NCBI RefSeq assembly: GCF_009914755.1
Contig: NC_060926.1
Origin: the human T2T-CHM13v2.0 reference genome, Homo sapiens
DNA length: 64,000 nucleotides
Reading direction: 5' to 3' (one strand)
Every line of letters begins with the position of its first letter. Positions within the stretch are counted from its first letter, which is position 1. This document shows positions 1-64,000 of this stretch, piece by piece. The notes below the pieces were generated by a model, which ran no database searches, had not been told where the DNA came from, and saw only the letters and a list, made by a program, of their open reading frames with translations. A program made the position numbers and the translations under genes.

Positions 1-889
1 CACCACAAGATACACTCTATTTAGGGCTTTATGTTCTAGATATTTTGTGAAAATTTGAGGCATTATTTTTATAATTGCAAAACTAGATAGTAAGCCATTA
101 TTAGTATTATCAATTAATGAAATCTACAAATAAGCCAACACTGAAGAACTTAATAATGAAAATGTTAATCTACAATTGCCACAAAAGCTGCCTGCAAAAT
201 TTTCTCCCTCAAATTTTGCTACCAATAACAACATTATGGGAGAAATAACATGGTGTTACAATAAGAAATGTTATAAAATGTCATAGCTCTATAGTTTAGA
301 CCGTGCTGGGTTGTAAAATGGTACAAGGAATTCTCAAAATTTTTTGCTGCTATAGACTGGGAGCTCTTTGTAAAATTGGTGCTGTTCTATGGATAGATAA
401 GATCACAGTTTTCTTGTTGGTGTGATGTTTGTATGCTTCTATTTGACATAGATCACTTACATCTATAAATATAATGAATGAATTAGAAACAGAACCAAGA
501 ACCACATTTAATTTCCAGTTAGATTTGTTTATTAGAATTTTACAGTAATAAGACATTTTTCCTTCAGGATTAGAAATCTGTTATATTTACCTTTGAGATC
601 TCATAGTGCCACGTATAATTTATTTCTACATAGAGTGTATCACTGTATGTTTGTTGAATTTGGTTGAAATCAAAATACCTATAGAGTGTGTAAAAGAATT
701 AAATGTATTTTGGCAGAGATTTTCAGTGTTTAAACATATATTTACCACCAACATATTAAAAATTATGACCTATATGGTCTGTATGATCCAGTAATTAAAA
801 TATAGGAATGTGTTATCTAAAACAATGTACATATCTGGAGGATGCATAAACATAATTTAGTTGCTTCCACAAAGTAAAAAGGGCAAGTG

Positions 890-1118
890 TATTGTAGTAA
901 TTCAGAATATGGGTGTTGGATTCCAATGACCTGGGTTCTAATCCCAGCTCTGCCACTTAATAGGCAACTTTATTTTCAAAAGCATCAGCGAGTTCATCCA
1001 AAATAAGAGTAATACAAATGCCAACCCCGTAAGTATGTTCTAAATATAAATATCACAAATGCAAAGTATTTGGCACAGAGCTTGGCTCAGTAAGTACTAA
1101 CAAAGATTTGCTGTTGTT
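890..1118 (+). mobile_element. MIR SINE (degraded)
   Basis: MIR core 'ctgggttctaatcccagctctgccactta' and 3' part 'tggcacagagcttggctcagtaagtact'; boundaries approximate. Confidence 0.75.
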
Positions 1119-1883
1119 AGATACACTTGCATTATCTCTTTCTTTCTCAACCTGTAGAAGGGAAGCTGTTGGTAAATAGGAAAAGCAATATAAAATTACT
1201 CTGCAGCATGTTATATAATTTTGAGTGAGCATGTGTCCTTATTTACAAATTAATAACAGAAAGTTTGAAGCCCCAGCAAGGAGATCTAGAATAAATCACT
1301 TAAATTTTATAAATTCGTACCTATAAATTGAGAAAAACAATAGCTACTTTGGTTAGCTTAAGTAATTGCCATCAAAAGGAATTTTAAAATATAAAACATT
1401 AAACAAATGAAATGGACACAAAACATGCTCTTGACTGTGACAGTTTGCACATAGTGACTTTCAATTTTAAATTGTTCACAGACATCACAGGATATTAAAA
1501 ATATGGATGGCAAGAGCCAGATAAGTGGAAAATTAGTTCTGGAAATAATGTTTGTTCAGGTTGTTAGAGCAAGTCCATTTTTTTCCCTCAGGCAGATATT
1601 TTGAAGGTTGTGCTGGCTTCATTTTCTAAAGAGAAGGGAAAAGAACAGAAAGTTAATCATCTCTGTTCATGTGTCATGTACCTGAGAAGCTGCTCAATAA
1701 ATATTAATTGATGAAGATGATATTGTAAGGACGATGTTTTGTGAAATTGATTCATAAAAGTCAGCCTTCGGCGACTCTACCAATGTGATTGGGTGTGTCC
1801 GGCATGTTTTATTTAACTCTTTTTGTAAGAAGATCATGTTAAATTAAACACGTTTGATTGGGATCCTGAGCCTAGGTATTTCT

Positions 1884-1934
1884 TTCCTTCCTTCCTTCCT
1901 TCCTTCCTTCCTTCCTTCCTTCCTTCCTTCCTTC
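1884..1934. repeat. (TTCC)n microsatellite
   Basis: direct tandem repeat; produces the PSFL repeat in ORF 1854..2195. Confidence 0.97.
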
Positions 1935-2315
1935 CCCCATCCCACTTTATTTCTCTCTCTTTTCCTTTTTAACTTTTTTGTATCCCTACATTGCTTGTTT
2001 ATATACTGTACACTTAAACCATCATTCTATCTGGTAGAGATAGCAACTAGATCAAGTTTGAAACATGTTTTCTCTTTAGATGTAGCCCTTGAAAATTTTT
2101 ACTTGATAAACTTGGAAGATCAGAGGAGAGATAAGCTAATGTGTTTTTCTTCAATTGCCATTCACAGACACTCAAGGCTGAGATGGTCTTTCTGAGAAGC
2201 CCATTTTATGGAACGTTATGTGACTGTCACGACCTGCAGACATGAGCACTGGGCATAGTAAGCTGGGAATGGATCTGGCCCAGAGACTGGTCTGAAACTT
2301 TAGTTTAAAAAATAG

Positions 2316-2543
2316 CAATGAGAACACATGGACACAGGGAGAGGAACATCACACACTGGGGCCTGTCAGGGGGTGGAGGGCAAGGGGAGAGAGAGCATTA
2401 GGACAAATACTTAATGCGTGCGGGGCTTAAAAACTAGATGATGGGTTGATAGGTGCAGCAAACCACCATGGCACATGTGTACCCGGGTAACAAACCTGCA
2501 CATTCTGCACATGTATCCCAGAACTTAAAGTAGTAAAAAAAAA
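2316..2543 (+). mobile_element. 5'-truncated L1PA (about L1PA8-like) 3' UTR end
   Basis: 'gagaacacatggacacaggg...cccagaacttaaagta' plus A tail; TSD aaaaaatagca at 2307-2317 and 2538-2548. Confidence 0.92.
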
Positions 2544-2992
2544 TAGCAGCCTGACTCCCTGGAACGTTATCTTAGTGCTATATATGCCTGAACCAGTACC
2601 TAGAATACGTTCCTGCCTTGTATTAATGCCTCATTATTTCACACGACTTTGGCTTACACACAAAGGAATATTTATCACATAAAACCATACCAGAATAGCC
2701 TTTTTTAAAAACTCTTTGTTTATCCAAGAGTTTTATTTTTCATGAAATGCAATTATTAATAATTAGAGAAGTCATAGAATTCCTGATTGTAATCTCAAAA
2801 TATTTATCACTGAGTTGCAGCTTTGCCTTGAGCCCAATCTACGTGCAAAAAAGAGGGGCTTAGCTATGGACGAGAAAGCCAAGTACACAAATAACTAGAA
2901 CACCTAACAAAATGTCTCAGACTATAGGAATAATCCATGTTATCTAGCAGACTAGAAGGAAATATTGTTTCTGACTTGGTGAGACTGCTGTA

Positions 2993-2994
<2 letters not shown>

Positions 2995-3031
<37 letters not shown>
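2995..3031. repeat. (TG)n microsatellite
   Basis: pure dinucleotide run. Confidence 0.97.
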
Positions 3032-3036
<5 letters not shown>

Positions 3037-3352
3037 CTATTTTATGATTTTCTTCATTCCCTCTATAGCCATTTGTCTTGATTAGATTTCTAATAATAGC
3101 CCTCTCTTCTAACATGGGAATTTTTTTGTATACATGTCTGAGAGCTGCCTATTTTTATTACCTTTTCCTGTACATACGAGGATCTCTGTCTCTGCCTCTC
3201 TCTTCTCACATCTTTGGAATCACAACAGTTTATCCGAAAAAGTCTTGAAATGTATCATTTGGAATCAGTTATTCTGGAGACATGCTGTACTGCCTCTTCA
3301 AAGCTTAGATTCAAGCTTTGAATGATTTCTGAATGGTATTCTCATTAAATAA

Positions 3353-3677
<325 letters not shown>

Positions 3678-4744
3678 TTGCTAATCGTTTCTTAGTCTCG
3701 TCCATTCTGGCATTTATTTGTTCAATTTTACTCAGTCTCCTCTTTTTTTTAATATCTCAAAGTGACCCTTATTTTTGTGCCATTTAATTTTTCTCTTCAA
3801 TGGCATCTCCAAACAATGGCAGCTTTTTTTTTAATGTCCTTCCCCTGCCATGTCATTTTGTCTTTGTTTTCTTTGTGTGCCTGCTTTAAGCTCTTGTTGT
3901 CCAAAGACTATTACTCATATTTGAATGATTTACATTCTTCTGAGACAAGTTATTTTAGGCAGTTTATGTGAAGGAAGGGCTAGCATTCTGTTCTAGAAAA
4001 AATTAAAACCTGGAACAGAGTGTGTGTTGGGCGGGAGGGTGGGTGGGGAGGGTAAGACAGAGAGAGAAAAAAAAAACACGAGAATACAAGCGCTTTGGTT
4101 TGATTTTCTTTACTTCTAGACATTCCTTATTCTGACAGATAGCTGGCTGGTCACAACTTGTCCTTTCCTCCTCTCTGCTTTACCTTTGGATAAATCCTTC
4201 ATTAATGCTGCTACTGTGGATTCTCTTATTTATTCCAGCAGCTCTAATCTGTAGTATCTAAAAGGATCCAGAGAAATACACTCAGCAGCGCATGTCTCTT
4301 GTTGCCATTATTCCTAACAACAGTGTTGGCTTCTTCTCTCAGGGTGAGGCACCTGCCTTGAGACTCTTTGGATTCTCCTAATCCTGTCTGCTGCACCTGT
4401 GGCAGCAGCCATGTTTGATATAAACTTTTCTTGGCCTGACAACCCTCCTCAAATGTTGCATGTGGCGTTACAGTGTGTCCTAGTTAGATAGAAGAGTTTC
4501 CGTGTGTACTTCTTATCCTCCCTCTAATTTCAGAGATAAAAATAGAAAAACATATCCTTATTCTGCCACCTTAAAATGAAAAGTCTTGATAGTCTTTTTT
4601 TAAAAATTCTAGCTGTAATTTTATGACATTTATTTGGGATAAAATGGGAAATAGAGTTGTCAGTCTCTTTAGTCGAATCTTTACTGAGGACTATTCATAT
4701 GTTTTGCATTGACCTGACAACACAAACACAATGAAATAAAAATG

Positions 4745-4845
4745 ATACTAGCTGAGGTTTGAGTGTGCTTACAATATTGTCCTAAGCCTTTACACATATC
4801 AGCTCATTTAATCTTCATAATCACCCGATGAAGTAGATGTTATTT
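4745..4845 (-). mobile_element. MIR fragment
   Basis: 'ctcatttaatcttcataatcacccgatgaagtagatgttatt' MIR antisense core. Confidence 0.65.
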
Positions 4846-5864
4846 TGGGCTGGACTAACTTTAAATACTCAGAAAATAGTATATTGCAGCTTGCAATGTA
4901 TAGTGTAGCAGAGTTTATGTCGTACTCAGCAAAGCAACTTTACCAGATTCATTATTCAATTTTTACCATTGCTAAATGTGTTTCCCAAGTCAGACAAAAC
5001 AGTGAGGTCAATAACAGATATACATTTCCTTATCAATCGATTCTTAGAAATATGTCGTTAAACGATTATCACACTTGACAGTGGAAGGACTATGGAAGAG
5101 CTAATCCTTTTGAAATTGACAGGAGCTTGGAGATTGGGGCTGGACAGATCACGTAACAGGCTGCTAAGGGCAGGCTTTGCCTAGTCAGGAAAAGCTTGGA
5201 TGCCCACCTCACTTAGTGTGATCTTTCATGAGAAAAAAAACCCAAATAACTGAAACAGAAGCCTACATCAGCAAATTTCTGTTCCAATATATATGGTAGC
5301 ATCTCACTCTTTCCAGTTATTTTGTAGTGTTCTCAGTGTGATAATATTCTACTATGGAATGAGGAAAAAGCAATGAAGTAAAGAGGAGATGAAGGCTATT
5401 ACCATGCATTTTTCTGAAATATTTTTAATTTATTTGCTGCACCCAAAGGAGGAGGCCTCCTCCTTTCTTAATTAGATGTCTGGTGATTATATATGTTTAA
5501 TTTAGTTGAAACTTTCTGGTGGTCCAGAAAAGTATTGGAATTGGCTGTCTGTATAGGAAGTTAGCCCAGAAACCATTCTGTACTATTTCCTTTCTGCATT
5601 ATTTTTAATATCAAGTTCATGTTGATTCATATGGTGCTTAGTACAGTAAGTCTTACATAGTGCAAAATCAATAAGTGTTTTTTGAATTAAATGTAAATTC
5701 TAGTATGGGTTAAACTATTGCCCTCTTTGTGGTATTCTGTCTGATCAGACTTCTTAATCAGGGTAAGTATCAGACTAACCACAATTATATGACAAAAGAA
5801 AAGAAAGTTCCTTAAGAAATGACCAGCAAATAGCTTCTTAGCATTCTTACTATATAACAGTCAA

Positions 5865-6070
5865 GATTGTAGCACTCAAGATTATATTATTTAGATTCAA
5901 ACTGACCTGCTTTTAAATTCAAGAGCTACCTTTCCTTGTTGTGAAAATTTGGGTAAATTATTCATATTTTCATTTTCTTCATTTCTAAAGTGAAGCTAAT
6001 ATGTGTTTCCAAGACTTTATGAGGATTAACAGAGAAAAATTAATTGAAACACCTTTCATCAAGGCCACAC
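5865..6070 (+). mobile_element. MIR fragment
   Basis: 'ttgggtaaattattcat...ttatgaggattaac' MIR-like; approximate limits. Confidence 0.55.
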
Positions 6071-7221
6071 ATTTACTAAAGCAAAAGAGATGAATGCTGT
6101 CTCTAAGACTCTTGAAGTTCAAGAGTCTGGGCAGGCCAGGCTGAGAACAAAGTCCCTGAAATTCTGCTAATGCCCTTTTGCTTTTTATTGGGCTAAAAAG
6201 CACTTTTTATTGGGCCACTTTAAAATCTATTGTTGCATCTTAAGTCTCATATATGATGGCATCCTTATAGAATGACCTAACCTTTTCTGCAGTAAAAAAA
6301 GGTCATTACCCGTTCTCATACAACATCGGTAAGGCAAATCAACATGTGTTCTTATAACAACCAATATATTGAGTAGATCTTTATTACTGAGTGGGAAGAT
6401 GGCGATAAAAAAATTAGACAAACAAATATAACATTTCTGCCACTTTTTAAAACCATTGATCTCAAGACAAAATATTCTCATAATCTCGGATATGATATGC
6501 AATGCATATGGTGTTCCTATCTTCTTTTGGACCATGTATTGCCTTCTCCTGAGCTCCTTCTAGAAGCTTCCATGCTCTTGTCACCAAGAAAGCTGATGAA
6601 CATGTTTTCATCTCCATCATTTGAGAAAAGGATTTTTAATCCACCAAGTGCTAGAGCTCTGACCCATAACCAGATCTTGTTCTTTTTAAATCTCAATTTC
6701 CTACTTCTGCCATCAGAAATGGAGTCTGCTTCTCTAGCCCACCTTGTACAAGATTTCTTAAATGTAGGTTCATTGATAATTAGCTTAATTATTCTTAGAA
6801 AAATTTATTACGAATTATTTCGTATGTATTCCACATGTTTATCTTCTATTTTACAGCAAACTTTATATAATAAAAAAAGGAACATCTAGTCATGAGCACA
6901 CAAAGATATATAATTCCTTTACTCATGAGAGTTCATGAGTTCATTGTAAACAGTTTCAGTCATTTCAAAGTATCATTTTCTTTCCTTTTTGTTTTGTTTT
7001 GTTTTTGCTTTTGGTAAAATTATTACCAGGTATTCTTAAGACAGTTTCCTAACCAACATCAAACTTGATATGTGATACATTCAATTAAGAGTAACTGTTG
7101 ATTATTATTTATTGTTTAAGATAATATGGCATTGCGCATACAGATGGCGCTCTTTCAATCAAAATCTAAGATTTATAAGGCTTTCTTGTTGCCATACTAA
7201 GAATAAATAAAAAACACAAGT

Positions 7222-7264
7222 GGAAGGAAGGAACGAAGGAAGGAAGGAGGAAGGAAGGAAGGAA
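7222..7264. repeat. (GGAA)n imperfect microsatellite
   Basis: direct tandem repeat. Confidence 0.9.
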
Positions 7265-7465
7265 AAAAAAAAAGTCCCTGGAAAAGTCAGACAGAGATTC
7301 AAAGATTGCCACTAAGTGGCACTTTGATCTGGGGCAAGTTTGTTTGTTAACCATTTTGAGCCTCAATATTCTCAGCTCTATGTACCTGTATCTCAAGTAT
7401 ATGGTAGTAGCCAAATGAGTTAATTTATATAAGCACTTATTGCTGTGCTTAAGAAACATAAGGCA

Positions 7466-7780
7466 GGCCAGGCGCTGGGGCTCATGCCCGTAATCCCAGC
7501 ACTTTGGGAAGCTGAGGTGGGTGTATCACTTGAGGTCAGGAGTTCGAGATCAGCCTGACCAACATAGTGAGACCCCGCTTCTACTAAAAATACAAAAATT
7601 AGCAGGACTTGGTAGTGCTCACCTGTAATCCCAGCTACTCAGGAGGCTGAGGCAGGAGAATCGCTTGAACTAGGAGGCGGAGGTTTCAGTGAGTCGACAT
7701 TGTGTCACTTTACTCCAGCCTGAGTGACAGACTGAGATTCAATCTCAAAACAACAATAACAAAAAAAAAAAAAGAAAGAA
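7466..7780 (+). mobile_element. AluS (Sx/Sz-like), full length
   Basis: both monomers and A tail; TSD aagaaa(ca/tt)taaggca at 7451-7465 and 7781-7795; adjacent to a MIR at ~7300-7450. Confidence 0.96.
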
Positions 7781-10094
7781 AAGAAATTTAAGGCACAATG
7801 TCTATTATTTTTCTTTTGCTCCTCCCCCTATCCTATAGTCATGGACTTTGGCACTTGCAGAGTGAGAGAAAATAATATCTACTGAAACGTATGCTCCTTT
7901 TCATCCTGAGTCAAAATAACTCTTTTGGGATATTTTTTAAAAGGGAGACACCTAATGAGATAAGCCTAGTTTATAATTTCATCAAGACTATAGTGCCTAG
8001 TACAAATAAAAGCCTTCCTTATTCGATGATGTAGAATTGCATTCTCTTGAGGTGTATCACATATACAGATGAACAAAACTGAATGCCTAGGATCGGGGGA
8101 AGGAAAGAACTGTACCCCAATAATAGGATGAACAAATAATTAAGGATGTTTCAGGAAATGTAGAAAAATAATGATTACCAGTAACTTACATTTAATTCTA
8201 TTGGTCTGATTATACCAAAGTGAATAACAAACCTTATACTTAACCTGTATATGTTCTTATGAAAGGGCTGCCAGAAAACACAAGCTGCCGTGGTCTGGAT
8301 ATTGGGAGTGGGATGTCTTACAATATCGTTTTGATAGCGTTCATCTGTCTAAGGGTTAAAGTGAAAGAAAAAGTGTAGCAAGGACGAGGAGATAAAGGGT
8401 CCTTGGCCACTGAAAACACAAGAAGATCATCACTGGTTTTAGCCACTTAGGCAGCCACAGAAAATGTTGATTTTAGAACAGAGTGTCATCCCTTTGACCT
8501 TAGGTATCTAATGCTTGGATTTGGGAAAGGAGGACTAATGAAGTTGTATTATCTTCAGTAGGTTCTGGAAACCCTGATGGCAGGCAATGACTTGGAAGGA
8601 AACAAATGTCATTAGGACAGTATGTAATGTTGGCTCCTTTCAATATTAAGCACCAGCAACTTCAGAAAAGGCAGGGCCAACAGCAGGAATGGTGACATCT
8701 TAAGCAGGTGTCAGTAACCCAGCATTGCATTTGGTGTTAGCAGGGGCAGAAGCATTATACAATTTTGAAGGAAGAAAAGTAAAAAAGCTGACTTTATGTA
8801 ACAAGGGGATTTCATAGAGCATAGTGAGGTCATCTATGAAGACTTTCAGCACGACTTAGGAAGAATTTGAGTGCAAATGCTTTCTCATGACCTTCTAATG
8901 ATGGGAGAACATTACAGTCTTTTCAAAAGCAAGAAGTGGAATAGAAGTAAAAATATAATAATTTATTATGCCATTTGATATTTCTTTTCATCCTTTTTTC
9001 TCACATCTACATCTCATCCCCAAAATAACTTAAGAAACAAAACAAAGCTTAAGTATATTGATTTGTAAACTAGCCGCATGATCTGCTTCTAGATTGCATG
9101 TAGATATTCATAAAAAGTAGACAGTTTTAACTGTGAGTCATAAATTAATTTGCTGAATGCATAAGATGAGAGAGACGAAAGTATTAGTAAAGGAGAGTTT
9201 TTAATTATTTTATTTTTACTTTTAGTCTTCCTCCTTTTTAAAAGATTCTAATAGTGAATTTTACTTGGAAAAAGTTAGTTAACCTAACGTTACTGGCCAC
9301 GCTGCCAGAAGCTGACTTGTTTGGCAAATAGCAAGTATTCCATTTTAAATGTTCACCAAAGAGCACCACCAAGAGGGAGGAAGTAATTGCCTCTGCTTTT
9401 AAAACATGTTCTCAAATATATATTTTTAGCACAATGTCAATTTTTGTAAACTGGATTGTTTTTCTCCTCCTTTTGGAGAAACTGAAGTTCAGATTATCAG
9501 TTATTTTTAAGTTTCTTGAAAGCAAATGCCTAGAACTCTTTACAATAGAAAAAGCAGATGGTCCTCACACAAAGCAAGCTGAACTGATTTTGCTCCAACA
9601 TTTTTGGGCTATAGTAACATACTTGAAATCGTGTTATTTATGATGTACTCCTTTTCTTCAGCCAAAATTTTGCCAGTGACTTTGAACACATTTATTAACA
9701 TTTCACAGCACAGTATGTAATCTGTCTTTGCTTTTGATATTTTGTTCAAAACCAACAGAAGGTCTGCCTCAGAGAATAACAGACAATGATTTGGGAAAAA
9801 AAATAGGGCATAAAAAGTTCACTGTTTTCTTCCCTTTAAAAAAAATCTGTGCATTAGGGGAAAGAGCCCAGTGGATCATAGAATGCAACCTAGAAGATCA
9901 TAGCAATGATATCTTATGGGAACCATCAAGGTTGTAGAAACCAGATGATGTTTCAGATACTGTACAAATCCCTAACAAACTCTGTGATATCATGTGGCAT
10001 CTGAATCAGTTGAACCGATGGCTGGAGGTTTGGCTTCTTCCTCATTTGAACTTTGTTTTCCTATTAGCTGACATGCTGGTTAAGGGTGTAAAAA

Positions 10095-10295
10095 CTCTAA
10101 TTAAATCCTGGTTCTGACCTTAGTACTTGTAGGTCCTCAAACTCATAAAGCATCACTTTCCTTATCTTTACAATGGCAAGAAGGAAATAATAAATATTTC
10201 ATAGGGCTGTTATAAGGTTTAAGTGAGTTAAATAGTGGAAAGTGCTTAGCACAGTTGTTTGCAGATATATAACTCTCAGTAAGTGTTAGTAATTG
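10095..10295 (+). mobile_element. MIR
   Basis: 'cttatctttacaatgg...agggctgttataaggtttaagtgagttaa...aagtgcttagcacag'. Confidence 0.8.
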
Positions 10296-10609
10296 TAATA
10301 AAGCAGGAGCAGGAATCATAACACAAAGATATTCTGTTAATTGTGTGCATATTCCAACACCCATCACAGTCATTGTTATTGGAGGGTTTTCCCTTCTGCA
10401 CAGAGGATAGGCAGCTTCTCCATCTATGAGACAATCTCACTTTCTAAGAAAGAAAATACAGGAGGAAAAAATTAAGACTTTGTGTTTTTGGTTCTGTGGC
10501 AAAGGAAAATGATTAACAATATTGACTTTGGCTATATTATGTTGGGAGTGCTCACATGTGAAAAGAAAAGGAGAGATACAAGGGTTTCTAAACTGAATGT
10601 TATAAATGA

Positions 10610-11002
<393 letters not shown>

Positions 11003-11112
11003 TAGATATTATTATTATTATATTCATTAGATAAGAAAAAGTGTAGTTTAGAAAGGTTAGGTAAATTGCTTAACATCTCATAGCCGGGCCTACTGACTTG
11101 AAACTCCACACT

Positions 11113-11114
<2 letters not shown>

Positions 11115-11164
<50 letters not shown>

Positions 11165-11166
11165 AC
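11115..11166. repeat. (CA)n microsatellite
   Basis: pure dinucleotide run. Confidence 0.97.
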
Positions 11167-11391
11167 GGACACATTAACATACATGAACATATATGCATAT
11201 ATATGCACAACACATTTATACACACACACATATTTGAGAGTGAATATGCTATCTGTACCACTGTGTTGAATATACCCAAATATATTCTGCCAAATATAAA
11301 CACATAATTTGGGGCCATGTAAATTAAGATGTTAGTTGCAAAGATAAAGAATTCACATACACAAATTGTACTTGAAAATGAATTAGAAGTA

Positions 11392-11813
11392 CAGTAGTAC
11401 TGCCTTATGCATGGTTTCAATTTCAGTTTCAGTGGTTTCAGTTACCCATGGTGAACTGCTGTCCAAAAATAGTTGAGTACAACGCAACATGAATTTTGAG
11501 AGACGGGGAGAGATGACCTTACATAGCTATTATTATAGTTTGTTATAATTTTTCTATTATTAATTGTTGTTAATCTCTTAGTGGACCTAATTTATAAATT
11601 AACCTTCATCACAGATATGTATGTATAGGAAAAAACATTATATATATGTGTGTATATATATATGTGTGTGTATATATATATTTACATATATATACACATA
11701 TATATATTCACATATATATGTACACATATCTATATAATTTAGCATTATCCTCAGTTTCAGGCATTCACTGGTGGTCTTGGAACATATACCCCACCGATCA
11801 TGGAGGACTACTG
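11392..11813 (+). mobile_element. MER44A (TcMar-Tigger MITE) with internal (TA/TG)n expansion
   Basis: TIRs CAGTAGT...ACTACTG; TA TSDs at 11390-91 and 11814-15; body matches recalled MER44A; microsatellite ~11639-11735. Confidence 0.9.
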
Positions 11814-12199
11814 TAATTGTCCTAGCTCCCTTTGTTCAAATGATTTTTAACATTTCTGATATGAGATTCAGGTGAGTAAAAATATATACAGCTTATATAG
11901 AAGCACATTACCTATTAGATTCATTTTATTTGTATCTTTTTTGAAGAATATAATCAATTTTAACAAATTGAATTCATTACTTACTCTGAATTGAATTAAA
12001 AATATTTCTTGCCTATCTTATGTGGAAGAGGTCACTGGGGTTTTCAGTCCTCTCAAACACAAGTTATGAATTCATTTCCATTCTTAGGTTGATTCTAGGT
12101 ATAATGAAAGGCTTTGAACAGAATTCAGAAAACATCTTAAAAATTAAGATTTTAGCATTATTCTAAGCAAAAAATGAAGTCGAAAAGCAGGAAATGGAA

Positions 12200-12410
12200 T
12201 TACAATTACTGAGCACTAATATGTTAGAGAGATTTTCACTTATATTGCCGCATTTAATCCTAGTAACATCACAACACTACAACTATTATCCCCATTTGAA
12301 AATGAGGAAATACATTTACAGATAAGGTATTGAGAACACCTTACCTAGTAAACGGCAAAACTAGTAAATGGCCTTCAATTGAATATTTTCCCAACTCCTG
12401 AGACCACGCT
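12200..12410 (-). mobile_element. MIR
   Basis: 'catttaatcctagtaac...tattatccccatttgaaaatgaggaaa'. Confidence 0.7.
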
Positions 12411-13091
12411 ATTGTTACAAAATTACTAGTTTTCTTTCTAATTGAATTTGTCAACCCATAATCATTTTAATAAACTAAAAAGATGAAGGATTAACATTCT
12501 CATGTGGCCACTTCTCAATCCTTTCTGCGTTTTCCATTCTCTGTGAGTCCTCGGCTCTCTCTGAATTTCTGAGTGTGCTTTACTGTTAAATCTTACGAGA
12601 AAGTTAGGAAACAACCCACTGAAGTTGTTACCACTAATTTGCTTGATAACCTTGGAAAAGATTTTGTATTTCACTGAGCCTCAGTACATAGGCACATAAA
12701 CTGAATATAATCCTGCCTAATGCAATTAATTAAGAGGAGAAAATAAGACTATATGTACAAAATGTATGCTACAAAATATTTTTATCATGTCTATTTATCC
12801 TGTTTTAGGGATTTAATTTGTTGTGAATTAGTGGAAAAGGTAAGTTTGAATTTTATTTTTCATTAGAGAACCAAGGAAAAATAAAGGAATAAACAATGAC
12901 TAAACCATAAGAAAGACACAAACCAAAAAAAAAAATAGAGACAAACTACTGGATTGCAATTATAAATTATACTGAAATAGTTCAGTAAAAATCTTGGCTA
13001 AACATCTTGACCCATGCTTCCTTTCTTCCTTTTCCTTTTCCTGTATCAGTCTTGTCTCTTAATGGATATTGTTCAAAGATACTTGGAGTTC

Positions 13092-13386
<295 letters not shown>

Positions 13387-13610
13387 ATACCCAGAGCTCC
13401 TATCTGATGTAAATAAACTTATTACCATTGCAGTTCTGACAGAATATTTAGTTCACACCAAAACCTCCTTCTAGATTTGCTTTCAAAGTCAGGATTTTCA
13501 GGCTGTGCCTTGCCTGAAATTGCTACCAAGTAGGTCAGCACTTAAACTGGCTTTTTTGGGACCTGGTTTCTCCCTTCCTTCTCTCTCTCTTTGTCTCTCT
13601 CATCCCCAGG

Positions 13611-13955
13611 TAAAATGTACAGAATGTTTGCATTTCTCCAAAGGTTTAATCCCAATGTGATGGTATTAGAAAGGCAGGCTTTTGGAAAGTATAATTAGAT
13701 CATCAGAGCAGAGACATCATGATGGGATTACTGCCCTTACAAGATGCACCTGAGAGCTGGCTAGCTCTCTGTCTGCCATGTAAAGGCACAGCAAGAAAAT
13801 GGCTTTGTAAACTAGGAGAAGGCGCCTTGCCAATAACCCAATCCTGCTAACACATTGATCTTGGAATTCCAACCTCTAGCACTGTTAGAAGTAAATGTCG
13901 ATAATTTAAGCCACAGAGTCTACGGTATTCAGTTACAGCAGCCTGAGCTAAGAAA
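13611..13955 (+). mobile_element. MLT1A-type MaLR solo LTR
   Basis: 'cccaatgtgatggtatt...tttaagccac...gttacagcagcctgagctaaga'; 5-bp TSD ccagg on both sides. Confidence 0.85.
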
Positions 13956-14334
13956 CCAGGTTATATGGTAAGTGCTGTTAATACTTGGCAAAAGTCACTA
14001 AAACCCAATTCATGCCTTCAAATACTTAGGAACATTTTGAAGAGACAAGAGTGTAAACAGACAATTTCAATATATTGTAATTAGAACTAGAGCAATTATT
14101 CCAGCCTGGTGTTCCGACTAGAGTTCCCACAGAGATAACAGCTTACACTTGAAGGATGAGTAGGTAATGAGCCAATCAATAAGGCATACAAAGGGCTTTC
14201 CAGGTAAGAGGAAAAGCAAAAATAAAAGCTCAGTCTGAGGAGCAGTATAGTTCCTGAGATCACATATGCCACACTTTGGCATATAGGATAAAGGTTATCT
14301 TTCTTTCTTCCTTTTACATTTTAAATTTTGATGC

Positions 14335-15290
14335 TGATTTTTAGCAGGTGTTTACATAATATAAAAGTAACCATTTTAAAGTGACCAATTCAGTGGCATT
14401 TAGTGCATTTGAGGTAGGGAAACTGGCAGGACTTGTTTCTGGTGATAACCCTGCTGACCAAAACAATATTTGACCCGGAAAGTATAAAGTGAAGAAACTG
14501 ACAGGAACCAGCAGATGGTGACAAAAGTGATCTCTAGCTGCCCTCATTGCTCATTGACATAAGACACTCCCACCAACACCATGACAATTTATGAATGCCA
14601 TGGCAACCACCCCAAAGTTACTGCCCCTTTTGTAGAAAGTTCTAAGTAATTCACACCTTAATTTGGATTGCTCAGCCCGTTAATCTGCATGTAACTGAAA
14701 GTGAGTTTACATGATATAAATGCAGTTGCCAAGAGCCTGCACATTGTTGACTCTGAGAGCACAGCCTATGAGTTAATCCTGCTCCTCAAGAAGCAATACT
14801 GTTTAATAAAAGATAGCCGCCTAACACCACCAGCTTACCCTTGAATTTTTTTCCTTGGCAAAGCCAAGAACCCTCTTGGGCTAAGCCCCAAATATGGGGC
14901 TCACAATCCCAGTAGAGTGAGCTTTAAAATTTCCTCTGTGTGGCAGTTGTGTTTATTTTAAAACTGTCTTGCATCACATTCATAATGTTGTGCAACTGTC
15001 ACGTATATCTAATTCTAAAACATTTTCATCTCACTAAGAAAAAACTCTGTACCCACTAAGCAGTTGCTCCCCATTGCTCCTCCCCTTAACTCCTTAGCAA
15101 CGATCTTGTTTTTTGTCTTTATGGATTTACCTAATCTAGACATTTCATAGAAATGGAATCACATAATATGTGAACTTTTGTGACTGATGTCTTTCACTTA
15201 ACATGATTTCAGTGTTCATTCGTGTGACATTTCTCAGTACTTCATTTATTTTTATGGCTGAATAAACAAAACATCATGTATTTATATCAC
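14335..15290 (-). mobile_element. L1MB-type 3' UTR, interrupted by a MER41 LTR
   Basis: 'aattcagtggcatttagtgcatt|cattcataatgttgtgcaac' continuous across the LTR insertion. Confidence 0.8.
14410..14976 (+). mobile_element. MER41-family ERV1 solo LTR (MER41D/E-like)
   Basis: TG...CA ends; 4-bp TSD catt (14406-09, 14977-80); 'ataagacactcccacc', 'gccatggcaac', aataaa, 'gggctaagcccc'. Confidence 0.8.
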
Positions 15291-15309
15291 TTATAATATA
15301 TAATTAAAC

Positions 15310-16716
<1,407 letters not shown>

Positions 16717-16719
16717 AAT

Positions 16720-17015
16720 GCCAATTATCCTTAAGTGATCTTTAAATACAGTTCAATCTCCAATCAAAATTGGGTGAGCCTTTTAAAAAAAGAGATTGAC
16801 AAGCTGATTCTGAAATTTACACAGTGAATCCAAAGGTGTAGAATAACACAATGAAAGAGAAAAACAATGCTGGAAAACTTGCCTTACATGATTACCAGCC
16901 TTACAATAAAGTTACAGTAATCTAAACTGTATATTGGCATAAGGATAGCAAATAGATCCATGAAACAAAAGGGTACCCAGAATTATACCTGCACTTACAT
17001 GGTCAATTGTTTTTT
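16720..17015 (+). mobile_element. old L1M ORF2 fragment
   Basis: 'attgacaagctgattctgaaattt...tattggcataaggatag'. Confidence 0.75.
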
Positions 17016-17530
17016 TAAATAAATGATTTGAGATAATTTTAGATTCACATGCAGCTGTGAAAAATATCTTTGGTAACTTTCCCTCAGTTTCTCCCTCTGC
17101 TAGCATCTTGCATAGCTATGATATCATATTAAACCAGAAAATTGACCATGATACAATCAACTAAACTTATTCACCTTTTCACCATTTTATATGCCCTAAT
17201 TTGTGGGTATTTGTATATTTAGTTCCAAGAAATTTTAGCGTATGTGCACATTTGTGTAACGGCTATCACAGTTAACATACAGAACAGTTACATCACAACA
17301 AAATTCCTCATGCTATTTTTTAGAAGCCACTTTTCTACCTAACTACTGTTCCCGTCTTGAACCACTAGCTAACAAGTAATTATTTTTTGATCTCTAGAAT
17401 TTTGTTATTTCAAGAATGTTGTATAAGACAAATAATGCAGTATAAACTATAATAACCTTTTATGGTTGGATTTTTTTTCACTAGGCACAATGCAGTTAAG
17501 ATCCATTCAAATAGCTGCATGTATCAATAA
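17016..17530 (-). mobile_element. L1MC/MD-type 3' UTR
   Basis: 'ttgagataattttagattcacatgcag...ccagaaaattgaccatgatacaatc'. Confidence 0.7.
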
Positions 17531-18004
17531 TTTGAATAAGATTTCCAAATATATTGGGCATTGATGGTTTCCAAATTACAAACCACAATCATACGTTTTC
17601 ATTTCATAAGATTAAGGATTAAAATACTGCTGGATGAAGATTACATCAGGGGACTGTTATGTAAGAATGGTCAAGTAACATTATTTCTAATGACTTAATA
17701 ATTGCTAAAGATTATTTTTTGGCGTATTCAAATTTTAAGTCATGGCACTGTAAGATTCAATAAACTAGGTGAAAGGTCTGAGAATTCTTCAGCAAATTTA
17801 GCAGAAGCTGCAATTGTTCTCAGGAAGAATAATATCCTTTGCATATTGGATCAATAGGCAGACTATAAGAATTGGTCTTGAGTAAATGCCTCTAGAACAT
17901 GATCTAGGCTGAACTTTCATAGACATAGCGTTTTTCGTATTATATATTTTTTATGAATGATATGTTTCCTAATTTCCTCCAACACACAAATTGTTATTTT
18001 TAAT

Positions 18005-19590
18005 AAGCTTTGATTTTTTAGTTTTAGGTTCATAGTAAAATTGAATGGAAGGGGCAGAGATTTTTTTTAAATTTTACTTTAAGTTCCAGGATACATGTGT
18101 GTACACCCCCTAATCCTTAAATGCATAACCTATCCCATTGTCAACATCTCCTACCAGAATGGTACATTTATTACCATAGCTGACACATCACTATCACTCA
18201 GAGACCATAGTTTGCACCATGGTTTACTCTCAGTGTTGTATATTTGGTAGGTTTAGACAAATTTATAGTGACCACAATTGTTGTATCAATCAGTCATTTA
18301 ATTGCTCCCCAAATCCTTTACACTCTGCCTATTCATTCCTCCCTTCCCCCAATCTCTAGTAAGCACCGATCATTTTACTGTCTCCATTGTTTTGCCTTTT
18401 CCAGAATGTTATCTAGATGAAATCATTCATTATGTAGTTTTTTTCAGTTAGCAGTATGCATGTATATAGTTTCTTTCACTCAGTAATATGTATTTGAGTT
18501 CCCTCCATGTCTTTTTGTGGCTTGATTACGAATTTCTTTTTAGAGCTAAATAATATTCCATTATCTGGATGTACTGCAATTTATCCATTCAACTACTAAA
18601 GGACAGCTTGGTTGCTTCCAACTTTTGGCAATTATAAACAAAACTTCTATAAGTTTCCTTATGCAGGTTTTTGTATGGACATAAGTCCATGCATAGTTTT
18701 TCAACTCCTTCTGGTAAATATTGTAGAGTGCAGTTGCTGGGTCATATGGTAAGAATATGTTTAGTTTTGTAAGTAATCTTCAAACTGTCTCCCAAAGTGG
18801 CTGTACCAGTTTGCATTCCCAGTGGCAATGAATGATATTGCCTATTGGTTTTACATCCTCTCATCATTTGGTTTTGTCAGTGTTTTAAATTTTGGCCACT
18901 TTAACAGGTGTGCAGTGGTATCTTACTCTTGTTTTACTTTGCATTTTGCTGATGACAAGATACGGAGCGTCTTCCCATATGCTTATTTTATATATCTCTT
19001 TGGTGAGGTGTCTGTTAAGGTCTCACGTCCATTTTAAAATCAGTTTGTCTGTTTTCTGATTGCTGAGTTTTAAGAGTCATTTGTATGTTTTGGATAACAG
19101 TCTTTTATCAGATATGACTGTTGCAAATATTTTCTCCCATTATGTGGATTGTCTTTTCATGCTCTTGAAAATGTCTCTTGTAGTGCAGATATTTTTATTT
19201 TAATGAAGTCCAGCTTATTGTTTTCTTTATGAATCATGCCTTTGATATTGTATCTAGAAATTTACTGCCAAATACAAGCACTTGTTCATTGTACTATATA
19301 GGAAATTGACTAACTTTTGTATATTAATCTTGCATCTAACAACTTGGCTATAATTGTGTATAAGTTGAAAACATTTGTGTAGTTTATTTCAGATTTTCTA
19401 CAAAGGTAATTATGTATTTTATTTCTTCCTTTCCAACCTATATCCATTTTATTTATTTTTATTTCCTTTTTTTCTATTATTACATTAGTTAAGGCTTCTA
19501 GTATGATATAAAAAAATGAGTGGTGAGAAGGGACAGCTTTGTCTTGTTTCTGATCTTAGTGGGAAAGCTTTGAGTTTCTCACCATTAAAT
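18005..19590 (-). mobile_element. L1MC1/2-like 3' end and ORF2 remnants
   Basis: 'ttttaggttcatagtaaaattgaatggaagg', 'accagaatggtacattt', 'ccaaagtggctgtacca'. Confidence 0.82.
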
Positions 19591-20182
19591 CAATGTTTTT
19601 CATAATGTGGAAGACATAATTCATGTGATTTTGAGGTGGCATTGTGAAGTAATTGAAGGCAGTGTTGATTTCTGAGTTCCATGGAACAAAACATATATGG
19701 GTCTCATTAGTTCAGATAAGTTTTAAACTTATTGTCTACAACACTTGATCTTAGATATTTTCTATACTGTCTTTTAAAAAAATGTTTGTATAATTTTGAA
19801 TATTCATAGGTTTGTCTTTATATAATTTTTTCCAATATGTGTCAAATAATGAACTGCTTTTAAAATACTAAAATTTTTCCTCAGAAACTTAGCCAATTCA
19901 ATCAACAAATGTATAGAATCCATTTTAGAACTGTCCAAATATGTATAACTTGGAAAGATTGAAGTATCAGCTTGAAATAGACACAGAAGGAAACTTTATA
20001 ATTTCAGAGTTCTAACTTAAAGCCTGAAAGAAATAAGATGTCCCTTGGTAAAGCCTTGAACCATTACTGTCTATCTATATAATAACTTTTCCCAAGGCAA
20101 ATATTGACTATCTGTATACAATAAGAAACCAAAAAATGTCAATTGCATGTATTACTATGGAGAATTTTGTAGAAGAGACTAG

Positions 20183-20527
<345 letters not shown>

Positions 20528-22099
20528 TGCTTGCAAATCTTGAACAAACATATAACTTTATAATTTGGTTACTGGTAAAATAAGTATTATACACACAAGT
20601 ACTAGGGATGATTATTTTCTTTTCTATTAAAATAGTCAGGATAGATCTGTGTACTCCTCAAGTTAAAACATGAGGAGAAAGATTATGCAACTTGTTACTT
20701 GAGAAAGTAACAAACTTGTTACTGACAAAGATTATATAATAACTAAAAATATCAACCTGAATGCTAACTTGTTTAACTTATATTTTTAACAATATTAATA
20801 CATTCGTTTGTTCATAAATATTTTGTAAGATTATCTAATTCTCAATTGCTGATCAAAGATTTTCTAATATTTACTTTAGGAAAACAAACATTAAAATATC
20901 AGCTATAAAATAATTAAAGGTATAACATATTCTGGGAACTCTGTTCACAGTCTTTCAGTTAAACATTTTTTGGCAGTTTTAGTTATACAGTAAATCTCTG
21001 TGTATAAATTTGATAATAAATTTGATAGGGTAGTTTCTTAAAAGATGAAGTACTCTGGAGATAATGGTCACAGCAGGACAGTTAAAGATTTATACATAAA
21101 GATAGAGTTGAAATTATTAGAAATTCATACTATTCAAGTGAGAGTAGAACAAGGGATCTGCCTTTTTAGAATAGTGAAATTTGTGATTGAAACAATGGCT
21201 ACCATATCTACAAGAAAATGCCATTTTTGTTGAGTAATTTCTTGGAAGTTAAAGGGATAGGCAGTTATTGAATGCTAAATGTCTTCTTCAAGGCAGCATC
21301 ATTGAGTAGGTTTGGGGGAATTGGCACATTTTTGTGCTAATATTGATACTAGCTGTCTCAATAAACTGTTTCATTACAGAGTCTGAAAGTAAACTTATCA
21401 ATAGGCCTTTAGGTCTTAGACAATGTAGAAATTTTGGATTATTTTTCTATGGGGGATCAGTTATTTATTTGAGAGGCCATATGTTTGTCTTAAATGCCAG
21501 TTTTTTAGGTCCCTTTGGAAATATCCTTTTACATGATAGAGATATACCAGATCTATAATTTTCCATCCCAATTTAGTCTTCTGACCAAATTCTCATTTAG
21601 GTCTTAGATGACTTACAAAAAGAGAGGATAAGGAACAATTTTTATCAGTTGCGACCAATCCAATGTAAAATCTAAAAATATCTTGAAGTCAGTTACTAAA
21701 GTCTTCTGGGGATTCATCTATTCCATATTTAAAGTTTGTATTTTATCAAATGATCTTTTAAATAAAAAACTTTATATATATATGTGTATATATACAGAGA
21801 GAGATTATACATACATATTATACATATAATGTTTTATATTATATATATACACATAAATATATAGTTTTGCCATCTGTTTCTTGTTCTCTAATCTCTGTTG
21901 AGAATTACATAGTTGGAATTCTTACTTTCTTTTGTTTTCCACACAGTGGGAAACAAAAAAGACTTCCACCATCTTTGTCCACTGAGGGACTCACACTTAA
22001 AAGGATAAATGAATAAAAGTCTTAGAGCCCTGGAATACAGGGGTTGAATGTGATTTGAACTTCAGTGGTAAACTTCTTATCTATCCTCTTGTTTTCTTT

Positions 22100-23588
<1,489 letters not shown>

Positions 23589-23589
23589 A

Positions 23590-24930
23590 AGTTAAGCAAA
23601 GGAAAATAGATAACTAGGTTTGATTAAAATTAAAACCCTTTGCTCACCAAAATATGCTGTTAATAAAAGAATACATAAGCAAGAATACATAAGCCACAAC
23701 TGGGAAACATATTTGCAAAATATCTCTCTAACAAAGAACCACTATTCACTATATACAAATTACTCCTATAACTCAATATTAAAATGACAAATAATCCAGT
23801 AAAAATGTGCAAAATATTTGAACACACACTTCACTTAAGAAGATGTATAAGTGATGAGCAAGATATGAGAAGTATCCAACTTCATTTAGTCATCAAGTAA
23901 ATGCAAGTTAAAAACATAATGATACATATGCATAACAGAATGGCTAAAATGAATAATATTAACACCAACAAATGTTGGCAAGGATATAAAACAATAAGTC
24001 TCTTACTTACTCTCATGCCTTGCTGATGGCAGTGCAAAATGATAACATCTTGCAAAATGTTCTGGGAATTCTTTCATATTTTATACAAAAATTAAAAAGG
24101 CACAGGCACTAGTTTTATGACCCAGAAATTTTACCTAGGTGCTTACCCCCCAATTACAAACTATGTCATCAAAAATATTGTATAACAATATTCACAGCAG
24201 CTTTATTTTAATATCCAAAATAGAATGGTACAGATGTCCATCCATAGGTGAATTGTGTTGACACACTAATGCAATAGAATCCTACACAGCAATAAAAAGG
24301 AACAAACCACTGATACACAGAATACCATACATAAATCTCAAACATATTACAGTAAGTGTAAGAAGTTTTACCCTAAAGAGAATAATCATATGGAAATATG
24401 CAATAAATAGGCAATATAAAGTATGCCAGGCAACCAAGACAGTAATTTTTTCAGTGGGATTAGGATTTGGATTGACTGTTAAGAAGGTATGAGGAAACAC
24501 TCTGAGAAGACGTCAATGCTCTGTGTGTTGATCGGGTTGGGATTCCACAGGATTTTGTATATATTTGTCAAAACTCAGTGAATGTACTCTTAAGATCTAT
24601 GCGTTTCATTGTATGTAAATTTGACATGTAAAACAACAAAAATATTAAGCAAATTTTCAATTCTATAGTTTATAAAATCCATGAGGAATTGTTTAGATAG
24701 AAGTATACTGATGTCTGCCACTTATTTTGAAAGATTTCAGAAACATTACTTCAAATGCATTAAAATATTAGATTAAGAGATGCATTGAAGGATGGTCAAG
24801 TAGATACATGTGTGAAAAAGCAAGAACAGTAAAATTTTAATGGTTGAAACTAGGAGGTATGTGAATATTCACTCTAAATTTCAACTTTGCTTAATATTTG
24901 AAAAATTTTATGATAAGATATTGGGAAAAA
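23590..24930 (+). mobile_element. old L1ME/MC ORF2 C-terminus and 3' UTR
   Basis: 'tttgaacacacacttcac', 'ttcacagcagctttatt', 'tttgtcaaaactcagtgaatgtac'. Confidence 0.72.
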
Positions 24931-27842
24931 ATAAAGAGGTAAGTTTCAATATTTATGAGGTGTTTGTTTGTTACATGGGTGCATATCGTAACCAACATTA
25001 CTGAATTGTAGTTTTAAGATGCTTGCATTTTACTTTTATATAAATTTTGTTTCAATGAAAAACAAGCCTTTAAATATTTGCTTTAATTTCTATTTGAACA
25101 AAGCATTTTAAATAAGAATACTATGTACTGAAGAACTAACTTAGGGAATTACTATAGTAAGATTTCCCTATGTTTGTATTTTCTATGTATATTTTTAAGT
25201 AGGAAAAATGTTAATATCATGATGCCAAAATGTGTAGAATATTGCACATTTACTAGATCCTTTCTTAAAGACTTAACATTTAGTCCATGATATTGAAATA
25301 TTTAACAAAATAAACATTTATCTAGAATACAGGGCACAATGAGAAGTAAAATGAATAAAGGCTTGGATTTTTGGTATCAAGTAACTTACATTCTATTGGT
25401 TAGCTTAGAATGTAATGGTAAAGCTGATAGTCTTTGATATGTAGTTCCTGGTAAGAATAGTTCCAGGCACTTTAAGATTAATTTCAAGGTAACAATCCAT
25501 GGGATGATGAAATACACTAACTTCACTGATTTTGTTTATGATGATCTACAAGGAATACATTTGTCTAGCAAAGAAATAAATTTTTAAATGTTCATATCAT
25601 CTTGCTTAGAATTAATCCCATGAAAAATGCAAAACAAAGTTTGTTTCACTAGGGAGATCTGTATGACTTAATGTCATTCACAGATAACAGGTCTGTTCAT
25701 AATAGTTGTTTTGAGAACTTCTCACTATGATTTTTTAAATACTGCCTTTCTTCAAGGGAGTGCTATCAACCTGGGATTTCTGGTTGTGTGCTCTTACCTC
25801 TAAGGGCACATGAAACCGTCCTAGTATAAACACAACATTCTGTCTATATACTCAACTTCACTGCAAGCTGAATAATTTAACATACTCTATTTATTTTTAG
25901 AAAACAGAAATACATTATGGAATAGAAAGCAAATTTCCAGGAAGTTTTAAAATAAAATATGTGACTTCAAAGACACTTGTTTGTGCTGGGCTGCTTCAGA
26001 CTCTGCCCTGGGTCTCCCTGAAGGCACACACAATCTGCTATGCTTTGGGGGACACGTTGATGGAAAAAGAGAAAATCTGCAACTGCAATACAATACCAAG
26101 AATGGAATTATGTGGAACTCTACTGGTATAGATTTCATCTTAGCAGGTACAGTTTGGTGAAAAAAGACACTTTTCTTCTCAGTCTCAGACTGTGCTTCTG
26201 TAGGGGCCCTTTGACGTTAAACTTAATGATTGTAGTTAAAACCATCCAGGGAAGTGTTTAACATCTAGTTCCAAATAACAGGCACAGAAATCTGTTAGAG
26301 ATCATGAAATGTCATTGTGGCTCTGTCAAAGAATACATATAGCTCAGCAAGAGAATCTGAAATAATTTCAGGATGTACAGATAGAATAATTACTTCTGAA
26401 GGGAAGAGCTATGCAAAAAATATTTAAATAGGTTGGAAAGGTTTTACTCTCTAATCTTCAAAAGTATAATTCCTGAGATCATGTATTAGAATATCAAACT
26501 AAACTTGGTGACAGTTCTGAAGAACCAAGCTATTTCACCTGTTCCACCTTTATGTGAAATGTGTCCAGTTGAGGCAAGGGTGTACTAGCCAGTAAGGATA
26601 ATTGAATGCATTTTTATCCAAACAGTTGTGTTTAAATTCAGAGAGTAAAATCTAAAGAAGTCAAAATGTAGTTTTTACCTTTGGGATATAACTCTGAGAG
26701 GAAAAATACCGGTAGTAGAAACAGATTCTTAAAGTTTCTAATATTTAAGGACTGGGTGATAAAAGCAGAGTTAAACAAAGAATCAAAGAATAAGCTACCC
26801 AGATGCCCAGAAGAGAGCAAGCATAATGAGGTATCATGGAAAACACATAAATGTTCCCAGAATTTAGGAAAAGAAATAAGAGAAGGTCATACATTCCAAG
26901 AACTAGAGAGGTGTTAAGGAGAAAGATGGCTGAGAAAGAACCACTGGATTCTGTAAACACAACCTACTACTGACTTGGGCAAGAAGAGGCTGTTGATTCA
27001 CAAATCATTTGTTAATTCATCTCATATTCAGAACTTTGCTCTTCGGGTATTGGAATTATGCATAGAACTATCATTCCTAAATCATTAGTTTGTAAGAGCA
27101 CTATTATTGTCCAAGAGCTTACTCTAAGCTCCATGCATAGAAAAAAGGTAAGAGAACAGATATATTCTGTTCTTTGTTTAATATTTTAATTCCTCATAAT
27201 TGAATTTAAGCATGCATCACACAACAACAAATAATTTGGGGAAAGACAGTTCTAGATTTTTCTTTTTTAACCAACCGGCTGACACATCCAAGATATCATT
27301 AGAACCATAATATTTTACCTGTTCCACCAGTTATGAAATGTGTGCAGTTGAGGCAAGGGCGAACTGACAAGATAAGAAAATAATAATTAAATGCATTTTT
27401 GTCCAAACAGTTTGTATTTATATCCAGAATGTGGAAGCTATAAATCTAAAGAAGTCAAAAATGCAGTTTTTATCTTTGGGATATATATCCCAAACTCTGT
27501 CTATACCAGCAACTATAAAAATAAATAATGTATCAAAACATTGTAATCATTCTAATAAAAAAGATAAGCCTGGAGAAAATAGGTTTCCCTACAAGCCTTC
27601 TATACAACATAAGCCTTGTTATGCCTGTATTTAGTTACAACAATGGAATATAGTGAGGTCTAGAAATTTTTCTTCAAAATTGCTCTCGACTTCTTTGGAA
27701 ACTAAAACAATTTCTCATTTTCTTAAGGCCTTGTGATCAATCTAGGCCCTGACAATGACACTACTATGTGTTATGATAGCTGAGGACCAACTGCTTTCTT
27801 ATTCTGTGCTTTCATTCACAGTTCTAAGCAAACACCCTGGTA

Positions 27843-28020
27843 TTCCTTCCTTTTTTCCTTTCCTTCTTTCCTCCCTCCCTCTGTTCCTTCCTCCCTCCCT
27901 CCTTCCCTCCTTCCTTCCTTCCTTCCTTATTATTCTTTTTTCTTCTTTCTCCCTCCTTCCCTTCCTCCCTTCTCTCGTCCTTATTTATCTCCTTTCTTTT
28001 TCTCTTTCATCCTTCCTTTC
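27843..28020. repeat. CT-rich low-complexity / (CCTT)n
   Basis: polypyrimidine tract. Confidence 0.9.
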
Positions 28021-30809
28021 TTTAGTAAAGCTACTACATATTTAATAAATATTTAGAAAGTGCTAATTTCATTGTCAAAGGCCCATAAGGAAAAAAATAA
28101 TAATGAAAACATTACAAAATTCACTAATAAAATTTTCCCAATTTTCTCAACCTGTATTCTGATTTAGCTGGGCTTTATGTGGGTTTTGTTGCAACGGACC
28201 AAAGGTAGGTGACAATTGATTTCTTGTATATTCCCTTGTATACCCACTTTAAGTTTAAATCCAGCCATTTAAAAATGAAATGTGTCATCATTTTTATATA
28301 ATTCAAACTGCTTTTGTTAAACAGGGCTTACCACTCTGGATTAACATTTACTTCCTTTATTTTCACTATTCAATATTATTCAAATACTATACACATTTCT
28401 AGTTTCTCCTTACCTCTTCTATGTTTCTGCTCTTTTTCTTAAGGCATAGCCTTAGGAAAAAGAAATGTCTCCCCAATTTGAACACCTTAACTTTGTGTTT
28501 ACTATCTGTTCCCAAGTAATTGAAAATAAGAAATAGAAATGCTACTTAAAAACAAACCAAACGAAAAAACCATGATTCCACTAGAGTAGTTACAGTCTTT
28601 CCCTGGAAGTCTCCATGCTGAATCAGAATGACCCCTACTTCAGAATGCTAAAGACGTAGAAGAGTCAGAAATGATATCTGCATAGAACAGAGATTTGAGT
28701 TTGATGCTCTTTCAGATATTTTTCTCACCTTAGGTTGTCTGATTTTATTTCTACACCTTTATGTCCCTTAACTCTTCTACATGAACTCGGTTATCTTTCT
28801 CAGAGTCTGAAACTCATTATTTCCTGAATATGTCTGTGCCTTTCTGCTTCCATGCATTTCCTGAAACTTGGCACTTCCCAAAACTTGGCACCTCTACCAG
28901 AAAAGCCTTTTGACGTCACTCTTCAATTGTCCATGCCCCTGCTATAATTGCAGGAATGTGAAGGAGGCTGTTACCCATAAGAAAAACCAAGCATTCTAGA
29001 CTGCAAAAAATCAGCTTACTAACCTTAATAAACTGGATGGGATACCCTTATAAACTGGTGAGATCTAGAAACTTGTCTATCAAAATTGCTCTTCTTTGGA
29101 AACAAAAAACAAAAACAACAATCGAGATCAGCTTATTAACCTTAATAAACTGGGTGGGATACCCTTAATAAACTGCTATCGCATCCAGTTTATCAAAGTT
29201 AATAAGCCGATCTTGCACTCTAGGGCATTGTCCTCCCTGCTTGTCTTATTTAATTCTTTTTGCTGTGAAAGAGACAGCAATGAATTAATTCCTACGTTCA
29301 ATGAAGAAAATGACTGCCTTCAAGCTTCGTTTCTTCCACAAATCCTTCAATGATGTGCCTGCCTTCCAAAAAATTGGCAGTAAATGCCAACCTTAGCTCT
29401 TTAGTAGCAGGATCATTGCATGAATAATGGGTGGGGGAGAAAAATAAGCATGTAGGGTGATATAAGACATGTGATTCTTCTTCATCACTGCCTCTCATCC
29501 AGTGGGCTACTGGCCCCAGTTACTGCCTCAGCAGTAGTGCACTTAATTCAGCATTCATATTATTTTTATTGAATATAAATAACTAATTCAGGCTCTCTGA
29601 ATGGTAAATTGAACACGTGTATTAGTTCATACTCCTTTCATACTTTATTATAGTTAGCTTAATCACACACAAAATTTATTTCATAAATCGTCTTTTAATG
29701 AACCTTATCAAGACTTACACTGACCATCCATAACTTGCTTCAAATTTTTTATTTGTCTTATACTACCTCTTTCTTAAATATTCAATTAAATTGTAGGAAA
29801 GAATTTACTATATAAGATCCTTCCTCATACAAAATTACTCTTTCTTCAAATCCTTCCTTGCAAAAAAAAATATATTTTCTATTCATAACTTTATGTCTCT
29901 CTTCTATTCATTGGTTCCCTCATATTTTGAACCTCCCTTTTAATAACTTCTGAATTAGACAAAAGTTTTTTTATTCCAATAAAGAATACATCTTCTTTGA
30001 CACATTTTATATAAACCTAGGAAAGAAGTCCTGAACTTCCCACCAGACATTGGTATTCTATAGATGAGAACCATTTTGTAATTTTAAGATTTTTACTATA
30101 CAAAAAGCTCACTGTTTACATGTATTCCATTCACATATATTTAATTTTTTTCAGTTTTACCTAGACCACCTACAAGAAGCAAGATAGTACGCAAACTAGT
30201 CACCATTTAAAGTCATTTTAACCATGTTAAAGCCCATGAACATCAGTGATTTACATAGGTGAAAATCTTAAAGTTAAATTTTAGAAGATACAACACTCTC
30301 TTCAAACTAATAAGTTTAGACTAGTCTTGTTCAATTTATGAGTGATAATTTAAAAGCCATTTAACAACCTGCTAGACACAATGTGCATCACAATATCTGC
30401 ATATACACCTAAACAAATAAATCAAATAAAACCCCCTATAAATAACAACTGATTTCAAGTTATTTACAAAATTGAGATTCATCTACCTGTCCAAATCATG
30501 TTTGTCCCAGTAGGTATGGAAGACAGAGGCAGAGAAGGGGGTCCTATAACATCAAATAAGGAAGGAAGCAGGTGAACGGTATTGCTCAAAGGGAGATTCT
30601 GGAGTTCCTGAGCCACTGCAGAAGTCACCCAACAGTGGTGACACTGAACAAAAATATTCAAGTGGCCACTTGTCTTCCACTGTGGAAAGCCGTTTGTCAT
30701 GTCAAGGGTCAGAGACCCCAGTAAACTTACTTGAGCAAGGCAACTCTCTGGGCTAGTGAAGATGGTTAACTCTAGAATTGATGGGGTGCTTTTTTGGTCT
30801 CTCACCAGG

Positions 30810-32043
30810 GACAATTAAGATATTCTCATCGTCAGTAGCCCTCTGGCTTACAGTAGTAGGCATACTGATTCTGGCCCATGGGCTGGCAAGTCAGGGCCTC
30901 TTCTGGGCATCTCACTGATTCCACAATACTTTCTCAAAATGGGTAGACCTGAGAGGGCAGGGGGCTTGAAGTATTGGCTAATATTTGCACCTTTTGGCTA
31001 TTTGTTTTATCAACCCTTTTGCCCTGTCCCTATTGTTGCACACTTTAAATGCCATGTTAGGGTTGGCTTATAGGGGTTTGAGGTCCCACTGCTGCTTTTT
31101 GTAGCTTCCTTCTGATGTTAGATGCAGATTAGGTAATAAAATGTATACCCGGGAGAGCTTGCCCTTCTGGGGAGTCTGGGTCTGTTTAAGCACATTTCCT
31201 GAGTGCCTCAACTGAATGACTTTTCCCTGAGCTATTTCTCTAACCTTGTCATAATTGACTGGCTTAACCACATACTTTTTCCTCTTCTTTTTTCTCACAG
31301 CACAGAAGCAGATGACAATATTTGTAAGTCATGACAAGTTAAATCAAAGAACATAGATTAACAAACTCCTCCATAAATTTTTCTGGGTTCTCTGAAAACT
31401 GGCCAAATTATTTTCTTGTATAAAGCCAAATTAGACATAAAAATGGCACATGTACTCCAAGTGTTGCCCCATTTCCATCAGCTGCCTCCTACATTTAACA
31501 TAGGTTTGACTTTAGGGGCTGATATGGGGCCTCATTCCTGGTGGTACTGGTTGAGCTTACTTTCTTGGGCAGTGAGGTCTATTATAGGCTGAGGCTATGG
31601 ATAAGGGAGAAGGGATGCCTGATGATCTTGCAGTGGGATCCTTCATTAGAGATCTAGTTGGACTCCGCTACCCAGAATTAGAGGACTGAAGAGATTCTGG
31701 GGAGGGCGTAGGCCTTCTAAAGGGAGTAGCTAGGAGGAGATCCCTTAGGTGCAGCTTCCTAGTGCCCGGAAGCAACAGGAACCAGTAAAGGGCCATAAAA
31801 ACCTGTACATAAGGGACTTCTTTTTATTTTCCATCTTTTTTTTACAGAATAAGTCCAATTGTGAAATATCATTACCACTTATAGAACCATGTTTAAGCCA
31901 AATCTGTTGGTTTCTAATAGAGATTAACCAATGTTGCAATATAAAGCAAGTATCTTTTTCTTTAAGCCAAATATGAATTTGCTCCAATAGCCTAAATGAT
32001 ACCCATCGTGATTCCCCTGTAATGCTTATCATTGTCCCCATGA
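30810..32043 (-). pseudogene. gag: degenerate gammaretrovirus-like gag (MA, CA, NC remnants)
   Basis: MA 'ISQLDLFCKK'; CA 'KPVNYDKVREIAQG' and, in another frame, 'DPDSPEGQAL..HFIT*SASNIRRKLQKAAVGPQTP'; decayed zinc knuckle 'YYCKPEGY'; many frameshifts. Confidence 0.82.
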
Positions 32044-32674
32044 CTAACAAGGATTTTTACTGGACACAGAAGTTTCTCTAAGTCTAGAAAGAGGGAATAC
32101 AAGTAGGCCCTTGCTATTTTTCCCTTTTCAGATTCTCACTTCCTGCAGAGAAGGTGTAAGTATAGATATCAAGGTGTTATGAAAGTGGATTATAAGCATC
32201 TGCTGGTGAAAGAAATACAACAAAAGAAGTATTTTTATTAAGCAATAAGGAAAAGTAAATAAAGTGATAGTAAGAAAAGAAAATGCTATTATAGAAGTGA
32301 TAACTTTAGGGCAGAAAAAAAGAAAAGGCAAGACTAAGATTCCCCCAGGGTGGGCCTCCAACACACAATCCTAGAAGGAATGCCAATGCTGAAAACCCCA
32401 GAGCATCCAAGGGCTGGCCAACAATACCAAAAGCCAAAAACCTGGAGTACCCAAGCATCAGCCAAGCAGCATCCCCACACCAAATGCCAGAAACCCTGGA
32501 GAATCTGAGGACCAACCAAATGCCAAAATCCCTGGAGCATCAGGGAGGCATCCAACAGTGAACCGCAAAGGCCTGGTTGGAGCCACAGAACAACATGACT
32601 CTGGCCTCCATGAGTCCACACAATGGGGGACCTCTCACAATCAATTGTCCTGCCTTAAACAATTGCCCAGGGAG

Positions 32675-35042
<2,368 letters not shown>

Positions 35043-35533
35043 AAACAATTGCCCAGGGAGTCAAAGAAAAAAAAAGACTTCACACAAAACATTCACTTTT
35101 TTAAACAGAAAAATAACATGATTGGCAGAGGAATAAAGTGGAATCGAAGGAGAAAGGACTGGGGGAAGGGGTGACAAGAACACGTTTTGGGGCACTCAAA
35201 TGACCATGGACTTTTAACTACCACTTAGCCAAAGACTTTTATTCCCTAGCTTAACTAATGTTGGTTGGTGAGTTGGTGGTGGAGGGGAGGGGGCGTTGGG
35301 GGATGGCGGTCAGAGAGGACTAGACGAGCCCAAATGGCGTTGACTGATCTTCCATGTGGGACCCAGGTGAAGGTCTCTCCGGGTTTCCTCGGCTTGGGTG
35401 GGCTTGGCTGCCATGCCAGAGGCAGCACAGGGATAGGTGACTTGCTGGCCTCCTGGTAGGAGTAGCTGGTTTCACATGAGGCGTCACCATGGCCACTTGC
35501 CAATTCCCTCAGCTCTGCTGCCCACTGTGAAGG

Positions 35534-35559
35534 ATGATGGCTCTTAAAAGAGCCTTTGG
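35534..35559 (-). promoter_or_regulatory. histone mRNA 3' stem-loop-like element (SLBP-binding consensus)
   Basis: minus strand CCAAA-GGCTCT-TTTA-AGAGCC-ATCAT versus consensus CCAAA-GGYYYU-UYUN-ARRRCC-ACCCA; sequence match only, function untested. Confidence 0.7.
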
Positions 35560-35812
35560 CTAGTGGGACAGCTCTGTAGTGTTAACAGCTCTTGATTGAT
35601 ACAGACTCAGGGTTAGAGCTCTGCAGCTTTTGACCAATGTCTTGCTGTCTCTTGTCAATCTCTGCCTCTTGCTGTCTCATCCTCCCAGTGTCTCAAGCTT
35701 CTTGCTCTCACCATCCTGCTGCCTCTGTCTCTCTTCAATTACCGACTCTCCACTGATCACTGACTACCACCATTGCCACTATCTCACAACCTATGGCTAG
35801 TGACTACCATAA

Positions 35813-36144
35813 TGGACAGTGCAAGACAAGACTTTTCTAAAGACATTCAACAAGAGAATTGAACTGAGCAGAAGGTTGCTTTTTGACCTTGGGGTTAGTA
35901 TCTCACGAGTTAATTATATAATTTGGATATTTAATTGTCTCAGGCTAAGATAATGAGGCATATGTTATGTTCACAGAAAGCATATGCCTTGTCTGGGAAT
36001 AGCACAGGTTAAGTGCTTAGATCAGGAATGTCTCTTTATATTAAGTAGTGCCTAGTTGGATACACTCCATGTTTACCTCATTCTTTTTTGTTTTCTAAGT
36101 CTAATAGTTAATACATTCTTTCTTTAAATATGTTAATCTCTTCA
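35813..36144 (-). mobile_element. putative 5' LTR of the ERV1 remnant
   Basis: minus strand TGAAG...CA followed by ttaTGG (PBS-like position); family not recognised. Confidence 0.3.
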
Positions 36145-36863
36145 ATCAAATTAGAGTCATGTCCTACTTAGGGAAAGTTTTCCACCTTATAGTAACTTGT
36201 CTTTCCTTTCTGTATTCCACCATTTTTAGCCTTGAAGAAGAAACTCCTTTTCTCTTACTAACATGGTTTCAGAAAACATTTTATCACAGCTCACAAGTAC
36301 GGGAAACTGGAATCCATATTCCATGCATATGATTGGCATCTCCTCGTATAAACTCCTATAGACATGAAGCTAGCAGGTTAGCAGGTTGAAAATATGTAGC
36401 TAGCAGGTTAGCAAGGTTAGCAAGCTGAAAATATGTAACCTCACAATTCTTATATTTGAAAATATAAATTATATTTTAAATTTGCCAAAATACTCAAAAG
36501 TATAACATTTCTGACATGTCAATTACTTTTCATTGTTTTTAGTAAAAAATTAGTTTTTGGTTGTTTCAAATATATTTTATTTATAAACTGTATAAAATAA
36601 TAATCATTATTTTATACAAGTGTTTCAAAAATGCAATGAGATAATATGCAAAATATATACATTATAAAACTATTTATAAATGACCATATTTAATATCACT
36701 AAATATTTATCTTATTTTTGTAACAAGTATGTAAAATTGCAAAGTAAGGAACATACCATTGGTACATGTCAGCACACATTTATAGGTCAGGAATAAATGC
36801 ACTTTAAATGACAGGAATGGACAAGAAGCACCTTTTTAAAATAGCAAACACTTATAGAAATAA

Positions 36864-37601
<738 letters not shown>

Positions 37602-37669
37602 CTATAATTTTTCTTGGAAGAATATAAGCATATCCATGAATCTGGGGCTTCCAAGGCCCCAGAAAATCA

Positions 37670-38150
37670 GATATCCTGGGTTTGAGTTCGGCTTCTACTA
37701 TTGCATATAAGACCTTGGGCAAATCACATAATAGCCTTTACCTTCAAAGTCCTCTTATATAAAATAAAGACAGCTTTTACCCTGCCTCTCTCACATGCTT
37801 GTTGAGATGTATGGGTGTATGAGTGTTTATATCCATGTGTGCATGTATATGTGTATGTGTATGTATATATACCTAAAAATGCCAAACAATAATAAAATGA
37901 AAAGTATTCGTATATTTTATTCAAGTCGAGAAGCATTTCCTCATTTTTACTATCAGCTCTAAGTCAGGTGTGATACTGAGAACTTTACTTCCATTGCCTC
38001 TGTTTATCTCTATGAGGTACAGTTACTATTCTTCTTTTCCAGATGAAGAAATTGAGAATTCAAAGTGTTAATTAATTACCTAAAATAAGACTAATGGTAA
38101 ATGGCATAGCAGGGATTTAAAAATGGGAGTCTAGCCTAACCTCAAAGCCT
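37670..38150. mobile_element. two MIR fragments (+ ~37670-37810; - ~37935-38150)
   Basis: 'gaccttgggcaaatcac' and 'ccagatgaagaaattgag'. Confidence 0.65.
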
Positions 38151-38292
38151 GTCTAAAGTAATTCTGGAACAATCACAGTAGTTTAGGGTTAGGGCTTGTA
38201 ATAAGCAATGATAAAAATATACTCTCCATTACTTAGAATTCTGTGACCCTATTTATTCTAGGTGTCCCCCAATATCTCTGACTTCCTATTTC

Positions 38293-38610
<318 letters not shown>

Positions 38611-39239
38611 TGACTGCCTATTTCATCTGTGAATTTCTAAGCTTCTGTTATCTCACCTGTTAAATTATTTAATGAGATTCAAATCCTACCCAGGTTCCCT
38701 GCAGATGTAAACATCTATTTTTGATTTCTATTGGTTGGTTTAGGTCTTTATATTACTCCCCTACAGCAGTGAGTATTTTCTGAATTTGAGGTATTCTTTT
38801 GCATCCTTCTTATCTCTCTATCTTTCTTTCTCTACCTCCTCCCTCCAATTTTATTCCAATCTAACATCTCATCTCTATCCTCTACAGTAACAATATCTAA
38901 GTCTGTGTGTTCCATTATCCTAAAACAATGCTCTATTGCCTTGCCTTTTAAAACAGCTAATTGTTGTTCTATAAACATTTCTTCAGTTAATGCCCCCACT
39001 TCTGAATTATATTACACAAACATTTCGTTCTTCCTTTCCTTCCTTCCACTGCACTTGAAACTGCTCTTTCACAGTCAGCAATGGCCTGTAAAATGCTTTT
39101 CTCTTCTTATTTAGTTTACATACTTTTTCGGTGGGAATTAGCACTGTTGGCCACCCTTTCTCTACTCTTTGATTTCCAAAATCTCCTAAGATTCTTACAA
39201 TTTTCAATAATCTTTATTGAGTTATTAGCTCCTACTTGC

Positions 39240-40175
39240 TCATTCAAAGAAATAAAGGAGAATGGCAAGCAGGGAGAAATCCACGGTTCTATCTTGTCCC
39301 TTGAGGGAATCAGCAAAGACCACTTACATGAGAATGACCATAGGCTATTGTCTTAGTCCATTTTGTGTTGCTATAACAGGGTACCTAAAACTGGATAATT
39401 TATAAAGAAATTCATTTCTTACAGTTCTGAGGCTAGGAAATCTAAGGTCAAAGGACTGCATCTGGAGATGGCCTTCTTGCTAGTTGGGACTCTCTGCAGA
39501 GTCCTGAGGTGGTGCAGGGCATCGCATGGCAAGAGGGCTTATTACAGATAGTCAAGCTGGCTTTTATAAAATAACCGCTCTCATGATAGCTATCCCATTC
39601 CCTTGAAAGTCCCTTAATTCATTAATCTATTAGCCCATGAATAGATTAATACATACATGAGGGCAGAGCCATTACGACCCAATGACCTCCCAAAGGTAAC
39701 AATGCTGCATTGAGCACCAAATTTCCAACACATGAACTTTTGGGAGACACATTCAAACCATAGCACCTACTTATTTAGGTTTTGCGATAGCAAGAAAATC
39801 AGCCACCATCGCTTGCATTTGGCAGATATTCAAAGGCAAACAAGGAAGTTGGAATGCTTTAGAGCAGAAGGCAAAAAAGGGAATGCTTTAGGTATACCTT
39901 GGAGGTTGTTGTTATGTGAAAGCTAGAGCTGAGATGATAACCAGCATTCTATGTGATTGGTTTAGGAAGCATATTTGCTTACCCTAGATGATCCTGAGTT
40001 GGAAGCAGGGATGGAGGGGATAAAAATTAGGATAGCTAACATCCATTGCCCAAGTTCTGATCATTTGGGGATACTTGCTGTAGAAGCTGTGGTTTGCCTT
40101 CTCAAAGTGGTTACTCCTGGACTGTGATTAGAATTCTACTTTTATATACGGCATAGACATTGTTTGCTTCTCTCT
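39240..40175. mobile_element. ERVL-type LTR (LTR52-like), interrupted by MSTC
   Basis: recalled similarity of 'gggaatcagcaaagacc', 'tgattggtttaggaagcatattt', 'cctgagttggaagcaggg'. Confidence 0.45.
39349..39765 (-). mobile_element. MSTC-type MaLR solo LTR
   Basis: 'tgtcttagtccattttgtgttgctataaca...cacattcaaaccatagca'; 'gactctctgcagagtcc'. Confidence 0.87.
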
Positions 40176-41149
40176 CACCATAAATTCCCTATAGAGGCTG
40201 CTTTTAGAGAAATTAGCCCTTGCTTCTGACTGTGCTTTTTGTTATTTTTGTTGATTTGTTTCTTTGTTTTTGCCATAGATCATATATAGGCCATAGCCAA
40301 AGAGTGAGGACTGAACAGATATTCTCTCTTTCTAACCTGCTTCAACTATAGACATGCTAATGGAACAGTGTGTTCATTATAATTCATACAGTAACTGGGC
40401 AATCACATGAGGAGAGAGCTTCTTAAATATATGGTAGGGCCATTTTGTTTCCAAAATGGATTTAAAGGTAGATGCCCAACTGGAAATAATGAGCATTTAA
40501 TTTTTCTCCTGATTTACACAGACCAGAAGACACCTTAAAAATTGGATAGACTACTTTTTATCCATCTTCACTCCTTTTTCTTCCAAATAATTTCATTTTT
40601 TCTTCTGTCCTTTAATTCTTCTTCACAGAGAGTGATGCATTTCCTTTCTAAAATCTGTATGGTGTCATCTGAACCAGGTATACCACAGTAATTTGAATCA
40701 AGAAGCAGATAAATCATGTGTGATTGATAATAGAGTTATACACTGAGAAAAGAAAATGAATTACAATAAAGAATAATCAGCCCTGTTGAGCTAGAAGGCA
40801 GGTAAAATGGGGCTTAATGTCGTATAAATATGAAGCTCTAAGATTTTAGACTTTTATGCAGTACTACCATAAATCATGGCACAAAACATTTCTGTATTTC
40901 ACAGATCATGCACACACATTTCTTTCTATCATTTGGCAGACACATTTCAAGATTCATTAGCCTAGCTTCTGTTGTGCTTCTTTGAGTAAAATGTGTCCTG
41001 TTCCTATATACATCCAAGGAGAGGGCAAAAATATTTCAACAGACCACATATAAGAGCCCTAAAAAACTGAATCTTCCTCCTTTCCCAGAGCAAACTACAA
41101 AATTTTCTTTCGATGCTACTCAACCTTATAATGAGACAGTGACACAAAG

Positions 41150-41960
41150 TTATTTTTATTTATTAATGTTATAATTTTCATGTAAAATTCAATGAATTTT
41201 GTCCATAATACTATTACATTTCTATCATATGAAAAATTTCCTCATGCACGTCACCCACCGGTCCATCTAACCTAATCTTAACCCCTTGTCAGAAGCTTAT
41301 CACTATTCTGATTTCGATTTCCATATATTAGTTTTCTCTGTTCTTGAACTTCATGTAAATTATGTACACTTCATACGGGGTGTATTATTGTGTTTGTGGC
41401 CAGTAGTTCTTTCCTTATCATTGCAGTATAGGATTCCATTGTGTTTATATACCACAATTTGTTTATTATCCTATGGATGGAAATTTGAGTTGTTTCTTTC
41501 CCATTGAAAAAATAACACTGCTCTAGAGATTCCTTTAGGTATTGTGTGTATATATGCCCTCATGTCTCTTGGACATTGTGGAATTGCTAAGTTATGTCTG
41601 CTTAACACTGTAAGAAACTGACAAAGAGTTTTCCAAAATGGCTGTACCATTTTACATTCCACCCAGCAGTATATGATAATTTCTACGCCTCCATATCCTC
41701 ACTAACTCTGGGTATTGTCAAACTATTACATTATAACCATTTTGATAGATGTAAAATGGTATCTAGTTGTGGCTTTTCACTTTCATTTTCCTGTTGATTA
41801 ATGATGTCAAGCACCTTTTGCATGTCTTTAGCAATCACTCATATGATCCCTGAAGTGTATATTCATGTCTTCTGCCCATTTTACTGTGTTGTTAGTCTTG
41901 TTTGTCTTTTTATTATTAATTTGTTGGTGTACTTTATATATTCTGGAAACAAATCTTTTG
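41150..41960 (-). mobile_element. old L1ME 3' region
   Basis: 'ttccaaaatggctgtaccattttacattcccaccc'; ORF 41471..41662 'ECKMVQPFWKT'. Confidence 0.75.
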
Positions 41961-42391
41961 GGCTTCAAATTATTCTTGACGTGTGTCTCCACTGGATCTC
42001 TACATACTATTAAACATTTTGTTGAAAATTAGGAAATACTTTGTTTAAAATTAAGAAATAGTCTAGACAAACAAAAATTCACTAAGAGTGATGGAACAAA
42101 CACTTCCAAATCTGTTCACCACACCAGATATGCCAACCATAATTTTCATACAGCAAAATACTGCAAATGTAGTCCAATTATTCTAGTATGCCACTTTCTA
42201 GTTGCATTTCCTTATAGCAACATCAGGAAAACACACAGAAAGTAGTTTCGTGTTACTTTTTATCATTCCATGTGCTTATTTATGCTTGTGTAATGCATAT
42301 GTGTATACCTGATGATAAATAATATTTTAAAACCTGATTATAACAGTATCATGTTATATGTATTTTTCTAATATTGTGTAATTTAGAGTAT

Positions 42392-42560
42392 CTGTAAGAG
42401 ATGTTTTGAATGTTCTCCCCACAAAGAAGGAATAAATATATGAAGTGATGGATATATTAAATACTCTGACTAGATTTTTACATAATGTATACATGTATTG
42501 AAACATCATGCTCTACCTCATAAATATTTAGTATTGTGTGTCAATTTAGAATGAAATTTA
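42392..42560 (+). mobile_element. L1MA 3' end
   Basis: 'ttttgaatgttctccccacaaagaa...gtgatggatat...tgtgtcaattt'. Confidence 0.8.
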
Positions 42561-45500
42561 CAACAATATTTGTAAGGTATATATTGCAGTTATACAAAAT
42601 GAATAACAAATCAGTATTGAGAAACATGATTACATAAGACTTTAATAAAGGAATCATATTTTAATGGGAAATGGAATAATATAAGTGATATAAATTTTCA
42701 TAAATTTGTTTTAGGCTTATTGCAATTTCATAAAAATATCAATAAAAGTTAAAATAATTTTATCAATTTTATTTAGAAGAATTAATACAAAGGATCCAAT
42801 ATTATAACTAAAGTAAAAAGGGAAAATTCACTACCGAATTGAAAACCACAATGAGTTCATAGAGGTATAAAATAAAGCACCAAGATACCAAGTGAAAAAA
42901 GAGAAAATTACCAAAAAGAAATTAGTAATAACAGCCATTTAATTTATTAAAATATTAAATCCCACGATAATCAAATAAGAACTAATAAAAAGTTATACTA
43001 TTGTATTGCCATAACTGGGAGTATCAATATAAATTAATTAGTTAGTTTTATTTCAGTTAGTGTTTGAGTATTAACAAAAATATTCATTTTTCTACTCTTC
43101 CATATTGATTCTTGTATGCCTACATCTATAGATCTTTGAGTAAAATTCTTTGGAATACGGTTCCTAAGAACAAAATTACTGTCATAAATAAGTTGACATA
43201 TACAGTTACCTTGCTTGGAACAGGCTTGAAATAAGTTTATTGTCTCAGAGTAAATATAAATAGCTTCCTCTTTCAATCTCAAAGTTGTATGTTTACCCTA
43301 ATCATAAATTATATGCACATTTAAATGACTTTACAGGTTGCTCTTCACAATGGCTATATTAGTCTATATTGTCTTCAGAAATGTGTCAGAATTTCTATAT
43401 ACCAACATCACTGCTAGCGTAAGGCAATATCCAGCTTTCTGATTCTTTTAGCCAAATAGATATAAATAGTAGCTTACTGTGTTTTTTAATTTTTATTTTT
43501 GTGAGTACTAATAATTTTGAGTATATCTTATGCTTATTAGCATCATTGATTTCCTATTTTATAAATTGCATGTTTATACTAATACCATTTTTATCTGTGT
43601 ACCTCAATATTCCTAACTGATTTTCATAATTAAAAGCAAAATATTAGCTTCAAAGAAACTATGGAATATTAGGACTATAAGCAGCATTTAAGTCAAAGAA
43701 AACAAATATTTCCTTGATAACAGAATTCCTCTTAGCTTTTTTTAGATGATTAAATATAATATTATTTGTTCTCAAATATGACCTACATTTAGCTCTGTAC
43801 CTAATAATACTTTTTATGTTTTATTCAAATGACCTGATTCCACAATCCTGGCATTGAACTTGAAGTCAGGGAGCACAGTGAATAAGGAAATGGGAAAAAT
43901 AGCCTTGGAACTGAAAGGCTAACTCTGGGCATGACATGAGCTGATGAAGTCTCTGTATGCAGCTGAGCTGGAATATCTATCAGATGCTCTTCTTATAGTC
44001 AGCTTCTCCCAGTAGATTTGAGTTAACCTTTAGGAAATAAGATGTAATTTCAATATATGCCCTTCAGACTCTAAGACATTAGGTTTTAACATAGAGCTCC
44101 ACAAACTTTGTTTAGGTATAAGGAAAAAGGATAAGATATCACTTTCAAAGTTAATGATATAAATCACTGAAGAAAGAAATTAATTTTAATCTCTCAGGTC
44201 ACACAGCCAGAATCTCCCAGTTTTCTATTTTGTAACTGTTAGCATCCTTTTGTGCAGAAGATGCAACCATTTCCTCAGGAGGTTAACTTAAAATGAGTGC
44301 ACAGTATAATTAAACACCCTTTGTCTTGGAAAAACATCTCATACTTCAGATTCAAAAAAAAGCACTTTAAAATATTATTAGCGTATTTGACCATTAAGAA
44401 TTAAGAGTTGTATATGAGAAATTGGGATAAACAATTATAGGAATCTTTCTCCATTTGGCCATCAACTGGGGAAATATCTATGTATGTTATTTTATTTTTT
44501 ATTATGCCATGTCTTGATAATGACTGTCCCTTTACATTAAAAAATATCTTAACAGACTGTGCATGGTCAGTGTTATAAGTTTAGCCATTTTAATGGCTTA
44601 TTAATATTACTTCCCCATTGGCTAGATTTATTGCTGAGCAATCAGTCTTTAATGTGACCCCACATTCCAAATCAAGCATAACATGTTCGATTTGGTAGGG
44701 CAATTTTAACACTGCTAGCATGGACACTAAATTTTTGTCAGTCTCACTCTGTGTCCTTGGTCAGTTCATTAAATTTTTGGGTGGATGAATATCTTCCTCT
44801 GTTAAGTTGATGACATTCTACTTGTCAAGAATGGAAGAAGAAAGAGCTAATTAAATATATGAAACACTTTTAATGCTAACAAGTGTAAAATAAGTGGTAA
44901 GTTGAACAGTGTTAAACCTTAATACTTGCACTACATAACTATAAAATATAATTAGTTACAATGTTCACTTTACCTTTTACCCAAAACGATTTGCAATTTG
45001 ATTATATAAGGCACACAATATAGATAAAGTTTTGGTTCAGGATATATATCAGGTTATTCTTAATTTTACCCAGGAGTGAAAAGGGAATGAAGATGATTGA
45101 ACAGGTCCAGGATAGTAAGACATTATTCATTATATTAATGACAATAATTTTAGCATGTGAAGTACGAGTTTTTGACATTTTAAATACCCAGATGTAATTT
45201 ATGTAGTTGGTTGCTTAACCAATTTCACACTTCCTCTAAAATAATCTGTTTATTTTCTATTGTTATCTCTTATTCATTCAACATAGACTCCCCCTCCAGC
45301 TTGCTCCTACTCCCAGCTCCAAGCTTAGTTATGACTGGTCTGCAAGTAAACTTAATCCCTGGTGAAAGTATAAAGTTCAGGAACTCTAATTACACCAATT
45401 ACCTAATGGTATTTCTCTGACCACAGAAATAGATATATGACACAATCCACACCATTTTTTTAAAGTATATTTGCCAGGATTTCCATGAAATAAGTTTACT

Positions 45501-45788
45501 TTTTAAAAATATTTTAAGAATAAAGGACAACAAAAAAATAAAAATTCTCTTTATCTTCAGATATCTCAGGATATCATGGTATATGATTACAAATCTTGAA
45601 ACAATTATAGACTTTTTTAATGATGGGAGATGCTAGCCAGAGGCTGAAAACAATATATGGAAAGAAGGATGTAGCATAGGCAGACCAAAGAGTTGGAGGC
45701 ATAACCATGGGAATTAAGTCAAGTTTGCATTTGTTCTACTTTTGTACTTCCAGTTAAATGAATAGTACATTTAATTCTTGTTTAGGAT

Positions 45789-45902
45789 CAAGTCCCTCTG
45801 CATATGGTTGCACAGGTGGTGTTTTATAGAACTCCAGTGGGTGCTATTTGCATAGACTCCAATATGAAGGATGTTTCTGGATTGTTTACTGTGGTGACCC
45901 TG
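45789..45902 (+). mobile_element. MER91B-like hAT MITE
   Basis: 'catatggttgcacagg...actccagtgggtgctatttgcatagact...gaccctg'. Confidence 0.6.
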
Positions 45903-46399
45903 AGTCAGGAGTTATGTTACCTCAGGGAAAAGCATCCTAAACAATGCAATGGTTAATGCAACCTGCAGTTAAGATTCTTTCCAATGCTTAACACTGCTAA
46001 AAGTTTAATGTTGCTAAAAAGGTTTAGGACTATCTGGATAAAGGTAATATTAGCAAAAGTTTGGGCAATAGCCATAATTCAATTATATTCAGCTTGATTA
46101 TATTAACATTTTTGCTTAGCACTTACTGTGTGCAAAGCAATATACTAGGGGATACAAAGGTTAAAAATGTCATAAAAATACAGTTCTGACCTTCAGGGAT
46201 GTTACATAGTTTGAAAAATATATCAACAGAAACATCATACAAAAAAAATCAACAAAAAGCACAAAAATATCCAAGTGGTTAGTAGGAGATTTAAAGAAGT
46301 TATAAATGATATATAATTCAGATTCTAAATTGCCTCACTAAAGAGGTGCCTTGAAGTATGCAGCTTGAAAGATTTTGATAAATGTCAATGTAGCAGTGG

Positions 46400-46614
46400 T
46401 ATTTTGTAAGCAAAGAGATAGAAACTGAAAAAAAACTGCATATGAAAAGTATGATAATTATTGTGAACAAATCATTAGAGAATTTCAACAACATATTTGA
46501 GCTAGCAGCAGGAAAAAAAATTAGTGAATTTTAATATAGATCAAGTAGAAAGTATGCAATCTGAGGAGAAAAAAATTGAAAAAAATAAATACTTGGAGAT
46601 CCATTATACAACAT

Positions 46615-46653
<39 letters not shown>

Positions 46654-47470
46654 GCACATATTTAATGGTAGTCTGAGAATCAAGAGAAGCAATAGCAATG
46701 TGGTGAAATAAATTTTGAAAATATAAGCTTTTCAAATGTGCTAAAAATTGTTAATCTACAGATTTCAGTAGGATAAATACATAAATCACACCTAGACACA
46801 TCATAGTCAAACTGTTGAACACCAAAGCAAAGGAAAAATCTTCAAAGATGAAAGAAAAAAATCAGATAGCTATTTAGAGGGGAACAGTAACACACGTAAA
46901 GGCTGACTGTTCATAATGATGCAGACCAGAGGGCTGTGGGATGGCATATTCAAGTTGTAGGAAGAGACATTGTTAACCAAGAATTCTATATCTAGCAAAA
47001 CTATACTTCAAAAAAAAAACAAGCGAAAAAAGTCCTGGATAAACACAATTTGAGAGAATGTATTGCTAGACAACTTACCTTTCAAAAATACTAAGAAAAA
47101 TATCTTCAGCTTTAAATGAAATGACAGGAGAGAGAAGTGCACAGAAATATAAAAAATAATAATTCTGGATTTATACCCTATGTGTATATAGCAATAATAG
47201 CTAAAAGGAAGGAGCAGAAAGCAGAGCCGTATTCAAGCAAATTTCCATATTGTGCCAAAATAAAGTCAGTAAAAATCTAAAGTAGATTGTAGTTTACTAA
47301 TTTGCATATAAACTGTAGAGCAACCACTAAGAAAATAAATCCAAAAAATATTCAAAAAATTAAGAAGAATTAAATGATACATGAAAAGTATTTATTTAGC
47401 ACAAAAGTAGACAGCAAAAACAAAACAAAACAAAAATCAATGTGAAATACCTAGAAAAATTAAAATATGA
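46400..47470 (+). mobile_element. old L1M ORF1-region fragment
   Basis: 'cacacctagacacatcatagtcaaactgttgaa', 'aaccaagaattctatatctagcaaaactat'. Confidence 0.7.
46617..46658. repeat. (CA)n microsatellite
   Basis: direct repeat with CACG end. Confidence 0.95.
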
Positions 47471-47543
47471 GAAAGTTTACTTTTTCTTTGGGTTAAATTA
47501 GAAAATACAGAGGGCCTACAATCTTTATAACAAAAGGTAGTTT

Positions 47544-48513
47544 AAACAAAAATTTTTTTATTATAGTTTAAGTTCTAGGGTACATGTGCACAACGTGCAG
47601 ATTTGTTACATATGTATACATGTGCCATGTTGGCATGCTGCACCCATTAACTCGTCATTTACATTAGGTATATCTCCTAATGCTATCCCTCCCCTCTCCC
47701 CGCAGCCCACAGCAGGCCCCATTGTGTGATGTTCCCCTTCCTGTGTCCATGTGTTCTCATTGTTCAATTCCCATCTATGAGTGAGAACACGCGGTGTTTG
47801 GTTTTTTGTCCTTGTGATAGTTTGCTGAGAATGATGGTTTCCAGCTTCATCCATGTCCCTACAAAGGACACGAACTCATCCTTTTTTTATGGTTGCATAG
47901 TATTCCATGGTGTATACGTGCCACATTTTCTTAATCCAGTCTATCATTGTTGGACATTTGGGTTGGTTCCAACTCTTTGCTATTGTGAGTAGTGCTGCAA
48001 TAAACATACGTGTGCATGTGTCTTTATAGCAGCATGATTTATATTCCTTTGGGTACATACCCAGTAATGGGATGGCTGGGTCAAATGGTATTTCTAGTTC
48101 TAGATCCCTGAGGAATCACCACACTGACTTCCACAATGGTTGAACTAATTTACAATCCCACCAACAGTGTAAAATTGTTCCTATTTCTCCACATCCTCTC
48201 CAGCACCTGTTGTTTCCTGACTTTTTAATGATCACCATTCTAACTGGTGTGAGATGGTATCTCATTGTGGTTTTGATTTGCATTTCTCTGATGGCCAGTG
48301 ATGGTGGGCATTTTTTCATGTGTCTGTTGGCTGCATAATTGTCTTCTTTTGAGAAGTGTCTGTTCATATCCTTTGCCCACTTTTGGATGGGGTTGTTTGT
48401 TTTTTTCTTGTAAATTTGTTTGAGTTCTTTGTAGATTCTGTAGATTAGATGAGTAGATTGCAAAAAATTTCTCCCATTCTGTAGGTTGCCTGTTCAGTTC
48501 ACTCTAATGGTAG
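47544..48513 (-). mobile_element. 5'-truncated L1PA4/5-like LINE-1
   Basis: ORF2 C-terminus (ORF 48116..48463) plus 3' UTR; TSD aag(g/a)tagttt at 47534-43 and 48514-23. Confidence 0.95.
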
Positions 48514-48523
48514 AAGATAGTTT

Positions 48524-48846
48524 TTCAATTTAGAGAAAAGTGGCCACCTAAGTCAGACTCCTGCTGTTCTACAGAGGCTGGAAGATAAGGCGACATCTTC
48601 CTTGATAATTACCTTTGAAAGGGATGGTTCCCAGGTCCTGGAGAAAGTGAAACCTGAGTTGTAAATCTGCTAAAGACCCTTAGAACAGATTTACATCTCA
48701 AAGCGGCCAGGAATGATATACAATTACAAGTTTTCTAAAGCAAATGCTCTAAGAAAAGGGAGATTAGAGGCCTTGAGACACAGAAAAAACATTGACTTAA
48801 AGTTTGGTCAAGCTGAGGGAAATATTAAGGCATTCTTGCCTTAACA
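48524..48846 (-). mobile_element. MER67/MER31-like ERV1 LTR (probably split by the L1)
   Basis: 'aagtttggtcaagctgagggaaa', 'acaagttttctaaagcaaatgctctaagaaaaggg', 'atttacatctcaaag'. Confidence 0.6.
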
Positions 48847-48936
48847 AGCAAAGTATGTCAACAGCAAACTATTAAAAATAAAATAAGATTTCACAATATT
48901 ACCAAGTAGACCTGATCCCAAGCATTTGAGGTTGTT

Positions 48937-50230
48937 TACTGATCTTTGACAATGTTGGCAAAAATAAACAATGGGTAAAGGATACCCTATTCAATAAATA
49001 ATACTGGGAAAACTGACTAGCCATATCCACATGAAACTGGGCCCCTACCTCTCATCACATAAAAAAATTAACTCAAGACGGATTAAAGACAAATTTAATA
49101 CCTCAAACTATAAAAATCATAGAAGAAAACCTTGGAAAAACTCTTCTGGACATTAGCACAAGCAAAGGATTTATGACTAAGACCTCAAAAGCAAATGCAA
49201 CAAAAACAAAAATTGACAATTGGTGCTTAATTATACAGCAAAGGAACTATCTACAGAGTACACAGAGAGCCTACAAAATGGGACAAAATATTTGAAAACT
49301 ATGCATCTGACAAAGGACTAACATCCAGGATCTATACAAAATTCAAACAAATCAACAAGAAAATACAAATAACCCCATTAAAAAGTGGGCAAAGGACATG
49401 AAAAGACACTTCTCAAAAGAAAACATACACGTGGCCAACAAAAATATAAAAACATACTGAACATCACTGATCATCAGAAAAACGCAAATTAAAGTCACAA
49501 TGAGATACTATCTCATACCAGTCAGAATAGTTATTATTAAAAAGTCAAAAAATAATAAATGTTCATGAGGATGAAGAGAAAAGGGAATGCTTATCATTGT
49601 TGGTGGGAATGCAAATTAGTTTAACCTCTGTGGAAAACAGTATGGAGATTTCTTAAAGACCTAAAAATAGAAATACCATTCACCCCAGCAATCCCACTAC
49701 TGGATATCTACCCAAAGGAAAATAAATTGGTTTTCTAAAAAGACGTCTACACTGCTCTGTTTATCACAGCAGTATTCACAATAGCAAAGTAACAGAATCA
49801 GCCTAAGTGTCCACCAACAATTGATTGGAAAAAGAAAATATATATATATACCATGGAATACTACACAACCATAAAAAAGAATGAAATCATGTCCTTTGCA
49901 GTAACATGGGTGCAGCTGGAGGTCGTCGTCCTAAGATAATTAACTCAGAAATGGAAAACCAAATACTGCATGTTCTCATTTATGAGTGGGAGATCAACAG
50001 TGGGTACACAGGTACATAAAGATGGAAACAATAGACATTGGGACTCCAAAAGGCGAGGAGGGAGAAAGGAAGGCAGGAGTGGAAAATTTACCTATTGGAC
50101 ACTATGTTCGCTATTTGTGTGATGGGCTCAGTAGAAGCCCAAACCCCAGAATTACGCAATATATCCAGATAACAAACCCTTATATATACCCCCCGAATTT
50201 AAAATTTGAAAACATAGTAAAAAAGAAAAA
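48937..50230 (+). mobile_element. L1PB3/PB4-like 3' portion
   Basis: ORF2 C-terminus and 3' UTR 'aaagatggaaacaatagac...agaagcccaaaccccag'. Confidence 0.88.
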
Positions 50231-50818
50231 AGATAACATACCATATTAATAGGGTAAAGCACAGAAAGAACAGGATCACAGCACACCCAGAGAAAATATT
50301 TGACAAAATCCAACACCTGTAAACGTTAAATAAACTAACAGTAGAAGGGATATTTCTTAACTTAATAAATGACATCTATGAAAATCTGTATTTAGGAAGA
50401 AAGACCAAATGTTGTCTTTCAAAAATTGGGGGAAAGCAACGTATCTGTTAGTTTTCAGGCAATGCAATAGGTAATACAAAAGAATTTAAATATATATATG
50501 TGTGTGTACATATATATATATATACACACACTCACATACTTATGCATTTACAAAAAATATATACAGATTGTAAAGGAATAAGTAAGCCTATATTAGCAAA
50601 TGATACAATTCATTATATAGACTATATAGACTATATATATAGACTATATATATAGTCCTAAAAAATACACACAAATATACCCATTATTACAATTGATTAG
50701 TGACTTTAGCAAGATCACTTGATACAAGGTCAAAATGCATAAATAAGTATATCTCTCTAAATTAAAAAAATAAAACTTTTGTAACATTTCTATTCGTAAC
50801 AGCTTTAGGAAAAATATA

Positions 50819-51387
50819 TAGTCAATTCTCACTATTTCTATACAATCCTCTTGAACACTGAATTAGTGAACATTTACTATTGTTCCTCCTAGGAGGAAAA
50901 CAGATAGATCTATATCTAATCTATATCTACCTATATACATCAGATACGTAATATGCTATAATTTTAAATTTTAAAAACATCTTATCCTAGTAGATTTTAT
51001 TTGCTTTATTTTACAAATGAGAAAAGAAGATTCATGATTATTAAGTGATTTGCCTGAAACCACCCCACTTACCGATGCCAATGCTGGAATTCAAGCCTTA
51101 TACACCTGTCACCAGAGCTGAGGCTTCTTACATTGCATTGCATTGTCCCCACCCTATCTATGCTCTGGCCATCTCTGTATGAAAGCTGAAACAAGAAGAG
51201 AGAGCATAACTCTGTTCAACTTCAGCTGGATGTATACATGTCGGCTGACTGAAAGTTTTTTGCCACTTTGCACATGTCCTCAAATTGTCTCAAAAGCACC
51301 ATGAGTATTGATTTGAAAGTTAAAAATGAATTTTACCAAGTAGGTGAATTCACAAATACAAAAACTGCAGATAATGAGGATTAAGTG
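50819..51387 (+). mobile_element. MER6-family TcMar-Tigger MITE
   Basis: decayed TIRs tagtcaattctc / gaggattaagtg; TA TSDs; 'gaacactgaattag', 'gctgaaacaagaag', 'gagtattgattt'. Confidence 0.75.
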
Positions 51388-51503
51388 TACTTAAAAATAA
51401 ACTTATCTAAAATGTGCATGACTTTAATCTTGAAAATGATATAATAATGCTGACAAAATTACTGAATGTTTGAATAATTGGTGAGACATTCCACATTTCT
51501 CCC

Positions 51504-51810
51504 TTTTTTTTTTTTTTTTTTTTGAGACCAAGTCGCTCTGTCGCCCAGTCTGGAGTGCAGTGGCGCAATCTCGGCTCACTGCAACCTCCGCCTCCCAGGT
51601 TAAAGTGATTCTCCTGCCTCAGCCTCCCAAGCAGCTGAGATTACAGGCATCCACAACTGTGCCCGGCTAATTTTTGTATTTTTAGTAGAGACAGGATTTC
51701 ACTATGTTGGCCAGGCTGGTCTTGAACTCCTGACCTCAGGTGATCTGCCCTCCTCGGCCTCCCAAATCCTAAAGTACTGGGATTACAGACGTGAGCCACC
51801 GCACCTGGCC
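51504..51810 (-). mobile_element. AluSx, full length
   Basis: both arms, poly-T head; no TSD. Confidence 0.95.
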
Positions 51811-54087
51811 AATATTTTTAAGATAAAAATTCTCTAAAAGTTTATTTATAGATTTAATAAAATCACTATTAAAATCATAGCAGGCTTTAATTTTATTCTC
51901 TGTAGAATTTGACAAACTGGTCCCAAGATTGAAGTAATATGAAAAACCTAGAATAGCTGCAATGATTTTGTAAAAGAACAATGTTGAAGGACATACACTT
52001 ACCAATATCATAACTTTTTAAGGCTGTGGGAATTAGTATGGGGTGGTACTGGTGTAAGAATTGGCATATAGATCAGTGGAACACAATGGAGAGTTCAGAA
52101 ATAAACCCCATATGTACAAGTTCAATCAATTTTAAGCAAAGATGTCAGGGAAATTCAATGAGTAAAAGTAGTCTTGTTAAAAAATTGGGTTGATGACACA
52201 ATAGTATAACCACTAAAAATGTCTTTTACTAACACCATACTAATGCCCAATAAATTTGGCTCATAATGGATCATGAATCTAAATGTAAGAGCTAGAACTA
52301 TAAAACTATTTGTTCTTACTGAACGAAATATGGGAGAAATGTTTTGATCATGGATTGAGTAAAAAGGTATTAAATGCAATATCAAGAGCATGCATTAGTG
52401 AAAAATTCATAAATTAAAATTCACTGGAACTAGAACTTTGTTCTTCAAAATACATTATTAAGAAAGTAAAAACATAAGCCACATATTTTTGATAAAATTA
52501 GCAAATTATACATCTGACAATGAATTTGCATTGAGAATTTATAAAGAATCCTTATGTCAATGTTGATATGACAAAATCCAATAACAAGTTCAAAAGACTT
52601 CAATAGACATTTCAATAAAGAAGACTACCCATGACTAACAATACATTAAAACATGCTTAACACTATTAGAAATTAAGATAACGCAAGTTAAAACCACAGT
52701 AAGATATCACTACATACTTCCTTGGATGGCTATAATAAAAAATGCAGGCAATGCAAAGTTATTTTGACAATGGAAAATCTTGAGTGTTCAAACATTACTG
52801 GTGGGGATATAAGATGGCATAGTCATTTTACAGACATTTTGACAATGTATTTAGAAATTAGATATAGTTACCATATGACCGGTAATTCCACTCCAAGCTA
52901 TGTATCTCAAAAAAATAAGGATATATGTTAACACAAAACTTATATGTGAATGTTTAGAGCAGCATTATTCATAGCTGAAAAGCTGAAAACAAGAATCAAT
53001 TATAAATTCGTCAACTAGTGGAAGGGTAAAGTATAGTATATCCATACAATGCAATAGTATTCATGAAGAATAAGGGATGCATTACAGAAATAGGCTGAAG
53101 TATATATTACCTCATATGTGTTGTGCTATTTGAAAGAAGCCAGACACAAAATACTATATTTTGTAGAATTCATTTATATAAAATATCCAGAATAGGCAAA
53201 TTATAGATGCAGACATTAGTACTATGGTTTCCTAGGCTTGAAGATGAGAGCAAGGGTAGATTGTAAATGGGAATGTGGGAGTTTTATGAAATAATAGAAA
53301 TGTTCGAAAACTGAGTTTTGGAATGATTGCAAAAAACTATAAATCTACAAGAAATCTTTGAATTGAACATACGCAACTTTGTGGTACAGAAATTATATCT
53401 CAATAAAATGTTTACAAAAAGAACCAATGAGACCATGACTTAGCATGTATTTTGGGACACAGATAAGTCAACTATGTAGTTATAATCCATAATCTTTGGC
53501 ATTTTACAAAGGATTAAACAGTTGAGAAAACATGGGGAGGAGGAGGAAGCAGTTTTCTAGAAAATTGGAAACTAGTGTTCCTAATGAACAGAAATAGAAA
53601 AATTAGGAAGATAAAATTATTTTGGAGAATAGACACTGACATTTATCATTAGGCAGTTAATAAATATGAAGGTGCTGTAGGTTAAATATTAGATTACAGA
53701 TTAAAAAGTGAGTCAGGATTTGAGAACTATATTTTAGAGTCATATTTGTATATGTGTGTGTGCAGCTATACTTATCTACTGAATTCTAAAATTACCTAAT
53801 ATAATTTAGGTAATTTATGAATAACCAGACGAATTTGTGAATAACCAGATGATTATTCAAAGATAAAGCTAAGGTTTTAGATAATTTTTTTCCAATACCA
53901 GTTCTGGTCATCATCTGAATGCCATAAAATGATTTGCCTACTGAGATTAAATAATAGACAACAAACTATTTTGATCATCTTTGTCCTCTCAGCATCTACA
54001 TTTCAGATGCTAGTTGAGACATCTATAATGTCCATGCTTGCAAGCCTGTATTTTTTTTTTAAGTCTAGACATATCCTTGCTATACTG

Positions 54088-54260
54088 CAAGAGTCAGCAA
54101 ATTATGGCTTGTCAGCCAAATCTGACCTGTTACCTTTTCAAAAAAGTTAAGTTTTGTAAAAATGCAGCCACATCCATTTATTTATATGCCATGTAAGGAT
54201 TTTCTTGGATTACAACAGCAGAGTTGAGTAGTTGTAATAAAACTCTGTGGCTGACCCTTG
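54088..54260 (+). mobile_element. MER58A hAT MITE (internally deleted)
   Basis: 'caagagtcagcaaa...gcagagttgagtagttg...ctgacccttg'. Confidence 0.8.
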
Positions 54261-54554
54261 CTGTATAGCATTCATTGTCTTTCAATGCTCTTTAACAAAA
54301 TTAGTGTATTAGAATATCATGAATATGTACATATTTTCTATTGCATTTTGATTATTTGATGATAAAGAGTACAACAATTTTTGGTTTTTTAGCTATCGAA
54401 AGAGTACTATGAAAATTAGGCAAGATTATGTTTGGATATTTCTTGTAATTCAAATGATTTAAGTTTTTGTTTATTAAGCTACTAATTTGTTTTCCACTTA
54501 TTTGGAGAAGTCTCTCATATAGTTGTTTTCGAATACTTTAAAACAATGATGATT

Positions 54555-54840
54555 AGACGTGGCATAGTGGCTCAAACCTCTAATCCCAACACTTTGGGAC
54601 GCCAAGGCAGGAGGATCAATTGAGACCACGAGTTCAATACCAGCCTGAGTAATATAGCAAGACCTTGTTTTTACAAAAAAAAAAAACCAAAAAAATTAGC
54701 CAGTTGCGGTGGTAAGTGCCTCTAGTCCCAGCTACTTGAAAGGCTTAAGCAGAGGACTGTTTGGGCCTAAGGTGTTTGAGGCTGCAGAGAGCTATCATAA
54801 GGCCACTGCACTTCTGCTTGGGCAGTAGATTGATATCTGT
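54555..54840 (+). mobile_element. AluJ (highly diverged)
   Basis: 'ggcaggaggatc', 'atagcaagacc', 'tttgaggctgcag'. Confidence 0.9.
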
Positions 54841-54914
54841 TTTTATTTGATCTGTATCGATTTGATATCCCAAAAGGCTTAACATTTAGCCATATTATTA
54901 TTATCGTCATTATT

Positions 54915-55359
54915 TGTGTTAGGCAATTCTTGCATTGCTACAAAGAAATACCTGAAACTGGGTAAGTTATAAAGAAAAGAGATTTAATTGGCTTATGGTT
55001 CTGCAGGCAGTATAAGCATGGCTCTGGCATATGCTTGCCTTCTGGGGAGACCTCAGAGAACTTATAAACATGGGAGAAGGTGAAGGGGGAGCAGACAGGT
55101 CACATGTTGGGAGCTGGCACATCACATGGACAGAGCAGGATCAAGAAAGAGAGTAGTGGGGAGATGCCACACTCTTTTGAAACAACCAGATCTCATAAGT
55201 ACTCACTCGTGAGAACTTACTCACTATCCCAAGAACATCAGCAAGCCGTGAGGTATCTGCTCCCATGATCCAAACACCTCCCAGCAGGACCCTCCTCCAA
55301 TATTAGGGATTATAATTCAACATGAGATTTGGGCAGGGACAAATATCCAAACTATGTCA
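54915..55359 (-). mobile_element. MSTB-type MaLR solo LTR
   Basis: 'tgtgttaggcaattcttgcattgct...acaaatatccaaactatgtca'; TSD tt(a/g)tt. Confidence 0.88.
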
Positions 55360-56933
55360 TTGTTAATATTATATTAATTATGGCATTTTTGTATAAACTT
55401 TACCAAACTATAAAAGGGATACACATGCATGCCTATATATAGATATGGACATATAATTTTTCCTTTTATGAAAACTGTGTCATATGGTCAGTACATGTGG
55501 TAGTATAACCAATCTTATATGAAGCAGATATACTGCATAGAAGTGAGGGACCTATGATTAGATTCAGGTAAGTTGATTCCTCATACTGTGTTCAGCAAAT
55601 GCCATGTGTCTTGAAACCTCCCTCTTTCTTCTTTACACATTTATTAAGTCTCAAAGCTTGGCACTTTCCTTCACATTTGATCTTATGTTTTCATTTCTAT
55701 CTCCACCCAAAAAGTATATTGTAATAAAGTCCTAATGGGTTTGATTAGAGTATTTTCCCTTTCAAATAGTTAACATATGTCGATTTCAAAAATAAATAAA
55801 TAAATAATATATATATGTATATATAACCTATATCTTGCATGGTGAAAGAAAAGTCATGATCTCATTATTAATCTCCATAAAATAAAATTTGAATCTTCCC
55901 CTTCAACTGTTCAAAGACTTGCAAAGGATTTTAAATGAAAAAATAATCATCATAATATTATTTAAGATATTCTTCCAGCCTGCAGTTTTAATTCATCTCC
56001 TATGATTTAGATAAAACTTTTTATTTAACTACTCTGGGTTCTTTAATAGTATCTTCATATATTTTTGTCTTATTCGTCTGTTTTTTCCTTCTGTTTCTGG
56101 GTGGAGGGCCACTTTCTTCTTACCTGATCTTTCTTCCAATTTTAGCTGAATATTATTCAACTTTGAAAGCTCAGTTCAAAAGTTATTCCACATCTCCATA
56201 AAGATATTCTGGATTATGAAGATCAAAATATGTCTTAGCATTTACTGTCTGGACTATTTATACACTTAACATGCATGCTGTATATATAAGGTTTAATATT
56301 GTCATTGTTTCCATTAGAATTGTTATGTACAGGTTAGCAAAAATATCTCATATTACTGTGTAGTTACTTAAAAATTTTTGCTTTAGGGCTGTGTACATAA
56401 TAGGCACCAGAAATATTGCTGTGAATTTAACAGCTACCATGTGTTCTTACCACTTCTAGTGGCCCCAATTGAATGATTATAATCAATACAGCCTTAACAG
56501 AATTAAAAATTCTGGGAGCAACTAGTTAAGAGCTTCAGAATTAATACAAAAATCATCTCAGGTCCAAAGATTTTTAAGCATGACTTCTGTCTCAACAATA
56601 TCTGATTGTATGAGATTTTAGGTAGATAAATCTGCCTGACCCTGTCCCAAAGCAAAACTGTCATGAAATAAAGAAAATAGTTTATTTTGAATATCTTTGG
56701 TCATGGGAATCATTTATATCATTATACTTGTTTATAGTAGACATGTCTCAAACACGAATGAATCCCCAGTGGTGATACAGACAATTCTGGGATAACCTGT
56801 ATTTTCAGAGTAATCACAAGTCAAGAGATTCTAGAATTAATATACATTCTGGAGCAGATATTCTGGTCTTGATAAGAACAAAGTGTCTGAATTAGGCATT
56901 TGCCCTCACAATTAATGAATAACATACACAAAA

Positions 56934-57070
56934 TGTTGTTTTGTGGTTTTAGTAGAGACAGAGTTTCACCATATAGGCCAGGCTAGTCTGGAATGCCTAA
57001 CCTCAAGTGATCTGCCTGCCTCAGCCTCCCAAAGTGCTGAGATTACAGGCGTGAGCCACCATGCCCGGCC
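56934..57070 (-). mobile_element. Alu left monomer only (AluS-type)
   Basis: 'ttttagtagagacag...ccatgcccggcc'; right arm absent. Confidence 0.9.
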
Positions 57071-59533
57071 TGTTTTCTGTATTTTCTTATTTATATTGTA
57101 AATTAACGTCTGTACAAATATCTAAACTTGTAAAATGATTGATGAGTTTTTACAATATCGTTGTTAACATATCATTTTTAGATTAAATAATGTTTCCCTG
57201 TGTTTTTAGAAACTATTTCTGACAATAGAGTTGGATTATATCTCAATAGATATAACTTACTTTTTGAGGCATCTTAAACTATTAGATAAGCTATTTTTGG
57301 CTTCGTAACTTTATTAGATAGACTTGGTAAGCAGCATTGATTTAATTATTTGTCCTGTATTGAAACAAGGAGCTCTTTGTGTGCTCTGAAAAACTGAGAT
57401 GAATTTTTTTCTAAATGATATAAAATTCAATTTAATGATGAATTTTCTGCCTTAAGAGACCCAACTCCTCCTGAATAAAATTTAAATATTTGTAATGTGT
57501 CTTAAAAACAGACCGTATTTTTAGTTTTCTTTATTTTGAGTGAAGATGCATTTTCTATGCATTTGTTGCTTCTAATCAAACAACCAGCTTACAAGTGTTA
57601 ACTACATAGAACAGATGGCAAAACCTTTGCACATTAGACTTTATATCTGAAAAAGAGACACTTTATTTTAAAATTGCCACTTGGGAACATAAAGTGCTCT
57701 CATGAGAAAAACACATTTTACACTCTTAAGGCAGTCCATAAAAGAAAGGCAGATGTTTAAATGACTTCTTAATTAACACAAAACGAACATTTACCTACAC
57801 TGTGGAGGTGAAGCAGTGCAATTAAGATGAACCTCTTAAAACAGCCTGGGACATATTTTATGCAAAGCAATAGCAAATATTCTATCTCTTAAAATTTTCT
57901 GTCTTTTGTATGAAAATAATAGTTTATCCACAATTCACTAATTTGAAAACTATTATAAAAACTATAGCTGTCATTTTCTAGCTCTAATGAAAAATGGTAA
58001 AAATGTGCTTAAATCTAAAGGATATTATCATTACTAATAAACATTATTTTCAACGAATTATACAATTATGTTATCCTCTTAAGCACTGAATACTTTTATT
58101 ACCTAAGGAAACATTTGTTAAGAGACTAGGGAGACTATGTTATTTCTCAAAATGGCCTCATATAAAAAGTATGCATAGCACATTCCTTATAAAATAAACT
58201 TGCAGATAGTATAAGTGTTGGACAATCATATGAGACAGACAAAACAATAAAAATAAACCACTTTTACATACAAGAAATTCTTTTTGGTAAACCGAGCATG
58301 CTGACATATATTTATAGGGTTAAAGTGACAGGACAGAAAAGAACACTAGACCACCAGACAGGGTGACAGCGAAGTATGCTTTCTACCTAAACAGGGTCTA
58401 CTGTTTTAATATCTTTAAATAAAAGTTTAGAAATGATGTAAGAAACAATAAAGCCAAGAATGTTTAGGGCTTACCCTCAACTTCCATTCATGTCAATAAG
58501 TTTTATTTGCCTTGTAAAAAGCAAGAAGAACAAGGAAATGATAGTGTCCTATTTGGAATAGTTGAAATAAATACAAAGAGGTCATACAAAGTAAAAGACA
58601 TCCTTTACATCCAAATGGCTTTTCTTCTACAACAAAAGGAATGACTTGAGCTGGAAAAAGAGAATAAATATAAACAAGTATCAGCTTCAAAGTTAACTGT
58701 ACAGGAAATTTTTTAAAAAGAAGATTAGCATCTAATATCCAAAAATAGGAGTAATAAAGAAATTATACTGGAGATGAAGAGGATAACAAAGTAAAGTTAA
58801 CATGAAATGACTAAAATAAAAATCATGCACGACCTTAGTGGACTCATAGAGGAAGTCATCAACTGAGGATTCTGATCACTACATTTTTATTGTTTCATTG
58901 TAATTACCTGAAAAAATCTTAAAGATTTATATTAAATCTCTAATGGCCCTTTTCCCACAAATAATCCAGTGAAATATTAATTTTTTAATTCTACTTGTAT
59001 GCCTTGGTTTTGAACAGTTAGTAGAAATAATTTCAAAACACAGCTGGTAAACATCAATGAATATAAAAAAAGGAAAATGTTAGAAAACATTAGGCTAAGT
59101 GATGATTTCTTAATTTTATTTAAGTAACAAAATGTGAGTTTCAAAACTACAAACCCAGTTTTGTTATTTTTTAAAAAGTCCTAGAACTTTCATCTTACAA
59201 AAAACACATCTTTAAACATATACTGAGTGCACACTATGTTCCAATTGCCATACTAAGAGCAAAATCATAATGATGAACCGAATAAAAAATCCTTCTTATT
59301 TTGGAAGAGCACAATTTGATAGGAGAGATGACGTACAAATTATTGACCATGCTATATTAAATGTATTTTAATGAAAATATGTAGAAAATATTACACATTA
59401 TTGAATGGTTGGATTAGCAAATTTAGTAGCACTAATCAGCAACGTTAACAAAAACACCAGATATGGGTCTCGCAAAACGAGTTAGCGTATATTTTGAAAT
59501 TGTTTATTTGAGCTTTTAAAAAATATACAAGAA

Positions 59534-60120
<587 letters not shown>

Positions 60121-60869
60121 AATATACAAGAAGAAAATATGAAAAACAAATGAGTCACTTAAATCGTGTTTCTTTTTTTCATTGTAATTTTTGGATAATT
60201 GTGCTGCCTTATATATACATTTCATGAATATATTTGGAAAGATATTTCATTATTTACTCATGGCTTAAATGTAAAATTGTGGACTAGAAAATATTATAGG
60301 TAGAATTTTAATTGGTTTTACAGCTACACTTAAAATATTAATTAGTAGATCCTTTGCCAAACCCGTAACTATTAAAAAAAGATAGGGCATCTTCATGGTG
60401 TATACTTTATAACTGTTGTGTCTATATTATGAATAAGGTGTCGGAAAATTTAAAAGATAGCACAACACTTTGGACAGGGATTTTATCAAATATTGGCTTC
60501 TAAAAATAATGATTCAAAGTATTCTGCACTTTGACAGTCTGATATAGAGATACTACATGCAAATATAAGATAAATTTTAGAGAAGTAAATGTAAAATGCT
60601 GCATTTGAGTTAAAAATACTTAATTGAAGATGTACAGTTTCAAAGATAACTGACAAAGGTTATGATAAACATGAACTGGTATAGTTTAGTTGATCAAAGA
60701 TATTTTCAGTCATAACTTGAATGCAACTGCTTTAAAAACTAATAAAATATTTTTCTACTTATTAGATGTGTCAAAAATTATATTTATTTAGCCCAATATA
60801 TCAAGAATATTATAATTTTAACATGTAATCAGTACAAAATAACTATTAATGGAGTGTTTAAGCTCTCTT

Positions 60870-61580
60870 TTTCTGTTAATTTTGAAATAAATTTTATTGT
60901 GTATTTTTAAGGTGCACAACATAAAGTTGTTACTATATTGAAGGAAATTAACATGTCCATCATCTTACACTTAACCTATTTTTGTTGTTGTTGTTTGAAA
61001 AAAGCAGTGATATGGTTTCTCCCCACAAAAATTTCATGTCAAATTGTAATCCCCAAGTGCCAAGGGAGATGGCCTGGTGGGAGGTGATTGGATCATAGGG
61101 GTGGATTCCCCCTTGCTGTTCTCATGTTAATGAGTGAGTTCTCAGGAGATTTGATGGTTTAAAAGTGTGTGGCACTTCCCCCCTCCTGCTCTCTTTCTCC
61201 TGCTATGCCATGGTAAAGATGTGCTTGCTTCCCCTTCCGCCATGATTGTAAGTTTCCTTAGGCCTCCCAGTCCAAAGAACTATGAATCAATTAAACCTGT
61301 TTTCTTCATAAATTATCCAGTCTCAGGGAGTTCATTATAGCGCGCAGCTACCATCTACTCATTTAGAAAAAATACTGAATAAAATACACTGTTTTTAACT
61401 ATAGTCTTCATGTTGTGCATTAGATCTGCAGACTAGTTCATCTAAATTTCTGCTACTTTGTATACTTTGAACTACATCTCTGCATATTTTTCCCCAACCC
61501 ACCCTTGAATAATCAGTTTTATTTTCTATCATTTGGCTTTTATTTTATTTTTGAAATTCCACATATGATATCATGCAATA
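60870..61580 (-). mobile_element. L1MA (MA8/9-like) 3' end interrupted by MSTA
   Basis: 'ttttaaggtgcacaacat', 'aactatagtcttcatgttgtgcattagatct'. Confidence 0.75.
61008..61342 (+). mobile_element. MSTA-type MaLR LTR (3' tip missing)
   Basis: 'tgatatggttt...gggaggtgattggatcat...ccatgattgtaagtttcc'; gcag flanks. Confidence 0.88.
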
Positions 61581-62399
61581 TTTAGATATTTATTTTTATT
61601 TTTATACCATTAAGTCTTACAGTAAATTGATGGAAATGTAGGGCCACGATCTAGAAATATATTAGCTCTACAGCATTTTAAAGAGTTTATACCAGTTCTA
61701 GACTCCTGAGTTCAGTTGTGGGTTTCAAAATATGTGAGGAAAAATAAATTACCAATCATTCAAGAGTAGATTGGTAAGGAAATGACTAAAGGCGAGGAAG
61801 ACTTTTAAACTTAAAGAGAAAACAATTAAATAGAAATGTTAATAATGTATTCAATGTTCTCTAAGTGTCATGAAGAATGTTTATATTATGTTGCTTTAGA
61901 GAAATGAAGCAGAATTAGAGTATAAAATGAAAGGTGAAAATTCGAGTTTCAGAGAAGACATAAAAACATTTGCTTAGTTAGGTGTCTAAAATGGTCTGCT
62001 TTTTAAACTTTAAACTTTCCATTTAGAAATTGCTCAAGCAAAGACTGAACGATGCATACATTACAGAAGTCTCACACCACACGTAAAGTGAGATAAGAAC
62101 TTAAACTATCATCAAGAATAAAATACATGAAGCCAATGAAAAAGCCTGAAATCTTATCCAGGATCAATGAAACACTTGAAGAAGTGTAAAAGGCAAGCAT
62201 AAAAATTTTTTTTTTGGTTTTGTTTGGTTACGTACACTTCTACAACCCCAACAGTTAAGTGTTGTTTTTTTTTTTTTTTTTCTACTCTGTGCACTATCCC
62301 CAGGAGACATAAGAGTTCTTAGCACATAACAGTAACAAAACAAATATTTGTTGAACAAATTAATACATACATACATTCTTGAATCATGTAATTCCCAAG

Positions 62400-62900
62400 G
62401 AAGGGGGCACAATTGCCAATGAACATAAACAGGCACTAAAATTGTTAAAGTGCCACTACAAAATACAACCTCAAAAGTAATTCAGCAGATAAAATCAATG
62501 AAAAAACTACGTCACACAATAACACAAATGAAAAGATACTATAAATTATGCACATTTAAATGGTTAACGAGGTGAAGGAAGATATAGCAATAGCAGTGAA
62601 AGGAGAATTATATTTTGTATGTTGGTAAAAGTAGAACTACAGTAATAAAATTTAGCCATCTGAATTTGAAAAACACTCAGTGGATTTTAAATTACAGATT
62701 AGGCACAGCTGAAAAAGAACTGGTAAACTGGAAGGCAGAGTTGAAGAAATTATTTTAAAAAAAGAAATTAGGAAGAAAGTTTACAAGTGGAAAATACAAT
62801 TAAAACGTCATATATACTATTAACAGAAATTCCAGAGAGAGTATAGTAATGATAATGATAACAATGATAATAAAAGCTTTTGAGAATTTAAAAACAAGGG
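62400..62900 (+). mobile_element. old L1M/HAL1 ORF1-like fragment
   Basis: 'agattaggcacagctgaaaaagaactggtaaactggaag' coiled-coil-coding L1 ORF1 pattern. Confidence 0.5.
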
Positions 62901-63121
62901 GCAATGCTTTTACTTCTATTAAGAAGTCTAATTCAGATGAACTCTCCTAACTGAAGACAAACGAAAAGAAGAATCTTGTCAAAATACAGCTTAGAAAACT
63001 TCTATAAAAGCATAAAAGGTCTAATACAATAATGAAAATTAACTGGCCATGATTAGGAAGAGGACAGAAATGCAAATATGTGACCTAGGCATTTAGAACA
63101 TTAAATATAGATAGAAAGGTT

Positions 63122-63172
<51 letters not shown>

Positions 63173-63176
63173 GATA
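63122..63176. repeat. (GATA)12 GAT GATA tetranucleotide STR
   Basis: counted directly. Confidence 0.97.
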
Positions 63177-63297
63177 GGGTATGCAACATGATGTTTTAAT
63201 GTACATATAAAGTGAAATGATTACTACAGTGTCTGAGGCACTTTAGTCTTGTTAGCATTTGATATTAACAGATAAAGTTCCTAAAAGGCTGGAATAT

Positions 63298-63329
63298 TTG
63301 TGTGTGTGTGTGTGCATGTGTGTGTGTGT
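63298..63329. repeat. (TG)n interrupted microsatellite
   Basis: direct repeat. Confidence 0.9.
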
Positions 63330-63699
63330 TGAGGAGTGGCATGTAAAATTTAAGAGACTTTATTAAATCATAGTTTTGGACCCTGAAAGGTATACCTTGA
63401 GTAAGATTAAGGCCATACTTATGCAGAACATCCAAGTCTGCAGTTTAAATACCACTTTTTAACCTATAGATCACAATTCCTAAAATTTGAGCAGAATAAT
63501 CCTGAAGTACCCCAGATCTATGCAAATGCAGACATTTCTTAGCATCATCTTTGGCCTAAGAATATTAACTCAGTACTTTTAAAAACAATGTTCAGTACAC
63601 AAAGATAATTAGATGCCCAAGAATCAGAAACAACCAGCAGCTTATTCTACTGAAAAAGATGGTGGCAAGGTCCTTTCATCTGTAACAGAATTATACATA

Positions 63700-63900
63700 A
63701 TTTTAAAAAAAAGCTCCTGGTATAGTATTCGTGTCCTTCTAGAGACAGAACACCTTGTTGTAGAATATCAAGTGACCATGTAACCAGAAATGCTTATGAT
63801 GAGCAAGATTCTGTCAGATCCATTAAATCTTAAATGTAGAAGACCTGGAAGCTATCCCTTATAGTGTGAAAGTGGTCCTGCCAGGACTGAGCAAGAATTT
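63700..63900 (+). mobile_element. ERVL/MaLR internal (pol connection region) fragment
   Basis: 'caagtgaccatgtaaccagaaatgc...cagatccattaaatc...gaaagtggt' resembles recalled ERVL-int. Confidence 0.45.
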
Positions 63901-64000
63901 AAATTGCACTGCTATAAATAAATAAAGAACCAAAGGGCCCAAGAAAGCCAAATCATCCAGCTTTTATCATTAATAATTTTAGTGTAGACACAATGGACTA

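What the first reader, a model, noticed from the sequence alone, without database searches (positions are those of the whole stretch)
35508..35625. Cluster of four U7 snRNA-complementary (HDE-like) motifs bracketing the stem-loop
Seen on +: cagctctg (35510-17), tagtgggacagctctg (35561-76), tagtgttaacagctctt (35577-93) and cagggttagagctctg (35608-23). These resemble the U7 5' end CAGTGTTACAGCTCTTTT, so the proviral-sense RNA carries (A/C)AGAGCTG(T)AACAC-like histone downstream elements. One lies 22 nt 3' of the stem-loop, slightly farther than usual; three lie 5' of it as a degenerate tandem array. From memory, HDE-like motifs in LTR12/ERV9 LTRs have been linked to U7-dependent repression. A stem-loop plus a multi-HDE cassette in an internal leader goes beyond that. 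Inference: a complete histone-like processing module, acting either as viral mimicry (U7 snRNP decoy or premature 3' end) or as a host restriction handle.
Basis: partly seen in the sequence, partly recalled or inferred. Interest (0 to 1): 0.78.

Follow-up and report, generated by a model that had tools for sequence, protein, structure and literature searches.

The report
Histone hairpin and U7 sites in retrovirus relic
An ancient, dead retrovirus fragment in human chromosome 2 carries, just after where its promoter once sat, a near-perfect copy of the hairpin that ends histone messages plus a row of sites that match the U7 small RNA, but they are not arranged as a working histone-type cutting signal.

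Summary
All four strings and the hairpin are at the stated coordinates. The window minus strand is the sense strand of an old gamma-like ERV fragment (29644-32674 and 35043-~35795, split by an L1) that lacks its 5' LTR and primer-binding site.

The three motifs 5' of the hairpin are real. M1 is the best U7(1-20) pairing site in the whole 64-kb window (-20.6 kcal/mol). In other genomic copies the same positions sit closer to the U7 complement: 23 of 32 independent copies keep at least one motif within 2 mismatches of the published HDE-like 15-mer, and 31 of 32 beat 95% of their own shuffles.

The hairpin is a true histone type (Rfam Histone3, 31 bits; exact canonical 16-mer in 12 of 38 copies).

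The motif 3' of the hairpin, the only one placed as an HDE should be, is at chance level, and its columns carry a CpG-decay signature.

So there is no complete processing module. There is an ancestral leader cassette in reversed order: U7 sites, then an SLBP-type hairpin. It extends the known LTR12/U7 link to an older family and adds a histone hairpin. Function is untested, and this copy is a decayed relic.

The parts
35539..35554 (-). Histone-type stem-loop core: 6-bp stem and 4-nt loop TTTA on the minus strand, with 5' flank CCAAA and 3' flank ATCAT
   Evidence: Sequence read. Rfam Histone3 RF00032 matches 35559-35515, minus strand, 31.0 bits (gathering score 34), E 5e-6, and E 7.5e-4 in the whole-genome search. 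The hairpin forms in the minimum-energy fold of 35640-35480. The loop variant TTTA also occurs in real human histone genes.
35578..35593 (-). M1: U7-complementary unit AAGAGCTGTTAACACT (9 + 6 paired bases with a one-base bulge)
   Evidence: U7(1-20) duplex of -20.6 kcal/mol, the best of all 63,978 windows in the 64 kb. Other copies mostly read AAGAGCTGCTAACACT at this position.
35562..35576 (-). M2: U7-complementary unit CAGAGCTGTCCCACT, ending 2 nt before the hairpin's CCAAA flank
   Evidence: Duplex of -17.6 kcal/mol. It has 3 mismatches to the published 15-mer. The commonest form at this position among 32 independent copies is CAGAGCTGTAACACT (5 exact copies plus near variants).
35608..35623 (-). 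M3: U7-complementary unit CAGAGCTCTAACCCTG
   Evidence: Duplex of -15.3 kcal/mol. It has 3 mismatches to the published 15-mer. Other copies read AAGAGCT(A/G)TAACACTG, which pairs with U7 from base 1.
35594..35607 (-). Degenerate fourth unit of the same roughly 16-17-nt tandem repeat, lying between M3 and M1
   Evidence: The alignment shows GAGGCTGTAACAAT-like sequence here in other copies. The window copy is more decayed.
35510..35517 (-). M4: CAGAGCTG 3' of the hairpin. It is at chance level and shows the signature of two CpG decays
   Evidence: The 24-nt window holding M4 gives -11.6 kcal/mol. The downstream 50 nt give -12.9, and 14.6% of shuffles do as well. Among 32 independent copies the column pairs split into CA, TG and CG, and the end into CTG, CCA and CCG; CAGAGCTG itself occurs in 6 of 32.
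35640..35795 (-). GA-rich degenerate repeats of the leader (GACAG / GGCAA type), variable in length between copies. Family homology begins here in this copy
   Evidence: Alignment with L002, L003 and L021-L024. BLAST end points at 35740-35787.
35043..35795 (-). 5' part of the ERV internal fragment (leader)
   Evidence: Homology to 19 other loci and 42 genomic matches. No LTR or PBS is detectable upstream.
29644..32674 (-). Continuation of the same ERV internal fragment (gag region), ending abruptly at 29644
   Evidence: Gag_p30 is found in the homologous parts of L024, L027 and L021. No Pfam hit was found in the window copy itself.
32675..35042 (+). L1 3' fragment inserted into the ERV, with an A/CA-rich tail at about 35010-35051 and a duplicated target of about 16 nt. 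It is not part of the cassette.
   Evidence: Family homology stops at 32674 and resumes at 35043, with overlapping subject coordinates. L1-like 3' sequence was read, recognised from memory of L1.

Best explanation
The finding lies in the 5' leader of a truncated, L1-interrupted copy of an old gamma-like (class I) endogenous retrovirus on the minus strand.

The founder of this family carried a compact leader cassette between the primer-binding site and gag. It held three to four tandem ~16-17-nt units complementary to the first 15-16 bases of U7 snRNA, followed 2-7 nt later by a hairpin that matches the replication-dependent histone 3' stem-loop, including its CCAAA 5' flank.

The order (U7 sites, then hairpin) is the reverse of a histone pre-mRNA, and no ancestral U7 site follows the hairpin. 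The cassette is therefore not a histone-type cleavage module.

The most likely working (inferred, not shown) is as follows. On the viral or proviral transcript, the repeats paired with U7 snRNA, as the LTR12 HDE-like motifs do, making expression U7-sensitive (repression). The hairpin offered a binding site for SLBP.

The window copy has lost its LTR and primer-binding site, and all three of its units now fail the published 2-mismatch rule. It is a decayed relic with no expected activity today.
For: Shown:
- Family and strand. There are 42 genomic matches to the leader and 55 to the gag-side part. Gag_p30 is found in the sense of the window minus strand (L024 E 3e-12, L027 E 4e-15). One copy (L023) has an LTR pair, and LTR ends ..CATCA plus TGGTGACC-like sites lie 200-280 nt 5' of the hairpin.
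- Hairpin. Histone3 scores 31 bits here, and 23 of 34 scanned sequences (the window plus 33 loci) give a hit, best 33.2, none at 34 or more. Five family copies are among the top 65 genome-wide Histone3 hits, beside real histone genes scoring 31.5-42.7. The exact canonical 16-mer is present in 12 of 38 copies and a 6-bp stem in 19 of 38. The exact 21-mer with the family's own 3' flank has 14 genome hits against 0 for the reversed control. At least 12 of these are family copies, and 1 lies in the chr6 histone-cluster region and was not examined.
- U7 sites. The upstream 100 nt beat 95% of their own dinucleotide shuffles in 31 of 32 independent copies, with a median of -21.9 kcal/mol, against -15.8 for 41 real human HDE regions. 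At least one motif within 2 mismatches of AAGAGCTGTAACACT is found in 25 of 38 copies (23 of 32 independent). All hits in seven 10-kb loci are on the sense strand.
- In M3-type units complementarity stops at U7 base 1 and does not run on into the U7 gene's upstream DNA.
- No real human histone 3' UTR has comparable U7 complementarity 5' of its hairpin (best -15.7, median -9.95, n=40).

Published: U7 represses LTR12 elements through such motifs, shown by motif mutation (PMC11417402; passages read).
Against: - No binding, expression or processing data exist for this family.
- None of the family's hairpins reaches Rfam's gathering score.
- The 3' flank is ATCAT rather than ACCCA in 22 of 32 independent copies.
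- The family tree is star-like, with terminal branches of median 0.22 and internal branches of 0.02-0.07. Sharing among copies therefore shows ancestry, not selection.
- The hairpin bins are the best-kept in the leader (0.88-0.91 against about 0.8), but the lack of CpG there could explain that.
- The LTR12 mechanism needs CCAAT/NF-Y sites in a promoter. Here the motifs lie in an internal leader, and conserved CCAAT boxes were not examined.
- The '-int' repeats I saw in Table S4 of PMC11417402 were HERV9, HERV9NC, HERVH, HERVS71, MER76, THE1B, HERVL and MLT1J1. I could not name this family, so I cannot say whether any of its copies responded to U7 knock-down.
- Of the words beginning 347, 348 or 349 in the supplement, none was a coordinate. 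The offset between hg38 and T2T coordinates is unknown to me.
Confidence: 0.45

Rival explanations
1. One reading: a complete histone-type 3'-end processing module. SLBP binds the hairpin, U7 pairs 3' of it, and CPSF73 cuts between them, giving a short non-polyadenylated leader RNA.
For: A histone-type hairpin is present. AGAGCTG lies 22 nt 3' of it in this copy. Its energy overlaps the weakest real HDEs (-10.9 to -12.8).
Against: - Downstream complementarity is at chance level in the window (14.6% of shuffles as good). It is also at chance in 28 of 32 independent copies.
- It is weaker than real HDEs (Mann-Whitney p 4e-8).
- The motif's CA and TG sit in columns that split CA/TG/CG among copies, so it looks like a decay product.
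- That 15-nt bin is among the less conserved (0.70).
- The spacing of 22 nt compares with 11-19 nt in real genes.
- The 3' flank is ATCAT, not ACCCA.
Confidence: 0.05
2. Neutral passenger. The hairpin was picked up from the 3' end of a co-packaged mature histone mRNA by template switching. The U7-complementary units are a slipped tandem repeat with no role. The cassette simply rode along in the one lineage that amplified.
For: - Identity to histone mRNA covers the CCAAA flank, the stem-loop and the first A, then stops about where mature histone mRNA ends.
- The hairpin is in the sense orientation.
- The star-like tree means one founder, so sharing needs no selection.
- The units form a short-period tandem array.
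Against: - This does not explain why the repeated unit matches U7 bases 1-16 so well, in several units, right beside a histone hairpin (median -21.9 kcal/mol, 31 of 32 copies above their own shuffles).
- No present human histone 3' UTR carries such a unit.
- A similar motif acts on U7 in LTR12 (PMC11417402).
Confidence: 0.3
3. The hairpin is an ordinary retroviral leader hairpin (packaging or dimerisation signal), and its likeness to the histone stem-loop is convergent or accidental.
For: It sits 200-280 nt after the primer-binding site. From memory, gammaretroviruses keep packaging hairpins in that region.
Against: - A match of about 22 bases including flank and loop, E about 1e-4 to 7.5e-4 per genome for single copies, is unlikely by accident.
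- It sits beside U7-complementary units.
- The overall fold of the region is not unusually stable (z -0.82).
Confidence: 0.1
4. A U7 pseudogene fragment or a histone pseudogene lying in the ERV.
For: The + strand reads like the U7 5' end three times. U7 pseudogenes are common (65 matches listed, all over the cut-off).
Against: - There is no Rfam U7 match on either strand of 33000-38000 at E up to 10.
- Likeness ends after about 16 bases, and no Sm site follows.
- No histone domain was found in the reading frames around it.
- The same arrangement is shared by more than 35 dispersed copies of the ERV.
Confidence: 0.01

Closest known systems
HDE-like motifs of LTR12 (HERV9 LTRs) that mediate repression by U7 snRNA (Plewka et al., Nucleic Acids Res 2024, PMC11417402)
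   Same: - The same 15-nt type of sequence, complementary to U7 bases 2-16.
- Sense orientation.
- Several copies close together near the 5' end of the transcript.
- A class I (ERV1) element.
- In other copies of this family the units meet the paper's rule of 2 mismatches or fewer (25 of 38 copies).
   Different: - The site is in the internal leader after the primer-binding site, not in the LTR.
- The family is different and much older (copies about 70-77% identical to the window copy).
- A canonical histone hairpin follows directly.
- The window copy itself fails the 2-mismatch rule.
- No evidence on NF-Y/CCAAT or on U7 knock-down.
3' processing signal of replication-dependent histone pre-mRNA (stem-loop bound by SLBP, plus the HDE bound by U7 snRNP)
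   Same: - The hairpin with its CCAAA flank is the same as in human histone genes.
- The U7-pairing sequences are stronger than most real HDEs.
   Different: - The order is reversed (U7 sites 5' of the hairpin).
- There is no ancestral HDE 3' of it.
- The 3' flank is ATCAT, not ACCCA.
- There is no histone reading frame.
- It lies at the 5' end of a retroviral RNA rather than the 3' end of an mRNA.
Leader hairpins of gammaretroviruses (packaging/dimerisation region); recalled, not tested
   Same: Position between the primer-binding site and gag.
   Different: The sequence is that of the histone stem-loop, not of GACG-type packaging hairpins (recalled). No packaging evidence.

Membership tests
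Histone 3' stem-loop (Rfam RF00032) as part of a histone processing signal | Score at or above the curated gathering score (34 bits) | tested here: not met
   The window scores 31.0 bits. The best family copy scores 33.2, and none of the 23 hits in the 34 sequences scanned (window plus 33 loci) reaches 34. For comparison, 8 matches in the chr6 histone-cluster region also fall at 31.5-33.7.
Histone 3' stem-loop (Rfam RF00032) as part of a histone processing signal | 6-bp GGYYYU/ARRRCC stem, 4-nt U-rich loop, A-rich 5' flank | tested here: met
   The window reads CCAAA GGCTCT TTTA AGAGCC. The exact canonical 16-mer with loop TTTC occurs in 12 of 38 copies, and CCAAA in 22 of 32 independent copies. 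The list of determinants is recalled.
Histone 3' stem-loop (Rfam RF00032) as part of a histone processing signal | ACCCA-type 3' flank with the cleavage site | tested here: not met
   ATCAT in the window and in 22 of 32 independent copies.
Histone 3' stem-loop (Rfam RF00032) as part of a histone processing signal | U7-complementary HDE about 11-19 nt 3' of the stem | tested here: not met
   The window gives -12.9 kcal/mol starting at nt 22, at shuffle level. Only 4 of 32 copies rise above their own shuffles. The motif shows the signature of CpG decay.
Histone 3' stem-loop (Rfam RF00032) as part of a histone processing signal | Lies just 3' of a histone coding sequence | tested here: not met
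   No histone domain was found in the frames scanned. The element is an ERV leader.
LTR12-type HDE-like motif (PMC11417402) | 15-mer within 2 mismatches of AAGAGCTGTAACACT | tested here: not met
   The window has 0 such sites and two at 3 mismatches (35562-35576 and 35609-35623); M1 needs a one-base bulge. The family does meet the rule: 25 of 38 copies, or 23 of 32 independent.
LTR12-type HDE-like motif (PMC11417402) | Located in an LTR12 element, with CCAAT/NF-Y sites nearby | tested here: not met
   The motifs lie in the internal leader of a different, older ERV1 family, after the LTR end and primer-binding site. Conserved CCAAT boxes were not examined.
LTR12-type HDE-like motif (PMC11417402) | Transcript level rises on U7 depletion or motif mutation | not testable with these tools
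   Only the paper's Table S4 could be searched. The '-int' repeats seen were of other named families, and this family's name is unknown to me.
U7 snRNA gene or pseudogene (Rfam RF00066) | Match to the U7 model (5' arm, Sm site, 3' hairpin) | tested here: not met
   No U7 match in 33000-38000 on either strand at E up to 10. The true U7 gene and its pseudogenes score 53-81 bits elsewhere.
Gamma-like (class I, ERV1) endogenous retrovirus | Gag_p30 capsid domain, LTR pair, primer-binding site | tested here: met
   These features are met in other copies. Gag_p30 is found in L024 (46.9 bits) and L027 (56.2 bits), against a cut-off of 27.4. L023 has an LTR pair. TGGTGACC-like sites follow ..CATCA. 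The window copy has none of the three detectable. The Repbase/Dfam family name was not determined, as no repeat library is on hand.

The most novel reading that the evidence does not exclude
An extinct gammaretrovirus-like lineage that entered the genome roughly 60-100 million years ago carried a deliberate mimic of both RNA signals of histone mRNA 3' processing. The mimic was an SLBP hairpin plus multiple U7 pairing sites, re-ordered so that the RNA binds the S-phase histone machinery without being cut.

This would be the first histone-type hairpin in a retroviral genome. It would show that the retrovirus-U7 relation seen in LTR12 is much older, is not confined to LTRs, and involves SLBP. The purpose could have been cell-cycle or germline-specific control of genomic RNA, or titration of U7 and SLBP.
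Probability: 0.3. Interest if true: 0.8.

Novelty: new variant of a known kind. Interest (0 to 1): 0.6.

Why it matters
U7-complementary motifs in human retroviral LTR12 elements were recently shown to make those elements U7-repressed. This finding suggests the link is not peculiar to LTR12.

A much older class I family had the same kind of motif, multiplied, in its leader, and joined it to a canonical histone hairpin. I know of no mobile element reported to carry such a hairpin, and three literature searches found none.

If SLBP and U7 do bind, this gives a natural system for asking how U7 and SLBP act away from histone genes. It would also show whether ancient retroviruses tied their expression to the S-phase or germline histone machinery.

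There is a practical point too. Copies of this family are among the best non-histone hits of the Rfam histone model in the human genome, and one lies inside the chr6 histone-cluster region.

Tried and rejected
- Histone or processed-histone pseudogene. Frames upstream of the hairpin gave no histone domain, so I rejected this.
- L1 5' UTR. I considered this because of ragged end points. It was rejected once Gag_p30, an LTR pair and a PBS-like site were found in other copies.
- Pfam on the window copy's own frames. 22 + 86 frames gave nothing credible, so coding evidence had to come from other copies.
- Search for a 5' LTR in the window. The genome search with 35630-36130 found only a 58-nt match. 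Local alignment to four LTRs scored at shuffle level. There is also no LTR-like direct repeat within the window.
- Capture of the antisense U7 gene. Complementarity ends at U7 base 1 and does not continue into the promoter, so I rejected this.
- Capture of the whole cassette from a histone 3' UTR. None of 40 distinct human histone 3' UTRs has a comparable unit.
- Conservation as evidence of selection. I abandoned this because the tree is star-like.
- Loop variants (TTTC, TTTA, TTGA) as subfamily markers. They are not clustered on the tree: 12 changes against a shuffled mean of 12.0.
- Exact genome-wide pattern 'unit within 40 nt of a perfect hairpin'. It gave only 1 hit, which is too strict for decayed copies.
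- Naming the family was not possible without a repeat library.
- Table S4 of PMC11417402 gave no usable link to this family or locus.

Full report
**1. What is in the sequence**

The window is human T2T chr2:34906001-34970000, and the whole assembly could be searched as G000.

On the minus strand, from 35623 down to 35510, the order is:
- M3: CAGAGCTCTAACCCTG
- a decayed repeat unit
- M1: AAGAGCTGTTAACACT
- M2: CAGAGCTGTCCCACT
- AG
- the hairpin CCAAA-GGCTCT-TTTA-AGAGCC-ATCAT
- 21 further bases
- M4: CAGAGCTG

Rfam's histone 3' stem-loop model matches 35559-35515 on the minus strand with 31.0 bits (gathering score 34), E 5e-6. No U7 model match appears on either strand.

**2. What the surrounding element is**

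The 501 bases around the site match 41 other places in the genome at 67-90% identity. Homology to those loci runs from about 35790 to 35043. It stops at an L1 3' fragment (32675-35042, + strand, with a duplicated target of about 16 nt). It then resumes from 32674 down to a sharp end at 29644.

The window copy's own reading frames gave no credible Pfam hit (22 and 86 frames). In other copies, frames in the orientation of the window minus strand carry the gammaretroviral capsid domain Gag_p30: L024 at 46.9 bits and L027 at 56.2 bits, against a cut-off of 27.4 (93 frames scanned, 3 with Gag_p30 at E of 0.01 or less).

One copy (L023) has a flanking direct repeat, 73.6% identical over 383 nt, that is an LTR pair. 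In four copies the LTR ends in ..CATCA and is followed by a TGGTGACC-like primer-binding site. The hairpin lies 200-280 nt further on, after a GA-rich repeat stretch of variable length.

The window copy itself has no detectable LTR or primer-binding site.

I could not give the family its Repbase/Dfam name, because no repeat library is on hand.

The family tree of 26 leaders is star-like, with terminal branches of median 0.22 changes per site and internal branches of 0.02-0.07. With a recalled neutral rate of about 2.2e-9 per site per year, the terminal branches and the LTR-pair divergence point to an age of very roughly 60-100 million years.

**3. The hairpin**

In an alignment of 37 other copies (31 independent after dropping X/Y and IGK-locus duplicates), the block CCAAA-hairpin-ATCAT is the best-kept 30 nt of the leader. 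Its plurality fraction is 0.88-0.91, against about 0.8 elsewhere.
- The exact canonical histone 16-mer (loop TTTC) is present in 12 of 38 copies.
- A full 6-bp stem is present in 19 of 38.
- Among 32 independent copies, loops are TTTC in 14, TTTA in 9 and TTGA in 4.
- The window's TTTA loop also occurs in real human histone genes.

Histone3 hits were found in 23 of the 34 sequences scanned (the window plus 33 loci). The best was 33.2 bits and none reached 34.

In a whole-genome search, 5 family copies including this one are among the 65 listed hits. The others are almost all in the histone clusters, and real histone genes score 31.5-42.7 bits. The window's E-value there is 7.5e-4 per genome.

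The exact 21-mer with the family's own flank occurs 14 times in the genome, against 0 for the reversed control. At least 12 are family copies, one of them inside the chr6 histone-cluster region; one other site in that region was not examined.

The hairpin forms in the minimum-energy fold of its context, but the region as a whole is not unusually stable (z -0.82).

**4. The U7-complementary units 5' of the hairpin**

I took U7 from the genome itself (chr12 locus). Duplex energies of U7 bases 1-20:

| Target | Energy (kcal/mol) |
|---|---|
| M1 | -20.6 |
| M2 | -17.6 |
| M3 | -15.3 |
| M4 | -11.6 |
| perfect complement | -31.3 |

M1 is the minimum of all 63,978 24-nt windows on both strands, and only 34 separate sites reach -15.

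The published HDE-like consensus is AAGAGCTGTAACACT with up to 2 mismatches (PMC11417402, methods passage). By that rule the window copy has no site. M2 and M3 have 3 mismatches each and M1 needs a one-base bulge. At 3 mismatches the window as a whole is not enriched: 4 sites against 2.6 expected.

The other copies settle the matter.
- At M2 the commonest form is CAGAGCTGTAACACT.
- At M3 it is AAGAGCT(A/G)TAACACTG.
- At M1 it is AAGAGCTGCTAACACT.
- 25 of 38 copies (23 of 32 independent) keep at least one site within 2 mismatches.
- The upstream 100 nt beat 95% of their own dinucleotide shuffles in 31 of 32 independent copies, with a median of -21.9 kcal/mol.
- 41 real human HDE regions have a median of -15.8.

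All hits in seven 10-kb loci are on the sense strand and in the leader. The exception is one copy whose two LTRs carry a further unit just 5' of AATAAA.

In M3-type units complementarity stops at U7 base 1 and does not continue into the U7 promoter. No human histone 3' UTR has a comparable unit 5' of its hairpin (best -15.7, median -9.95, n=40).

**5. The motif 3' of the hairpin**

This is the only motif placed as an HDE should be, and it fails every test.
- The window's downstream 50 nt give -12.9 kcal/mol, and 14.6% of 1000 shuffles do as well.
- Only 4 of 32 independent copies beat 95% of their own shuffles.
- The family median of -11.4 is weaker than real HDEs (Mann-Whitney p 4e-8). That test used 31 of the 32 copies. 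I left out L031, whose sequence after the hairpin is not homologous; one search includes it and gives the same median.
- The duplex starts at nt 22, against 11-19 in real genes.
- Its 15-nt bin is among the less conserved (0.70).
- At its first two bases the 32 independent copies split about evenly between CA and TG, with 2-3 CG. At its end they split into CTG, CCA and CCG. CAGAGCTG itself is present in only 6 of 32.

That pattern is the mark of two decayed CpGs. The likeness to an HDE in this copy therefore arose after insertion.

**6. How it most likely worked**

Shown: the founder of this family had three to four tandem U7-complementary units directly 5' of a canonical histone hairpin, in the leader of its genomic RNA.

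Inferred from geometry and from recalled knowledge of the U7 'molecular ruler': the arrangement cannot direct the normal cut between hairpin and HDE.

By analogy with LTR12, my leading model is that the units made the transcript U7-sensitive and that the hairpin bound SLBP. In LTR12, mutation of such motifs relieved U7-dependent repression (PMC11417402; passages read). I put this model at about 0.45.

A neutral passenger origin cannot be excluded, because the star-like tree removes any test of selection (about 0.3). In that reading, the hairpin was captured from a mature histone mRNA end, and identity stops about where such mRNAs end.

**7. Known or new**

The U7/LTR12 link is published. I found no paper on a histone-type hairpin in a retroviral element.
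- 'histone stem-loop' with 'endogenous retrovirus' gave 0 papers.
- 'HDE-like' gave 6 papers, 5 listed, and none of the titles or abstract starts shown concerns this.
- A six-term search returned 3,008 papers. All 15 listed showed zero occurrences of 'histone stem-loop'.

Subscription papers and repeat-library notes were not searchable.

Of PMC11417402 I saw the search listing, the start of the abstract, the passages returned by two term searches, and parts of the supplement (the file list and three term searches). Of the other papers I saw only the listings.

**8. Verdict**

The processing-module reading is not supported. What remains is an apparently undescribed ancestral cassette of an old class I ERV that copies both histone 3'-end signals in reversed order.

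This copy is a decayed relic: no LTR, an L1 inserted, and eroded motifs. Interest lies in the family, not the locus.

Noticed in passing
window 32675-35042 (+), tail to about 35051: An L1 3' fragment is inserted into the ERV leader/gag junction. ERV homology overlaps by about 16 nt on the two sides, which looks like a target-site duplication.
   Followed up: partly
G000:C6:26983204-26983224 (locus L083): A copy of the same or a sister ERV family with a perfect canonical histone hairpin lies inside the major histone gene cluster region of chr6. It could be mistaken for a histone 3' end by motif scans.
   Followed up: partly
L023 (G000:C5:97891300-97901299), both LTRs, about 20 nt 5' of AATAAA: A further U7-complementary unit sits in the LTR just before the poly(A) signal of this copy: 2 mismatches to the published 15-mer in the 5' LTR and 3 in the 3' LTR. 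It was not seen at 3 mismatches or fewer in three other LTRs.
   Followed up: partly
window 35539-35554 and L048:1511-1518: U7 bases 11-18 (GCTCTTTT) are identical to the 5' arm plus loop of the histone hairpin. Each U7-complementary unit could therefore also pair with the hairpin's 5' arm, giving an alternative structure. In the window's minimum-energy fold the hairpin still forms.
   Followed up: partly
G000:C2:88.9-90.7 Mb (loci L032, L036, L037, L044, L045): A roughly 100-nt piece of the cassette (two units plus the hairpin) is present in five near-identical copies in a segmentally duplicated region of chr2, with no further ERV homology detected around it.
   Followed up: no
window 35640-35795 (-): GA-rich degenerate short repeats (GACAG / GGCAA type) lie between the primer-binding site and the U7-complementary units. 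Their length varies between copies.
   Followed up: no
window 32300-32670: Short tandem-like repeats in the ERV's gag-proximal part give repetitive frames on both strands. There was no Pfam hit.
   Followed up: no
window 37272-37607 (-) and 37807-37879: An Alu (partial SRP RNA matches) and a TG/TA-rich simple repeat that draws weak mir-297 matches. Both are ordinary.
   Followed up: no
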